64,000 nt of DNA from Thermofilaceae archaeon (GCA_038861545.1 JAWCCZ010000001.1:192001-256000), one strand, 5' to 3'. Shown: positions 1 to 64,000, counted from the stretch's first letter. The notes: generated from the letters alone by a model not told the origin. Made by a program: numbers and translations.

Positions 1-95
1 GCTTATCTTATCGATAGGAGTGGGAAATGCGGGCCCAACAGCCTCCTTGAATTGCTTGACATTATAGCTTGACCTTGGAAGCGTTTAACCACAAA

Positions 96-102
96 TTTTA
101 AT
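96..102 (+). promoter_or_regulatory. Putative TATA box of tRNA-Pro
   Basis: TTTTAAT preceded by A-rich ACAAA, about 25-30 nt upstream of the tRNA 5' end at 127. Confidence 0.5.
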
Positions 103-126
103 CCCCCTTAAAGCAGGGCAGGATTA

Positions 127-224
127 GGGGCCGTAGTCTAGCTTGGTAGGATGCCAGCCTGGGGACGTACCCCGAGGTGCCGATGGAACGCTGGTGAACC
201 CGGGTTCAAGTCCCGGCGGCCCCA
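127..224 (+). tRNA. tRNA-Pro(GGG) with a 24-nt anticodon-loop intron (about 165..188, position 37/38)
   Basis: Acceptor stem GGGGCCG/CGGCCCC, anticodon stem CCAGC/GCTGG, loop CT-GGG-G|intron|C, T-loop GGTTCAAGTCC; CCA not encoded; the BHB central helix is imperfect. Confidence 0.9.
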
Positions 225-240
225 TTATAGTGTACCTCTA

Positions 241-372
241 CTAACCACGCACGCTTTTCATATTTCTTGAGGCTTCCTCGAAGGATTTTACTAGCCGAGC
301 TGCTTTCTCCAGTACATGCTTATTTTCGATAGCAACTCTGTAAAGCTTATAATAATTCCTCTCTTTAACCAC
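241..372 (-). CDS. Small hypothetical protein (43 aa, MVKERNYYKLYRVAIENKHVLEKAARLVKSFEEASRNMKSVRG), possibly a gene remnant
   Basis: Manual translation, GTG start; TTATATA about 20 nt upstream on the minus strand; below the ORF-track length cut-off. Confidence 0.3.
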   Translation of the reverse strand: MVKERNYYKLYRVAIENKHVLEKAARLVKSFEEASRNMKSVRG

Positions 373-405
373 AGATCAATTTAAAGGGTATATAAGAGGG
401 AAAAG

Positions 406-876
406 CTACAGCTTTTTCTGCATGTAAACCCTACTAATAGTAAATCCTTTCCTTCTATACCATTTAATCGCCTCCGTATTTTCTACCGTTGTAGTTAAAG
501 CCATTCTCTCGATACCCTTTAATCTGCAGAATTCTTCCACTGCTGAGAGAAGCGCTGTACCTATACCGTGTCCCCTAAAATCTTCGCTAACTTCCATGTC
601 GTAAATGTAACAAATAGGTATGAAATCCACTGAGTCAACTTTGATACCAGCCCATACAGCTCCGATCACTTTTCCCTCTTCATTCACTGCAAAGCGTATA
701 AAATTCTCTGAGTTGCTCAAGTAAAGTTGTTTAACTAACTCTTCATGTCTTCGAGCATACTCATCATAGCTAAGCAGCTTCTTAACTTTCTCGCTTACGA
801 ACGGCCAACTCATTACTCTATCAAACTCGATGAATCTCTTCAAATCTCCCTCGATAACCTTAAATTTCATGAACAT
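406..876 (-). CDS. GNAT-family N-acetyltransferase
   Basis: Motif A EVSEDFRGHGIGTALL and N-x-x-A-x-x-W-Y-x-x-x-GF; overlaps the upstream gene by 10 nt. Confidence 0.9.
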   Translation of the reverse strand: MFMKFKVIEGDLKRFIEFDRVMSWPFVSEKVKKLLSYDEYARRHEELVKQLYLSNSENFIRFAVNEEGKVIGAVWAGIKVDSVDFIPICYIYDMEVSEDFRGHGIGTALLSAVEEFCRLKGIERMALTTTVENTEAIKWYRRKGFTISRVYMQKKL

Positions 877-2342
877 CCACCCAACCTTAAAACCTTCTCT
901 CTAGTGGTTTCAATCCATTCACTACCTTGTAAGATAACGTAACCCAGCGTATATAGCTCGAGGATATCGAAGATTTTCTCCCGTAATTCACAGTAGGGGA
1001 CAGCGTCCACGTGAGAAGATATTGGATCAAAGTGCATCATCTCGACATGCGGGTGCTTTATCCCTCTTGGGAGATTCAGGCCCCAGATGCTGTTAGCCAA
1101 GTATAGGGAGTGTTCTAGCTCGGACTCGTCAAGTCTATATTTATTCTCTAGGATTCTACGAGTTAAGTCTCGGTAATGTTTCTTTTCATAACCTAGAAGA
1201 GTCGCTTCGATGCCATTAGCTAGCAGAAAAATTATTATCCCGGTACACTTAAAACACTTACCGCATGGTACAAGTGAGCCGTTCTTCACTAAAGGTGAGT
1301 GACAACTCATCTGTAACTTAAAGATCTCGGGGTATCTCCTAGCAAGTACTCGCTCGACTACTAAGCCTGTTACTGGCCGGATAGGCGACCACTGTTTAAC
1401 ATTTATACCTCGCTGTTCAAACCAGTTACTGGCATATTTTTCAAATTCTTGAGATTGGTCGAAAGTAGCATAGTAGTGCTTAATCCCGTTAAACTCGAAT
1501 GTCAAGTTTGAAGGATCATCAAATTCGTTGCCGAAGCAAATATTGCCGACCCCGTACTTTCCAGCTATGGGAAGAAAAGAGAAAGCATAGTGTTCAAACC
1601 AAAACAGTCTGATCGGGTAAAACTCCTTACTTTTCCTGAGAAAATTGGGTATAACAATTTTCATGTTACGTTCAATGAATGTGAAAAGACGGTCCAAGTT
1701 ACTCCAAACTTTTTTAGTTTCCGGAATATTCGCCGAGAAGTACGTGTAAGCTTTAAGCGCAACTAACCAGTGTCTTCCTGATTCGTTGAAAAAGCAAGGA
1801 TAAACTTTCATTCCAGCTTCCTTCAGGAGTGAATAAGTTAGCAGGCTATCCTTACCACCCGACGTCATTACAATACAAGTTGAAGAATCCGTGTTAAAGT
1901 CTAGTGAGGTCCCATTAAAAGTCTCGGGCAGGTCGACTTGAGCTAATGGTTTTGTATTCTCAGGCTGTACATCTTTAGAATCGGGTACATACTCGTCACG
2001 GATCAGACCGGTTCTCTTCGCTATCCTATTTACAAAGATGTCGCGTGCTGTAGCTTCGCTTATATCTAAGAAGAACTTATAATCTAGTTCATGTATCGAG
2101 AAATCGAAACGAATTTCTTCTGTAAAGAGCCTATAATTAATTACTGGTACTAAACTAACCAACTTTGCCACTTCATTAAGTTGTTGTTCGTTAAACTCCT
2201 CTCGATAGCTTTGGATTAACGTATAGCTTTTCTTCAGACCATCATATTCGAGGGTATAGTCTACTCGAAAACCCCTGGGCTTGAGCTTGATACCGTGTAC
2301 GGTTATCCTGTCAAAGCATTTCAAATTTGCTATTGTCACCAT
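867..2342 (-). CDS. Uncharacterised PP-loop (HUP) ATP-pyrophosphatase-like protein with a C-terminal Cys/His metal site (MurL/QueC-like architecture)
   Basis: SGGKDS PP-loop; SCH...CGKCFKC cluster; long N-terminal extension. Confidence 0.7.
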   Translation of the reverse strand: MVTIANLKCFDRITVHGIKLKPRGFRVDYTLEYDGLKKSYTLIQSYREEFNEQQLNEVAKLVSLVPVINYRLFTEEIRFDFSIHELDYKFFLDISEATARDIFVNRIAKRTGLIRDEYVPDSKDVQPENTKPLAQVDLPETFNGTSLDFNTDSSTCIVMTSGGKDSLLTYSLLKEAGMKVYPCFFNESGRHWLVALKAYTYFSANIPETKKVWSNLDRLFTFIERNMKIVIPNFLRKSKEFYPIRLFWFEHYAFSFLPIAGKYGVGNICFGNEFDDPSNLTFEFNGIKHYYATFDQSQEFEKYASNWFEQRGINVKQWSPIRPVTGLVVERVLARRYPEIFKLQMSCHSPLVKNGSLVPCGKCFKCTGIIIFLLANGIEATLLGYEKKHYRDLTRRILENKYRLDESELEHSLYLANSIWGLNLPRGIKHPHVEMMHFDPISSHVDAVPYCELREKIFDILELYTLGYVILQGSEWIETTREKVLRLGGCS

Positions 2343-2484
2343 GGATCCAGCGAAATCAGGATAATAATTTCTAACGTATTAACCCCTGGAAAGATTCCCC
2401 TCTAAATTCCAATTGCAAGCTTACGTAAGTCGGGATTTAAACCATTATCGCCAAAATACTGGCGTTAGAATTATATAAAAATAT

Positions 2485-2934
2485 ATGCGTAAAAGAGAAC
2501 TGCTTACACGTCTATTCATGACAATGGTTATAGTATTCTCGGCTTTCATTTTGATTTCTATGCTAACTGACTTAGCTCTCCTATACTATGTGACTAAAAC
2601 CCTTGAAAAAGGTGAAATACCAGCTTTTTTCATTATTGAAAAAATGAATGGTTGCATCGTTGCACATGTGGACAACTTTCCAACGCTCGGCCTCTCACTT
2701 GCAATAACTTCTTTCTCAGGATTTATATTTGACAAGAAACTGGACTCAAGCTTAGCGAAAAAGTGTGGTGCAATTCCAGCAATAGTAATAATTTCCGCAT
2801 CTGCCGTCATTGGCGCCATCGTCGCGGCCATGGCTAAAAGCAACACATTTTGTGGATATATATGTCCAAGCCTGACTTGTACAAATAAGGGAGTTAGCTC
2901 CTGCGACGGTTTGCTACAAATAATGTATATGTAA
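2485..2934 (+). CDS. Small membrane protein with a Cys-rich C-terminal tail
   Basis: Three hydrophobic segments; tail FCGYICPSLTCTNKGVSSC; TTATATAA box directly upstream. Confidence 0.55.
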   Translation: MRKRELLTRLFMTMVIVFSAFILISMLTDLALLYYVTKTLEKGEIPAFFIIEKMNGCIVAHVDNFPTLGLSLAITSFSGFIFDKKLDSSLAKKCGAIPAIVIISASAVIGAIVAAMAKSNTFCGYICPSLTCTNKGVSSCDGLLQIMYM

Positions 2935-2943
2935 GCCGTAAAA

Positions 2944-4237
2944 GTGATTAAAATTATTATAGAAACTTTTTACCTAATTAAAGGAATCATTCGCAGCCCG
3001 CGTTACTGGACTGTAATAATACCTCTTCTTGTTCAGTTACCTTATATTCCCATTCTTAGGCAGGGCACGTTAAACATTGTCTACCCTGACCTCATAGCGT
3101 TTCATTTGATACAATATTCGCTTTTCTTTTTGATTATTTGTCAAACATACTTAAATGTTTATGAAATCCTTCATATAAGTTATCTTCCAGTTACCAAACG
3201 CCGTATTTGGCATTAATAGGCAAATTGGCAGCTACGCTTTCAACTTTGCCATGGCTTTATTCTTATGCATTTCTCACTTGCTATTTATTCGCATATGAAA
3301 CTTTTCTCCTGAAATGGGAAGGGCATGCTCTAATACTAAGCGTTATGGTGGCTACTTTCGGGTTGAAATTTGCGCTACCCTCATCGATTGTTTTCTTAGT
3401 TTTACTACTTCATTTAGGTGTTAAACTTCGTATCGCATTGCTCCTCTCAACTATTATCATATTTACAAGTACTCTTAAACCGCTTAGTGAATTAATGAAC
3501 AAGCTGTTAAGTGTAAAGGTCTTTTACTTGGCTAAAACACCAGTAATAATCTTAAGTCCTCTTTTTATAATTTCAGTAACTTTTCCTACAGTAATTGCGA
3601 TTGTCACACTAGCTCCTCTTACATTAGAGGAGATGGGTATTTGTGTAAAAGTATTTGCAACTCCCTTATCGTTAAGGCTTTCCATTCTCTGGAATGAAAC
3701 GCAGGTTATTATGTGTCCCGCGAGAATTGCAAAACCAGATTTCTGGATAGCATTAACACTACTGGGTATGGAAATTGTCATACTATCTTTCATTATTCTC
3801 CCGCTAAGCTTAGCAGGTCTTCGCTACGTTGATGGAAAGCTATGGCCCCTATTTTACCTAAAGGGTCCTAAACTAAAATGGTTCGCAGTCCAACTAGCTT
3901 TTAACGCAGCATATGCTCTTACCATATACTTTGCCTCATTTAAGGCTCTTGAAATAACTGGTATAGCTACATCTCAAGGCATACTACATACTTTCTCTAT
4001 TATATTACCTATAATAGTCTTGATAGCACCTCCTATCGACGAAAAGGGGATTATGCAACTACAAGCAATTCTTATTCCCTTATCCCCTTATTTCTTTCTT
4101 TCTTCCTTTATAATGTCTCTGAAACCGTAGACATGCTCATACTTGTAGACGGCAGAATTCTACTGTTGTTATCTATACTTATTTCATTTACAGTGTACAC
4201 TCTATGGTTCAAAGCTAGGGCTTGGCTGGAGGGGTAA
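2944..4237 (+). pseudogene. Multi-pass membrane protein (probable ABC permease) broken into fragments 2944..3216 and 3207..4130 plus a tail to about 4237
   Basis: Consecutive overlapping hydrophobic ORFs in different frames, directly upstream of an ABC ATPase. Confidence 0.5.
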
Positions 4238-4240
4238 AGT

Positions 4241-4869
4241 ATGCCACTACTTGAAGTGCGAGAACTAGCTGCCGGATACGGTGATTCCCCTATCATCAGT
4301 CCCCTTAGTTTCACGCTAGATGCCAGGGAAATTCTCCTCATCTATGGTCCTAATAGTATCGGTAAGACAACTCTTTTTAGAACTATAGCTACTTTACTGA
4401 AACCGCTTTCTGGCTCTATATTGATAGAGAGTGAAGCCGCAGGGAAGCATAAAGGAAAGATATTTTCATTCCAGAAACCATAGATTTACCCCTAAAACTC
4501 AAGGTCGTAGATTACTTGCGAATAATCTCCTTGCTCTACGGTGGTGGAAGTGTGGAATCTATTCTCGACGAGTTAGGCTTACAGAAGAGTTTAGCGATAG
4601 AACATCTTTCTCAAGGATTAAGGAGGAGGCTTCAGTTGGCATCTGCGCTTGTTGCTAAGGCAAAGATTTACGTGCTAGATGATCCAACAGTAGGTCTAGA
4701 CGACTATGCCGTAGAGTGTCTAATGCCATCGATTGTAAGCGAGCTCGCCAATAGAGGAGCGGTCTTACTTTCTACAAAGGAGGGGCGGCTTATAGAAGTC
4801 CTAAGCTTGCTAGATAAAGTAAAGGTTATTCATGCACTCAAGTATAGTCGAATGGCAACAAAAATTTAG
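4241..4869 (+). pseudogene. ABC transporter ATP-binding protein, frameshifted
   Basis: Walker A GPNSIGKTT in 4241..4483; signature LSQGLRRR and Walker B YVLDDP in 4516..4869; adding one T to the T4 run at 4463..4466 restores IFFIPETIDLP... and joins the halves. Confidence 0.85.
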
Positions 4870-4955
4870 ATGAATCTTATTCATTTTAAACCAAAAAGTA
4901 TTTTTCAGTTTTCTCTCTCGTATAATTATTAATAAGACGGTGATCTATTTGGGGC

Positions 4956-5900
4956 GTGCCAAGACCCGCTATAATAATCCACGGTGGAGCTGGCAGGATT
5001 CGAGAAGAGGACATTAACAATAGATTAAAATTCTTAAGAGAAGCGACAACCAGAGGTTTTGAGATTTTAACCAGTGGAGGCTCAGCGCTCAATGCAGTTG
5101 TAGAGGCAGTTGTTGTACTTGAAGACTCCGGGGTGTTTAACGCTGGTTTAGGAAGTTGTTTAACCTTTGACGGGAGCGTTGAGATGGATGCCGGCGTGAT
5201 GGATTGCGAAGGCAACATAGGAGCGGTTGCCGCTGTTAGGCGTGTCAAGAATCCAGTTTTGTTAGCCAAGAAAGTGATGGAATTGACGGATCATATACTA
5301 ATGGTGAGCGAAGGGGCTGAGAGGTTAGCTTCCACGCTGGGTTTAACGATTCCAGAGGAGCTTATCATTACCTCTGAAAAGCTGAGAAGACTTGAGGAGC
5401 TTAAAGCAAGGTGGCTTAAGGGTGAGGATTTTACATGGTTACAAAAACTTAGAATCTTATCCCAAGAATACTCTGTTTTCTTCGAAACTGTAGGAGCCGC
5501 CGCGGTTGATACTGATGGACACGTAGCGGCGGCCACCTCCACCGGGGGCTACTGGCTAAAGCTTAAAGGTAGAGTTGGGGATTCACCTATTCCTGGAGCA
5601 GGGTTTTATGCTTTAAAAAGCGTTGGAGCTTGCTCAGCTACGGGTATTGGTGAGGCAATCATAAAATCTATGTTATGTTTAAATGTCTGCGAGTACATGA
5701 GAACTGGTTTAAACGCGAAGGAGGCGACTTTAAGAGCTATAGAGTATATGAGCACTACTTTGGGACAGGGTCTGGCTGGCGTAATAGCGGTTGACACAAA
5801 TGGATGTATTGGATACGAGTTTAACACGGAAGCTATGCTAGTTGGTTTCAAGTATAAGAGCATGCAAGAGGCAGAGGCGCTGCTTGCACGTAAACCTTAA
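4956..5900 (+). CDS. iaaA: Isoaspartyl peptidase/L-asparaginase (plant-type, Ntn hydrolase)
   Basis: IIIHGGAG, LEDSGVFNAG, EMDAG, nucleophile in ETVGAAA, TSTGG, GRVGDSPIPGAG. Confidence 0.92.
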   Translation: MPRPAIIIHGGAGRIREEDINNRLKFLREATTRGFEILTSGGSALNAVVEAVVVLEDSGVFNAGLGSCLTFDGSVEMDAGVMDCEGNIGAVAAVRRVKNPVLLAKKVMELTDHILMVSEGAERLASTLGLTIPEELIITSEKLRRLEELKARWLKGEDFTWLQKLRILSQEYSVFFETVGAAAVDTDGHVAAATSTGGYWLKLKGRVGDSPIPGAGFYALKSVGACSATGIGEAIIKSMLCLNVCEYMRTGLNAKEATLRAIEYMSTTLGQGLAGVIAVDTNGCIGYEFNTEAMLVGFKYKSMQEAEALLARKP

Positions 5901-5927
5901 TTTTAACACAGCCCGAATTCACAGTGA

Positions 5928-6761
5928 GTGTCTCCTAATATGCCAGGCGATCTCAAGCTGCGTATTCACCTAAGCGAAGGTAGCCTAGAATTATGCATTA
6001 CTGCAAAGAAGATAGACAAGGTATTTCCACATGAGGAAGTAGTACCAGCGCACTTAGATAGATTGAAGCTTGCATTGCTCAGCAGCCCCCTCCAGCGGAA
6101 CCCTATAATTATAGATTCGGCTTCAGGGCTCATACTTGATGGCACACACCGATGGGCTGCAATGCATGATCTAGGTTACAGATGGATTGTCGTTTGTGAA
6201 GTCGATTACAATAATCCTTTGATAGTTCTAGATAGATGGGTAAGAGCGTATAAACATATTAAAAGCTCCTTAGTAGAAGAAATCGCTAGGGAGTTTGAAG
6301 CAGAGCCTGTCGAGCGAAATAAGGTTGAAAACGAGGACTTAATTTTAGGAACCTCAAGCACATTATACCGCGTTAATTACACGTCGGTTGAAGAAGCGTT
6401 CACTAAGCTTCACGCAATTGAAAAAAAGCTTCTACGACTTTACGGGTATACACCATCTTATATTGCTAGCGGCTATAGAGGTAAGGTTGAAGAGTATTCA
6501 TTCTTCCTAGTACCTCCTCTACTGAGCAAGAATGATGTAGTGAAGCTTGCGCGGAAGGGTTTTTCGCTCCCGCCGAAAAGCACCAGACACTTAGTGCCGG
6601 CTCGCCCTCTAAGTGTTAACGTACCATTAAAGTTGCTAATTGATGAGTCACTAGATTTTGAGGCATTAGGCGAAATCCTACGCCAAAGGAATCCTGTGCT
6701 CTTGAAGCCGCCTATCCGGTTAGACCGGGATTATCAAGAACTGGTGCTATACTTTATTTAA
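5928..6761 (+). CDS. ParB/Srx-fold protein (SbnI/SerK-like small-molecule kinase or nucleotide-binding protein)
   Basis: PHEE...NPIIID...ILDGTHRW motif; C-terminal PPKSTRH. Confidence 0.7.
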   Translation: MSPNMPGDLKLRIHLSEGSLELCITAKKIDKVFPHEEVVPAHLDRLKLALLSSPLQRNPIIIDSASGLILDGTHRWAAMHDLGYRWIVVCEVDYNNPLIVLDRWVRAYKHIKSSLVEEIAREFEAEPVERNKVENEDLILGTSSTLYRVNYTSVEEAFTKLHAIEKKLLRLYGYTPSYIASGYRGKVEEYSFFLVPPLLSKNDVVKLARKGFSLPPKSTRHLVPARPLSVNVPLKLLIDESLDFEALGEILRQRNPVLLKPPIRLDRDYQELVLYFI

Positions 6762-6764
6762 CTC

Positions 6765-8273
6765 TTGAAATTAAGAAAATACGGGGTACTCTTGCGCAAA
6801 GATTACCTGGTTGGTTTTAGAGTGAGTGAGAAACCGCCACCGGTTGAAGTTATCAGTAGGGTTCTAAGGGAAGCTGGAACATGGATTGAATCCTACGGTG
6901 CGTTGCTTGAGGGTTGGGACTACGATGAGAACGAGGGCTTTATTCTTGTTCATCTAAAGTTAGAAGAAGCTCGGGTTGATCAGCTCAAAGCAGCTTTTGC
7001 TGGGCTCATATCAAAAAGCTTGGGACAGACTGTCGAGAAAGCCATCATATCGCCTAAGGGAGACAATTATGTGAAAGGTCATGGAATCCTGCCGAGCCCT
7101 TCAGTAATGGGCTTTCTACTTCGAGCTGCTCGCCAATGTAAAGCTACAGGTGATTTAACCAAGAATGAAGTATTCGCGCTACTTCTATTTTATATGCTTG
7201 GGGGCGATTTAACTCGTGTAGTACTAGCTTCTTCTTTCTTTAACTTGGATCCAAGCGAAACTGAAGCTGCGCTGCATAGACTCTCCGGTCACTACATAGA
7301 CATTGAAAAAGGTAGGCTCCTAAAACAAGGCGAAAAGCTGCTGGATTATTTAATAACTAATCTTCGCGTTCGTCCGGTCGCCAAAGAACGTTCATCGCTT
7401 TCTCTTATAGATGAAGGGTATCGTATAGAAGCTTTCAGTGTGGATAAGCTAGCGCGTTCTCTCTACTTGAGTGGAGTTCCATATAGGTACATTCCTGAAA
7501 TAGTAAACCAGGTAGCTAACACGTTACACGGTAAAAAATTCGTTTCAAGAAGAGCTCTTGCCTCCGTGGTAAGAAGCCTGATAGAAGATATGGATCGTAC
7601 AGATACTGCTCTGAGATTTTATGCTTACATTTATGCGCTTGATAGAATCTACGTATTACGTGGCGTGACCGAGGAGCGCATTAGCTGGAATTTACTAAGG
7701 AGGACCGCTTATACCATCCTAAGTAAAAGAGCTTTAAAAGTATCGTCAAGCTTAGCGGAGACTTTGGCGGAGTTAATTGCCGACAAGCTTAGGGAGACTA
7801 TAGCTTCAGAGCCATGGAAGAGTGAGAGTATAATCTTAAACGAGAATGAGCTTATCAGAATTGCTGAAGATGCAGCGCCGTTAGTCTCAAGAACATGGGC
7901 AGAACTTCACGAAATTGATCCTCACGAGTGCGCGTACGCTTACAAGTTGAGGGGAAGTGAGATCCTTCAAGCGGCTAAAGGAGCTTACGATTTCGGGGAA
8001 AGGAAGGATTTGATACTTAAAGGGCTTCACTTAGTGACTTCAGGTTTATTGCTAGAATTATGTGTCCTCCCCTCCAACCGTATAGAGCAGAATCTAGGGA
8101 TGCTTAGGGCAATAATTAAATCGAAGACAGGGGCTAGCGATGAAAAAATCAGGCGCTACCTTTCTCTCGCTTTAAAGCTTGCTCGCTCACCCACTATAAT
8201 GAGCCCGAGAGAGAATAGACAAGTGCTTAACCAGCTTGATGAATTGCTTAAGCTCGACATCTGGGGTAAGTAA
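6765..8273 (+). CDS. Uncharacterised protein with ATP-cone-like segment(s) and a helical C-terminal domain
   Basis: EAFSVDKLARSLYLSGVP...IVNQV resembles an ATP-cone; 502-aa ORF 3 nt after the previous gene. Confidence 0.55.
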   Translation: MKLRKYGVLLRKDYLVGFRVSEKPPPVEVISRVLREAGTWIESYGALLEGWDYDENEGFILVHLKLEEARVDQLKAAFAGLISKSLGQTVEKAIISPKGDNYVKGHGILPSPSVMGFLLRAARQCKATGDLTKNEVFALLLFYMLGGDLTRVVLASSFFNLDPSETEAALHRLSGHYIDIEKGRLLKQGEKLLDYLITNLRVRPVAKERSSLSLIDEGYRIEAFSVDKLARSLYLSGVPYRYIPEIVNQVANTLHGKKFVSRRALASVVRSLIEDMDRTDTALRFYAYIYALDRIYVLRGVTEERISWNLLRRTAYTILSKRALKVSSSLAETLAELIADKLRETIASEPWKSESIILNENELIRIAEDAAPLVSRTWAELHEIDPHECAYAYKLRGSEILQAAKGAYDFGERKDLILKGLHLVTSGLLLELCVLPSNRIEQNLGMLRAIIKSKTGASDEKIRRYLSLALKLARSPTIMSPRENRQVLNQLDELLKLDIWGK

Positions 8274-8440
8274 TACGAGGTTAGGATATAGTCCGAGAAT
8301 CTCTACACGATATGGAGTATCCTCAGAAAGTCTTAATAAGTTGTGTAGAGGTTTGTGGCTATGCCGTAACCGGCGCGAGTTAGTAGCCTTAACTCACGCT
8401 TTAGACACGCGATCAACATTAATACTTATTTCTCAAGGGC

Positions 8441-9739
8441 TTGTTGATGCATAGGTTAATTTATTTAGTACTGGATGGAGCCGCTGACTCACTAGCTACG
8501 GTAGAGACTAGCTTAGAAATAGCGAAGACACCGGCTTTAGATAAGCTGGCTTCTGTCTCGATTGGAGGCCTAATGTACCCGATAGAGGAAGGAGTTGCAC
8601 CTGAAAGCGATGCAGCAGTGTTATCTCTGCTGAGCTACAATCCTCACTACCACTACACAGGAAGGGGACCACTCGAAGCCCTTGGAGCCGGCATTGAGAT
8701 CAAAGAAGGTTACGAGGTGGCATTTCGTGCCAACTTTTCGACTATAAACGAGGATACGTTAGAGATAGTCGATAGAAGAGTGGGAAGGAGCTTAACCTCC
8801 AGCGAAGCCCGAAGGCTCGGTGCCGCGATTGATGGACTTGAGCTGGGGTTATATGATGGCTACGCTAAAGTGAAAGCAACGATTGGTCATAGGGCAGTGG
8901 TCGTTATCGGTAGCAGGAGCCATAGATTATCTGATGAAGTTGATAATACAGATCCAGCATACGCAAAGGTTGGAAAAATCTCAGTGGCTCGCCCATCGTT
9001 TGAGAAGCGTATCGCACGCTGTGAACCTTTAACTAACACCCCTGAGGCTAAAGCAACTGCAGATTTAGTGAACAAGTTTACAAGGAAAGCTGTCGAGATT
9101 TTGTCTAAACACCCAGTTAACTTAGAAAGAGTCGCTAAAGGTCAACCCAAGGCAAATGCGATTCTGCTTAGAGATTCGGGAGGCATGCTCCCAAGGGTTG
9201 AACCGATATTCAAGAAATTTGGAGTGAAATTCAGTGCAGTTGTAGAAATGCCCGTTGAATTGGGGATAGCGAAATTGCTTGGGATGGAGGTGGCGGAAGT
9301 TGAGGAACCTACTGGCGATAAAGCGCGCGACTATAATCGTCGCTTAGAGGCTGTGCTAAACTTACTGAACCGTGTGGATGCAGTATATGTACACCTTAAA
9401 GGCCCAGATGAACCGGGACACGACGGTCTTCTTTCCGAGAAGGCTAAAGCTATCGAGGAGATCGATAAATTTTTTATCAAACCCTTACTCGAAGTGATAA
9501 GCCTCAGCGAAACAGCCGTGATTGTAACTGCAGATCATGCAACCCCGCCCCACGCTAAATCCCACACAGGGGATCCAGTACCCATACTTTTGCATGTTCC
9601 CGGTGCGGAGGGTGATAAGCTAAGACGTTTTACTGAGCGTGAATGCGCTAAAGGATCACTGGGTTTTCTTCCACATGGCTGGGAGCTACTGCCTAAGGTC
9701 TTCAATACTTTTAGAGAAATTGGTTTCACGTTAGGTTAA
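8441..9739 (+). CDS. apgM: 2,3-bisphosphoglycerate-independent phosphoglycerate mutase (archaeal type)
   Basis: VLDGAAD, PESD, YTGRGPLEALG, HLKGPDEPGHDG, TADHATP, HTGDPVP; ATG at 8447 is an alternative start. Confidence 0.92.
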   Translation: MLMHRLIYLVLDGAADSLATVETSLEIAKTPALDKLASVSIGGLMYPIEEGVAPESDAAVLSLLSYNPHYHYTGRGPLEALGAGIEIKEGYEVAFRANFSTINEDTLEIVDRRVGRSLTSSEARRLGAAIDGLELGLYDGYAKVKATIGHRAVVVIGSRSHRLSDEVDNTDPAYAKVGKISVARPSFEKRIARCEPLTNTPEAKATADLVNKFTRKAVEILSKHPVNLERVAKGQPKANAILLRDSGGMLPRVEPIFKKFGVKFSAVVEMPVELGIAKLLGMEVAEVEEPTGDKARDYNRRLEAVLNLLNRVDAVYVHLKGPDEPGHDGLLSEKAKAIEEIDKFFIKPLLEVISLSETAVIVTADHATPPHAKSHTGDPVPILLHVPGAEGDKLRRFTERECAKGSLGFLPHGWELLPKVFNTFREIGFTLG

Positions 9740-9789
9740 AGGATATAGAAAAGATTGCTAACATATCTTTTAAATAAAAATATTTTTAA

Positions 9790-10190
9790 TTTAACCCGAG
9801 GAAGAATTCACGGAGTTTGCTGTCCTCTATTGGATCCACCATGCAGGAGAAGGAGTAAAAATTTCAGAACAAATAAAAATTCAAAAAGGGTAGGAGGGGT
9901 CGCAGATAAGTTAAGGGGTTTAGGTCTAGTTGAGCTTGAATCTTATGGAAGAATAAAAATTGTAAAACTTACACCTAAGGGTTACAGAGTTTATGAGAAA
10001 ATTCTAGATACATTGCATGAGTTAGGCGACGCAGCAAAGCGCCCCGAGCTCGAGCATGGATATATGAAGCAGCCTGAAGTAGGAGAAAGCAACGCTGATA
10101 TACCTAGCCGGTTTGCCAACATCTCCTTGGCTAAAGGATATCGGGGAAAGGGTAAGCAGTGACGATAAAATATGTTCAAGTGGGTAAGTT
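9790..10190 (+). pseudogene. Frameshifted winged-helix transcription regulator
   Basis: Alternate-frame EFTEFAVLYWIHHAGEGVKISE joins DKLRGLGLVELESYGRIKIVKLTPKG (wHTH wing); a second shift near 10120 gives PWLKDIGER; boundaries approximate. Confidence 0.55.
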
Positions 10191-10214
10191 GAAACCTTCT
10201 CTTTTTCACTTGAA

Positions 10215-10717
10215 GTGTTTAGGCTTAAAGAGCTTGAACAATGGGTTGGCAAAGATAAAGCAGCTCACTTAGTGAAAGCGATGGAATTAGTGCTTATAAC
10301 TGGACACCGCTTTATGCTGAGTTGTAGCTTCAAGGTAGTAGGATTCTACTTTCTCCCGTTCTCTCCTTGGTATCTGGAGTCGAACTTAAACTCGATCGGC
10401 AGCCAATCACGCTTGGATCGGAGCACGATGGAGATTTCCTTTGGCACCTATTGATTGATGTGCCTAAGCTGCTCGAGCATGAAAGAAACCCAGTTGTTGA
10501 GGACTTAGAAGAGAGATTTTCTAGGAATGTTAAAGAAGGAGATATGTATACTTTAGACATAATGGAGAGAGTTTCTAGAGTTTACAGGGTACCCTCTATG
10601 TTAACTGGTAGCTTGAACATGGGAGCGTGGAGCTGGGTTCATTCGATAGTAAAGGTGCGTGGCGAAAAAGGCGAAAGCATAATTTTAGTTGATGGCGAGC
10701 AGCTAGTGAGAGTATGA
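10215..10717 (+). pseudogene. Frameshifted hypothetical protein coupled to the RadA-family gene
   Basis: ORFs 10215..10454 and 10367..10717 appear to be one gene with a shift near 10320; ATGA overlap with the next start. Confidence 0.45.
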
Positions 10718-11664
10718 AACTGACACCAGTGCGTGAGCTGAAAGTAAGCGGGGTAGGTAAGTTAACACTGGAGAAAGTTGAGGAAGTCGTCAAACACATA
10801 GAAGACCTAGCCCTTTTTAATCCCGAAGAGCTAGCTGAACGAGCAGGTATCGAGCTAGACAAAGCAACTCTGATTGTAAGAGCTGCTCGCAGACTTGTAA
10901 GGAACAGTACTGGGGGTCGTACCTATAGGGGAAGCGAGTATGCACACATCCTTGAAGCCCGGGAAACGTTAACAACGGGTGTAAAAGCTATAGATGAGTT
11001 GCTTGGAAGTGGGTTAAAGATATGGGATATATACGAGTTTGCAGGAGAATTCGGCAGTGGAAAAACACAACTATGCCATCAGCTCTCTGTAACTGTTCAG
11101 CTTTCACCTGAAAGAGGGGGTTTAGGGGGTAAGGCGATTTACATCGACACTGAAGGCACGTTCAGCCCCTCCCGCATAGAAATGATTGCTGAAAGGTTCA
11201 ACGTTGAGGACTCGCTCAATAATCTTTATGTGTTGAGACCTTTCAATGTGGACGATCTAGAGGAAGCAGTAATCGAAGAACTCCCAGTATTCCTAAGAGA
11301 GGGAATTCGACTAATCCTTGTTGACAGTGTAATCGCACTCTATAGGGCTGAATTTAAAGGAAGGGAAATGCTTGCAATGCGACAGCAGAGGATTAACTAT
11401 CTCTTAGACTGGCTAAAAAGGTATGCTAGAAGGTATGGGTCTATCGTGGTTATCACAAACCAGGTTCTCAGCCAACCTGTTCCATGGGGGGTAGCCGTAA
11501 AAATACCGGCTGGGGGAAATATAATCGCTCATGCATCAACACACAGGTTTATCATGAGGAAAGCCGGTGAAGCTTTATTGTTAGAGTGTCTTGACTCACC
11601 AACGATAGCTCGAGGAGCCTCAACAAAGTTTCAAATAACTGAAAGAGGATTAGAAGACGTTTGA
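10714..11664 (+). CDS. radA: RadA-family recombinase (RadA or close paralog)
   Basis: N-terminal HhH (VSGVG); Walker A GEFGSGKTQLCHQL; YIDTEGTF; Walker B ILVDS; GGNIIAHASTHR. Confidence 0.85.
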   Translation: MKLTPVRELKVSGVGKLTLEKVEEVVKHIEDLALFNPEELAERAGIELDKATLIVRAARRLVRNSTGGRTYRGSEYAHILEARETLTTGVKAIDELLGSGLKIWDIYEFAGEFGSGKTQLCHQLSVTVQLSPERGGLGGKAIYIDTEGTFSPSRIEMIAERFNVEDSLNNLYVLRPFNVDDLEEAVIEELPVFLREGIRLILVDSVIALYRAEFKGREMLAMRQQRINYLLDWLKRYARRYGSIVVITNQVLSQPVPWGVAVKIPAGGNIIAHASTHRFIMRKAGEALLLECLDSPTIARGASTKFQITERGLEDV

Positions 11665-11673
11665 AAAAACAGG

Positions 11674-11679
11674 TTTAAA
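11674..11679 (+). promoter_or_regulatory. TATA box for the downstream sRNA
   Basis: TTTAAA after an A-rich BRE-like run, about 25 nt upstream of 11702. Confidence 0.5.
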
Positions 11680-11701
11680 GGGCTTAAACGACTTCGGTAA
11701 T

Positions 11702-11760
11702 GGGCGATGAAGACCCATTGCAGCACGTAGCCGTGAAGATAAGGTTTCCGGCCTGAGCCC
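11702..11760 (+). ncRNA. Probable C/D box methylation-guide sRNA
   Basis: Terminal stem GGGC/GCCC; box C-like CGATGA; C' GTGAAGA (11733..11739); box D CTGA (11753..11756); D guide TAAGGTTTCCGGC complementary to the conserved archaeal 16S segment CAACGCCGG(G/A)AACCTTACC; D' not canonical. Confidence 0.7.
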
Positions 11761-11811
11761 CAGTTACAACGCGGAAAACCTTGGTGACGCCATTTATAGT
11801 TTCCGAGTAAA

Positions 11812-13011
11812 TTACCTTGCGACTAGCTCCGTTACTCCCAGCATGAAGAGGTCTTCTTGAAGTCCCTCTTCGATACTCTTTAAACCTGCACTTAATCTGA
11901 TAACCTTAGTGCGACCGTAGCGTCCCAAGCTAACCACTCTTGCGTTAACTATCCCCGCCATATCTAGCTCATTGATAATATCACTAACTCGTCTTTGTGT
12001 AACGGGATCCATGCCAAGCATTTTAGCAATTTCTATGTATTTATTATATATCATACCAGTAGTCAAGTTTTTCACCCCCTCCTTCTCAAGCAAGTAAACT
12101 GATATTAGAACCATCTTTACATGCAATGGCATTGATTTTATTACATCTACAGTAACGTTTTTCTCAATCTCTTTCTGGGCCTGCTTTACATGTTCCAGCA
12201 TAACCTTACTGGCTCCTTCTCTCTCGGCTAGATCCGCGGCTTTCAGTAGTAGGTCGAGGGCAAGTCTACAATCCCCATTCTGTTTTGCGGCAATAGCTGC
12301 GCAGGCAGGTATCACCTCAGGTGCTAATACTTTATCTTGGAAAGCTTCAGCAGCTCTCTGCTGCAAGATGTCCTCAAGTTCCTTCGCTGTGTATGGAGGA
12401 AAAACAAGTTCTTCTTCGCATAAGCTGCTTTTTACTCTTGAATCTAGGAATTCCGTGAATTTCAAGTCATTAGTTATACCTATGAGCGAGAGGCGCGAGC
12501 GGGAAAGTTGTTCATTAATTCGAGCGAGGAAGTAAAGCACATCATCACCATTTTTCTTAACCAGGTGATCTATTTCGTCTAGAACTACAACCATAATTTT
12601 TCCGCGTCTGTCTAAGGCTTCGGCAAATCTTTTGTAAACTTCACTAGTTGCCAGTCCAGTGAAAGGGACTTTTACACCCAGTTCTCTGGCTAATTCGGCC
12701 ATTACTCGGTAACTAGTGTCGTTTTGTCGGCAGTTAACGTAGGCGAAAACAACTTTTTCTTTAGCTTTCTCAGATAATCTTCTTACCACATGTTTTGTAA
12801 CTGCCGTTTTCCCGGTGCCAGTTAACCCATATATGAAAATATTTGAAGGCCTAGATCCCGCCAAAGCTGGCGCTAGTATCCTAGCTAAAGCTATAACCTG
12901 CTGATTTCTATGAGGTAACTCTTCTGGAACATAGTCTGGGAGAAGCCTTTCCCTATCCCTAAATATCTGTGAATGTAAGACAAACTGCTCGAAGACTTCA
13001 TCCAAGCTCAT
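11812..13011 (-). CDS. cdc6: ORC1/Cdc6 replication initiator
   Basis: LLPDYVPEELPHR, Walker A GLTGTGKT, Walker B VLDEID, GDCR sensor, C-terminal wH GRYGRT; start at 13011 (MSLDEVF) preferred over 13134. Confidence 0.95.
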   Translation of the reverse strand: MSLDEVFEQFVLHSQIFRDRERLLPDYVPEELPHRNQQVIALARILAPALAGSRPSNIFIYGLTGTGKTAVTKHVVRRLSEKAKEKVVFAYVNCRQNDTSYRVMAELARELGVKVPFTGLATSEVYKRFAEALDRRGKIMVVVLDEIDHLVKKNGDDVLYFLARINEQLSRSRLSLIGITNDLKFTEFLDSRVKSSLCEEELVFPPYTAKELEDILQQRAAEAFQDKVLAPEVIPACAAIAAKQNGDCRLALDLLLKAADLAEREGASKVMLEHVKQAQKEIEKNVTVDVIKSMPLHVKMVLISVYLLEKEGVKNLTTGMIYNKYIEIAKMLGMDPVTQRRVSDIINELDMAGIVNARVVSLGRYGRTKVIRLSAGLKSIEEGLQEDLFMLGVTELVAR

Positions 13012-13017
13012 ATATTC

Positions 13018-13044
13018 TCCAGTTGAAGCATTGGAACTAGGGGG
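13018..13044 (+). promoter_or_regulatory. ORB-like element directly upstream of cdc6
   Basis: TCCAGTTGAAGC followed by ATTGGAACTAGGGGG (G-string), resembling the TCCAnnTGAAAC...GGGG ORB consensus. Confidence 0.4.
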
Positions 13045-13219
13045 CTCAATGGGGCAACAGAATCTATAAAACGTAGTACGCTTAGTATGACGCGTTTTAT
13101 ACTTTAATCTTCCTTTTACACCATCTTTCTTCATGCGTTAAACTGTACTTATAAAAGTCAGTAAGGGTAAGCCGTGCTGAAGGTAAACGTTATATTCCGC
13201 CTGTGGCTTGTAGCTACAG

Positions 13220-13320
13220 GCCGGGGTGGCCGAGTGGCCTAAGGCGGTGGACACATTAGCCACATTCGAGATCCATTGTCCCTTTGGGACGCCCGGGTTC
13301 GAATCCCGGCCCCGGCGCCA
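13220..13320 (+). tRNA. tRNA-Ser(CGA) with a 13-nt non-canonical intron at 32/33 (13253..13265)
   Basis: Acceptor GCCGGGG/CCCCGGC; long variable arm GTCCC-TTT-GGGAC; BHB helix GTGG/CCAC with AC|A and AT|T bulges; encoded CCA. Confidence 0.92.
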
Positions 13321-13483
13321 CATATAATGAGTTTCGCTTACATTAGGTCGATAGAGCGTAACCGTTAACCTACACGCTATTCACCAAATCTTCAAACTGT
13401 ATGCATGAAATTGCGGAATAACACTTTAATACAGGTAAAGAAGTGAAGAAATCTTTTTCCTCGCATCCATTACTATATAGATA

Positions 13484-14452
13484 ATGCTTGTACTGAGAGC
13501 GTTAATTTTTGAGTCCGATGAGCTTAGATCCATTTCTACCTTGGCTAAGAGAATGGAATCCTGGGGTCAAAGAGAACGTGAAGTTAAGGTTGTTCTCCAT
13601 ATAAAGCGTATAACAAGAGTTGGACTAATAGTCCAAGAGTTGCCGAATACCCAGGCATGCATATTATGGGAACCAGTACTCAGCATTGAAACGGTAAAAA
13701 GTGGGAAAATCTGTCGCTATCATGATAATTGCGGAGATGCTAGCTACTGTCACAGACCAGCTGTGACTGAAGAGGGATACTGTAGTATACATAGAGATAG
13801 TTGGAGGGCATTGTATGAATTATGTGCTCAGGGGGTTGAGGAAGCCTGCGAGAAAGCTGCAGAACGAGCGGACGAGGAGTTCACCGTATACGCATTAGAC
13901 TTTGGCGGTAGGAAGCTGAAAATCGGTTTAACTCAATCGTGGAGGCTATTATACAGGTTAGCTGAACAACCTCACGCCTCAGCGGCCTTGCTGTTTAAGG
14001 GTTCTCTTCTCCAAGCTCGTGATTTGGAACGCAGGCTTGGAAGGAGGAAACGTGCAACAGAAGGGGTGGGTATCGGGCTGTCCGAAAGACTCAAATCTTC
14101 ATGCGAGCTTTTAAGCTCAAATGATCCATTTCCAATCGCATCAAGACTCGCTGTAGCGTTGGCTGAGTTGGGACTCGATGGAGTTTTCGATGCGTTCACG
14201 ATACTCCCACGTTTTTTCAAGCTTGAGCTTTTTTCACAATTTACTAGTATCGAATTGCGGGAGCTTTTAGGTCGGAGGCTTAAGCTATGTGATTACTGGG
14301 CTGGTTTACTGGTGCTAAGAGATCAGGACAGCGGTGAATTACTTATACTAAATAAGAACGAAGCTCTTCATAAACCTGTAAAAGCTACGGTAACTGAGAG
14401 TAGATCTGGGGAGGGGGGTTTAACCACAGCAAGGTCAGCTGGCATGGTTTAA
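13484..14452 (+). CDS. DUF2797-like Cys-containing protein with a GIY-YIG-like segment
   Basis: Cys/His clusters; VYALDFGGRKLKIGLT...RLAEQ motif; true start may be downstream. Confidence 0.6.
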   Translation: MLVLRALIFESDELRSISTLAKRMESWGQREREVKVVLHIKRITRVGLIVQELPNTQACILWEPVLSIETVKSGKICRYHDNCGDASYCHRPAVTEEGYCSIHRDSWRALYELCAQGVEEACEKAAERADEEFTVYALDFGGRKLKIGLTQSWRLLYRLAEQPHASAALLFKGSLLQARDLERRLGRRKRATEGVGIGLSERLKSSCELLSSNDPFPIASRLAVALAELGLDGVFDAFTILPRFFKLELFSQFTSIELRELLGRRLKLCDYWAGLLVLRDQDSGELLILNKNEALHKPVKATVTESRSGEGGLTTARSAGMV

Positions 14453-14490
14453 TTTCAGGCGGAATAGGTCTCGTTAACACTGTTTACCGC

Positions 14491-15603
14491 TTAAACTATC
14501 ATACCGATAATTTTTCTCTTTGCTTTTAGATAGTAAAGGTAGTGACTATAAGGAACGTCTGCAGGCACTCTATGGTCAACGTGGGGTATGTATCCTCCTT
14601 CATCCACTAGTAGCTTAATTCTTTCCAACTCTTTTTCAATAGCTTTAGGACCTTCGATAAGAGCTCTTTTATCTATACCACCCATTAACAAAACCCTCCG
14701 ACCATATATACTTCTTAGTTTCACAGGGTCAGAACCAGCTCTAACTTCACATGGAAAGTGACAGTTAATACCGGCTTCTAACCATAATGGTAGTAACCGT
14801 TCTATATTACCATCGCAATCCATTATATTAAGCCAGATCCCATAGCCTTTGAGGAACTCAGTGATTCTCCGGTATTGTGGTACTATGAGTTCCTCGAAAT
14901 GCTTAGGGGATATGAGGGGGCCGCTGTTATAACACATGTCCTCCCACCAGTGAGCAAAATCCAGCTTTAGTTCTCGAATCGGTTTCTCAACAGCCTTAAG
15001 CATCATCTCAGTTCTAAATTTGAACATATCCTTCACTAATTCAGGTTCCCTAAATATTGCTTTACAGAGTCCCTGCAAACCCATGATATCACGAGCCCAG
15101 CCGAAGAAACCTCCTGCGAAAATACCGAGCGGGTAGTCTCGTTCCCTCCACTTATCTTTAAGCTCCTCCAAGCCTGGATATTGAATATTTTCCAGGTCAA
15201 ACCGCTCTTTATAATTTTCCCAAGTATTCCAGTCTTTAACAGGGTATTCTAAAAAAGAGGGAATCGAAGTACCACATCCCTCTTTAAAATCCATTTTAAT
15301 CACTCCGGTTTCATCACGGAAAATCCGCCTGCGATTATCCTCCCACAATATTTCATGTTTAAACTTCTTAAAAGGGATAAATATAGGTACTTCATTCCAG
15401 TACCACGCTTCAAACCCAAAGTACTGGTCAGCCTTATAATCGTTATTGACCCACTCTGGTAAACCTTCATGATGCCACCTTTTAAGGGTCTCTTCCCAGT
15501 AGCCGAATTCTACATCTGGAAGGTGGTCGACTTCCTTATACATGAATACGTTTAAAAAGCGTTCGCGCCTGGTCAGTTTTAACGAAGGATTAAGGATTCC
15601 CAT
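14491..15603 (-). CDS. Uroporphyrinogen decarboxylase-like (URO-D/MtaA) family protein
   Basis: LTRRERF start, WEDMCYNSGPLISP, DCDGN, LMGGIDK, GGYIPHVDHRVPADVP. Confidence 0.85.
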   Translation of the reverse strand: MGILNPSLKLTRRERFLNVFMYKEVDHLPDVEFGYWEETLKRWHHEGLPEWVNNDYKADQYFGFEAWYWNEVPIFIPFKKFKHEILWEDNRRRIFRDETGVIKMDFKEGCGTSIPSFLEYPVKDWNTWENYKERFDLENIQYPGLEELKDKWRERDYPLGIFAGGFFGWARDIMGLQGLCKAIFREPELVKDMFKFRTEMMLKAVEKPIRELKLDFAHWWEDMCYNSGPLISPKHFEELIVPQYRRITEFLKGYGIWLNIMDCDGNIERLLPLWLEAGINCHFPCEVRAGSDPVKLRSIYGRRVLLMGGIDKRALIEGPKAIEKELERIKLLVDEGGYIPHVDHRVPADVPYSHYLYYLKAKRKIIGMIV

Positions 15604-15677
15604 GCATGAACCGGTTCATGCGACATAAATAAGATCATCGAGCATTTTTTTTCGCGGATGAAATAGTTAATCAAAGT

Positions 15678-16832
15678 TCAAGTAGGGATTTTTTCCTCGG
15701 GTGGTGGACTCCACTCCTTCGTTAGTACCGCGAGTCTCCTCAATGCCCAGCTTGAGTGAATTCGCCGGGTAAGCTCACTTAGAATCTCGAGTAACTCATC
15801 GTAGGTTTTTCTATCGACCGGAAAGGGGACTCCATCTTTTCCACCAACAGCATAGGCAAATTTGAAGGGATCAACTGGATGTGTAACCGGGTCTCTCCAT
15901 GATGGAGGAGTTTCGTAAACGAGCTCAGCTACTAGAGATAACGCTCTCAAGGTGCTGGGTCCAACTCCCTTTACTCCTAGCAGCTCTTGGTAACTGCTAA
16001 CTCCTAACTCACTTACCTGCGTTAGGGCAGTAGTGTTTATAGAAATTCCTCCTAGCTTAAGGTACTTTTTAACTATTTCACGGCTTTCTTTAGTTGAATA
16101 TGGTGAATAATAGATGAATAGCGGTATATCGCCTTGAGCGATAACCAGTGCCTGCTTTATCATAGGTTCTAGCCTACAGGGTTTTTCTGAGGCTAAATCT
16201 ACAAGCAGCCTCTGATATTTATCCATACCTTTGTCAACGGTATTTAACGCTAAACCAGTAATGCCACTAATACCTGAATGCGGTGTCTCCACGAAACTGT
16301 GTAAAGATTCCGAGAACCAATGATAGCGTCGCGCCATTCCAACTTTCTCATTCATTCCCTGCTGTACTACAGCCCATCTACCCTTAAAGTCTATAAAGAA
16401 CATGTGATGATACAACTGGTAGCCGGCCTGTAGTGCTACGCTGTCAACTTTGGCTACGAGGGTGGATGTTCTTACAAGCTTATCTTCTTCAAGTCCTAAG
16501 TACTTAGCTATCCCCTTAAGTTCAACCGGTGTACGTAAGCTAGCGTCTCCTTTTCCACCGGCCGCATATACACCTAGATCGAGTCTCTTAAGGGTATCTC
16601 TAACAATCGCAGCTGTCACCGTAGTAGACCCTGAACTATCCCAATCCATCCCAATTATGTTGTTTAACGCTTGGAACCACAATGGGTCAGCTACACGCTC
16701 TAAAAACCCTGAAGTACCATACTCCTCCACCACGAGTTTCACTACTATTTCTGAGAGTTCTTTCATACGTACAAGAAGCCAGCTAGGCACATGACCTGTA
16801 TGCAGAGGTAATTCAGCTATTCCTCTCTTCAC
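15678..16832 (-). CDS. DUF763 family protein
   Basis: GIAELPLHTGHVPSWL, GMDWDSSGSTT, VAKVDS, WAVVQQGMN, DPFKFAYAVGGKDGVPFPVD. Confidence 0.9.
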   Translation of the reverse strand: MKRGIAELPLHTGHVPSWLLVRMKELSEIVVKLVVEEYGTSGFLERVADPLWFQALNNIIGMDWDSSGSTTVTAAIVRDTLKRLDLGVYAAGGKGDASLRTPVELKGIAKYLGLEEDKLVRTSTLVAKVDSVALQAGYQLYHHMFFIDFKGRWAVVQQGMNEKVGMARRYHWFSESLHSFVETPHSGISGITGLALNTVDKGMDKYQRLLVDLASEKPCRLEPMIKQALVIAQGDIPLFIYYSPYSTKESREIVKKYLKLGGISINTTALTQVSELGVSSYQELLGVKGVGPSTLRALSLVAELVYETPPSWRDPVTHPVDPFKFAYAVGGKDGVPFPVDRKTYDELLEILSELTRRIHSSWALRRLAVLTKEWSPPPEEKIPT

Positions 16833-16954
16833 TTTGAAGAAAGGACACAGTTAGCGATTAAAAACTAACGTGGACAGTATGTTGAAAGTTAACTACAATT
16901 AAACTGGGGTAAACAATATATGTACTCTAATACCAAGCTAGTCAATCGAGTAAA

Positions 16955-17052
16955 GGGCCCGTGGTCTAGCGGTTAGGACGCCCGCCTCACGAACGAGCAC
17001 GCAGCTAATTTGAGAGCGCGGGAGGTCCCGGGTTCAAATCCCGGCGGGCCCA
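16955..17052 (+). tRNA. tRNA-Val(CAC) with a 25-nt canonical 37/38 intron (16992..17016)
   Basis: Acceptor GGGCCCG/CGGGCCC; anticodon stem CCCGC/GCGGG; perfect BHB helix CTCA/TGAG; CCA not encoded. Confidence 0.93.
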
Positions 17053-18431
17053 TTATTCATTATATAAATAAACTTAGGAGAAGCATAAGCTTTGACTAAA
17101 GTTTCCCTGCCGTTTGCCTCGTCGGTCTGGCTTTCTGAATCTACTAAATCGATCCTAAAGTAAGTAGCCTCTTCGGGTATTTTAATCCTCAGTCTCTTTG
17201 TGAACTGCTCTGACTCTATTTCTTCAGCATGGATGACTTCACTCATTGAAATCAACCTTAAAACAGCTCCACGAGCTCTACGCACCTCAACTAATGTCTC
17301 GATCAATTTCTTATTTACAGATTTTACCTCGTACCAGAGGAAGGGGCCTGCTGGAGACTCTGAAATAGTTACCCTGCCGGCCTTTATGGCATCAAGTATA
17401 TTCTTGCAGCTAAGCTTATCTACATAAACCCAAGTTGTTGGACGCCCGATGTTTAACATAGGGTGTCGTTGCTTTAAAGTGTGAGTATCACTACCTCCTA
17501 CGACCCTAATTCTGTAACCTTTCGAGAGGAGTTCATCAAGCAGCTTAGAGGACATATAATTAAGTAGTGCCCAGTCTCCCTGCCATACTTCAATGAATCC
17601 GATTTTTTCGATACCGCCCAACTGCCATGAAGGTCCAAAAGGCTTAGGATGGTTTACTGAAGCTAGGTACCTTTTTTTCTTCACATAATTAATAAGTCTC
17701 TCGAGTTCTTCGTGGCTCCTAACTCTGAAATCCACCCACTCATTAATATCAAACACATTCATATGTCCATAGTAAGTCGTAACCTCCTCACCGGGCAGTA
17801 GGAGGACTCCTCGGTATATTCCACACTCGGGCACGTGGCTTATTGTATTGTGATCTGTAATAGCGACAAAATTTAACCCTTCCTCCACAGCTGCTTTAGC
17901 TATTTCTTCTAGGGTGGAGTCTCCATCGCTATGCACGGAATGCACGTGAAAATCACCCTTTAGCCAACCGTTCAAAGAAGGCATGGTGAAGTGTTTATGG
18001 CTCTGCATCCTTTTTACTTTTAATTCACAACTCTTTTTCTCTTCCAAGAACATTCTTACCCTTATTGAGTACTTACATCCTACTCGAGGTATTTTGTATA
18101 GACCTAGAACAATTTTCCAAATACCTGGTTTTATGCTACGTGGAATATAGCCAGGGGTAGCGCTAGTTCGAGAAATAATAACTGTTTTCTTATTAGATCC
18201 ACTCCAACCCTTGAAGGTTTTACCAGCTTCTAGGAAACCAATAGGTCCAGGTTCGAAAACCCCTATATCAATTATACATTCATCATTTTCTTCTACTAAT
18301 ATGTAAGAGTATTCGATCTCTATTTTCTCACATCCTTCAGGTACTTTAAACGGTATGTAAACATAATCGTCTTTACTCTTATCCTGCGGTGATAGGAATC
18401 CTTCAAAATACTGTTCATTTGTTGGATACAT
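17034..18431 (-). CDS. PHP-domain metallohydrolase (CehA/McbA-like)
   Basis: GDFHVHSVHSDG, AITDHN, GEEVTTYYGHMN, NHP, GGSDTH. Confidence 0.88.
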   Translation of the reverse strand: MYPTNEQYFEGFLSPQDKSKDDYVYIPFKVPEGCEKIEIEYSYILVEENDECIIDIGVFEPGPIGFLEAGKTFKGWSGSNKKTVIISRTSATPGYIPRSIKPGIWKIVLGLYKIPRVGCKYSIRVRMFLEEKKSCELKVKRMQSHKHFTMPSLNGWLKGDFHVHSVHSDGDSTLEEIAKAAVEEGLNFVAITDHNTISHVPECGIYRGVLLLPGEEVTTYYGHMNVFDINEWVDFRVRSHEELERLINYVKKKRYLASVNHPKPFGPSWQLGGIEKIGFIEVWQGDWALLNYMSSKLLDELLSKGYRIRVVGGSDTHTLKQRHPMLNIGRPTTWVYVDKLSCKNILDAIKAGRVTISESPAGPFLWYEVKSVNKKLIETLVEVRRARGAVLRLISMSEVIHAEEIESEQFTKRLRIKIPEEATYFRIDLVDSESQTDEANGRETLVKAYASPKFIYIMNNGPAGI

Positions 18432-18552
18432 AAAGCATTATTGCTTTCCAGCTATATATTCTGAATCCTTTAGGTTTAGATAAGTTATTAGAGCTAATGT
18501 TTAGCCAACATTACTACGGAAGTAATTTTAGCTGGACTAGGCAGGTTCCCCC

Positions 18553-19596
18553 GTGAAATATATTAGATTAGGCGAGAACTGTGGGCTGAGGTTTTCCCTG
18601 TTAGCATTGGGTACATGGCATTTGCCTCGATTATTGGAGAAGGATGAGGCTGGAGCCTATAAAATAGATTACGAAGGATTCAAAGGAATATTAAGAAGAG
18701 CATATGAAGAAGGACTTACTTTTATTGATACAGCCAATAGGTATCACGGTGGGATTTCCCCAGTTCCTCTAACACATGTGGGCTACGCGGAAAGGTTGTT
18801 GGGCACCGCTATCAAGGAGCTAAACTTGAACAGAGAGGAGATGGTTATTGCGACTAAGGTGGGGGTGCGAATGTCACCAGGCCCTAATGGAGAAGGTTTA
18901 AGCAGGAAACATATTATGTGGCAAATATCTGAGAGCCTGAAGCGTCTCCAAATGGACTACATTGACATCTATTATGCGCACATGTTTGATCCGGAAACGC
19001 CAAAGCTTGAGACGCTTACCACGTTTAACGACTTAGTCCGCCAGGGCCTTATCAGATACATAGGCATGAGCAATATTCCTGCGCACCAACTGGTAGAGTA
19101 TATTATGCTTTCAAGAATGAATAAGTTGGAACCCGTGACGGTGCTTCAATACCGCTACAATTTACTCGATAGAAGTGTTGAGAATGACATAATACCAGTA
19201 GCGAAACATTTCGGAGCGGGTCTTACTGCTTACTCACCTTTAGGGGAAGGATTACTGACCGGCAAGTATGTTGACTTTGGTTCAAAGAAATGGGTGTTGC
19301 CCTCTGGCTCAAGAGCAGAGTACCGTAACCTCAGTTACATGTTCACCGAATACAACTTACAGCTTTTACTTAGGTTTAAAGAGCTAGCGGAAGAGCAAGG
19401 GCTTACATTATCTCAGCTGGCAATTGCGTGGCTCCTCAACGTCGGCGAAAAAATCTGGAAGCTTCCTATAGTACCGATAATTGGTGTCACTCGGCTACAA
19501 CATTTAGAGGAAGCACTCGAAGCAACTGAGGTAAATCTATCGTATGACCTTCTAAAGGCTATAGACGAGATCACGCACAGGTTACCTTCATCTTAA
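18553..19596 (+). CDS. Aldo/keto reductase
   Basis: LGTW, FIDTANRY, IATKVG, SLKRLQMDYIDIYYAH, YIGMSN, AYSPLGEGLLTGKY. Confidence 0.92.
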   Translation: MKYIRLGENCGLRFSLLALGTWHLPRLLEKDEAGAYKIDYEGFKGILRRAYEEGLTFIDTANRYHGGISPVPLTHVGYAERLLGTAIKELNLNREEMVIATKVGVRMSPGPNGEGLSRKHIMWQISESLKRLQMDYIDIYYAHMFDPETPKLETLTTFNDLVRQGLIRYIGMSNIPAHQLVEYIMLSRMNKLEPVTVLQYRYNLLDRSVENDIIPVAKHFGAGLTAYSPLGEGLLTGKYVDFGSKKWVLPSGSRAEYRNLSYMFTEYNLQLLLRFKELAEEQGLTLSQLAIAWLLNVGEKIWKLPIVPIIGVTRLQHLEEALEATEVNLSYDLLKAIDEITHRLPSS

Positions 19597-19742
19597 ACTT
19601 ACAGCTAGTACTTGATTATGATTAAGTTGTTTCGTCGCTTAGATACTTTACTGAAACATGAATCCATGGTGATACCATGCATCTTTAAAGTAAAATCCGT
19701 ATTTCTAGCTAACTCTAGTTTGTAGATAACCGTTTTCCTAAA

Positions 19743-19862
19743 TGGCGGGCCGGCCGGGATTCGAACCCGGGACCTACGGGTAGCTTCCCCTATATTAGGG
19801 GTTAAGAGCCTCGACAGCGACTTAAACGCGACCGTCGCTCCACCAAGCTGAGCTACCGGCCC
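19743..19862 (-). tRNA. tRNA-Lys(CTT) with two introns: 22 nt at 30/31 (19810..19831) and 21 nt at 37/38 (19782..19802)
   Basis: Acceptor GGGCCGG/CCGGCCC; removing both inserts gives ACGGG-CT-CTT-AA-CCCGT; first BHB helix CGAC/GTCG; encoded CCA. Confidence 0.9.
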
Positions 19863-19969
19863 GCTGCTCCTAGTGGATCAGGGTTTTAATAAGTTTGCCT
19901 TGTATAGACTGGCTTTGGGTTGCGAAAAGCTTAAGGCTACCGTTACTCTACCAGGTAAGAGGATAAATT

Positions 19970-20131
19970 ATGCCAAGCCATGGGTCATTAACTAAGGCTG
20001 GTAAAGTCAGGAACGCCACTCCGAAGATTCCGCCTAAACCCAAGAAGAACCTAATACCGAGGAGGAGGAATGAGAGGAATTACTTAAGGAGACTTGTATA
20101 CGCATCCCATAAATCCTCAGCTGAAGCTTAG
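19970..20131 (+). CDS. rps30e: 30S ribosomal protein S30e (53 aa; absent from the ORF track)
   Basis: [34 protein letters not shown]... is the S30e signature. Confidence 0.95.
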
Positions 20132-20147
20132 AGAGCTAGCCTAGGGG

Positions 20148-21497
20148 ATGAGCGAACTAGAGGGTTACGGAGACTCAGCTTCAAGGTTACTTGAGGGTGT
20201 AAGTGTTTTTGATGAAATCGAAATTGAGAGAGAAGATGGAACTGTTCTAAAAGGTGTTTTACTTCCGCGTCCACGGTATGGAGATCCCGATGTTCTAATA
20301 CTTAAATTGCCGAACGGCTATAATGTGGGTGTTAGCGCCAATAGAATTAAACGGTTACGCAAGATCGGTAGGGTTGAACCTACAAAGGAGGCAGCGGTAT
20401 TCCGGTTACCTGTTAAGCAGGAATTACCTCACGTCCATTTTATTGGTACTGGAGGTACGATAGCTTCTAGAATCGACTATTTAACCGGTGCAGTATACCC
20501 ATACTTTACTGCAGAAGAAATTTATTCAATGGTTCCAGAGCTTGAAGGAATAGCACTTATATCATGTGAAACGCTTTTCAATGTATTTAGCGAAGACCTT
20601 ACTCCTCATCATTGGTCTAAAATAGCTGAGAGAGTTGCTCAAGTGTTTGAGAAGGAGCAGCCATTGGGGGTGGTTATTGCGCACGGCACCGACACTATGG
20701 GCTATACTGCAGCTGCCTTGGCTTTCGCATTGAGGAAGATCCCAGGTCCAGTTGTACTGGTTGGTGCTCAACGCTCAAGCGATAGACCATCCTCTGACGC
20801 TGCTACAAATGTACTTGCAGCAGTTCTTACGGTGATAAAAGCTCCCTTCGCAGAGTCCGTCGTGGTAATGCATGCAGGGCTTGATGATACTAGTCTATAC
20901 GTACATAGAGGAGTTAAAGTTAGAAAAATGCACACTAGTAGAAGAGATGCATTCAGGAGCGTGAATGCGATACCATTGGCTAGGGTTTCGCTTCCTGATA
21001 AAAGATTTGATATGTTGGTCAGACGCTACTTCCCTCGCTCAAACGAGATCGTTGTAGAGAATGGATTCGACGAAAAAGTAGTTCTTCTGAAATTTTACCC
21101 TGGCATGGAACCTGAAGTATTAGATTTTCTAGTGGATAAAGGTTACCACGGTATAGTTATAGAAGGTACGGGCTTAGGGCACATAGCTACACGCTTAATC
21201 TCCTCGGTGAAGAGAGCTGTCGAAGAAGGAGTTGCAATAGCTATAGCTTCGCAATGTTTATGGGGGCGTGTTAACATAAATGTTTACAGGACAGGTGTAG
21301 AGTTGCTAAAAGCAGGCGCAATGCCAGCGGAGGACATGCTCCCCGAAACAGCTTACGCCAAGCTTTCATGGATATTGGCTAGAACTAGGGATTTAGGTGA
21401 AATAAAAAAGATTTTTTCGACAAACTTAGCGTTTGAGATGGAAGAGCGAAGTGAAAACCGTTTCTATCCTCCGCAAAGCTACATTAAAGGGGGCTGA
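20148..21497 (+). CDS. gatD: Glu-tRNA(Gln) amidotransferase subunit D
   Basis: LKLPNGYNVG, GTGGTIASRIDY, HGTDTMGY, GAQRSSDRPSSD, KMHTSRRDAF. Confidence 0.97.
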   Translation: MSELEGYGDSASRLLEGVSVFDEIEIEREDGTVLKGVLLPRPRYGDPDVLILKLPNGYNVGVSANRIKRLRKIGRVEPTKEAAVFRLPVKQELPHVHFIGTGGTIASRIDYLTGAVYPYFTAEEIYSMVPELEGIALISCETLFNVFSEDLTPHHWSKIAERVAQVFEKEQPLGVVIAHGTDTMGYTAAALAFALRKIPGPVVLVGAQRSSDRPSSDAATNVLAAVLTVIKAPFAESVVVMHAGLDDTSLYVHRGVKVRKMHTSRRDAFRSVNAIPLARVSLPDKRFDMLVRRYFPRSNEIVVENGFDEKVVLLKFYPGMEPEVLDFLVDKGYHGIVIEGTGLGHIATRLISSVKRAVEEGVAIAIASQCLWGRVNINVYRTGVELLKAGAMPAEDMLPETAYAKLSWILARTRDLGEIKKIFSTNLAFEMEERSENRFYPPQSYIKGG

Positions 21498-21538
21498 GAA
21501 AGTGTTCGTTTTATAGGGGTGTACTGTTTACTTTTGCG

Positions 21539-23440
21539 ATGCCGAAGGTCAAAGTTGGGTTAGAGATTCACCAGATGCTCGATACTAAAGAGAAACTCTT
21601 CTGTGCTTGTCCCACTGTTCTCAGACACGATGAACCTAGTATAAAGTTCAGAAGGTGGTTAAGGCTGGCTAGAAGCGAGCTCGGCGAGCTGGATCCAGCC
21701 GCTTTATTTGAGTACCAGAAGGGCAAATCGTATTTATATGAACAGTACGAAGATAGTGTTTGCCTAGTTGAAATGGACGAGGAACCCCCTCACCAGCTGA
21801 ATTCTGAGGCACTAGAAATTGCGTTATCTGTCTGTTTAATGCTCAACTGTAAAGTTGTAGACGAAGTTCAAGTTATGAGGAAAATCGTAATTGACGGGTC
21901 CAATACTACAGGTTTTCAACGCACAGCTCTAATAGGTATCGACGGTTATGTTGAAACTGAGGGGAAACGGATACCGATAAATACTGTATGTCTTGAGGAG
22001 GACGCTGCAAGGAAGATCGATGAAAATGCAAAAGAGGTCATATATAGGCTTGATAGATTAGGCATACCCTTAATTGAAATATCGACTGGACCTGTTATTG
22101 GAAGTCCTGAGGAAGCTGGTCTTGTAGCCCTTAGGATTGGACAACTTCTTCGCATGACTGGCAAAGTTAAACGTGGATTAGGAACTATCAGGCAGGATCT
22201 CAATATATCAGTGGAAGGGGGTGCAAGGGTTGAGATTAAAGGTGTCCAAGAACTGGACTTAATACCGAAGATAGTGGAGCTTGAAGCAAAGAGGCAGGTC
22301 TCTTTATTAGAGATACGGGATGAGTTGCGGAACAGAGGTGTAACAGATAATATGATTAAGACTAATGCTGTTGATCTCACGGAAGTGTTTAAAGGGACTA
22401 ATAGTCGCGTGGCTAGTAGGGCACTTGAAAGCGGCGGCTTAGCACTAGCAGTAAAGTTACCTGGTTTTGCCGGTCTCTTGGGTCGTGAAATCCAACCTGG
22501 AAGACGTCTCGGAACGGAGATGGCTGAACGCGCCCGATACTGGGCTGAAGTAGGCGGTATATTTCACAGTGACGAACTTCCCGCCTATGGTATAACATTA
22601 AGCGAAGTGGAGAATATATGTAAACTGCTAAACTGTGATAAAATGGACGCATTTGTCCTAGTTTTTGAAAGAGAAGAGAAGGCTGTCGCAGCTCTTGAGG
22701 CGGTAGTGGAAAGGGCTAGAGAGGCTCTAAAAGGTGTTCCTGAGGAAACAAGAGCTGCAAACCCGGATGGAACAACGAAGTTTACGAGGCCTATGCCGGG
22801 GAAGGCACGAATGTACCCTGAAACAGATATTAGGCCTATCAGTATAACACCGGAGCTATTAGAGAAAGTTCGAAGAGCTCTTCCAGAACTTCCAGAGGTG
22901 AAATACGAGAAATTCGTAAAAATATATGGTTTAAACCCTTCACTGGCTAAAAGAATGATTTCCTCTTACTGGCTCGATTTGTTTGAGAAAGTGGTTGAGG
23001 AGTTAAGAGCCCCACCCACGGTTGTAGCCACTACCTTGGAGGGGACACTAATTGAACTGCGCAGGGATGGAGTGCCGGTTCAGAACTTAAACGATGAACA
23101 CTTTTTTGATGTTTTTAAGTTTCTATCTAAAGGGTTGCTAGTTAAAGAAGCCATACCTATGGTCCTAAAACATTTAGCTGAGAACCCCTCTTCAAGTGTA
23201 GAACACGCGCTAAGAGAATTAGGTTTGACACCAATGAGCGAGGAAGAGGCTAGGGAAACGATTAGAAAGATGCTAAACAGTATGTCGAAAGTAATTAAGG
23301 AGAGAGGAGCTAACGCTTTCGGTCAAGTGATGGGAGTGGCGATGAAGGAACTTCGAGGTCGTGTGGATGGTGAACTAGTCAGCAAGCTTGTCAAGGAAGA
23401 GCTCGAGAAGTTCTTGGAGAAGAGAGTTTCGTCTTCTTGA
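21539..23440 (+). CDS. gatE: Glu-tRNA(Gln) amidotransferase subunit E
   Basis: VGLEIHQ, MRKIVIDGSNTTGFQRT, LDRLGIPLIEI, GLGTIRQD, ARMYPETD. Confidence 0.97.
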   Translation: MPKVKVGLEIHQMLDTKEKLFCACPTVLRHDEPSIKFRRWLRLARSELGELDPAALFEYQKGKSYLYEQYEDSVCLVEMDEEPPHQLNSEALEIALSVCLMLNCKVVDEVQVMRKIVIDGSNTTGFQRTALIGIDGYVETEGKRIPINTVCLEEDAARKIDENAKEVIYRLDRLGIPLIEISTGPVIGSPEEAGLVALRIGQLLRMTGKVKRGLGTIRQDLNISVEGGARVEIKGVQELDLIPKIVELEAKRQVSLLEIRDELRNRGVTDNMIKTNAVDLTEVFKGTNSRVASRALESGGLALAVKLPGFAGLLGREIQPGRRLGTEMAERARYWAEVGGIFHSDELPAYGITLSEVENICKLLNCDKMDAFVLVFEREEKAVAALEAVVERAREALKGVPEETRAANPDGTTKFTRPMPGKARMYPETDIRPISITPELLEKVRRALPELPEVKYEKFVKIYGLNPSLAKRMISSYWLDLFEKVVEELRAPPTVVATTLEGTLIELRRDGVPVQNLNDEHFFDVFKFLSKGLLVKEAIPMVLKHLAENPSSSVEHALRELGLTPMSEEEARETIRKMLNSMSKVIKERGANAFGQVMGVAMKELRGRVDGELVSKLVKEELEKFLEKRVSSS

Positions 23441-23699
23441 GTTGTTCTGCCACTTTCCTAATAACAGTAGTTTTTGGCTCATCTGCAGCTACAAAAATTC
23501 TTCCGCTGCTTTCAAACCAGGTAGCTGGATGCTTTGCTTCACTATCCAGTTCTGCCTCATAACCCACAGCTTTGGCAGCTTTTAATACATCCTCCGCCGA
23601 AACTGGTGTTACAGCTAGGTGAGTAGGTACTCTACGTCCTTGCCCTCTACTTTTATTTGCATCAAAATATATAGGCCACAGTATCAACTTTTTGGCCAC
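23391..23699 (-). CDS. srp19: Signal recognition particle 19 kDa protein
   Basis: LWPIYFDANKSRGQGRRVP motif; next to S8e. Confidence 0.93.
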   Translation of the reverse strand: MAKKLILWPIYFDANKSRGQGRRVPTHLAVTPVSAEDVLKAAKAVGYEAELDSEAKHPATWFESSGRIFVAADEPKTTVIRKVAEQLKKTKLSSPRTSRALP

Positions 23700-23746
23700 A
23701 GGCTACCGGTCGGTGAAGTTTAAAAAGGTGTGGAAGAGAGGTCGCC

Positions 23747-24136
23747 GTGGGTGTCTATCAAGGTAATGATCTCAGAAAAATAACCGGAGGTTTAAAAAGA
23801 CGGCATTCTAAGGTGAAGAGAAAGTACTGGATGGGTAGACCACCAACGGAAACCTTGCTGGGTAAGGAGAAAATTGCCATAATTAGAGTAATGGGGGGGA
23901 ATGATAAAGTTAGAGTAAGATTCGCTGAGTATGCTAACGTAATTGATCCTCAATCGAAACAAACGAGAAAGGTTAAGATAACGCGTGTTGTGTCAAATCC
24001 ATCTAGCCGGGATTACGATCGCAGAGGAGTTATTACTAGAGGGGCTTTAATCGAAACAGAGTTAGGTCTCGCAAGAGTCACATCTAGACCCGGTCAGGAT
24101 GGTACGGTAAACGCTGTTCTAGTGAAATCTAAATAA
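23747..24136 (+). CDS. rps8e: 30S ribosomal protein S8e
   Basis: GNDLRKITGG, RVMGGN, VTSRPGQDGTVNAVL. Confidence 0.97.
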   Translation: MGVYQGNDLRKITGGLKRRHSKVKRKYWMGRPPTETLLGKEKIAIIRVMGGNDKVRVRFAEYANVIDPQSKQTRKVKITRVVSNPSSRDYDRRGVITRGALIETELGLARVTSRPGQDGTVNAVLVKSK

Positions 24137-24155
24137 ACCTCTACTTTCAAGGCAT

Positions 24156-24890
24156 ATGCTTTCAAGAGTAAAAGTTAAGCTCGAAAGCTCGGTTTTCAAA
24201 GACAAGGTGCTAGTAGCCGGATTTCATGGAATAGGCTATGTTGGTTACTTAACGGTTAAACACCTGGTTAAAGTTTTAAATGGAAGGCTTGTAGGTCATA
24301 TTCTCACCGTGTGGATGCCTCAGTTTGTAGCATCTACGCCGGATGGGATCTCTACTCCTTATGAAATCTATGACTTGGGAGAGTCGATTCTCTTTGTTCC
24401 GAATGTGCCAATGTCCCGTTATGATGTGAACCTTGTCCCCTTAGCATTAGCGGAGGCTAGTATATCGGGCGGGGCTAGGCTCGCTTTATTAATTGGTGGG
24501 CTTGATAATAGATTTAGGAAAGATGAGGGGGATTTTAGGTATGCAGCAACTCATGCTTTCCTAGCAGCTCACGGAGAGTTCATAAGGGACGCTAAAAGAC
24601 TTGAAGAGGGATTATATATAGTAGGTCCTTTAGCTACAATGCTGGCCTATTACTCTGCGTATGATTTTCCAGCCGTAGCCATCTTACCCTATGCGGATCC
24701 CAGCGGTGTAGACCCGCTTGCAGCTAAGGTAGCCGTAGATTTCATCTCGAGAATGCTGGGCGTCAAGGTGGATACTTCTGAGCTTGTACAGTTAGCAGAA
24801 GAGAAGGTAAAGCTGGAAAAAGAACTGGAGGAGATAAGGAAAAAGGCCACGAGAGGTGAAGAAGGAGCAGTTCCCACGTTCTACGTGTGA
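24156..24890 (+). CDS. PAC2-family proteasome assembly chaperone-like protein
   Basis: GFHGIGYVG, LIGGL, IVGPLA, DPLAA; C-terminal FYV (HbYX-like). Confidence 0.85.
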   Translation: MLSRVKVKLESSVFKDKVLVAGFHGIGYVGYLTVKHLVKVLNGRLVGHILTVWMPQFVASTPDGISTPYEIYDLGESILFVPNVPMSRYDVNLVPLALAEASISGGARLALLIGGLDNRFRKDEGDFRYAATHAFLAAHGEFIRDAKRLEEGLYIVGPLATMLAYYSAYDFPAVAILPYADPSGVDPLAAKVAVDFISRMLGVKVDTSELVQLAEEKVKLEKELEEIRKKATRGEEGAVPTFYV

Positions 24891-26494
24891 AGCTTAAAGA
24901 CCATTTTCACAAAGGAAATAACATCGCTAACGCTTTTAAATGACCTAGTATAAGCCGGTAGCCCCTGTTTTCTGAGTCGCTCAGCAATTTTCTTTGCCGC
25001 ATGTTCCTGCTCTTCATCGTACACGATAATAGCTACTTTATGACAACCTAAGCCCGTTAAATACCAAGCTACATCGGCGGCAATTGTCTGAGCATTCATA
25101 GTTTTCTTTAAATCGATCGCTGATTCGTGCTGTGAAAGTGGGTATACAGAGTCTAACTCTATGGGAATGGGTCCGAAAGCACCGGTTACTACAACAATAT
25201 GCACTTTATTGCTTAGCTCTACATCGCTAGTAACTTGTTTTTTAAGATCAGCTATCCATCCAAATCTGGAAAACGGCTTAATCTCAGTTTCAAGTGCCAA
25301 GATTACCGCATTAGCTGCAGGAGGCGTATATCGGCTTCTCAGCCTTGAAAGGTGCCGGTAAACCTCTGGTCTTGCTCTGCTAATTTCTTCATAAAAGAAT
25401 AATCCACTAACTAAGCCTTTTGTAACTTTATGGAATTTCTCAACATAAAAGGTGTATTTTCTAAACTCATTAAGTGCTTTGGCTAGGCTTGGGTGGCTAC
25501 GAGCTCTTAGCTCAATTAGTTCCCACAACCTGCCCTCATGTATAGCATTTTTAATTCTTCTAAGCTCTCCTCTCAGTACATTTAGGTTATGGACAGCTAT
25601 CATGTAAACGCGTTCTTGGTAAGGCATTTCAGTGAATTCTTTCACCGTTAGTTTAGAGCAGATAGAGCACTCACAAGGAAGATCCCCCATTTCTTCTAAC
25701 ATGTAAACACCGTGAGGGGTCATGTAACGTCCTCTTCTGGCATACAAAGCATAGGAGGCTGAATCGAAGAGGTCAGCTCCCATGGCAACGGCTAGTGCTA
25801 ACATGTGAGGGTTGCCAGCGCCGAATAAGTGAACTGGCTTACCTGGAGGAAGGTAAAGTTTAGCTGTCATGAAGAGGCGGACTAGTTCACTGTAGCTATA
25901 ATTCATCATCAATTGAACAGGTCCACCAACTGCATATAGATCAAAATCTAAGGTAGCCATCTCTGTAGCCGATCTGAAAACAAGATCCAGGTAGGTACCC
26001 CCTTGGATAGGGCCAACGAGTAACATACCTTTCCTATCAATAGCCAATGCTTCTCGAGCTCTTCTGAGAGTCTCCTCAACTTCTCTGGCCACAGTTTCAC
26101 GAGACGAGCCGTACCTGGTCGGAATGTCCAGTATCACACCAATATCGCTGCCTAAGTTAACCTGGTACTCAACAATTTCAAGTGGTGCAACCTCGACTTC
26201 ACCGTACTCCATAAGCTGGTAAGCCCCAGAATCCGTCATTATTGGACATTTAATACCCAAGATCCCATGCACACCCAGTTCCAAGCCGACGCCCCCGTAA
26301 CGCTTTTTGATTAAATAAGCATTAGTCATTACTAGGTTGAAACCCAAATTAACGATTTCGCTAGGAGGAACTAAATTTTTCCCGGGGTCGATAACCGGGG
26401 CTAAGGTTGGTGTTTCAACACTCTCTCTTCGTGTTCTGAGCTGGCCAATCCTACCCAATAGATCCTCTTCTTTTATTTCGAAGTAATCACTCAT
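24881..26494 (-). CDS. tgtA: Archaeosine tRNA-guanine(15) transglycosylase
   Basis: MTDSGAYQL, GPIQGG, PVHLFGAG, DLFDSASY, CECSIC...HN zinc site; start MSDYFEIK at 26494 overlaps the Lsm stop (ATGA). Confidence 0.95.
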   Translation of the reverse strand: MSDYFEIKEEDLLGRIGQLRTRRESVETPTLAPVIDPGKNLVPPSEIVNLGFNLVMTNAYLIKKRYGGVGLELGVHGILGIKCPIMTDSGAYQLMEYGEVEVAPLEIVEYQVNLGSDIGVILDIPTRYGSSRETVAREVEETLRRAREALAIDRKGMLLVGPIQGGTYLDLVFRSATEMATLDFDLYAVGGPVQLMMNYSYSELVRLFMTAKLYLPPGKPVHLFGAGNPHMLALAVAMGADLFDSASYALYARRGRYMTPHGVYMLEEMGDLPCECSICSKLTVKEFTEMPYQERVYMIAVHNLNVLRGELRRIKNAIHEGRLWELIELRARSHPSLAKALNEFRKYTFYVEKFHKVTKGLVSGLFFYEEISRARPEVYRHLSRLRSRYTPPAANAVILALETEIKPFSRFGWIADLKKQVTSDVELSNKVHIVVVTGAFGPIPIELDSVYPLSQHESAIDLKKTMNAQTIAADVAWYLTGLGCHKVAIIVYDEEQEHAAKKIAERLRKQGLPAYTRSFKSVSDVISFVKMVFKLHT

Positions 26495-26937
26495 GCTGGT
26501 AGTTTCTGTTTTTCTTTCCACTCTTCTACGAATTTATCGAATATACTCCTTACTCTCTCGGCAATGGGTCCAGTTCCCTCAACACCTCTTTCGGTGACTC
26601 TGATTCTCTCCAGTACGGTTATTACCCTCGCCTCTGGTATGTACTTTATCATCTTAGGAAACACCTCCTCAAGCCTCCTTGCAAGTTCTTCCATATCTAG
26701 AGGGGCTTCAGTTAACCGGACATCGACTATTACATGGCCGTAAACTATTAACCTTGGGTAGGTTTCACCTTTCGATGTTCTAGCGTCTCTTAAGATGATA
26801 TTATATCTGGAGGTTTCGTAGCCAAGTAAAATACCTTCATAGCTGTCACCGTTAACGGTTCTTACAACTACATGCTTGTCGACTAAGGAGCTGAACTCGG
26901 CGTTAAACCTTCTTAAAGCCGTATCAACAACTGCCAT
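26491..26937 (-). CDS. Sm/Lsm-like RNA-binding protein with C-terminal domain (SmAP3)
   Basis: Sm1/Sm2 motifs plus C-terminal ELARRLEEVFP...GVEGTGPIAERV; conserved linkage to tgtA. Confidence 0.88.
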   Translation of the reverse strand: MAVVDTALRRFNAEFSSLVDKHVVVRTVNGDSYEGILLGYETSRYNIILRDARTSKGETYPRLIVYGHVIVDVRLTEAPLDMEELARRLEEVFPKMIKYIPEARVITVLERIRVTERGVEGTGPIAERVRSIFDKFVEEWKEKQKLPA

Positions 26938-27026
26938 CGCAAAAGGGAGGATGAAGAGTGGTTATAAGCATATGCCTGGAATACTTGTGTACCGATAAGT
27001 TGGACGCACGCCAATACTGAATACTT

Positions 27027-27401
27027 ATGTTGCGGAATAGTTTTAAGCCAGTATTTGTGCTCCTCCCTGTGGAGCTTATATTAACTGCTATTGAAAGTTA
27101 CGACTACGCTAATGTTAAAGCACTAAGCTTTCAAGGTGAAGGTTTAGAAATAAGGCTTGAACTACCTCAAAAAATTATCGAAGAAGTGAACTGGAATCCC
27201 TCGCTGGGCGACAGAGTTGTAGTAGAGTTATCCGAAAAAATAAGTGACCTTAAGGAATGGGATATCGTTCTCTCAGGCACTCTTCTCAGAATGGAAGCTG
27301 ATTTTGCAGTATACAGCTTTGGGGGCCTACTTTGCTCAATCAGGGGCTCTTCAGTAGGAGCTCCTAAGAAAGCCCACTTTGCCCTACGCGTGAAGCGGTA
27401 G
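27027..27401 (+). CDS. rpoG: DNA-directed RNA polymerase subunit Rpo8 (RpoG, RPB8 ortholog)
   Basis: OB-fold size; SFGGLL motif; crenarchaeal tgtA-Lsm-rpoG neighbourhood; real start probably a little downstream. Confidence 0.75.
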   Translation: MLRNSFKPVFVLLPVELILTAIESYDYANVKALSFQGEGLEIRLELPQKIIEEVNWNPSLGDRVVVELSEKISDLKEWDIVLSGTLLRMEADFAVYSFGGLLCSIRGSSVGAPKKAHFALRVKR

Positions 27402-27433
27402 CGTTTTTTAGCCCCGAATACTAGGTTCAATTA

Positions 27434-27721
27434 ATGATAACGCGTAGCGAGCTTGAGTCCCTTGTATCCTGGGCAAGATCAGCTTCTCGCAAAGTTCGAG
27501 TATACTTTAGGGGTTACAAATATGTTCTAACAGTTAGCAGATATGTAGAGGCCACAGACATCTCTGGTCGTGCAGTTCCATGGGCTACTGCCTTCGGGTC
27601 CAAAGCTCCACATGATGTGCTATCTTCTTTCAAAATCGAAAGGGTTGTCCTCGAGGAGGAAGGTCATACTAAGACATTCAACAGTATTGAAGAACTGCTA
27701 AAGCATGCCGGTATCCGTTAA
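27434..27721 (+). CDS. Hypothetical protein
   Basis: 95-aa ORF filling the gap with plausible composition. Confidence 0.65.
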   Translation: MITRSELESLVSWARSASRKVRVYFRGYKYVLTVSRYVEATDISGRAVPWATAFGSKAPHDVLSSFKIERVVLEEEGHTKTFNSIEELLKHAGIR

Positions 27722-28176
27722 TATACTTTAACCTCCCATCGGAGAATCTTTTGGTAATCTTTATCAAACCAGAATTTACCTTCCACTGTTTTACCGGCCA
27801 AAACCTGTGGTAACCATACCCTATCATCTTCCCACATTTCACAGTAGGGTAAGGACTCAATATCATACCACTGAGGTTCTGCCTCTTCACTCGGTTTTGG
27901 TTCACCCTCGAATTTCTTAGAGCGGTATATATACACGACCCAATCGGGGTTATCGTTTGTTGAGTAAAACTCTAGCTTGCCAGCAGGCTCCAGCTCCAAT
28001 ATTTTAACGCTAACTTCTTCTAAAACCTCCCTGATAGCTGCCTCAACTGGAGACTCACCTACCTCGATACGGCCTCCAACACCGTTAAGCTTACCTTTAC
28101 CGAAACCAACTTTTTTCCGTATTAACAGCACCTTCCCATTTTTCTCCAAGAAGCACAGCGTAGCAAACGTAACCAT
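27718..28176 (-). CDS. NUDIX hydrolase, MTH1-like 8-oxo-dGTPase
   Basis: Nudix box GGRIEVGESPVEAAIREVLEEVS; MWEDDRVWL. Confidence 0.9.
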   Translation of the reverse strand: MVTFATLCFLEKNGKVLLIRKKVGFGKGKLNGVGGRIEVGESPVEAAIREVLEEVSVKILELEPAGKLEFYSTNDNPDWVVYIYRSKKFEGEPKPSEEAEPQWYDIESLPYCEMWEDDRVWLPQVLAGKTVEGKFWFDKDYQKILRWEVKVY

Positions 28177-28206
28177 CCCGAATGTAAAAGTAGAAGCAGT
28201 TTAAAA

Positions 28207-28653
28207 TTAACGGTTAAAACCTTTTATCCAATGTTTTAGTTTTCTAAGCAAAGTTCTTTTTTCCTTTAAAATACCGTTAACGTTGGTATAGGTTCCTAAG
28301 AGTTCGGTTACCCAGTTTTCTTTGAGCAATTCATCCAAGAGTGTGGATAACCCTCTTTTTAGTATAATGTCGCTTTTCTCTGACCCTTTTATTGCTGAGT
28401 GTACTATTCGAATCATTTTATCACTACTGAATCCTTTCAGCCATGCGTACCCAATAATCGCCTCATAAAGATCCTCTGGAAGATTATCGCCGATCCTTCG
28501 CAACCCCTTTTTTAAGGCTACGTCGCGGAGGATTCTATTGGGAACCCGGATTCCTTGCGGCGAACCTGTAGATAAAGTGAGAGCAGCGGAAGCTATGAAG
28601 TTCACTACTACATCTCCAAATCTAGCAAGCTCCTTTAGTCTTAGGTAGCTCAT
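28207..28653 (-). CDS. Archaeal RNase III-like domain protein
   Basis: LARFGDVVVNF...DLYEAIIGYAWL; typical position after rpoL. Confidence 0.75.
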   Translation of the reverse strand: MSYLRLKELARFGDVVVNFIASAALTLSTGSPQGIRVPNRILRDVALKKGLRRIGDNLPEDLYEAIIGYAWLKGFSSDKMIRIVHSAIKGSEKSDIILKRGLSTLLDELLKENWVTELLGTYTNVNGILKEKRTLLRKLKHWIKGFNR

Positions 28654-28931
28654 TTAGGCACTTGTTCTACGAGTTCTTCGAAAATATTTCTTACCTTTTC
28701 CAAGGCTTCCTTGAGAGCATCCAACGGTGACTTGCCCTCATTGGTAATCACAGTTAATGAATATGAGTCAGCTAGGGGATGGTCTCTCTTATAGGCAGCG
28801 AATACTACTTTAGGGTCCTCGTTTAACTTTTCTACTAACACGTTCAGTAAAGCGTGATCCTCTCCTTTAACTTTCAAATCTAGCCTGTTTTCCTCGTTTC
28901 TTACCACTGTGATTTCAAGGTTTTTGCTCAC
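28650..28931 (-). CDS. rpoL: DNA-directed RNA polymerase subunit Rpo11 (L)
   Basis: GEDHALLNVL...FAAYKRDHPL. Confidence 0.93.
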   Translation of the reverse strand: MSKNLEITVVRNEENRLDLKVKGEDHALLNVLVEKLNEDPKVVFAAYKRDHPLADSYSLTVITNEGKSPLDALKEALEKVRNIFEELVEQVPK

Positions 28932-29565
28932 GATTGTCCTTTCGTAATGTGGATAAAAAAGCCTTTACCTTTTGCAGGGCTTCATTATAGCCTGAAGCTA
29001 ACGTGTAACATTTCGTGCTGGTGTCTTCACGAGCCAGCCCTAATACCTTGAGGCGTTCTAAAACTTCTTTAACTTCTGCGTCAATGACAACAGCTAAGAC
29101 CGCTACTAATTTCTTCAATGAAGGAGTTGCTTGTAACGGAAGAGCTTCTGAGTACTTTTCAGATAAAGCCCCAGCAATTTCGCATACTTCTGAGTAGCTA
29201 GCGTTGGTTGTTATGTACCCCTTCTCTAGACGAGCTTGGTAGCCCCTTAAAGTAAGGACGTCGACTATTGCCGTCAGAGGTATCCCAATGACCAGTTTAG
29301 TGGAAGGCAGGATTAGACCCAAGTTATGCCTGAATAAACCTTGCTTAGGCAATCGCCTGGAAAGTCTCCATTGCTTAGCAATTTCCATAATTTTAGTATA
29401 GTTTTCCTCCAGCTTATCGGGTGTTCCCATTAAAACCAGTTTCAAAAAACATCCTTTAATCTCAGCGGCTCCACCGCCTAAGAAAGGCACTACATGTTCA
29501 AGAAACTCCGTAGCCTCGCTGGATGATTTAAAATTCAACGTTATAGTTTTTTTAATTTTCTTCAC
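28915..29565 (-). CDS. DUF2067-like conserved archaeal protein
   Basis: Position between csl4 and rpoL; size and general composition. Confidence 0.65.
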   Translation of the reverse strand: MKKIKKTITLNFKSSSEATEFLEHVVPFLGGGAAEIKGCFLKLVLMGTPDKLEENYTKIMEIAKQWRLSRRLPKQGLFRHNLGLILPSTKLVIGIPLTAIVDVLTLRGYQARLEKGYITTNASYSEVCEIAGALSEKYSEALPLQATPSLKKLVAVLAVVIDAEVKEVLERLKVLGLAREDTSTKCYTLASGYNEALQKVKAFLSTLRKDNREQKP

Positions 29566-29566
29566 A

Positions 29567-30121
29567 TCACCTTACCACATATCCTTTGGATACTTTTTTT
29601 CTCTTGAATATCTTCCTGCAATTTGTGCAGTAAAGCCAGAGACCTCTTTTCTTCAATGAAGTTAAGCATTTAGGACACCTAGCGAAAATCAAGCCGTAGT
29701 GAGCTCCTCGAACCGACAGCGAAAACGGCGGTTTTCCAGAAATTACTCGGGCCCTTACAATATCACCGTAACCTAGAAGCTCATAAATGTTCCGTATCTT
29801 CAGACCCACCTCAGAAATGTGTAAAGATCCCCTATACGGTGGTATATGCAAGCGCTCTTTACTTTCATTATAAAATATATCTAAGAACGCTACCATATCC
29901 CTTAAACCGACCACCATAGCTTGGATAACGTCGTTTTCCTCGAGCACTGAGGGGTCTTTAACTCGACGAACTTGTACCTCATGTTTAAACACATTGACGT
30001 GCACGTATCCAGCGACTTTGGCTCTAACAATCCATTCATGGGTATATGAATTGAGAGTTGGCAAGTATTCCTCTAAAACTCCCAGCTCATCGCCAGGTAC
30101 GACGAACTCCTTATTAACCAT
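29567..30121 (-). CDS. csl4: Exosome complex RNA-binding protein Csl4
   Basis: FVVPGDELGVLEEYLP; S1 domain LHISEV...GDIVRARV; CPKC...CTNC zinc ribbon. Confidence 0.93.
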   Translation of the reverse strand: MVNKEFVVPGDELGVLEEYLPTLNSYTHEWIVRAKVAGYVHVNVFKHEVQVRRVKDPSVLEENDVIQAMVVGLRDMVAFLDIFYNESKERLHIPPYRGSLHISEVGLKIRNIYELLGYGDIVRARVISGKPPFSLSVRGAHYGLIFARCPKCLTSLKKRGLWLYCTNCRKIFKRKKVSKGYVVR

Positions 30122-30151
30122 ATGAGTGACATCTACAGCTCTAAAAAAGCG

Positions 30152-30826
30152 TTACCCTTTAGATACTCTAATTGCAGCTACTCTTACTTTATGTGACTTT
30201 TTGCGGTGATGTGACATAGTTGGAGGTAAACGGATAACTTCTTCAAATAAGATTTCGGGGGAATAACCCATTTCCTTGCACTTAGCTAAAACGTAATCTA
30301 AGGATTCTACCTTATGTATGCTGAAGACTGTAGGCGCAAGCCTGAGTGCATTCCGCAAAAACTCTATATCAACCCCTTTCTTATGAACTCCAAAAGGTGG
30401 GTTCTGTATTACACAGCGTGCATTTCTGGAAGCTTCAAATTTTGAAGCTTCCACACATACAGTATCCACGTAGGCTTCTACCCCTAAACTTCTAGCTGCG
30501 GCTAGCGCAACCCTTAATGCCTTTGCATCAATGTCTACTAGGATCACGTGAGGTGCACCTAAGATAGCTGCTCCAAGTCCTAGTCGCCCAGTTCCAGCTC
30601 CAAGATCTATTATAGTTCCCTCGAGGTCATGATAGAAAGCTGCAATCCACAGTATTCTGGACGCTAGATGAGGAGGCGTAACATACTGTTCAAGTTCAAC
30701 CCTAGGTTGGGGATACGAAGGTATCCTAGATATAAGTATCTCTAGAATTTTTTTCCTAAGCGGCCTTTGTTTTCCATACAAAGAGCCCTGCGCGTAAGAG
30801 TGCCACGAATACCTTTCAATCACCAC
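30152..30826 (-). CDS. METTL5-family RNA N6-adenine methyltransferase
   Basis: LEQYVTP, DLGAGTG, NPPFG. Confidence 0.9.
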   Translation of the reverse strand: MVIERYSWHSYAQGSLYGKQRPLRKKILEILISRIPSYPQPRVELEQYVTPPHLASRILWIAAFYHDLEGTIIDLGAGTGRLGLGAAILGAPHVILVDIDAKALRVALAAARSLGVEAYVDTVCVEASKFEASRNARCVIQNPPFGVHKKGVDIEFLRNALRLAPTVFSIHKVESLDYVLAKCKEMGYSPEILFEEVIRLPPTMSHHRKKSHKVRVAAIRVSKG

Positions 30827-32034
30827 TTATACCTCAGGATAGCAGCTATTCCTCCAAAGACCTTCAGGAATTCCCTCCCCTCACCTGTTTCTAAGGATAC
30901 GAGAACTACCTCAGCTCCATTTTCTTCTGCTAGTTTACCTAACTCTTCGATGAGCAATACTTTTTCAAAGATTTCTATATCTAATGACCCGCACTTAGCG
31001 CATTTAACCTCATTTCCCTCAAAAGTTTCTTGATTTTCAAAATTACAAGCTCGACACTTGTAATGTATTCGGGCTTTCTTTACTGCTTCTGAGATTAACA
31101 ATGTTTTGACGGCGTTAGCTTCTAGAGATTTTCTAACTTCTTCTTCACCGTAAACGGCTAAACCGGTATCCCTTGCTACGTGGTAGAGCAACTCGTTTAC
31201 CACTTCTTTTTCCTTTATGTACTGAACATCCTTTAACAGCTCTTGAGCCCTGTTAAGTAGCTCATATATGCCGGCCTCACCTCCGTAGCCTACGTCGAAA
31301 ACTCCAAGAATCTTATCCTTCAATTGATAGTGGAGGTAATCACCTTTTAGAAATTCCTCTTTCGAGGGACCAGGTCCACCCACTATTAACCCCTTTAAAT
31401 CTGTGACTTCAAGGAATATTTTATTTGCATAATCGCCAACTCGTTTATAGAATTCATGGGTAAGTTGTTCAATTATTCTTTCGAATCTCCTAGCTGATTG
31501 TCCTCCAGCTCTATGCTTACGAGGAATCCCTGACTCAATCTCCTTCACTATCTGTAACGATTTTCCCTTCAAAATCGCAAAAGCCGCTTCGCCTCTGTCG
31601 ATTACCATTAAACCGAAAGACTCCTTGATCGAAATCATATCATCTAGAATTTCAGTGTAGAAGCGCGAATCACACCTGTAAAGCCAAACCTTAAGTTTTT
31701 CTGGAGGTTCCAGCACGTGAACCTCCAGTTTCTCGCTGCCAGGTGAATCCCCCTCTACATAACCAGCGAAAATTACAAGGCCGTTAGGTGGAGTCGTTTT
31801 GAAAAGTTTAAGTCTCTGCATAACGGCTGTTAGAGCATCAAGTACATGATGGCGAGTTGTCCGGTCTTTAATGTTAGATGCTGAAGAGTATTCGCTTCTA
31901 AGAACTTCCGCTACCTCGCTTAACGGCCGCCCAGTCGGTATATACAGTGAAATCAGCTCCGTTCCTCTTCCGGTCTTGCTTTTAAGCTCGTTTAGGAACC
32001 GCTGAAGTTTAAAGCGCTCCAGCTCTACCGACAT
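30820..32034 (-). CDS. prf1: Peptide chain release factor aRF1
   Basis: GTELISLYIP, ASNIKD, YRCD, GGQSARRF. Confidence 0.97.
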   Translation of the reverse strand: MSVELERFKLQRFLNELKSKTGRGTELISLYIPTGRPLSEVAEVLRSEYSSASNIKDRTTRHHVLDALTAVMQRLKLFKTTPPNGLVIFAGYVEGDSPGSEKLEVHVLEPPEKLKVWLYRCDSRFYTEILDDMISIKESFGLMVIDRGEAAFAILKGKSLQIVKEIESGIPRKHRAGGQSARRFERIIEQLTHEFYKRVGDYANKIFLEVTDLKGLIVGGPGPSKEEFLKGDYLHYQLKDKILGVFDVGYGGEAGIYELLNRAQELLKDVQYIKEKEVVNELLYHVARDTGLAVYGEEEVRKSLEANAVKTLLISEAVKKARIHYKCRACNFENQETFEGNEVKCAKCGSLDIEIFEKVLLIEELGKLAEENGAEVVLVSLETGEGREFLKVFGGIAAILRYKW

Positions 32035-32188
32035 TTTATAAACCCCTTCTACGTCATTCTAAAAATATATTGCTACTCAATAGAGATACGCAATTATCGT
32101 AACAGTTATTTTAACACAGAATGCCGAAACTTACGGTCTGCGACGTGTCTAACTTAAACAGGTTATTTACATTAACCTTTGCTGAGCT

Positions 32189-32458
32189 ATGATTCCGATA
32201 GGCAAGATCGTGAAAGTGACTCATAATGGAAAATTGATAGTCAAGGCCGAAGCTATACCAAAGCTTGGCGCAGAGGTTCACGATGCATCCACTAGCTTGG
32301 TAGGGTATGTTGATGATATTATAGGCCCGGTAGCTTCACCCTACATAGTCGTTAGGGCATCTGGGCAAGGGATTAAACAACCTGAGCATCTCATGAATCG
32401 TATGCTGTACACAGTTAGCGTAACAAAAAAGTTACACATCAAGGGTGGTAGGACATGA
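32189..32458 (+). CDS. gar1: H/ACA RNP subunit Gar1
   Basis: VGYVDDIIGPVASPY; gar1-tfb linkage. Confidence 0.88.
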   Translation: MIPIGKIVKVTHNGKLIVKAEAIPKLGAEVHDASTSLVGYVDDIIGPVASPYIVVRASGQGIKQPEHLMNRMLYTVSVTKKLHIKGGRT

Positions 32459-33330
32459 ATGAAATATGCCCACAATGCGGATCTGAAAAAGTAATTTTCG
32501 ATTCAGCTATTGGTGAACGAAAATGTTCTGAGTGCGGTTACGTTATAGAGGAGACAATTATAGATTTAGGACCTGATTGGAGAGCGTATGACCACCAACA
32601 AATGTTGCTTCGAGCGAGAGCAGAGCCAATTAATCCTCAGCGCGAAGTATGGACACTTATAGGGAGCAAAGCTGGTTTAAGCGCGGTTAAGCGGGCCGAG
32701 TTTGGTAGACTTTCTGTAATACAGGAGTTTATATCTAAGGAGGGTGAGAGAGGATTAACGCATGGGTGGAATGAAGTAAGCAGACTTGCCGCCGCAATAC
32801 AAGCCTCGCCACAAGTGAAGGATGAGGCTATAAGGCTATTTTCACTGGCTCAAAGAGAGGGGTTACTCAAAGGAAGAAGCATACAAGGAATAGCGGCCGC
32901 GAGCATAGCTTTAGCATGTAGGGAGTATGGGCTCCCAAACCCTATTCCTAGATTATGTGAATATGTCTCCACCAGCTCAAAGGACTTAAGGAGATGTTAT
33001 TTGTTTTTATTGGAAAACTTAGGAGGGGAGCTGAAGCTCAAACCACCAGATCCTATGAAGTACATACCAATGATCGCAAACAGATTAGGCTTAAGCGTAG
33101 AAGTTCAGCGCACGGCAGCCAAAATTTTAACGACTGTAGCTGAAGCCCGTATTTTACTAGGTAAACCTCCACGAAGCTTAGCAGTTGCCGCGCTTTACAT
33201 AGCTTCTATAATACATCGCGAGCGTAGATCTAGAGTGGATTTTGCGGCGACTGTCGGTATAACAGAGACGACTCTAAGGAAGCATGTAAAAGAACTTATT
33301 AAAAAATTGGATATAGAGATTCTCATTTGA
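32455..33330 (+). CDS. tfb: Transcription initiation factor B
   Basis: CPQCGS...CSECG zinc ribbon, IDLGPDWRAY, two cyclin repeats, C-terminal HTH GITETTLR. Confidence 0.92.
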   Translation: MNEICPQCGSEKVIFDSAIGERKCSECGYVIEETIIDLGPDWRAYDHQQMLLRARAEPINPQREVWTLIGSKAGLSAVKRAEFGRLSVIQEFISKEGERGLTHGWNEVSRLAAAIQASPQVKDEAIRLFSLAQREGLLKGRSIQGIAAASIALACREYGLPNPIPRLCEYVSTSSKDLRRCYLFLLENLGGELKLKPPDPMKYIPMIANRLGLSVEVQRTAAKILTTVAEARILLGKPPRSLAVAALYIASIIHRERRSRVDFAATVGITETTLRKHVKELIKKLDIEILI

Positions 33331-33382
33331 AAAACAAGAAGGGCAAGTTAATATAGCCTGCGTTTTACTCTAATCATAGGGT

Positions 33383-33778
33383 ATGCGTAGCGAAGCCAAA
33401 GAACTCAAATTAAGCGAAGGCGGTGGAGATCAAATAGAGAAACGCATACTCGATATAGTTTCGGCATCCGGTGATGCTGGTGTGCTGCAACGGAACATAT
33501 GGCAATTGTTGAACTTAGATAGCAGAAAAGGAAGCAAGATAGTAAAACGACTCGAGCGCATGGGATTCATCGCCAGAGAGGTTGTAGTCCATAAAGGAAG
33601 AAAAATGTATGTATTGAAGCCAACACCTAGGTTACTGCGCGCCCCACAATTGCCGCAATTGTTAGAGGCTATTCCATGCTTTTACTGTCCGCTTCTCGCT
33701 TCTTGCTCCAATGAACAGCACAGAGTTTTAAATTGTGAGAAATTGAACGAGTGGATCACAAACGGGGTGGATGGGTGA
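33383..33778 (+). CDS. TFE-beta / RPC34-like wHTH plus Fe-S protein
   Basis: wHTH then PCFYCPLLASC...C..LNEW; located between tfb and thpR. Confidence 0.8.
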   Translation: MRSEAKELKLSEGGGDQIEKRILDIVSASGDAGVLQRNIWQLLNLDSRKGSKIVKRLERMGFIAREVVVHKGRKMYVLKPTPRLLRAPQLPQLLEAIPCFYCPLLASCSNEQHRVLNCEKLNEWITNGVDG

Positions 33779-34335
33779 GCAGAGTTCGGTGCTTTGTAGC
33801 TGTGGATGTTGACGATCCTGATGTTATCTCAAGAGTCACTAGGATTCAGCAGCAGATTAATGAAACCGGCGCTAAGCTGAAGATCGTAGAGCCTGAAAAC
33901 CTTCATCTCACTTTGAGATTTATCGGCGAGATTGAAGAAGAGCAGGTTGGCAGAATAGTAAGAGCTTTAGAACGTATCGAATTCGCAGGCTTCCAAGTTG
34001 AGTTCGTTAATCTAGGAGCTTTTCCTAATAATCGTAGGCCTCGCGTTATATGGATTGGAGTAAGAAAGGGGGCTGCTGAACTAGCCGAACTCAGTGTAAA
34101 AGTAAACTTAGTTCTATCTGAGCTAAGATTGCCTAAACCTGAGGAGGAGTTTACTCCACATTTGACTATCGCAAGAGTAAAAACTGGCATAGGGTCGCTG
34201 ACAACTTTCATAGATAAGAACTCAGATGTGGAGATAGGTATGATGACTGTCGATTCCCTTAGGCTTAAAAAAAGTATACTAACGCCTCGGGGGCCTATCT
34301 ACGAAACGCTTTACGAGAAAAAGGCAACCGGGTAA
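33775..34335 (+). CDS. thpR: RNA 2',3'-cyclic phosphodiesterase (2H family)
   Basis: Two HxT motifs (LHLTL, PHLTIAR), PRVIW; GTG at 33775 overlaps the previous stop. Confidence 0.93.
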   Translation: MSRVRCFVAVDVDDPDVISRVTRIQQQINETGAKLKIVEPENLHLTLRFIGEIEEEQVGRIVRALERIEFAGFQVEFVNLGAFPNNRRPRVIWIGVRKGAAELAELSVKVNLVLSELRLPKPEEEFTPHLTIARVKTGIGSLTTFIDKNSDVEIGMMTVDSLRLKKSILTPRGPIYETLYEKKATG

Positions 34336-34341
34336 ATAAGG

Positions 34342-35724
34342 ATGAATTTTCATGAGATACTTGCTGAAGTTTTAAGACGTGAGACCCCGACGGAAAACAA
34401 GACACTTGAAGTTACTCAAACCGTTCAGCAAGTATTAACTACTTTGAAACAAACACTGAACACTGAGGACGTGAAAGCCGAGGTAGAGGTGGAAGGATCA
34501 TTTGCAAAAGGTACATGGTTACCAGAAGATGTAGACGTCGATATTTTCTTGCTATTCGACCCAGTAATACCACTGGAGAAGTTAAGAGAGATTGGTTTAA
34601 GAATCGCGGTTAAAGCCGCTGAGAGCCTAGGGGTTAACTATAAAAGAATGTATGCATCTCATCCTTACCTTACGCTGGAACTGCATACTTGCGAGGTCGA
34701 CATAGTACCAGCTTACAAGGTGTTTTCCCCATCCGAGATTAAATCCCCCGTAGATCGAACACCTTTCCATACAAAATATGTGAAAACTCGATTGGAGGAT
34801 AAACCTGAGCTAAAAGGAGAAATAAGAATGCTGAAGAGGTTCATGAAGGGAATCGGGGTTTACGGTGCTGAAATACGGGTTGAGGGCTTTTCCGGCTACT
34901 TGGTTGAGCTTCTAACCATACACTTTAATTCATTTGTTTCAACTCTGAAGGCGGCGTCTACCTGGAAACCATACAAAGTAGTTATAGATCTGGAAAACTA
35001 CTACAGTGACCCCAAAGAGGCACTGAAAAAGTTCCATGAACCGCTTATAGTGGTGGATCCCGTGGATTCTAAGAGAAATGTAGCTAGCCCTGTTTCACTT
35101 GAATGTATGTGTAGGTTCATCGCGGCGTCTAGGGCATTCCTACGAGCCCCTAACTTAAGCTTCTTCTACCCCGCTAAAACGGGCCAGCTCCCCGAGCTTC
35201 AAGAATTACTGAAGTCAAGGGCTATCGTAGCCTTACATATTGAAATACCAGAGCTACTGGAAGACATCCTTTGGGGACAAGCTAAAAGAGCGCTTAAAGC
35301 ATTAAGCCATGGACTTGAAAAGTACGGTTTCAGCGTCTTAGCCTCCACGGCTTGGTCACAAGGCAAGGAACTAATCCTACTTTTCGAGCTTGAAGAACTC
35401 ATGCTACCCTCCTTGGAGAAACACTACGGTCCACCCGTGTACTCAAGCCATGATGTTAAATTCCTTGAAACATATGCAAGCTCGGTCGCCGGCCCCTACG
35501 TTGAAGGGGAAAGATGGGTTGTAATAAGGCCTCGCCGAGTAAGGCGAGCGGAGGATGCTGTATCAAAGCTACTGTCCTCCTATAACATTGGCGAACACTT
35601 AACATCTAGCTTAAAGGCTGGTTATAAATTATTCATTGGTGAAAGCGTTATAGATGCATCGAGTAATGAAAATTTTAGAACCTTCTTGGCTGAGTGGCTT
35701 ATTCGGAAACCCTCGTGGAGTTAA
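34342..35724 (+). CDS. cca: CCA-adding enzyme (class I)
   Basis: GSFAKGTWL..DVDVDIF, YASHPY, VDRTPFH, GFSGYLVELL, DPVDSKRNVA. Confidence 0.96.
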   Translation: MNFHEILAEVLRRETPTENKTLEVTQTVQQVLTTLKQTLNTEDVKAEVEVEGSFAKGTWLPEDVDVDIFLLFDPVIPLEKLREIGLRIAVKAAESLGVNYKRMYASHPYLTLELHTCEVDIVPAYKVFSPSEIKSPVDRTPFHTKYVKTRLEDKPELKGEIRMLKRFMKGIGVYGAEIRVEGFSGYLVELLTIHFNSFVSTLKAASTWKPYKVVIDLENYYSDPKEALKKFHEPLIVVDPVDSKRNVASPVSLECMCRFIAASRAFLRAPNLSFFYPAKTGQLPELQELLKSRAIVALHIEIPELLEDILWGQAKRALKALSHGLEKYGFSVLASTAWSQGKELILLFELEELMLPSLEKHYGPPVYSSHDVKFLETYASSVAGPYVEGERWVVIRPRRVRRAEDAVSKLLSSYNIGEHLTSSLKAGYKLFIGESVIDASSNENFRTFLAEWLIRKPSWS

Positions 35725-36443
35725 GTATTTGGAAGTTAAAGCCAAGATATTTATATATCCTTACATACCCCTCCGTGTCCCTAAACGCTGCTAGGCAAAG
35801 GTTAGTAGAGTTGAACATGCTGGGAGTTGATAAACTAATGTTCGAAGGTCCTGTAGAAATAAACGGCGTCCATGTAATCGCGAAAGGCACCACGGGAGTG
35901 GTAGTTAAAGGTGTAAGAAAGGATCAGAAAGTAGCTATAAAAATCAGGAGGGTTGATGCAAACAGGCAATCTCTATTAAGTGAAGCAACAAAGCTGCGCT
36001 TAGCAAACACAGTTGGTATAGGACCACGGCTTCTGGCAGCGTCTAGAAATTTTTTGGTCTGGAGTTTCGTTGAAGGAATCGAGTTAGAGGAGTGGATTCC
36101 GCAAGCAGATGCGAAGGATGTGCGTAAGGTGGTTCGCGAGCTATTCCGCCAGGCCATAATTTTAGATTCTCTCGGTTTAATACATCAAGAATTATCTAGA
36201 GTAGGGAACCATGTAATGGTCACTCCTGGATTACAACCTGTTATATTTGACTTCGAAACAGCTAGTCTAAGTAGCAGTAGAAGTAACTTAACTCAATTAG
36301 TTAATGCGCTTTTAATCAGAGAATCACTCATTTCAGAGAAAGTACAGCGAGCATTTAATGTGAAGCGTGACTATATCCTCCAAATCATAAAGGTTTACAA
36401 AAAGACTCGCAATCCTAACAGCCTAAGTGTTTTACTAAGCTAG
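35694..36443 (+). CDS. Archaeal RIO/Bud32-like Ser/Thr protein kinase
   Basis: IAKGTTGVV, VAIKIRR, HQELSR, IFDFETA; conserved position after cca. Confidence 0.85.
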   Translation: MAYSETLVELSIWKLKPRYLYILTYPSVSLNAARQRLVELNMLGVDKLMFEGPVEINGVHVIAKGTTGVVVKGVRKDQKVAIKIRRVDANRQSLLSEATKLRLANTVGIGPRLLAASRNFLVWSFVEGIELEEWIPQADAKDVRKVVRELFRQAIILDSLGLIHQELSRVGNHVMVTPGLQPVIFDFETASLSSSRSNLTQLVNALLIRESLISEKVQRAFNVKRDYILQIIKVYKKTRNPNSLSVLLS

Positions 36444-36444
36444 A

Positions 36445-38709
36445 TCAAACTATTGGTGAACCTTCAATTGATCCAATTGAGACCAAACCTGTCAACCTTT
36501 TATTGTTTACCTGTTCTAATATCTTAAATGCTTTCCCCTTTGATAAAACCTTATTGTTGTTACCACAGTAAGGTGAGTATATACATTTTGGGCAGCCATC
36601 CTCACAATCGCATAACCTTAAAATCCTTAAAGCTTTTGAAAAGGTATCTTCAAACCGTTCAAAAAGTAGTTTTGAACAGCCGGAGCCACCTGGATAGGCA
36701 TCGTAAATAAATATGTGACCAGTTGGAAAGCTGATTCCTCCTAGATCGGTTAGGCCAGCGCCAACTGCTGCTTGAGCAGCTGTGATAAGCACATGCTCGA
36801 TCGCATGGAATGCCTCTGCATTTCCGATTGAATCCCATGCCGGGTTTATGGGGAATCTTAAAAGCACACCTTTAGTGGCAAATCCATACGCGTACTCTTT
36901 TTCAAGAATTGTTTCACGCAGTGTTGCTCCACTTTCGAAATCTCTTGTAACATAACCGTATACCACTTCCCTTACACTTAACTTCCCATATTCGATACTT
37001 GATCCTAAAACTTTTCGGGAAATCTCAGGCGAAAAACTTTCGGGGGCTGAGTAGTAAAGCGCGCTAGTCACTAAACTGTAATGGCTCGGTAGCCTTGTGA
37101 CCACAGCCCGTGTAGGGGATAGCTCAACGGATAGATAGGTTTCACCACCATGAAGGTATACTCCTCCCGGGAAAAGCTCCTTTAATGCTGCAGGCATGTC
37201 CCTAAGTCCAATAAGTCTCCCCCTAACGTCGTATATCTTTACAACTTCACCCGTACCTCTCAAACCAGGTCTTTTCCGCAGGTAGCGAGAGCCAGCAGAA
37301 GCACATTTAATGTACTTTCCTCCTTTAACAATTTTTAAGAAGCCGCTTTTCAGAAGCTCGTTAGCAATTTTACTCTCGAAAATTTCTAGTTCATCCACCC
37401 GTAGCGGTAGATCCGCAGCTGTAGCAGTCAACTGAATTTTCGCGACTTCTTCGTTATGTGCTTCTATTGCTATAGGTTCAGGTTCTTTACTAAAGAATTC
37501 ATCTGGAAAGTTTGCATAGTATTGGCTGATAGGATCATCTCCTAAAACGGTTAATACGTATGCTTTCCTCCCTCTTCTTCCACAGCGCCCGGTTCGTTGC
37601 ACGTACTTACTGAAAGATGGGGGTATGTTAGCTAGAATCACGCAGTCAAGGTCGCCGATATCTATTCCTAACTCTAGTGTCGGAGTTGCTGTAACGGCCA
37701 TGATTTCACCGTCTCTCAATCCTTTCTCAACTTCCCTACGTTGTTCAGGTAATAGTCCAGCTCTATGTACATAAACGTCAATGTTGAGCTTTTGGCATAA
37801 CCTGAAAATCAGCTCCACAGCCCTATGGCTATCAGCAAATGCTACAGTCTTCAACCCTTTTCTCACACAAGTAGCAATTAAAGCAGCAACTTCAGCGAGC
37901 CTAGATCTCGCAGTAGGTTTTAACATTGCATGTATAACAGCGCTTCGCCTACCGGATCCCAAATGGATAACATTTACTTTATCTCTAAACAGAGATTGAG
38001 CGAATTCTTTCGGGTTACCTATTGTAGCGCTAGTTCCGACAAAAATCGGTTTATTATATAAAATTCTCTTTAACCTTTTCAGCACGTAACTTACATGTGC
38101 GCCTAAAACCCCACTGTAAGCATGAGCATCGTCTAGGACAACATACCTGGCGGTTGAGCACAATATTCTGAACTCCCGCGAGTTCATTAAACCGTAATGC
38201 AGCATATCGGGATTTGTAAGCAATATTTGAGGGGGAAAACTATAGATCGTTTGTCTTTCTTTATCTTTGGTATCACCATCAAGGACTAAAGCTCTAATCC
38301 CGAAAAGAAGGTTAACAAAGGAATTAATGCGTGCTACCTGGTCGCGTGCGAGTGCCTTAGTGGGATAAATCAGTATAGCATGTACTTGCGGCGTGGGATC
38401 CCGTAAAACATCCTCAAGTACCGGGATAAGAAATGCTTCAGTTTTTCCGGTTCCAGTTCCAGCCACTACAAAAGTATTTGACCCCTCTTTAATCGACTTT
38501 ATAGCCTCGGCTTGGAAACGGTATAGCTTGCCTATACCTCTTTTTCTTAGAGCTTCTATAAGAATTTCGGAAGACACGATCTCTTCTACTGATGGCCCTG
38601 GTTCTAGCGGCAGGGGTTTCTCAAGGTATACTTTTACAACTCTATGCCCTTCATCTTTACGCAGCTCATTGATTAACTCATCAGAGTCGGAAAACTCCTC
38701 GAAAGTCAC
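36445..38709 (-). CDS. SF2 helicase with DUF1998 zinc domain (Hrq1/MrfA-like)
   Basis: GTGTGKT, DDAH, SAT, TLELGIDIG, QRTGRCGR, CDCEDGCPKC. Confidence 0.9.
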   Translation of the reverse strand: MTFEEFSDSDELINELRKDEGHRVVKVYLEKPLPLEPGPSVEEIVSSEILIEALRKRGIGKLYRFQAEAIKSIKEGSNTFVVAGTGTGKTEAFLIPVLEDVLRDPTPQVHAILIYPTKALARDQVARINSFVNLLFGIRALVLDGDTKDKERQTIYSFPPQILLTNPDMLHYGLMNSREFRILCSTARYVVLDDAHAYSGVLGAHVSYVLKRLKRILYNKPIFVGTSATIGNPKEFAQSLFRDKVNVIHLGSGRRSAVIHAMLKPTARSRLAEVAALIATCVRKGLKTVAFADSHRAVELIFRLCQKLNIDVYVHRAGLLPEQRREVEKGLRDGEIMAVTATPTLELGIDIGDLDCVILANIPPSFSKYVQRTGRCGRRGRKAYVLTVLGDDPISQYYANFPDEFFSKEPEPIAIEAHNEEVAKIQLTATAADLPLRVDELEIFESKIANELLKSGFLKIVKGGKYIKCASAGSRYLRKRPGLRGTGEVVKIYDVRGRLIGLRDMPAALKELFPGGVYLHGGETYLSVELSPTRAVVTRLPSHYSLVTSALYYSAPESFSPEISRKVLGSSIEYGKLSVREVVYGYVTRDFESGATLRETILEKEYAYGFATKGVLLRFPINPAWDSIGNAEAFHAIEHVLITAAQAAVGAGLTDLGGISFPTGHIFIYDAYPGGSGCSKLLFERFEDTFSKALRILRLCDCEDGCPKCIYSPYCGNNNKVLSKGKAFKILEQVNNKRLTGLVSIGSIEGSPIV

Positions 38710-39411
38710 GTTGTGTTAAATAATTGCATCCTCTTAAAGTTGCTATGGCTTTACTAGCCCTTAACCGCTAACGTTTACCTTTTTCTATCTAACGTACATA
38801 ATTTCGCTAGCTTTTAGCTGCTACGAGCCTTCTGTTATCAGCTTCCGATATCGGTGAGCCATTATCTACTATTTCTCTGGCAATACCTCTTAAAATACTT
38901 TGATTGGGTAAAAACACCTTCATTTTTTGTTTAGCATTGATGCAGTAGATCTTAGTCCCTGATTATTGAATTAGCACACTTATTCAAAGTGTATTATAAC
39001 ATTCATCAAAGCCTGTAAGAAAAGCCTTGAGTAGCAGAAGCCCTGGGTACCGGCTATTAAGTAGTTCGCGAAGAATGACCCTCGTAATCGATAACTCACA
39101 GGCAGTCATTGTTTACGTTTATGCCATTTAGAGCAACAGGTAGCGTAATTTACTTGTAAAGAGCTTATAACCTAGCAAACCCTTTCTCTTATTCACGATT
39201 ACATTGCTCAACCATTTAGTTCACACTTTAATAGTTGCCTAGTAAGTCTCGGGTTTATGAGTTGAAAATAAGTAAATGTCTCTGTACATTATGCGTATAT
39301 GTAACTTGGATATTCTTCTTGGAGGCCAGATAAATCTGAAGGCATCTTTTCCCTTATCGTAGTATTATTATGGAAATCAAAACCTTATATAAAAGAGAAC
39401 GTTAAGGAAGT

Positions 39412-40518
39412 GTGGAATGGCCACGGGTAATTGGTGTAGAAATTTTTAGCGGGGAGCTACCCTATCATGAACCATTTACAATTGCTTTAGGTACGTCTAC
39501 AGCATCTTGGAATATAACTGTAAGAGTGATGGTTGAGGATGGTTCCGAGGGTTGGGGTGAAGGATCTCCATCATACTCTATACTCGGTGAGACTAGAGGT
39601 CTAGTAGTATCGTGGGCGAAGAAGCTAGCTGAAAAGCTTTTGATGGAAAAATGTAGTAGCCTTGAGCACCTTTATCTGCTATGCTCAGCCTCCCGTTCAC
39701 CGAGCGCAGCTGCTGCTATCGAAGAGGCTGTCCTTGATGCTTGGGCTAAGGGGGTCGGGCTCAGTGTAACCAGATTGCTTGGAGGTCCTTTTAGAGATAA
39801 GATTGAGACAGATGTTACGATTGGGATAATGAAACCTGAGGACCAAGCGGCTAGGGCTGTTAAGTACGTTGAACAAGGCTTTAGAATACTGAAAATTAAG
39901 CTTGGAGCAGATCCGGATGAAGACATCCAAAGGGTTCGCGCGGTAAGGGATGCCGTTGGTGAAGGAGTACGAATCAGGGTTGATGCAAACCAGGGATGGA
40001 GTGTGGAAAACGCTATGCGTGTAGTCAGTAAGCTGGCTAGCTACGACATAGAGTATGTAGAGCAACCAGTGAAATGGGATGATATTAATGGGTTAGCAAC
40101 TGTTCGCAAGAACTCTCCTCTACCAATAGCTGTAGATGAAAGCGTTAAGACTGCTGTTGATGTATTTAAAGTCGCTAAAGCGGAAGCTGCAGACATAGTT
40201 AACATTAAAGTGATGAAAAGTGGAGGGTTACTTGGAGCTCTTAGAGTAGCCCATGCAAGCGAGGCCGCGGGTCTGGAAAACATGATCGGCTGCATGGGAG
40301 AAGGTAGGCTTGGAATAACGGGAGCTGTTTGTCTAGCAGGGAGCGTGTTTAACATAAAGTACTTTGACCTAGATTCAGATATCCTTCTAGCTTCTGACTA
40401 TGCAGGCGGGGGATCCCGCGTCGATAAAGGTAAGCGCGAAGTGCCCAATGTACCGGGACTAGGCGTCGAAGTCGATAGGCTAAAGCTCACAAGGCTCGCT
40501 TTGATAGGCGAAATATAA
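39412..40518 (+). CDS. Enolase-superfamily dipeptide epimerase (L-Ala-D/L-Glu epimerase-like)
   Basis: PFTIA, KIK, DANQGW, EQP, DES, NIK, GCM, DLD motifs. Confidence 0.88.
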   Translation: MEWPRVIGVEIFSGELPYHEPFTIALGTSTASWNITVRVMVEDGSEGWGEGSPSYSILGETRGLVVSWAKKLAEKLLMEKCSSLEHLYLLCSASRSPSAAAAIEEAVLDAWAKGVGLSVTRLLGGPFRDKIETDVTIGIMKPEDQAARAVKYVEQGFRILKIKLGADPDEDIQRVRAVRDAVGEGVRIRVDANQGWSVENAMRVVSKLASYDIEYVEQPVKWDDINGLATVRKNSPLPIAVDESVKTAVDVFKVAKAEAADIVNIKVMKSGGLLGALRVAHASEAAGLENMIGCMGEGRLGITGAVCLAGSVFNIKYFDLDSDILLASDYAGGGSRVDKGKREVPNVPGLGVEVDRLKLTRLALIGEI

Positions 40519-40559
40519 CTTAGACGAGCATGCGATTCTCTCTGTGATGGTTGTTACAA

Positions 40560-41477
40560 TTAAGGACTCAACGCGGCACGTGTGAGCCTAATGTAATTTC
40601 TACCCGCTCTTTTCTCAACTATGATTAACCCCATATCTTCTAATCGTTTTAGTCTTCTCCAGAGTGTGGTTGTAGGCAAGTTAACAACTTTCTGTAGCTC
40701 GCTCTGGAAAGCTCCGCCCCCCATTTTCTTTAAACCATTAATTATTAACATATCTTCTTCGCTTAACTTTTCTAAAGCTTCTTTCATTGCTTTTCTACGA
40801 ATAACTAGCACAGCTATTAATACTAACGCTAGGATAGCAGCAAAAACTATGGCATATTGTATGGTAAATTCAAGTAGACCTTTAGTTTCAGTGCTACTTC
40901 CCTTGGGTTGTTCAGAAGGTCTGCTAACGCCATCCTGCTGGGATTCGCTGGAAGGTTGTTGATACGGTGTATACATGAATACGTATCCAACAACTATTTC
41001 ACCAGGCTCGAAAAGAAAAGACATCGAGTTTTTTACTATGGTTATTTCTTCGGGCGCCTTATTAAGATATGTTACAGTAGTGTTAGGTGGAAGAGTGATG
41101 TTGACCATGTACGGGGAGGAGAAATTAACGTACCAGATTTTGCCCATTTTATATGTTAAAGTTTGCGTATAATACGAGATTCTTATCTCGTTAGTGTCAA
41201 TACATACTACGTTAATGGTCCCTAACGTATTATTTAATTCATAAGCTAGAGGCTCATTAAACTCATCGGTCACAAACAGTAAGAGTGAGGGATCCGGAAT
41301 ACCCACCAAAGGAATGGTTAATTCGATGAGTCCCTCCGTGTAGACTACGTATTTAACTTGAGCCATCCCCCCGTCTAGTATTGTAATAGAAACTTTGGAA
41401 GTCTGCCCCTTCACCGGCACACAAATTAGTAGAAAACCTAACAATGCAGTGAGTGCCAGAGCACCGCCTTTTCTCAC
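40560..41477 (-). CDS. Membrane-tethered wHTH regulator (signal peptide, extracellular beta domain, S/Q/P linker, TM helix, cytoplasmic wHTH)
   Basis: N-terminal hydrophobic signal; TM AIVFAAILALVLIAVLVI followed by RRK; QSELQKVVNLPTTTLWRRLKRLEDMGLI. Confidence 0.85.
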   Translation of the reverse strand: MRKGGALALTALLGFLLICVPVKGQTSKVSITILDGGMAQVKYVVYTEGLIELTIPLVGIPDPSLLLFVTDEFNEPLAYELNNTLGTINVVCIDTNEIRISYYTQTLTYKMGKIWYVNFSSPYMVNITLPPNTTVTYLNKAPEEITIVKNSMSFLFEPGEIVVGYVFMYTPYQQPSSESQQDGVSRPSEQPKGSSTETKGLLEFTIQYAIVFAAILALVLIAVLVIRRKAMKEALEKLSEEDMLIINGLKKMGGGAFQSELQKVVNLPTTTLWRRLKRLEDMGLIIVEKRAGRNYIRLTRAALSP

Positions 41478-41558
41478 AGAGGCTTAAGAGATGCCAATTA
41501 TTTAAGGCTGACTTACAAGAAGTAAAGTTAAAAAAATAAATATATTCCAGTCAATCCT

Positions 41559-42986
41559 TTACTTTCCGCTAGACCCTTTACCCGGCGGCTCTTTTGTTTT
41601 ACCTCTTTTAGCCTCCGCTGATTTTTGCAGATTTTCTCTGATTCTTTCAATTTCTCTCTGTATATTCTGCAATTTTTTTAATTCATTTTGAATTCTTTCC
41701 CTTTCTCTCTCAAGCTCCTTTCCAGATATTTTAATTCTCTCCCTCTCTCTAGCTAAGTATTGTTTGTCGATCGTTTTACTTATTTTATCAATTAAATTTG
41801 TTAATTTTATCAGACTCTCATTGGATATTAGTTCAATTCTCTCTAGCGTTCTGTTAATTTTTTCGACTAATTTCTCCGTAAGCTTTCCTCTCCTTAATGC
41901 TTCACCAACTTCAGTCTCATTAATATCTAGGTCCGAGTTCCGCAGCTCTTTCACTAAGCGTTCACGGCCTAGTTTAGCAAGCTGGGCTGTCGTATGACCT
42001 AAAATAGAGCGCACTTGAGCCAAATAGTGAGCCGCTGCGCTTATGTTACAGGATGCAGCCCGAGCGCGTCCTTCCTCGACTAATCCCCTGCCTTTAATTA
42101 AAGCATCTGCTATTGCGGTCAAGTTGTAACCTTTTCCAGTTAGATTAGCTACTATGCTTTCGAGCTCCGCTAACCTGCGTTCAGCTTCATCGAAGGCCAT
42201 CTTGACAGGGTAAAACTCAGGCGTCCACTTACATGTTAAGTTTCTAGGCACATATGTTTCATTACTTTCTACAGGTGGGTGCTCCGCCAGCACTGCCCTA
42301 CATGCAGCAAAGGAGGCATCTAGCCGATCTCTAAGTTCTTCTTGAAGCTCGATTACTTTACCGTATTTTTGAAGAGCTAGCACGGCATAACTTTTTGCAG
42401 TGCTGTAGTTGCCACCTTCAAGAGCGGCCAGCGCCTGACTCAAATAAGAGTCCCCAGTAAGCGTTAAATTCAAAGCAAGGTTGAACGCCTCACTTAAATT
42501 AGCATATGTTGTGAGATTGTAATTTGCCAAAACCTGATTTCGGCAGTAGACCATTTCCTTAAGTCTAGCAGCAGCCTCTACTAGTTTATCTGCCCCTTTA
42601 ATTTTCTGCAGCCTGGGCGCTGTAATTTCTGGCTCCTGAGAGAGAGGGGCTTCAACAGTAAAAGTAACTGTGGCACGCTCACCCCCGTCTAATACAGTAA
42701 TTATATAGGTGCCGCTAGGTGCCTCGGCTGGTAGCTCAAAGGTTAACGTAGATATACCATTCTCATTTGTAGTTACGTTCTCGGAAAATATAATCGAATC
42801 ATTAGGGCTAAAGACCCGAACATCGTACGTGGTGTTAGCTTCCCCCTCAATCGTTATAATTATAATATCTCCTGGTTTATAAACCGGGCTATCGGTGCTT
42901 ACATTAACCCGCAGCGCAAGAGCAATTGCAACTAATGCTACACCCAAAACTCCATGTGCTAATAGGTTTTTTACCCTCATATTCAT
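41559..42986 (-). CDS. Secreted glycoprotein with an Ig-like (MG2-type) domain and a long helical/coiled-coil region
   Basis: Signal peptide; TDSPVYKPGD...GTYIIT; about 16 N-x-S/T sequons; E/R/K-rich tail. Confidence 0.75.
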   Translation of the reverse strand: MNMRVKNLLAHGVLGVALVAIALALRVNVSTDSPVYKPGDIIIITIEGEANTTYDVRVFSPNDSIIFSENVTTNENGISTLTFELPAEAPSGTYIITVLDGGERATVTFTVEAPLSQEPEITAPRLQKIKGADKLVEAAARLKEMVYCRNQVLANYNLTTYANLSEAFNLALNLTLTGDSYLSQALAALEGGNYSTAKSYAVLALQKYGKVIELQEELRDRLDASFAACRAVLAEHPPVESNETYVPRNLTCKWTPEFYPVKMAFDEAERRLAELESIVANLTGKGYNLTAIADALIKGRGLVEEGRARAASCNISAAAHYLAQVRSILGHTTAQLAKLGRERLVKELRNSDLDINETEVGEALRRGKLTEKLVEKINRTLERIELISNESLIKLTNLIDKISKTIDKQYLARERERIKISGKELERERERIQNELKKLQNIQREIERIRENLQKSAEAKRGKTKEPPGKGSSGK

Positions 42987-43101
42987 CTCAACTACTTGAG
43001 CAACAGACTAGTTTAAGGAATACCTTGAAAACCCTAGCGGAAAACGATGGAAGGTACTTTTCAGATCCCTAATGTTTTAAAATCAGCTTGAATGAACTCT
43101 T

Positions 43102-43848
43102 GTGGTTAACTGCAGCTACTGTAAGCATCCAATAGATGGGCTTCCGTATAAGTGCAAGTACTGTGGTGGGATATACTGTGTGGAACATCACTTACCGGAG
43201 AATCACGACTGCGAAGGCTTACAAATGGCTAAGAGCCCGGACCGAATCGAGAAAGAGAGCGTTGACCTAACCCAGTATCCTTGGGCTTCTACGATTAAAG
43301 CTGCCCCGGGAGCGATGTTCCGCTCTAGGGAGCTTCTAAGCTTAATTATAGCCACACTTGTCGTAGCTTTAGCCTTCAGTTTTCCATATACGTTTCAAGG
43401 AACAGTAACAGCCTTGCTAATTGCCTCGCTGGTATACATGCCACACGAGTTAGCTCATAAGTTCACGGCACATTTTTCCGGTTTCCATGCCACATTCAAG
43501 CTACATTGGCCGGGTTTAGTAATTACTTTGCTGTCAGCGTTGCCCTATATGCCGTTCAGGCTGGTGTTCCCAGGGTATGTCGCCGTGGAAGGCATCGGTA
43601 GCAATGCTAAAACAGAGGGTAAAATCGCGGCTGCTGGACCGTTGACTAACTTGGCCCTATGTTTTCCGCTAGCTTTATTACCATCATTTTATAGCCGAGA
43701 GTTGCTCTTCGCCTCCGCGTTGGTATCAACTTTAAACCTCCTACCTTTACACCCACTAGATGGGTCAAAAATTATCAAATGGAACATAGGCCTGTGGGCC
43801 CTATTGATAATCATTAGTATAATACTGATTTTGATTATAACATTTTAA
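43102..43848 (+). CDS. AN1-type zinc finger fused to a site-2 (M50) intramembrane metalloprotease
   Basis: CSYC...CKYCGGIYCVEHHLPENHDC; HELAH; AAAGPLTN; NLLPLHPLDG. Confidence 0.9.
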   Translation: MVNCSYCKHPIDGLPYKCKYCGGIYCVEHHLPENHDCEGLQMAKSPDRIEKESVDLTQYPWASTIKAAPGAMFRSRELLSLIIATLVVALAFSFPYTFQGTVTALLIASLVYMPHELAHKFTAHFSGFHATFKLHWPGLVITLLSALPYMPFRLVFPGYVAVEGIGSNAKTEGKIAAAGPLTNLALCFPLALLPSFYSRELLFASALVSTLNLLPLHPLDGSKIIKWNIGLWALLIIISIILILIITF

Positions 43849-44097
43849 AAATGAAATACTACGAATAATTAAATAAAGTAAATAAATTATTTAGACTTTT
43901 TCAAGATCATGTGTCCACACTTAAACCTATCAGAGTTAAACATGAAACAGCTAATTGAGTCATGCATTTAAAGGTAATCAACCTTTTTTTACATCTCCAA
44001 TAGTATATGTTGTCCATGAATACAATTTTAAACTCTCGGTTAAATGTATCATTCTCTTCGAGTACTACCTTTAAATTCCCACGTTGATTTATATAGC

Positions 44098-44688
44098 ATG
44101 CCTGCAAAAGCCAAAAGACAAAGACCCGAGATAAGTTTCTTGCTTGGAGTGTTTCTCGGAGCAATTCTGATGTACTTTATCTTTACCGAACTTTATGTTC
44201 AGCGACCACTCTCCGGGTTTACGTTGGTGCTTTTGCCCAACGAAGAATATTTTTATCATGTTTATGAGCTAATGAACCGCGCCAACTCAAGTATTCATAT
44301 CATCATGTATGTAGCTAGATATGACCCAGAAGAGACGGTAGCGGAGGATCCAGCTAATGCACTAATAACTGCCTTGAAAACAGCCCGCGATAAGGGTTTA
44401 GATGTTAAGGTAATAGTCGACGATGTAACTAAAATCGACTACCCCGAGACAATTGCGTACTTAAAGGCCCAGGGAATACCGGTTAAGCTAGATCCGAAAC
44501 CTGGTATTACCACACATGCGAAACTAGTGATCATTGACGGTAGGATCGTTATAATAGGAAGCCACAACTGGACTGAATCGGCTCTCTCAAGAAATAATGA
44601 ATACTCAGTGCTGATACATTCCAACGATATTGCCCTGGAGGTTGAAAGATACTTCCAAAACCTATGGGAGAATGGACGGCCTCTCTAG
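44098..44688 (+). CDS. Membrane-anchored phospholipase D/Nuc-like protein (single HKD)
   Basis: HAKLVIID...GSHNW...NNE; N-terminal TM; ATG 44098 preferred over 44044. Confidence 0.88.
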   Translation: MPAKAKRQRPEISFLLGVFLGAILMYFIFTELYVQRPLSGFTLVLLPNEEYFYHVYELMNRANSSIHIIMYVARYDPEETVAEDPANALITALKTARDKGLDVKVIVDDVTKIDYPETIAYLKAQGIPVKLDPKPGITTHAKLVIIDGRIVIIGSHNWTESALSRNNEYSVLIHSNDIALEVERYFQNLWENGRPL

Positions 44689-44858
44689 TCAACGCTAAAT
44701 TCATAGCCACATTTAGGGCATTTAACGTAGTCGCAACTTAAGCTGGCTAAAGAGCAACCCGAGCATGCAAACGCTCTAGAGTATGTTACACTGAACATGT
44801 AGCCACATTTAGGGCATTTCACTAGGTCTTTTCGGCCCTTTAGTCTCAGAGATGACAC
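44685..44858 (-). CDS. Small Cys-rich double zinc-ribbon protein (57 aa; absent from the ORF track)
   Basis: MSSLRLKGRKDLVKCPKCGYMFSVTYSRAFACSGCSLASLSCDYVKCPKCGYEFSVD; GTG start. Confidence 0.75.
   Translation of the reverse strand: MSSLRLKGRKDLVKCPKCGYMFSVTYSRAFACSGCSLASLSCDYVKCPKCGYEFSVD
44704..44819. repeat. Perfect 20-bp direct repeat TAGCCACATTTAGGGCATTT (44704..44723 and 44800..44819)
   Basis: Encodes the two KCPKCGY motifs of the small ORF. Confidence 0.9.
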
Positions 44859-45004
44859 GATCTAGGAAATGATTTCAACGTAAAAATGTTACTCTAAGTG
44901 AGTCAATGCATTTTTAACGGTTACGCTTCTCAGGGATCGCTTTTCTCTTCAAGAAACTCAGGCTTCTCCTCGAGAAAGCTATTGCTCGTAGAAAACACAT
45001 TAAA

Positions 45005-46111
45005 CTATCGTTTAGCTGGATAATCCTCTACAGCTTTTTTAATTAGCTCCCCTATCCTCTTGTCAACTTCTTTTTTTCCTAAGCCCAACTTAACTAACCG
45101 GCCCTCCTCTACTACTAGGTCCCCGTTGATAATCACGAATCGGGGCGAAACACACCCCTCAAGTACCTTCTCTAGGGGCTCGTCAAAGATCAAGACATCC
45201 CCTTCCCAATCGATTCCGAACAATTCGTAACCACCAAGGGTTGCCTTACCAAGCAAGTAACGCGCCCATTTTTTCCCATGCACTTTAATCGCCGTCGTAT
45301 ACGCTGCAGCAGCGCTTCCCAGAAGTAAAGGCCAATCGCTGCCGATTGCATCAACTTCCTTAGGATGCTTTATCGTTTTACCGTAAAGCCGTAGATTGGA
45401 GAGTGGGCAATGAACTACTCGGATCCCATAGCGTTTATAGCCTGATCCCGAGATGCAATGTACCCCGATTATTCCACTGTCCTCTCCTTCTCTCAAGTTA
45501 AGTAATGAGGCTAGAGTAGGTAGCTCATCGACCCCCTCACTTAAATGTATGCTGAACGGTACTTTAAGCTTCTTAGCCGCCGAATAGGCGACCTTGAGTG
45601 ATTCGGGTGTAACGCAGCCTATAGAGTGAATAAAGAACCCGAGTGGTATAGCTCCGTCGAGCGCCGACACCGATAAAAGCAGGTTAGTCGCACGCCACGC
45701 GTCAGGCCACCCAGCTTGAAGGTCCATAATCGTCGGCATAATTACTATCCTAGGTTTAACTGAAAGTTTCCTGTAAGCTAACACGTTAGCGTCACCCCTT
45801 CCCACTAAAACCATTAACGTTACTCCCTCAAGCAAACTCCTAAGCATAGATGCTGCGGCAAGTTTCGAGGAAAAGTCCAAGTCACCTCTTAATGCGGCTT
45901 CATCGACTTTCAGTTTTCTATTCTTAATCCACTCGTATGCGTTGCTCCACGTCCCCTCTCCTGCGTCAATGACCTGAGGGTGTGCGTGGGCATCCGAGAA
46001 TCCAGGCGTTACCACAGTTTCTCCGTAGAGGGATCCCTCGCCTGGAAGCATCATACGGGCCGATTCAACAACGCCGCGAGGCGTAACCAGCGTTCTAGCT
46101 TCGATTTCCAT
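45005..46111 (-). CDS. Amidohydrolase-superfamily protein (possible purine/nucleoside deaminase)
   Basis: PGFSDAHAH, HLSEG, VHC, HCPLSN, GSD; TAATG coupling with guaB. Confidence 0.8.
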   Translation of the reverse strand: MEIEARTLVTPRGVVESARMMLPGEGSLYGETVVTPGFSDAHAHPQVIDAGEGTWSNAYEWIKNRKLKVDEAALRGDLDFSSKLAAASMLRSLLEGVTLMVLVGRGDANVLAYRKLSVKPRIVIMPTIMDLQAGWPDAWRATNLLLSVSALDGAIPLGFFIHSIGCVTPESLKVAYSAAKKLKVPFSIHLSEGVDELPTLASLLNLREGEDSGIIGVHCISGSGYKRYGIRVVHCPLSNLRLYGKTIKHPKEVDAIGSDWPLLLGSAAAAYTTAIKVHGKKWARYLLGKATLGGYELFGIDWEGDVLIFDEPLEKVLEGCVSPRFVIINGDLVVEEGRLVKLGLGKKEVDKRIGELIKKAVEDYPAKR

Positions 46112-47160
46112 TAAAGCCATCTAGTAACCACCATACCCCGCGGCGAGCTTTCCTGTAACCCCATACTGGTAATTTTGACAAAAACAGCTTTCTCCCTGAG
46201 CTCATTTAAGTTTTTGGCACCAATGTATCCCATGCCCTGCTTAAGCGCATTAACGAGTACTTCTACAACATTAGCTACTGATCCTCGGTATTCAACGTAA
46301 CCTTCAACTCCCTCGGGGACGCGCTTAAAGGTCCCGTAGCGGCTCGACCCTGCTGCTAAAGCTCCCTTGCTCCCCATTCCCCTGTAAGGTTTATACTTCT
46401 TACCGTCAATCTCGATAATTTCTCCCGGAGTTTCATCAGTTCCCGCTAGCAGGTAGCCCAGCATAACCGCGTCCGCGCCAGCCGCGAGCGCTTTTACCAC
46501 GTGAGCGGGTTTTTCGATTCCACCATCAGCTACTACCCCTACGCCTGTTTCTCGCGCAACGTCAGCAACCCATGAAATAGCCGTCAATTGGGGTACGCCT
46601 ACTCCGGCAACTTCTCTAGTCGTGCAGGCGTGTCCGCTACCCAGGCCGACCCTTAGTACGTCAGCACCTGCATCTATAAGCGCATAGGCCCCTTCTCGAG
46701 TTACAACGTTGCCGGCCATGACTTCTACGCCGTACTCTTTGAACTTTTTCGTTGCCTCGATAACGTTCCTGCTATGCCCGTGTGCGGAATCCACAACTAT
46801 GAGCTCAGCACCAGCTTCGATGCAGGCCTTTACTCTATCTTCGTCGAAAGGGCCTACGGCGATTGAAATTGGAAGTTTTTCCTCTCTAGCTTTCTTTATC
46901 ACCGAGAGTGTTTGAGTCAACTCCATGTTTCGCGGAAGGACGCCGAGGCCACCTAGTTCGGCCAGACGAAGCGCCATTGCTTCACCTGTAACAGTGTCCA
47001 TCGGGGAGCTAATAATCGGTATATTCAGAATTAGCCTTCTGGTTAGTCGCGTTGAAACTTCTATTTCATCAATTTTTACATCAGAGTATTGAGGAATAAG
47101 GAGTACGTCATCTAAACTTAAGCCCCAGGGCGCTTTTTCCAACCTGCTCCAGAATTCCAT
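46111..47160 (-). CDS. guaB: IMP dehydrogenase lacking the CBS subdomain
   Basis: DDVLLIP, SSPMDTVT, VDSAHGHS, GSGHACTTR (catalytic Cys), ADGG, YRGMGS, RY flap dyad, PEGVEG. Confidence 0.88.
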   Translation of the reverse strand: MEFWSRLEKAPWGLSLDDVLLIPQYSDVKIDEIEVSTRLTRRLILNIPIISSPMDTVTGEAMALRLAELGGLGVLPRNMELTQTLSVIKKAREEKLPISIAVGPFDEDRVKACIEAGAELIVVDSAHGHSRNVIEATKKFKEYGVEVMAGNVVTREGAYALIDAGADVLRVGLGSGHACTTREVAGVGVPQLTAISWVADVARETGVGVVADGGIEKPAHVVKALAAGADAVMLGYLLAGTDETPGEIIEIDGKKYKPYRGMGSKGALAAGSSRYGTFKRVPEGVEGYVEYRGSVANVVEVLVNALKQGMGYIGAKNLNELREKAVFVKITSMGLQESSPRGMVVTRWL

Positions 47161-47234
47161 TGCTAAGGGCTTTAACGCTTACGTGATAAACTACTTCTCA
47201 GTACACTATATATTACAGTCCTAATCTATATACT

Positions 47235-48203
47235 ATGATGGAATCCAGAACTACTCAAGTTCGAAACGTCCAGAAGGTCGGTTACTCGACGTTTACGGTT
47301 TCTTTACCAAAGGGGTGGGCACAGCGCCAAGGGGTTAAGAAAGGTTCCAAAGTAGTGGTCCGCGAGCTCCCAGATGGATCTTTAGTGCTGAGCATAGCAG
47401 AAAGAGAACAAGATCTGCCGCGCAGGTTCTCGGCCAACTTAGAGCTTTCTGAAGAGGAGGGGGAAGTCGAGCTTGAGAGGGGAATTATAGCCCTGTACCA
47501 AGCAGGATTCGATACGATAAGGGTTCAAGCACCGTCCAGCTCCCTTGAAGTTCTGAGGAAAGTTAGGAACCGACTAAGTGGTATTGAGGTAGTCGAAGAG
47601 AGAGAGAAGTTTGCTGTTTTAGAAGTTGTTTTAGATTACCTAGAGTTAGGCTTTAACCGGATACTTGGCAGAATGGTCGCGTTACTGCAATCTTCGCTTG
47701 AGAATATTCAGAAGTATTCAACCGAAAATAACGTCCACGCACTTCAAAAGGTGGTTGAGCGAGACGATGAAATCGATAAATTTTACTTCCTGCTTGCTCG
47801 CCAAGCGTCGCTTTGTTTCCGCAGACCAGAGATCCTCAGCAAACTCGGGCTTAGCTCACAAGGAGAAGTGCTCCCCCTTCTCTACTACGGAAAAACGCTT
47901 GAAAGGTTAGGCGACACGTTAACTCAGCTAGCGATGTACGCCTTAGATCGCAGAGCTCCTATACCCGAGAACATAGTTATTTTGCTTCAGAAAGCCCTTG
48001 AAAAAGCCGTACTCTCTTTCGACGCGAAAAGCGCTACCGCTATGAAGGAATTAACTCGAATGCACTACGAGTTTTACGCGTCGCAGAAACCCGGTGATCT
48101 ACTAAGTAACCCTATCCTATACTTGACCGGCAACTTCCTTAGCCTATGCGTAGATGTTATAGAGGCTCGGATCGAATATGATGCGGTCAAGCCTGGCCAA
48201 TAA
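47235..48203 (+). CDS. AbrB/PhoU-domain phosphate uptake regulator
   Basis: RNVQKVGYSTFTVSLPKGWA; ERDDEIDKFY; LERLGD. Confidence 0.88.
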   Translation: MMESRTTQVRNVQKVGYSTFTVSLPKGWAQRQGVKKGSKVVVRELPDGSLVLSIAEREQDLPRRFSANLELSEEEGEVELERGIIALYQAGFDTIRVQAPSSSLEVLRKVRNRLSGIEVVEEREKFAVLEVVLDYLELGFNRILGRMVALLQSSLENIQKYSTENNVHALQKVVERDDEIDKFYFLLARQASLCFRRPEILSKLGLSSQGEVLPLLYYGKTLERLGDTLTQLAMYALDRRAPIPENIVILLQKALEKAVLSFDAKSATAMKELTRMHYEFYASQKPGDLLSNPILYLTGNFLSLCVDVIEARIEYDAVKPGQ

Positions 48204-48250
48204 CAACAGCTATTAAGGGCGATCGGAATAGAGCATAACGGGTTGGTTTC

Positions 48251-48946
48251 ATGTCGTGGCAGGATGCAGCTAAAAAGGCTCTTTTGAACGCGGGCGCTCG
48301 AGTCGAAGATGGACAGAAAGGTTTACTAATTAGGAGCGAGGAAGAAAGAGGCGCTACTTTCACCCTTCTCGTGAGGAGGCTCCAAATGAGCCTAGATCGC
48401 AAAGTAGAGCTAGTTGGTACCATTGAAGTATCCCCTTATGGTAATGCTGATGTTTTGAGGGAAATGCTAGCGTCATCCTTCGAGGTAACGATGAAGGGAT
48501 TTATTCGGAAGAGCTTCGCTTGGAAGCATTGGGATGGGCTTCATTCTCTCGAAAGAGTTTTCGCTCCGATAGTATTTAACAAAAAATTACTCGACATGGT
48601 TAAATCAGATAACAGTGTAGTGACCATGTTACGTGAAGCTTCTCCGGACCTCCTTGAGGTTTTCCCAGAGATAATGTCTTCAAGCTTTATGGAGGCATAT
48701 CTAGTCACACCGGCTCCGTTTGAGGGTTCCCTCATTAAGGAGCTTATTAGCAAATACCTCAAAGAGCCGGAGAGATTAGCCTGGTGTATTAGATTACAGT
48801 TCTTATATGGATCTCCTAGGATGCCAGTAAAAATACAGAAGAATTACCAACTAGCGCTGCAATTGGGTAAAAGCTTGAAAAAATTTACTGAACAGCTTTG
48901 CTTATATATTTCTTCCTCTCATCAGAGGGGAGCGAACTCCACATGA
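48251..48946 (+). CDS. Hypothetical protein
   Basis: 231-aa ORF; convergent 62-nt overlap with the large permease gene. Confidence 0.65.
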   Translation: MSWQDAAKKALLNAGARVEDGQKGLLIRSEEERGATFTLLVRRLQMSLDRKVELVGTIEVSPYGNADVLREMLASSFEVTMKGFIRKSFAWKHWDGLHSLERVFAPIVFNKKLLDMVKSDNSVVTMLREASPDLLEVFPEIMSSSFMEAYLVTPAPFEGSLIKELISKYLKEPERLAWCIRLQFLYGSPRMPVKIQKNYQLALQLGKSLKKFTEQLCLYISSSHQRGANST

Positions 48947-51900
48947 GAAGCTGCTTCCTCATGTCGTCTATGAACTTGTAGTTGCTGCTGACCCAGAGGG
49001 ACTCAGATCCAGATAATCTTGTCAGGCTGACTAGGAATACATACCTTTTAACGCTTTTATCAAGTAACGATGTTAACTCGACAGATTGTTGAACACCGGC
49101 TTCTACTGGTGAAAGCGCTACTTTTATTGAAAGCTTCTTAGAGGCATAATCTGGTACTTCAAGTTCCCTAACTACGTGTACACCCTCCTTAGCCGCACCG
49201 GCACCGCTATAGTACTCGTAAAGGTAAGCAAGCATCCCTTTAGCCTCCGCCTCACTAGGCACGCTCACTGGAAGCGGTATTTCCCACCTATTCCCTCTGG
49301 GTTTAGTCGGCGGTTTCCACTTTCTTTCGAGGGAAGGCGTAATTATTCTGGCGGCAAGTGTTGATGGATAAAGCACCGCGGCTAGAGACGCCCCTATTAT
49401 GGCTAGCGTACCTACGATCGTAAAAGCAGAGGCGAAGTTGAAGATATGCTCAAGAGGTAAAGCTCCCGCTAAGATCATCAGCTGTGTCATACCATATCCT
49501 AAGAGGTAGCCGAGAACTATTCCTACAGTCACATATACTAACACTTCTGCTATGAAGAATACAGTGATTCCGAGGGGGGAGAGACCTACTGCGCTCAAAA
49601 CGAAAACTTCCCTAGTTCTTTCTTTGAGATTACCCAGCACCATAACGGCAACATTTAACGCACCGATCACTAACACAGCGACAACCATCTCCCATCCGCC
49701 GACGGATAAACTAGTAAATGTAGACGAAACATAAGCTGAACCAGTATGCGAGAAGTACAAGGGTATGTCTATAGCAAACGCCAGCCCACGGACTGTGGTT
49801 AATAGGGAGTCGGAAGTTACAACCCCCTTCCTAGGAATGAGAGCTATAGAAGCCACATAACCGTTGAGTTCCAAAGCTTTGCGATACGGTACTATGATTA
49901 CTCTAGAAACTCCAAGATTTGGTGGAGAAGCACCTGCCTGAAGTGAAACCGAAATGTCCGGTGCTAATTGGGAAAAGTATATCGGGTCGGTTGGGGTTGG
50001 ACTATAACCATCAGCTTCAAGCATCTTATCTATGAATTCTGGCACTTCAACTATACCGGAGACTACGAATTCCTCACCAAGTAAATATATCCTGTCGCCG
50101 ACAGATAAGCTGAGGTTCTGGGCGAGGGATTTGGACACAACTGCATAGTTTCCCTCGTCAAGGAAAATACCTGCCCCCTCAGTGGCGTTTAGATACAACA
50201 ACTTATATTCTTTCGACGTGACTCCGAGAATCGCGTTTACTGTTCCGTTATTACCTTTTTCACTTACCACTGAAAAAACAAGTCCCATGAGCATTCTATC
50301 TACTGATGGGTAAACCCATACCCGCGGCAAAACCTCATAGTTAGGCCCGGCCATTACTTTTGCGACATTCACAAGCTCGGTCGATAGAGTGTTTGGAGGT
50401 ACACCGCGCCCCTGCTTAATTAATATTTGATCGATGGAGGACTTGTATCCGTACCTTGAAACCGGTAGGGTAATCCTGGCAGGCATCAACGATGTAAACG
50501 ATGTAATCGCTATGGTCATCGCAATAATAGTTGCAAGCATAAGAACTGTCCGCATAGGTCTTTTCCTAATGTATTCGCTACCCATTGAGAACGCAGTTAC
50601 AGCGGTATCCACCCTACTAACCTCTGAGCGGTGAACACCAAGAATCTTTCTTTCGATTCTACTTCTTAAAGCTTCTCCCTCAGATCCTAGCATTACAACA
50701 GTGATCAGTAATATAATTGTTATCAGTGAACCCACAAGCCCTAAAGGTATGTTACTAAGAATAGCGAACGCTGGGTGAATCATTAGGAAAAACCACAGGA
50801 TAACAGCTGCTAATACAGTCATCGTCGCGATTCTTTTTACCCCCTCCCTATGCAATGAGATTTTTTCAAGGAAGAATGCCGCAAAGGCAATTAAGGGGAA
50901 CATGTAAAGCATTGACCGCGCTGCATCATTAACCAAGGGCATTACCTCGCTGCTATAGGCTTTGCTTGCATATGCTCTAGCTACTAATGCATGAGCATAC
51001 GCCTCATGATATAACGTTGCCGAAAACGCCTCTTTAGCTCTATCTAAATGCTCACGCGCTTTACTAAGCGTTAAGTCGGCACTAGGGCTACCCACATGTC
51101 TGTCTACGAAATGCTTGTATCTACCACTTGAAATATAATACATGTCGTTAGCTGCTCTATATGCTGTGAAAATTACCCGGATGTTTTTCCCAGGTGATCC
51201 AATAAACCCGTACCCCTCAGTGTTTTCTGAACTGGAGTTTGTGAGTAGCAAAAATGGTTGAAGAGCTGCTGCCGTTCCTGTCATGCTGGTGTATCCCACA
51301 ACAATGAAGTATGTTTCAGGCTGAGCCCAAACTAAGGCTACATTTTCCCAACCATTGCAGAAATATCCATAGCTGAGAGGTAAGCTTTTGCTAAGTAACT
51401 CATAAGGCTGGAATATTACGGAAGTTTGCCTCCACCAGCCAAAGTAGCTTGTCCTAGGATCGGGCATACTAGGGGTTAGGAGTGTTGATGGTAAATTAAC
51501 GTCGAATAACTCTATTATGACAGCAGGGGCTACAACTACAGTTAGATTTTCATACTCATGTAAAACATTTATTATTTGGGCGAAGTTTTGCATACCAAAT
51601 TGACCTAAATCCGTAGCCATGATAATTGCTCCCTGCTCGTTAAAAACCCACCCCCTTGCAATCCATCTCGAAAAAGGTACAGCTGTGCCTCCGCCGGCGA
51701 CCCTCCCTGCATGTGGTATGCCGTAAATAACAAAACGACCCTCCGCATCAGTTCTGGTTATAATTTTGTTTAACTTATAAGTCGACGTTACTAGCTGTGT
51801 TTCTACAATAGCGTTTGGAACCGGGCTATACCAGCCAGCGCTAAAGTTATATCTTACTACTCTACCATAGAATGTAGTAAACCCAGGATAACCCCTATCG

Positions 51901-53393
51901 GCAGCGAGATCGTAGCGTGTAGGTTTAATTGAGTTTTTGCTAATTTGCCATTCAGTGTTTAATAATTCTAGGACTATATATGTAGTTACTTCAAGGTAGG
52001 GTTTTAAAGCGGATACATTAGCGTACTGCCAGTCATCCACAGGCATGCCGACGTATAGCCTACTCGAATGCCTGCTGGTTATTGAGAAGGAAGGTACCCC
52101 ACTTATAGATGCGGCCTCCGAATCTAGCATATAGGGAATCGGTTCGGTTCCCCAGAATCCCTGGTAAGAGAAGAACGTGCTCACTAGAGCTGATGGACTC
52201 GGAACACCCAGGACCGAGTTCGTATAAGTTCTTAAAGGTTCTTCGGCCAAAATGGTCTGAATCTTATTGGATACCCAGGTAAGCCTAGCGGGGAAGCCTC
52301 CACTGTGTATCGAGTTACCACCATAAGTTGTGAAGTAGCTGGACTGTAACAGTTGAATACCGTCTGAATCGCTGGAAAACATGTCAAACCCTATAAAGCC
52401 CCATATAGTCGTTCTTCCGCTAAGGATTTCTTCATTGAAGAAGTAATCTTCAATGAAAGCCCTAACCCCTGCTAATGCCTGCCAATGACCCGAGAGGAAA
52501 ACCAGCCAGACGGTGTATCGAGGTTTATTTTCTTTCAAATATCTGGCCAGTTCAAGCAAATAAGCAGGGGCTATAGCTTCGGCCTTACTATTCGATAAAG
52601 CTGGAACCACTGACCATGAGTCAAAGTGAGCCGCTAAGATAAGTATATCAGAAGCAGAGCTCCCGTTAATGACAGCGATCAAGTTAGCCGCCTCTATCTC
52701 CTTCCAGGTTATCTTGGATACTAGCCTAATTTTAGAAGCATTCTCTACAAGCTTCCAGTCGTCTTTATTTATGTAAACTCGCGGGAAGTTGATAGGAGTA
52801 TCAAGAAACTTCTTATTGCATTCATAATACGTGGTCGAAATTGGCTCTATGAATATAACCGCCTTTGCACCTAATTTAGCAGCGTTAAGCCAGTTATCTT
52901 GTGAGTTAAATTCCATTGCAACTATACTGCCTTCAATGTTTTTCCCGTTAAAATCGCTTAGTTCTCCCTTACCGACGTAATGTAGTGGGCCTTCTAACCC
53001 TTCTGGTGGTGTTGTAGAAGGATTAACGCCATTCGGGTATAGAGCGTGAACCTTGACCCGAAGGTACGGCGGCTCTAAAACTTCTATATATGCTTCTTCT
53101 TCGAAGGGTACAAGAACTTTATAGGTGTGGGTGGTGACTTTTAAGCCGAGTTCATCTTGAAGGTAGGAATAAATAAATTCTAAGGTTTTCTGGTAGCCCG
53201 GATACCCAGTCATTCTAGAGCCAAAGTTTGAGATAATCTCTACTTTTTCTTCTATCTGAGCGTAATCCAGCTGGGTTAGTGAGACTTCTGGTTTACCAAA
53301 ACTGACAGCTAAATATGCCAAAGTAATTAGGGTTAGTGCTAATACGGCTATAGAATTGCAAAGGAACTTCTTTTTAGGTGTTTGTACTTTCAT
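48885..53393 (-). CDS. Large fusion: PA domain + atypical M28-like domain + helical linker + MacB/FtsX-type permease
   Basis: GSRMTGYPG; PA segment WLNAAKLGAKAVIF; AAHFDS; FLSGHW; YIRKRPMRTVL; LKERTREVFVLSAVGLSP; many TMs. Confidence 0.85.
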   Translation of the reverse strand: MKVQTPKKKFLCNSIAVLALTLITLAYLAVSFGKPEVSLTQLDYAQIEEKVEIISNFGSRMTGYPGYQKTLEFIYSYLQDELGLKVTTHTYKVLVPFEEEAYIEVLEPPYLRVKVHALYPNGVNPSTTPPEGLEGPLHYVGKGELSDFNGKNIEGSIVAMEFNSQDNWLNAAKLGAKAVIFIEPISTTYYECNKKFLDTPINFPRVYINKDDWKLVENASKIRLVSKITWKEIEAANLIAVINGSSASDILILAAHFDSWSVVPALSNSKAEAIAPAYLLELARYLKENKPRYTVWLVFLSGHWQALAGVRAFIEDYFFNEEILSGRTTIWGFIGFDMFSSDSDGIQLLQSSYFTTYGGNSIHSGGFPARLTWVSNKIQTILAEEPLRTYTNSVLGVPSPSALVSTFFSYQGFWGTEPIPYMLDSEAASISGVPSFSITSRHSSRLYVGMPVDDWQYANVSALKPYLEVTTYIVLELLNTEWQISKNSIKPTRYDLAADRGYPGFTTFYGRVVRYNFSAGWYSPVPNAIVETQLVTSTYKLNKIITRTDAEGRFVIYGIPHAGRVAGGGTAVPFSRWIARGWVFNEQGAIIMATDLGQFGMQNFAQIINVLHEYENLTVVVAPAVIIELFDVNLPSTLLTPSMPDPRTSYFGWWRQTSVIFQPYELLSKSLPLSYGYFCNGWENVALVWAQPETYFIVVGYTSMTGTAAALQPFLLLTNSSSENTEGYGFIGSPGKNIRVIFTAYRAANDMYYISSGRYKHFVDRHVGSPSADLTLSKAREHLDRAKEAFSATLYHEAYAHALVARAYASKAYSSEVMPLVNDAARSMLYMFPLIAFAAFFLEKISLHREGVKRIATMTVLAAVILWFFLMIHPAFAILSNIPLGLVGSLITIILLITVVMLGSEGEALRSRIERKILGVHRSEVSRVDTAVTAFSMGSEYIRKRPMRTVLMLATIIAMTIAITSFTSLMPARITLPVSRYGYKSSIDQILIKQGRGVPPNTLSTELVNVAKVMAGPNYEVLPRVWVYPSVDRMLMGLVFSVVSEKGNNGTVNAILGVTSKEYKLLYLNATEGAGIFLDEGNYAVVSKSLAQNLSLSVGDRIYLLGEEFVVSGIVEVPEFIDKMLEADGYSPTPTDPIYFSQLAPDISVSLQAGASPPNLGVSRVIIVPYRKALELNGYVASIALIPRKGVVTSDSLLTTVRGLAFAIDIPLYFSHTGSAYVSSTFTSLSVGGWEMVVAVLVIGALNVAVMVLGNLKERTREVFVLSAVGLSPLGITVFFIAEVLVYVTVGIVLGYLLGYGMTQLMILAGALPLEHIFNFASAFTIVGTLAIIGASLAAVLYPSTLAARIITPSLERKWKPPTKPRGNRWEIPLPVSVPSEAEAKGMLAYLYEYYSGAGAAKEGVHVVRELEVPDYASKKLSIKVALSPVEAGVQQSVELTSLLDKSVKRYVFLVSLTRLSGSESLWVSSNYKFIDDMRKQLLMWSSLPSDERKKYISKAVQ

Positions 53394-53414
53394 AATTGAA
53401 GGTAAACTACGATT

Positions 53415-53459
53415 CCCTATAAAGGTTTATACTGATTTTCGGCAAATACTTTTATAGGG
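53415..53459. promoter_or_regulatory. Divergent mirror-image TATA promoters (CCCTATAAA ... TTTATAGGG)
   Basis: 9-bp perfect inverted repeat (11/12 when extended); each TTTATA lies about 23-30 nt upstream of the respective ATG (53393 and 53479). Confidence 0.7.
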
Positions 53460-53478
53460 CTTCTGACTCAGTCCTCCA

Positions 53479-55395
53479 ATGTCTGGGAGTGACGACATCG
53501 AATTCAAACCAGGATACACGTGGAGAAGCTTGTTAGCAATGATTTTAGCCGGACTTATTTTTATGCCGGCTTCAGTCTACCTTTGGTTAGCAGTCGGAGC
53601 CGGAGCCAGCACTGCTGCCACGTACGTTACGGTGATACTTTTTAGCGCATTAGCTAGAATATACGGCACTCAGTTAACTAGGCAGGAGTTGTTCATAATT
53701 TACTCTATAGTGGGAGGCATTGGAGGAGCGATGCCGATGTTTTACTGGTTAGTTTTTAGAAGCTACTTTATAAATAACCCACTTAGCTTAGAATTCACCA
53801 TAGAGGGTAAGCCAGTAAGGGACTTTGTACCTTACTGGATGGCGCCCCCTGTAACCTCTTTTGCTCATGCGGCAAGGACATTCTTCACAGTAGACTGGTT
53901 ACCAGCTGTTACCACAACTATTGTTTTCGCCACCCTTAGCCTAGTAGCAGAGTTTTCACTGGGCATGTTGTTTTCGTACCTTTACATCGAGATTGAACCA
54001 CTACCTTTCCCCTTTGCTCAAATCGATGCTACAATGGTAAACACTTTGTATGAACGAGAACACGAGCGCATGTTCTATTTTTTCACTTCGTTAATTGGAG
54101 GGGCCGTATATGGTTCCTTAGTGTACTTGATCCCCCTGATTCTTGGACCGCAGGCTGCCGTAATACCGTATCCCTTCATTGACTTTACTCCGTACACACA
54201 GTTCTTCCTTCCTGGCGCAGCGCTAGGTGTAGCTACAGATCCAACCGCTTTCCTTTATGGAATGGTGCTTTCCCCTACAGTTACCTTTTCAATAATGCTG
54301 GGCTCCCTGGCTACATGGGTTTTCGGGAACACATTAACTCTTATAATCTTCAGGAATTTTTCGCCGGAATGGGTGAAAGAGTACGCTCCCGGTATGGGAC
54401 TTTTCCTAATTTACCAGAGAGCTAGCTTAAGGCTTTGGCTCTCAACTTTTATGGGGTTAAGCTTTGGATTAGCTATTTTCGTATTTATTATAACATGGAG
54501 CAGGCTGTCCAGTGCGCTTAAATCGTTATCAAAGATTAAAGAGGCGAAAGGGGGACCGGGTTATCCTCCAGCTAAGTTTCTGTTGTCAGCTTTCTTAGCC
54601 TCGACTCTTACAAGTGTAATCCTCTACTATTACCTTGTTCCAGGCATACCGCTTTGGCTACCCTTGTTCGTTTCAGTGTTTCTGAGCTTTGTAATCGCTT
54701 TCCTTGGTGCTAGAGTTTACGGCGAACTCGGTTTAACGTTTTCATCAGATTTTGTGTATAATATGTGGAAAACCGCAGTCTACTTCAGCCCATACCAAGG
54801 GTATGCTGGATGGATCTCCACGCCGGTGATTGCCGGCTTTTCAACACCTTGGTATGTTAACGCCACAAAGGTAGCCTACTTGACTAGGACAAAACCCATA
54901 GATTACTACAAGGCTGTTTTGACGTCGTTCGTTATAACAACCTTGTTAGGCCTATTTTTTATGGACTTTTTCTGGAGAATGGCGCCCATCCCCTCTTTCG
55001 TTTACCCATACGTAATGGGTCTCTGGCCGGCTTACGCTATCAGCGACTGTCTATTCGCTACTAGACAGATAGCCGTGAGGTTAGATCAAATACTAGTAGG
55101 AACCGGCATTGCATTAATGGGGGGTTTTGGCGGTTTCATGCTAGCTAAAATCGGTGCACCACTGAACCCGATTGCATTAATAAGTGGATGCTTCTCATTG
55201 CCGCCTTACACTATAATGGTGTTCATAATGTCAATGTTGAGCAGGTATGTGGTGGCAAAAGCCATTGGCAGAGAGAGGTGGGAGGGCATAAAAGCAGTAT
55301 TCATAGCCGGTTTTCTCGCGGGCATGGGCATAGTTGTCGCATCAGGGGTTGCTTTAACATTGTTGTCTAAAGCATCTTGGGTTTGGCCATGGTAG
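53479..55395 (+). CDS. OPT-superfamily-like multi-pass membrane protein
   Basis: PGYTWRSL start, LTRQELF, YIEIEPLPFPFA (OPT-type L-x-F-P motif), many TMs. Confidence 0.75.
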   Translation: MSGSDDIEFKPGYTWRSLLAMILAGLIFMPASVYLWLAVGAGASTAATYVTVILFSALARIYGTQLTRQELFIIYSIVGGIGGAMPMFYWLVFRSYFINNPLSLEFTIEGKPVRDFVPYWMAPPVTSFAHAARTFFTVDWLPAVTTTIVFATLSLVAEFSLGMLFSYLYIEIEPLPFPFAQIDATMVNTLYEREHERMFYFFTSLIGGAVYGSLVYLIPLILGPQAAVIPYPFIDFTPYTQFFLPGAALGVATDPTAFLYGMVLSPTVTFSIMLGSLATWVFGNTLTLIIFRNFSPEWVKEYAPGMGLFLIYQRASLRLWLSTFMGLSFGLAIFVFIITWSRLSSALKSLSKIKEAKGGPGYPPAKFLLSAFLASTLTSVILYYYLVPGIPLWLPLFVSVFLSFVIAFLGARVYGELGLTFSSDFVYNMWKTAVYFSPYQGYAGWISTPVIAGFSTPWYVNATKVAYLTRTKPIDYYKAVLTSFVITTLLGLFFMDFFWRMAPIPSFVYPYVMGLWPAYAISDCLFATRQIAVRLDQILVGTGIALMGGFGGFMLAKIGAPLNPIALISGCFSLPPYTIMVFIMSMLSRYVVAKAIGRERWEGIKAVFIAGFLAGMGIVVASGVALTLLSKASWVWPW

Positions 55396-55454
55396 GCAAT
55401 TGTCTTAAAATTTTTACAACAAAGCTTAAGTAGGAGCTTTTTCATACTATTTCA

Positions 55455-57563
55455 ATGACAACCGAATACAGAAAAGAGGTTGTCGAGTACCTACCAGGTT
55501 TAACGAAGCGCTCGCTTGTAATCGGCATCCCGTTGCTGCTGGTTTACGCCTATCTCTCCGTCATCGTAGGTTTATACACAGATAAAAGTGGGACATTCGG
55601 AACATTCGTTATACCGATGATATACTTGGTCTTCATCTTTGAACTCCTTGGTCGAGCAAGCCCGAAGCTCAGGTTAACGCCACAGGAGTGGGTGTTCGTT
55701 TTCTCCCTTTTCACGTTCATGGGTATGCACAGTTACTTAACCATGCACGCAGCGGCGCATGTTAACCCACCCCAGTACATCTGGAGCTGTATCCCATGGG
55801 GAGATTACCTAGGTTTCACAACCGGAGGTTTAGAGAATTACTGGAGCGCTGCCGTACCGGCAGTATCTGTACCACCTGAACCATTACGTTTTGAAGTAGC
55901 TCGAATGATCCGCAGCGGTAGGAGCATTGGCCAGGAGATTCCATGGGGCGCGGTTTTGCAGCCTCTATTCTACTGAGGAATAGTATACATATTTTACTGC
56001 CTAATTAGTGCTTGGGTTGCCTTTACGTTCGGTAAACCTTGGGTTGAGGAAGAGCGCCTAGTATTTCCGCTAGCTATCCCGTCGCTTTACTTGTTTAGGG
56101 AAGCTACTGAAGTATCAGACGGAAGAAAATCAAGGTTATTCGACTTCAGAGTACCGCACACCAAGGTCTTCTGGGCGATGTTTGTTGTCGGAATCATTAG
56201 CGGTATAAACCCGATACTAGCCGAGCTGCTGCCAGCTTTTCCGATCGGAGCTTGGTGGGGGGAGACAAATCTACAGCTGACATTTTTAGGTAATATGTGG
56301 CCGGGAGTCTACGCAGCCGCGATATTCTTCATCCCGCAAGTAGCAGTAGGGCTCGTGATGCCCAACGACGCTCTGATAACTTTAATTCTATGCTGGATTA
56401 TCTTTGGAGTCCTCTACCAAGGTATCGCTGTGATGACAGGTCAAGTGCAGTACAACCCCGGTATGGAATACGTATGGCCTTGGGAGGATTACCCTGGAGT
56501 TTGGATGCCGTTTCCATACAGGTTTATTGCATCTAACGGAGTTGGCTTAGCTATTACGATATGGATGCTCTTCAGATATCGGAGAAGATTCGCAGAGGCT
56601 TTTTCAACGCTGTGGAAGCGGGACATATCGGAGCGTGGTCTCTCCTTAAGACTCGCAACGATTCTAATGCTTATAGGCTTCTTCGGCTGGTATGCCATAA
56701 TGCTCATGGATCAAGCTAGCCCAATCGTAGCTTTACTAGTACCGTTCTGGGCGCTGCTATGGAACATTTGCTTTGCCAGGGTTTTCGCTGAAGTATTCTG
56801 GCACGTTGGTACAGGTTGGGGCCATACGTGGATCCCGACTTACGAGTTCGGCAGGCTTATACACGGATGGCGGGCATGGGATCAAGTTACCTGGGACAAC
56901 CCGATGACTGATTCAGCATGGTTCACCCCTGCAAGGCATATAGCAAACTTAAGTAACTGGAACATCTCCTTCAGCCCGTTAAGCGCCGGCCATCAAGTCA
57001 CTCTGTACAAACTCGCATATGATCTGAAAATGAGACTTTCCGACCTATTAGTAGCAATCATCATCGGCGCTCTAGTCTTCTCGTTTGTAGCCATGCCGAT
57101 TGAAGCATACTTTATCCTGCACACAAAAGGCGGCTTAGATGTTACGAACGCTGCGGGTGCGAACTGGTGGCCGTGGATGGCAGCCGGCTGGTACCACAGA
57201 GGGTACTGGATGGCCACGGGTATGACGCCAGATACTGTTGGATGGCTGTTCTACGGTGTGGGCTTAGCGCTTGGCTTAATTTTCTACATACTTAAGGCGA
57301 GGTTTACTTGGTTCTGGTTCATTAGCGTGCCAGCTTTGTACATTGGCATGACGATTGTGACCTACATGTGGTTAACTTCTCTGCTCGCTTTGATTATAAA
57401 GTTTGTGGCAATAAGAACTGTAGGCATTAAACGATACGAGGAGTACGCTACACCCGCTGTAGCTGGTTGGATTCTTGGTTTCGGTGCCGCATGGTTGCCT
57501 GCAGCGCTCGTTAACTTCTTCGTAGTTGTCCTACCAAGGTTAAGCGCGCTCTGGGTACCTTAA
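55455..57563 (+). pseudogene. Second OPT-like membrane protein (DUF6785/DUF6784-like, about 702 aa) interrupted by one in-frame TGA at 55974..55976
   Basis: ORFs 55455..55976 and 56091..57563 share a frame; the 38 intervening codons are open and encode GKPWVEEERLVFPLAIP; N-terminus PGLTKRSL and LTPQEW mirror the upstream paralog. Confidence 0.8.
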
Positions 57564-57593
57564 ATTATAAGATTGAAAAAATATTTCTATTTT

Positions 57594-58232
57594 TTACTTT
57601 GGTTTCGATTTTTCATTACTTTTAAGTTTAAGTATCGTTAAAATTGCTTGACAGTAAGCCCTTAATCTCTTATAACCGATTACAGGCGGTAAAAGCCCCT
57701 TTCTCCTCAGATCCCCCATCATTAATTCAAGTTTTTTAGGTTCAATTTGGAGAAGTTTTGCCGCATCTTCAAGATTTTCACTAGCGGCTATCGCCCCAAA
57801 TATCTTTAAAGCATTTGGATCTTCAAATACGGATAGCGTGGATATCAGCTCAATAATTGCCTCTTCTACGGCTGCTTTAACTATGTAGAATAATTCTTCC
57901 TCATCAACTGCGTAAAGATCAGAAAGGAGTATCACGCCCACGTTGAGCTTGTTAGCTAATGCTTCAGCTGACTTATCAGAAAACCCGCGGGCAATGATTA
58001 AAGGTGTCACTCCTAGGAGCTCTGCATTAATTTTAGCTTGTCGAACGTCTGATACGCTTACTTTACCGGCTTTTATCTCTACGGCATGTAAGCCAGCCGT
58101 GCCCTCAGCCAGCAGGTCGACTTCACCTACCTGCGATTCTTCAATTATTATTGGAACACTTTCTTGTAGTACCCTATACCCCATTCCCTCGAGTACTCTT
58201 TTTGCGATCTCTACACTGGCTTTACCCCTCAT
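57594..58232 (-). CDS. PD-(D/E)XK (RecB/Mrr-like) nuclease with a C-terminal HTH
   Basis: GEVDLLA...AVEIK...VRQA. Confidence 0.8.
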   Translation of the reverse strand: MRGKASVEIAKRVLEGMGYRVLQESVPIIIEESQVGEVDLLAEGTAGLHAVEIKAGKVSVSDVRQAKINAELLGVTPLIIARGFSDKSAEALANKLNVGVILLSDLYAVDEEELFYIVKAAVEEAIIELISTLSVFEDPNALKIFGAIAASENLEDAAKLLQIEPKKLELMMGDLRRKGLLPPVIGYKRLRAYCQAILTILKLKSNEKSKPK

Positions 58233-58277
58233 ACGGTAAACTCTGATACTTTACAACTTAATTACTGTTAGCATAGA

Positions 58278-59309
58278 TTAAATGCTCCAGTATCTGCGTA
58301 GAAGCAACTTCAGCTCAGCCACGTATTCCCTAGCTAACTTTCTGACGGCTTCGGCTGAACACATCTTCTTGACCGTTACTAAGCTTTGCCCTGCAAGGCT
58401 AGAAACGAAAGCCGGAAGTCCCTTACCCAAGCCTTCGTCATACCCACCTTCGAGGACTGCTACGATGCACCTAATTCCATGAGATCTATACAGCGAGCCG
58501 AACTTTGTAAAAGTGTAAATCCCGGCTTTCAAGTGTGTTAATCCGTCTCCAGCATAAGAGTCAAAACCAGCCGAGAAAACTATTGCCTCTGGCTTGAAGC
58601 TTTCGAGGAGAGGGTCCCCAATTTCCTCGACAGCTAGTTCATATACATCATCTCCGCTACCAGGGGGTAATACTACATTGACCTTGTAGCCCTCGCCCTC
58701 GCCCTCCCCCACGTCGCTCAGGAAGCCTGTACCGGGGTATAACGTAACAGGGTCTTCGTGAAAATCTATAATTAGTACTCGGGGATCGCTATAGAATATC
58801 TCCATAGTTCCATTACCGTGATGAGCGTCGAAATCGATAATCGCTACCCTCTTAAGTCCTAGCTCTAGTAGCCTAGCTGTAGCTAATGCGGAATTGTTGA
58901 ATATGCAGAAGCCCTGGGTTTGCACCCCTAGGGCGCGACCCCTTTTCCCCGCATGGTGTCCTGGCGGTCTCACTATCGCGAAAGCCATTTCTCCGTTGTT
59001 AGCCAGTTCAGCTGCTCTAAGAGCTGCTCCGGTAGCATACAACGCGGCTTTCGCCGTACCTCTCGAAAGGTAGGTATCACCGTCCAGTACAGAAACACCG
59101 CTGTTAATTTTGCCAAGTATACTTTCGACATATGCTGGCGCGTGAACTCGGTGTAAATCCTCTACTCTAGCAGGAGAAAAATCCCTATCAAGCGTTGAAA
59201 AACCAGCTTTCTCCAAAGCTTCTAACGCTATTATCATCCTTTGTGGTCTCTCGGGGTGGGGAAACGGTGGTATATGTTCAAGGAATGCTGTGTGGTATAG
59301 CAATCTCAT
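58278..59309 (-). CDS. Histone deacetylase-family amidohydrolase
   Basis: HPERPQR, RPPGHHA, GFCIFNN, DFDAHHGNGT, SAGFD, LEGGY. Confidence 0.95.
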   Translation of the reverse strand: MRLLYHTAFLEHIPPFPHPERPQRMIIALEALEKAGFSTLDRDFSPARVEDLHRVHAPAYVESILGKINSGVSVLDGDTYLSRGTAKAALYATGAALRAAELANNGEMAFAIVRPPGHHAGKRGRALGVQTQGFCIFNNSALATARLLELGLKRVAIIDFDAHHGNGTMEIFYSDPRVLIIDFHEDPVTLYPGTGFLSDVGEGEGEGYKVNVVLPPGSGDDVYELAVEEIGDPLLESFKPEAIVFSAGFDSYAGDGLTHLKAGIYTFTKFGSLYRSHGIRCIVAVLEGGYDEGLGKGLPAFVSSLAGQSLVTVKKMCSAEAVRKLAREYVAELKLLLRRYWSI

Positions 59310-59335
59310 TTTCGACGTTAGAAAACTGCAGTGTT

Positions 59336-59785
59336 TTAATTGGTAACGGTCATTGAACGCAGCTCAGCTTGCAGTTTCTTCGCAGCATCGTCCGAAGAGG
59401 AGTAAATAATTAATCTGAAGCAAGGGTTTTTAATGCCTCTAATCAGAACCGAAGTAAAGTTAACTCTTTCTTCCTCACACATGGCAATTACATACTTGCC
59501 TTTGAGTAGCCCATAGGCGATTTCGAAACCTACTCCCAGGCTTGGGTATGATATCTCCGCTACCAGCATGTCAGCCTCTTCGAGTAACTGAACATCTCTT
59601 TCATAAACTTCTTCCGGCTTTAAACCGCGATCTACGTCTACGGTTTCGTCTACTACTTGAGGAGTGAGTAGCTCGCAGCCGGATCCCGTGATTACGTCGG
59701 CTAGGCGTTTAACCGTTGGTAACGCTTTCCTGACACCTCTTATTGGAGCGGCTAAATAGATTTTCACAGCCGGATCTACGCACAA
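59336..59785 (-). CDS. Nucleoside 2-deoxyribosyltransferase / DNPH1-like N-glycosidase
   Basis: IYLAAPIRG...VYERD...ADMLVAEISYPSLGVGFE. Confidence 0.85.
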   Translation of the reverse strand: MCVDPAVKIYLAAPIRGVRKALPTVKRLADVITGSGCELLTPQVVDETVDVDRGLKPEEVYERDVQLLEEADMLVAEISYPSLGVGFEIAYGLLKGKYVIAMCEEERVNFTSVLIRGIKNPCFRLIIYSSSDDAAKKLQAELRSMTVTN

Positions 59786-59840
59786 AACCGATAAACATAA
59801 CTTTTAGTTAAAGTCCTCCGATTGCTCTGGGGTTTACATA

Positions 59841-60293
59841 ATGGAGGTTAGGAAGTTAAGCTGGTCAGATGTGATAGGTCTCGCACTCACATTGGCCGAG
59901 GAGGCTAGATCGGACGACCCCCAGGCAATAGTTGCCGTGCTAAGGGGTGGGATATACCCAGCTTTGATAATCGCGTCGAGGCTAGGCGTGGAAAGGTTGT
60001 ACACTGTGGGGTTCAGAAAGTACAGTGACGATAAGCCTCCACAAGAGTTAAGCAAAAAACCCACGCTGGTCGGAGAAAATGTCCCGAGCTTAAGTGGAGA
60101 GCGCGTAATCATTGTGGATGACGTGGCTAGAACCGGTAGCACAATGAAAGCAGCGAAAGAGCTACTAGAGTCGAAAGGCGCTGGTCAGGTTAAAACAGCG
60201 GTTCTAGTTTTAAGGTCTCGCACGATGGTTTACGCTCCCGACTACTACGCTATATTCATGAAGGACTGTCCCCTTTTTCCCTGGGACCAATGA
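59841..60293 (+). CDS. Type I phosphoribosyltransferase (xanthine/guanine PRT-like)
   Basis: AVLRGG; PRPP motif IIVDDVARTGST; PDYY...FPW. Confidence 0.88.
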   Translation: MEVRKLSWSDVIGLALTLAEEARSDDPQAIVAVLRGGIYPALIIASRLGVERLYTVGFRKYSDDKPPQELSKKPTLVGENVPSLSGERVIIVDDVARTGSTMKAAKELLESKGAGQVKTAVLVLRSRTMVYAPDYYAIFMKDCPLFPWDQ

Positions 60294-60520
60294 GTCGAGC
60301 TAGAAGGAAGAGGGTTGAGGACTTAGCTGCCCTAATCATACAGATAGCCTCTAGGGATGTGTTTGGAAGCGTCGGCCGAGTATTGATCCCCGAATTGGAA
60401 ATAGAGGGGTATAGTTACGATGAGATAAGTGAAGCTCTAAGCGTGCTTAGAGAGGAGGGTTACCGCATTACAGTTGTTGGTGACATTGTAAAGATAGACT
60501 TTAGCGCTAGTAAGGGGTAA
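60290..60520 (+). CDS. Small hypothetical protein (possible wHTH)
   Basis: ATGA coupling to the PRTase; EISEALSVLREEGY. Confidence 0.6.
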   Translation: MSRARRKRVEDLAALIIQIASRDVFGSVGRVLIPELEIEGYSYDEISEALSVLREEGYRITVVGDIVKIDFSASKG

Positions 60521-60525
60521 CGCGT

Positions 60526-60807
60526 TTAAAAATTACACTTGCGTTTTCTTCTAAGCAATGCTGCGCCTTTCTCAGTTAATTCGAAGGTTCGAAGCCCCTT
60601 TCTCCCGATTTTACACGCTAAAGTAACTGGGCAGGATGAACAAGGCTTTGCTTTTATTTCCCTTAAGTATCCATGAGCTAACAATGCCCCGATAGCACTC
60701 TCAGCTTCACTCAGCTGCACTCCGAGCTGCCTAGCTACCTCTGAAAGGGTGATAGGCCCTTTAGCCACCGTAAATAGTATCTTTTCGAGATCGAACTTCA
60801 CAGTCAT
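60526..60807 (-). CDS. FeoC-like wHTH protein with a CxxCxxxxxC wing
   Basis: TLSEVARQLGV...LLAHGYL..CSSCPVTLAC...ELTEKG. Confidence 0.75.
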   Translation of the reverse strand: MTVKFDLEKILFTVAKGPITLSEVARQLGVQLSEAESAIGALLAHGYLREIKAKPCSSCPVTLACKIGRKGLRTFELTEKGAALLRRKRKCNF

Positions 60808-60897
60808 ACCACGAGTCTAAAGCCGTTAAAGATTTCCATTGTAGATTCCGAGCTTACTACGAGTTAAAGGTTGCTTATACATGTTTTAGCTGCCTGA

Positions 60898-61326
60898 CAC
60901 GACAGTGAAATTTTTAGGTATGCGAATGCTGAAGAGAGAAGCTTAGAAGGATTTTTCTGTTCTTACTGCCATTCTCCTCTGCTTGGAAGCTCTTCAAATC
61001 CTTCAACAACTACCGAGGATGGAGTTTACCTAGGCGATATAGAAGGAGAAAATTCGCCTCTAATCTTACCTATTAACCCATACTTTGGATTCCACTTCGC
61101 ATTTTACGGTGTAACTGGCACGGGAAAGACTAGGGCAGCCATGAACCTTGCGATAAACGCTGAGAATAAGGGCTTATGCCTAAGAATACTAGACGTTGAA
61201 GGAGAATGGAAAAAGATAATTCCAAAACTGAGCAAGGAAACTATTTTCTACGATTCAGAATATAACCTTAAAGTTAATCCATCTTTGGTATTATCTCAGC
61301 GAAGATTAATTCGGCTAGTTTATTAA
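60898..61326 (+). pseudogene. Truncated HerA/VirB4-like (DUF87) P-loop ATPase remnant
   Basis: Frame open 60898..61326 with no ATG before 61141: GVYLG...HFAFYGVTGTGKT...ILDVEGEW...NLKVNP, then stops. Confidence 0.8.
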
Positions 61327-62012
61327 ACTCCATAATGGACAACCCACCAATTATATTCATCAATAAGTTTAGCCAAGGTTTTTCTACCATACTCTCGACC
61401 AAGTTTATTGCTTGGAAGTTCTCGGCAAATTCTCTCTACAATTTCCTTTTTGTTACATCCGCTCTTTTTTGCTTCCTCTTCTATCGCCTCTTCCACTTCT
61501 CTCTTAACCAGCTTTAGGAATTCTAAGTAACCCTTTGCGCCTCCTGCGACTTTATATTTTCTCCTGATATCATCATCCCACATTACGAAGAGTTCTGGAT
61601 TAAGTAAATGCAGGATCTTGGAGATTGCTGTAGCTCCTATGTAATCCACCTTTGCTGAACTATAACATTTTATGATAGCATCTGCTATTTCTTTATCCTC
61701 GAGATTGATATCTAGAAAAGTTTTACCTTGTAACTTTTGGAAGGATTCTTTAGAGTTACGTAATTGCTCAGTAAGTTGTTTCCAATCCAAATCCTTTCTA
61801 TCTACAGTTCTTCCCATTCTTCCCCATTGAGCAAGAAACATCTTAATTATTTGTTTCACATGCCTCTCTAATTCCAATCTGCCGAGGTCAACTCTGACCT
61901 CTTTGAGCATTTCAAGAGCCTTAAAATACATGTATTCGCCAAACCAGAAGGAATCTTCAAAATTCCTAACACTCTCAACCAACTCTCTGTACCTCATGCT
62001 AAATCTCCTCAT
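61323..62012 (-). CDS. AT-rich hypothetical protein with an HhH-glycosylase-like motif
   Basis: FLAQWGRM...IGATAISKILHLLNPELFVMWDDDIR...AKLIDEYNW. Confidence 0.55.
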   Translation of the reverse strand: MRRFSMRYRELVESVRNFEDSFWFGEYMYFKALEMLKEVRVDLGRLELERHVKQIIKMFLAQWGRMGRTVDRKDLDWKQLTEQLRNSKESFQKLQGKTFLDINLEDKEIADAIIKCYSSAKVDYIGATAISKILHLLNPELFVMWDDDIRRKYKVAGGAKGYLEFLKLVKREVEEAIEEEAKKSGCNKKEIVERICRELPSNKLGREYGRKTLAKLIDEYNWWVVHYGV

Positions 62013-62111
62013 TTCCTAATTCATCCTAACAACTTAAATTAAAAACACGATATAAAATTAACGGCAATTTTCTCTCAATAAAACTCACTCTCCCTAATAA
62101 CATCTCTTTTC

Positions 62112-64000
62112 ATGGCTAAGGTAATTATCGAACCAGCTGGTGATCTGCAAATAGAGGGAATGAACATTAAATATGGTCCCGGAAGCCTATTTAAAGCAAA
62201 AGTATGGGTGGTTAACGATGCTTCGAATATTTCAGGTGTTCTCTTTAAGTTGGGAGTTTGTGGATTTAAATGTAAGTCAAGTACTGGATAAAGGGTATTC
62301 CCAAATAATTATCCCTCGTAGCGAAGAGCCGGCTACGCTAGCTGCCTCTATTTGTTTTTCGATACCTGTGTACACAGATGGCATGCATGAAGTTGAGCTT
62401 AGGGTTACCTTATTGATGGGGGATGTAAAAGTTGATGACGAGGTTTTCAGCTTTTTTAAAGTTGCACCGGCAAGCGAAGTTATCGTAAAGCTAGTCAATA
62501 TTACCGAGCCGCTAAAATTTTACGTAGAGTACTGAAGGGTATTCTTTCTATCTACAATCTAGGGATGGAAGAAGTGTCTTCTATCTCCCCACGGGCTCGA
62601 GGGCAGTGGTCTATGGTCCAGTGCTTAACGTATCTTCTCCCTATTTACCAATAGTATACGACTTGGGCGTCCTACAAACCGGTGTAATAGAACTAGAGTT
62701 AACACTCATTGAGGGCTCACTATTCATTGTTAGAACGCCAATGCCTTCGCTAGATGGTTCACTACCAATGATCAACTTAAAAATTAAACCTTTTTCGGAA
62801 TTACCTGGACCGTACATTTTATCATACGATTCCTCAAGTATTGCTATCGCTTTAGCGCTTGGCTTAACAGGTTATCAGTTTATACTGCCGGCGAGGATTC
62901 CCCTCAACGTGTCTTACGATGTAAAGTGGGGTTTAAACCAAGTATCTTTTACAGTAGGCCCCTTAAACTTAAGCAAAGGCGAAGTGTATATTGATGATAG
63001 GCTGGCAAAACTGTTAGCCAGCGAAGCGTTAGAGTTTGGCAGCAAGGATATTTCAAATGCCTTAGCCAAGTTGACGTGGCTCGAGAAACGGGGTTTTTAC
63101 GCAGGTTTAACTAGGGAGATAGTTAAAAAAGCATCTGAAGCAATTGACGAAGCCCGTAAGACAATAGAAGACTCGCCCGAAGTATCCTCAACGCTCGCGA
63201 GGGAAGCTAGAAACTTACTGGTAGCTGCCACCGAAAATATAGGTAAAATTTATGCAGGGCTAAGGTTAACATCCTTCTCTTCTTTTTATTATTATTATAC
63301 TAGCTTCGCTTGGTTTTGCCTCAATCCTTGTTGAAGAGGAGCCTAAAAGACCGGTTATTGGAGTAGCAGTGCTCGTAATTCTGGTAGTGATGGTTTACGT
63401 GACGTACCCAGGTATCACAGAGGTCGATACAGTCGAGCTTTTCTTAGGTATGTATACGAGCTTTTTAGTATTTATTCTCCTGATTGTGACACCCTATCTC
63501 CTTGAAGGGGTAAAAAGCGAAAAAGGTTTGCTTGTGTTTACCGCCGTGGCTATGGCGCTATCGGTAGCGGCTAGGAATCTGAGAAGAAGGGGTTTACGTA
63601 CCGCTCTAGCCCTGTTTTCAGTTATTGCTCTTTCTCTGGCTGTTTCCAGTTTATCTTCTATGAGCTACTACGCTACTACAAAAGAATTGGTGACAACGGT
63701 TAAGGCTCAAGGGAGCGCGGATAACTTCCTGATGGTTTTCAGTAAACACAGTCTGACTTTCGATGACATCATATACGTGTTTTCGCAGCCAGAAACGCTA
63801 GAGGCTGGCTTCATACTGAGTAGCGTGCCGCGCCTTGAACCCTACGGCTATCATGCTACTAGGACCATCAGAGCCTTTATCGCCGTACACGGGTATTCAC
63901 CGATAAGGTCAGAGCTGTCAAAGATCGTCCAGCCGTTAGCTGCCATTGAGGAGCTTTCACAGCGTAGCGATACGGTACTCGTGAGCAGTGCTTGGAGGGA
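62112..64000 (+). pseudogene. MacB/FtsX-type permease paralog with at least three frameshifts; runs off the window end
   Basis: Fragments join via shifts near 62243, 62528 and 63280; the last frame encodes TMs then ARNLRRRGLRTAL, matching YIRKRPMRTVL in the 1502-aa protein. Confidence 0.75.

Follow-up and report, generated by a model that had tools for sequence, protein, structure and literature searches.

How is a giant membrane protein of the MacB/FtsX type powered when no motor gene is apparent at its locus? The question is raised by a 64,000-nucleotide stretch of Thermofilaceae DNA (hereafter the window), in which the gene for the giant (P0001; 48885–53393, minus strand; 1502 aa) lies head-to-head with opt1 (P0002; 53479–55395, plus strand; 638 aa), which is followed by opt2 (55455–57563, plus strand; 702 codons in one frame with a single in-frame stop). 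The latter two are paralogous genes of the OPT/Yellow-Stripe fold. The ORF coordinates bore out the three ORFs, their divergent arrangement and the 85-bp gap reported in a preliminary description of this DNA. Inspection of the divergent intergenic region (53394–53478) revealed two back-to-back TATA boxes, C[CT]TTTATAGGG, one for each ATG of the giant and opt1 at ~26 nt upstream, both of which are kept in a same-genus ortholog. The boxes were rejected as a motif common to the modules, being generic TATA. The source is an uncultured heat-loving archaeon with six copies of the module in its genome, and a literature search found no published account of a giant/OPT module.

A MacB/FtsX-type base bearing a dead PA/M28 head

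The domain analysis showed that the giant is a MacB/FtsX-type (type VII ABC) base bearing a dead PA/M28 head. From the N- to the C-terminus, it consists of a signal anchor, PA, a dead M28 domain, a beta-rich middle, a stalk helix, three TMs, an elbow helix, TM1, the MacB periplasmic core, TM2-4 and a cytosolic C-terminal domain; this order is identical across the six own-genome paralogs. Within the N-terminal ectodomain of ~800 aa, the PA domain (residues 135–212; 52758–52991, minus strand) matched Pfam PA at E 0.011, which is under the curated cut-off. Residues 90–316 align by phmmer to the PA-containing aminopeptidase 2ek8 (E 1.5e-7), and PA is the best-conserved part of the ectodomain (42%) among the six paralogous giants. 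The M28-fold pseudo-peptidase core (residues 237–348; 52350–52685, minus strand) scored 34.6 bits with Peptidase_M28 against a cut-off of 21.3, over profile positions 1–104 of 193 only. Relative to 2ek8, the metal/catalytic DD is replaced by SK and EE by HW, leaving the giant without the two-zinc ligands and the catalytic Glu. Both positions are lost in 6/6 paralogs, while H-x-D is retained in M1 and M4 only. Judged by these residues the M28 domain is catalytically dead, as the preliminary description had proposed. The transferrin receptor, nicastrin and nicalin are PA + M28 receptor-like pseudo-peptidases; the giant resembles them in having PA, then the M28 fold, then a helical region, and in the loss of catalytic residues. 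It differs from these proteins in its fusion to a membrane base of the MacB type, and in the paralogs a conserved G-H-[WYA]-Q motif stands where the catalytic EE would be.

TM1 and TM2 flank a MacB-type periplasmic core (residues 952–1135; 49989–50540, minus strand; MacB_PCD 30.6 bits, cut-off 27), which superimposed on the MacB periplasmic region 3ftj with a VIA Z of 13.3 and an rmsd of 3.5 over 183 residues. TM2-TM4 with the cytoplasmic loop (residues 1237–1349; 49347–49685, minus strand) belong to a four-TM FtsX domain (39.7 bits; Pfam cut-off 25.5), of which the giant carries a single unit. The AF2 model of residues 800–1502 (pLDDT 84.9) displayed a long helical stalk, three additional TMs, the elbow helix and TM1-PCD-TM2-4, and the modelled base matched MacB 5gko (E 2.9e-10), LolCDE and HrtBA in Foldseek. 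The claimed PA + M28 + MacB/FtsX fusion was corroborated by Pfam, with PA below its cut-off, and for the base by AF2, Foldseek and VIA. The TM2-TM3 cytoplasmic loop reads L-K-E-R-T-R-E ... G-L-S-P, with E and R nearly invariant in 25 homologs; in MacB and LolCDE this loop is the NBD docking site. Type VII ABC systems (MacB, LolCDE, FtsEX, HrtBA, YtrEF, YbbAP, BceAB) thus share with the giant the succession TM1, periplasmic core, TM2-4, as well as the elbow helix and the conserved loop, and they provided its top Foldseek/VIA matches. Unlike them, the giant adds three TMs, an ectodomain with a dead PA/M28 head and, after TM4, a cytosolic domain.

This C-terminal alpha+beta domain (residues 1369–1502; 48888–49289, minus strand) was modelled by AF2 as b-a-b-b-b-b-a-a. 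Its best VIA matches, obtained from the longer model, were SRPBCC/Bet v1-like and KA1 folds at a marginal Z of 8.6. Homologs were found in 985 cluster representatives (E<=1e-3), nearly always C-terminal in proteins of ~1450–1600 aa. The conservation of this domain and its restriction to the giant family would suit a BceAB-like flux sensor, in which a ligand bound by the head signals, via the FtsX base, to the cytosolic domain and the OPT-fold proteins act as co-sensors. Related shorter FtsX proteins also bear CARF-like sensor domains, going by PADLOC model names, and the stalk, TM and PCD/FtsX part of the giant (residues 775–1392) resembles CARF_m8 (CARF_LolE_TM, CARF_Beta-galactosidase_LolE_TM), matching CARF_m8--CARF_LolE_TM at E 1.2e-58. 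However, the match covers the TM part only and ends at profile position 592/810, leaving the CARF part unmatched, and the triad flanks examined showed no consistently adjacent output gene such as a kinase or regulator. We give a sensor very little chance of being correct.

The OPT-fold partners and their linkage to the giant

The OPT assignment made in the preliminary description held for the fold and failed for a Pfam OPT match of opt1 itself, which had no Pfam match at E<=0.1. Since 3/30 of its homologs (best E 5.3e-12) and one own-genome paralog, G000:C1:473776-474567 (39.1 bits, cut-off 25.8), pass Pfam OPT, the wider family is an OPT relative. The AF2 model of opt1 (pLDDT 87) matched barley YS1 (7wst_A, Foldseek E 1.3e-12, TM 0.63–0.67) and 7wsr_A (E 7.6e-12), the next match being at E 2e-3; the modelling supports an OPT/YSL fold in these polytopic proteins. 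When read through its TGA, opt2 matched DUF6785 (PF20581) at 56.2 bits (cut-off 25), its two halves covering profile positions 1–148 and 156–403. Comparison of the opt1 and opt2 families by hhalign (probability 99.7, E 6.5e-26, 578 columns) agreed with the earlier proposal that the two are paralogs. The fold and the Pfam matches of some members are therefore shared with the OPT/Yellow-Stripe-like family (PF03169; barley YS1, 7wst), in contrast to the lack of a Pfam match for opt1, the placement of opt2 in DUF6785 and the tie of a paralogous pair to an FtsX-type giant. Known members of that family work singly, carrying peptides or metal chelates by secondary transport.

The stop in opt2 went unmentioned in the preliminary description. 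Ortholog comparison localized this TGA (55974–55976, plus strand) to a conserved Trp codon, with the same reading frame on both sides: the aligned site is TAC TGA GGA in the window versus TAC TGG GG. in two genomes (G001 and G017) in which opt2 is intact at 702 aa. We interpret it as either a nonsense mutation of recent date or an error in base calling.

Among the six own-genome modules, the giant adjoins opt1 in 6/6, and opt2 is present in 4/6. Other families of the order contributed 21 copies from eight genomes; opt1 adjoins the giant in all 21, and opt2 was found inside the fetched 20-kb stretch in 20. The arrangement DUF6785 - giant - OPT was seen again in a genome of Latescibacteria and on two further metagenome contigs, so the co-localisation of the three genes was recovered in bacteria too. 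Pairwise distances were correlated between giant and opt1 (Mantel r 0.895, 30 modules) and between giant and opt2 (r 0.92, 24 modules), the observed r being reached by 0/2000 permutations for either pair. Genomes carry one to nine copies, which are diverged (about 25–40% identical), and the cultured relatives of the same family among the genomes examined lack the module. The comparison of these copies showed that the giant gene is invariably accompanied by one or two genes for OPT-fold permeases, a feature not known from any characterised type VII system, and that the giant and its OPT partners duplicate and diverge jointly. Because of the adjacency in 6 + 21 copies, the presence in bacteria and the co-diversification, comparative genomics supports the view that giant, opt1 and opt2 form one conserved functional unit.

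ATPase genes at the locus and elsewhere in the genome

An ABC ATPase was found in cis in 0/6 own-genome modules. No intact one lies beside the three genes, the nearest PF00005 match in the window being ~44 kb off and frameshifted. Any ABC gene within the fetched 20-kb stretch was seen in only 2/21 copies of other families, and at two bacterial/metagenome loci an ABC ATPase was absent within 10 kb. This absence from the neighbourhood in most genomes distinguishes the giant from type VII ABC systems, and it would be expected if the giant were a passive extracellular receptor or scaffold with a motorless FtsX base, the OPT-fold pair serving as a proton-coupled secondary importer of the ligand. 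The conserved domain after TM4 might stand in for NBD contact, and OPT proteins are as a family secondary transporters. The domain is, however, by its marginal matches a small KA1/SRPBCC-like fold and no energy module, the TM2-TM3 loop motif is conserved, and type VII ATPases co-occur with the giants at the genome level and are physically linked to them in several lineages. We consider a motorless giant unlikely, if still credible.

The candidate motor genes in the genome are those for a 238-aa mini-FtsX and an adjoining ATPase, ABCa (G000:C3:19994-21492), and an orphan ATPase, ABCb (G000:C5:60848-61594). ABCb has all its motifs intact and scored best against LolD, MacB, DarD, DevA and FtsE. 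Close orthologs (76–93% identity) were present in 22/40 related genomes, all 22 of which have the giant; none occurred in the giant-less genomes of this set. The gene is placed between RLI and THUMP, which are directly adjacent with nothing between them in triad-less genomes. Across a phylum sample of 401 genomes, the LolD/MacB-type ATPase family was found in 64/67 giant-bearing and 21/334 other genomes, counts that overstate the association because related genomes are not independent; the exceptions are 21 genomes with the family and no giant, and three with a giant and no such ATPase.

Physical linkage was observed in a few genomes. In G086 and G234, miniFtsX-ABCa-ABCb lies ~3.5 kb from the single triad, and in G124 an ABC gene lies ~2 kb from it. 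At a further locus (L016), opt2-giant-opt1-FtsX-ABC-ABC-GH3 run on a single strand with ends near-abutting or overlapping, an arrangement consistent with one operon. Type VII complexes have two FtsX units, as a homo- or heterodimer; against the single unit of the giant, a mini-FtsX is encoded next to ABCa and beside the triad in G086/G234 and L016. In the ATPase tree, the G086 ABCb falls in the orphan clade (support 0.95) and its ABCa groups with the mini-FtsX-linked ATPase. The absence of an ATPase, as claimed earlier, is thus true of the neighbourhood only and finds no support at the genome level. A dedicated ATPase accompanying the permease, which the preliminary description had named as counter-evidence, was in part found, because the family tracks the giants and adjoins the triad in L016, G086/G234 and G124. 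That interpretation is overall partly supported: the functional unit, the OPT fold and the dead M28 domain stand, and the ATPase-less state lacks support beyond the neighbourhood. The mini-FtsX, ABCa and ABCb could also make up a separate, self-sufficient transporter, co-occurring with giants only through the common gene content of related lineages.

A predicted complex of giant residues 920–1502 with ABCb passed our mark with a score of 0.36 (best of three controls, 0.00), which lends weak support to their association. The mark was reached by 58/80 solved complexes and 2/110 mismatched pairs; passes at <=0.60 comprised only 7/80 solved complexes, plus both mismatches that passed. At least 69% of contacts agreed between runs and the partner pLDDT was at least 76; the pass may reflect memory, because like complexes (LolCDE, MacB) are already solved.

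A proposed common motor and a candidate imported substrate

Taken together, the copies probably rely on a common ATP motor whose genes lie at other sites in the genome. The reading that we narrowly favor, at slightly better than an even chance, is a conserved membrane module in which a type VII ABC machine works with OPT-fold subunits, its motor being unlinked and common to the six copies. The module would then not be ATPase-free: a motor composed of the mini-FtsX, ABCa and the orphan ABCb would drive the giant from its distant loci. By analogy, such a motor could serve six paralogous modules much as MsmX of Bacillus subtilis and MsiK of Streptomyces, multitask ATPases, serve several type I sugar importers; the presumed likeness is one unlinked ATPase gene for several paralogous modules, and the difference is that the ATPases here are of the type VII kind. 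An oligomer captured outside the cell would be passed on, by ATP-driven motion of the giant's periplasmic core and head, to the OPT-fold pair, which would carry it across the membrane.

We know of no characterised type VII ABC system that acts as an importer, nor of an OPT protein that works with an ABC motor. As a family, the characterised type VII systems all act outwards or activate extracytoplasmic partners, and together with the MacB/Lol/FtsEX fold of the base this would accommodate an envelope export or extraction machine like LolCDE, MacB and FtsEX, one that extracts or presents a surface molecule or one with a lipid anchor, and in which the OPT-fold proteins are membrane conduits or scaffolds and not importers. 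The receptor-like nature of dead M28 heads elsewhere (nicastrin, transferrin receptor) is compatible with such a role. Three observations argue against it: one to nine diverged copies are more in keeping with a range of substrates than with a single housekeeping role in the envelope, cultured same-family relatives are entirely without the module, and catabolic glycan genes occur near some copies. We hold extraction or export to be distinctly improbable.

Under the favored type VII/OPT reading, the likeliest guess for the substrate is an imported oligomer. The six own-genome modules are flanked by housekeeping genes and hold no substrate clue. Elsewhere, GH3 falls within the putative L016 operon, and the 103 ORFs flanking 21 triads, as raw counts without a background control, included three GH130 and two each of DUF6259, GHL10, GHL6, TrmB and GalT. 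Such neighbours in other genomes mildly favor glycans over peptides as what the module may bring into the cell.

Organization of the locus and its paralogs

The three genes claimed for this locus in the preliminary description proved to be real open reading frames (ORFs), and their coordinates were confirmed. The giant gene (48885-53393, minus strand) encodes 1502 amino acids, while its two partners on the plus strand are opt1 (53479-55395, 638 aa) and opt2 (55455-57563), a 702-codon frame of the DUF6785 family. The window corresponds to G000:C1:192001-256000, and the genome in which the genes reside (G000) is represented by a 1.63-Mb, 92%-complete assembly. The divergent starts of giant and opt1 are 85 bp apart with a TATA box approximately 26 nt upstream of each, and a same-genus ortholog keeps both boxes in this intergenic region. 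The element C[CT]TTTATAGG was considered as a shared regulatory box and rejected, being a generic TATA upstream of both divergent genes; it has 11 occurrences in the genome, none of which precedes an ATPase gene or any of the other modules. The opt2 frame is broken by a single TGA at 55974-55976. Recoding of this codon, either as selenocysteine or as a stop read as Trp, was ruled out by the intact orthologs of G001, from the same genus, and G017, from another, which have TGG (Trp) at the aligned position; hence the TGA represents either a nonsense mutation of recent date or an error in the consensus.

Several neighboring genes were recorded. A 231-aa ORF (48251-48946, plus strand), with no Pfam or NCBIfam match, is convergent with giant and shares 62 nt with the 3' end of that gene; three other genomes have a counterpart in the equivalent place, at 41-78% identity. 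A PhoU/AbrB-like gene (47235-48203) and a 212-aa gene (57594-58232) are likewise conserved in position. Another FtsX-type gene starts near the window end (62112-64000 and beyond), and an FtsX match lies just past the edge (G000:C1:256386-256706) in a 747-aa open frame.

Gene-neighborhood analysis bore out the co-localization of the module genes. The genome contains six full-length giants, all six adjoined by an opt1 paralog and four also by a DUF6785 paralog, in varying gene orders. A further 21 modules came from 20 loci fetched in eight genomes that belong to other families of this order; opt1 adjoined giant in every case (21/21) and opt2 lay within the fetched stretch in 20. The same gene set occurs in bacteria, and the order DUF6785 - giant - OPT was also observed in a Latescibacteria genome and in two other metagenome contigs. 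Pairwise distances of giant correlated with those of opt1 (Mantel r 0.895, 30 modules) and of opt2 (r 0.92, 24 modules), with 0 of 2000 permutations as high in either case, indicating that the module genes duplicate and diverge as units. Module copies are approximately 25-40% identical along their whole length and number up to nine per genome. Several triads (L027, L029, L038, L044 and L046) have one more FtsX-type gene beside them, whose product measures 960-990 aa. At the G000 module M3, a 1090-aa FtsX/PCD protein is encoded 5 kb upstream, and the module is followed by a 798-aa protein with eight transmembrane segments (TMs) and no Pfam match (L021:15198-17594).

Domain composition of the giant protein and its OPT-fold partners

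Pfam recognized four domains in the giant protein: PA (weak, E 0.011), Peptidase_M28 (first half), MacB_PCD and FtsX. Among solved structures, its head is most closely related to the PA-containing aminopeptidase 2ek8 (E 1.5e-7), compared to which SK replaces the metal-bridging DD and HW the catalytic EE. Both DD and EE are gone from all six G000 paralogs, as expected from the pseudo-M28 assignment made earlier, and H-x-D is left in only two of the six; at the former EE site the paralogs share a conserved G-H-[WYA]-Q motif. Judged by these residues, giant carries a pseudo-peptidase head.

In an AF2 model of residues 800-1502 (pLDDT 84.9, 25-row alignment), the chain runs from a stalk helix of approximately 45 residues through three TMs and an elbow helix to TM1, which is followed by a periplasmic core, TM2-4 and a cytosolic alpha+beta domain. 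Foldseek and VIA grouped this base with MacB, LolCDE, HrtBA, YtrEF and FtsEX, which, together with the MacB_PCD and FtsX matches, substantiated the earlier claim of a MacB/FtsX permease. The C-terminal domain bears a marginal likeness to KA1 and SRPBCC folds (Z 8.6, VIA). As a family signature it matched 985 cluster representatives (E<=1e-3), and in nearly every case it is the C-terminal domain of a protein 1450-1600 aa long. The PADLOC profile CARF_m8--CARF_LolE_TM matched the stalk/TM/PCD part of giant (E 1.2e-58); its CARF part had no match, and a CARF reading of the C-terminal domain was not favored. In the source annotations these proteins are hypothetical, "M28 family peptidase" or "FtsX-like permease".

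The partners had been described as paralogous, OPT-like polytopic proteins, and both points were upheld. The opt1 and opt2 families, the latter assigned to DUF6785 by Pfam, show homology along almost the entire protein (hhalign 99.7%, E 6.5e-26). Opt1 itself had no match in Pfam; the Pfam OPT profile was passed by 3 of 30 opt1 homologs and by one G000 paralog. The AF2 model of opt1 (pLDDT 87) resembled barley Yellow Stripe 1 (Foldseek E 1.3e-12, TM 0.63-0.67), and Foldseek returned no other fold below E 1e-3. No giant-OPT fusion or longer OPT form scored among proteins of 1118-3190 aa, which is weak evidence. In the Latescibacteria genome, an opt1 relative of 1115 aa (L017/L018:10001-13348) is fused to PDZ domains.

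The signature domain was found in 67 of 401 sampled genomes of the phylum and in 28 of 161 Thermoproteota genera, at one to nine copies per genome. It was absent from all six sampled genomes of g6, a genus of the same family, five of these being one or two contigs; a full-length search gave only weak or fragmentary matches in five of eight g6 genomes. Our literature search found no paper on DUF6785 or on the giant-OPT gene set.

ATPases accompanying the modules

The preliminary description held that the system had no ATPase. This stands in cis, as the six G000 modules have no PF00005 match closer than 14 kb; genome-wide it is not supported as stated, as an ATPase family co-occurs with giants. 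Elsewhere, an ABC gene turned up inside the 20-kb fetched stretch for only two of the 21 modules. The only PF00005 match in the window is a frameshifted ABC ATPase gene (4241-4760), whose Walker A (G-P-N-S-I-G-K-T) is read in a different frame from its signature region and Walker B.

The co-occurring family is represented by ABCb, an orphan ATPase gene (G000:C5:60848-61594; L047:5849-6592) situated between ABCE1/RLI and THUMP-domain genes with no adjoining membrane gene. Its best scores are to LolD, MacB, DarD, DevA and FtsE, its catalytic motifs are all intact, and it is 71% identical to ABCa, the ATPase adjoining a 238-aa mini-FtsX on C3. Close ABCb orthologs (76-93% identity) were present in 22 of 40 related genomes, every one of these 22 giant-bearing, and in no giant-free genome. 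On the phylum scale (threshold E<=1e-85), the family occurred in 64 of 67 giant-bearing genomes versus 21 of 334 others, counts that overstate independence because the genomes are related. G022, G031 and G039 carry a giant with no detected ABCb ortholog. Of the ABCb ortholog loci, 16 of 18 have the arrangement RLI <-> ATPase -> THUMP without a neighboring membrane gene. In triad-free genomes RLI and THUMP adjoin with no ATPase between them, the insertion being seen only in giant-carrying genomes. In two genomes of one family, a gene for a protein of approximately 240 aa and four TMs, unrecognized by the FtsX-containing profile, lies directly upstream of the otherwise orphan ATPase (L065:1251-1985, L066:5263-5982).

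Physical linkage was found in other genomes. In G086 and G234, each a single contig with one giant, miniFtsX-ABCa-ABCb and the triad are separated by approximately 3.5 kb; in G124 the distance from the triad to an ABC gene is approximately 2 kb. At L016 the genes opt2-giant-opt1-FtsX-ABC-ABC-GH3 share a strand and their ends nearly abut or overlap, as a single operon would. The ATPase tree placed G086 ABCb with the orphan clade (0.95) and G086 ABCa with the mini-FtsX-linked ATPase. Linkage and tree grouping together suggest that the motor was ancestrally a set of three genes, which may have been broken up and unlinked within this order. The triad in G086 and G234 is flanked by genes for two conserved proteins of 841 aa and 608 aa, both predicted to have two TMs, which lie between it and miniFtsX-ABC-ABC (L073:4396-6921 and 15796-17622; likewise in L075).

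A predicted complex of giant residues 920-1502 with ABCb scored 0.36 versus 0.00 for the best of three controls, weak support in which memory of similar solved complexes is possible; contact agreement between runs was at least 69% and partner pLDDT at least 76. Among 80 solved complexes the mark used was passed by 58, and among 110 mismatches by two; passing scores of <=0.60 came from only seven of the 80 solved complexes and from both passing mismatches.

Substrate context and a proposed importer

The G000 modules are flanked by housekeeping genes with no common theme or substrate clue, including IMPDH-like, amidohydrolase, PhoU/AbrB regulator, HDAC-like, RuBisCO-like, MttB-like, adenylate kinase and DNA ligase genes. 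Flanks of the 21 other modules contained GH130 (three), DUF6259 (two), GHL10 (two), GHL6 (two), TrmB (two), GalT (two) and SIS (three), a mild carbohydrate theme in raw counts with no background control. Some bacterial contexts include GH3, BNR/sialidase-like, sulfatase and sugar oxidoreductase genes.

We read giant and its OPT pair as a type VII ABC system in which the OPT-fold proteins would serve as subunits and whose motor, in this lineage, would be unlinked and common to several modules. We infer that this motor acts in trans and that the modules handle many different extracellular ligands; uptake as the direction, and the substrate, are guesses. A tentative and rather doubtful proposal is a nutrient importer class in which one type VII ABC engine would serve many interchangeable giant/OPT modules in the ATP-driven feeding of oligomers. 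The engine would consist of mini-FtsX and a heterodimeric ATPase common to many receptor modules, in each of which a giant dead-peptidase/FtsX protein would be matched to its own OPT-fold permease pair. ATP-driven mechanotransmission outside the cell would then pass the captured glycan or peptide oligomers on to a channel with a secondary-transporter fold.

If true, type VII systems would gain their first inward-acting member and OPT-fold proteins their first coupling to an ABC motor. G086 and G234, with a single contig, one triad and the motor adjoining, offer a clean experimental entry point. Should the reading hold, a large and so far undescribed family (approximately 1000 clusters at 50% identity) would join MacB-type mechanotransducers with OPT-fold secondary carriers, two worlds thought to be separate, would provide a concrete case of one ATP motor for many membrane modules, and would constitute a major substrate-handling route in uncultured heterotrophic archaea.
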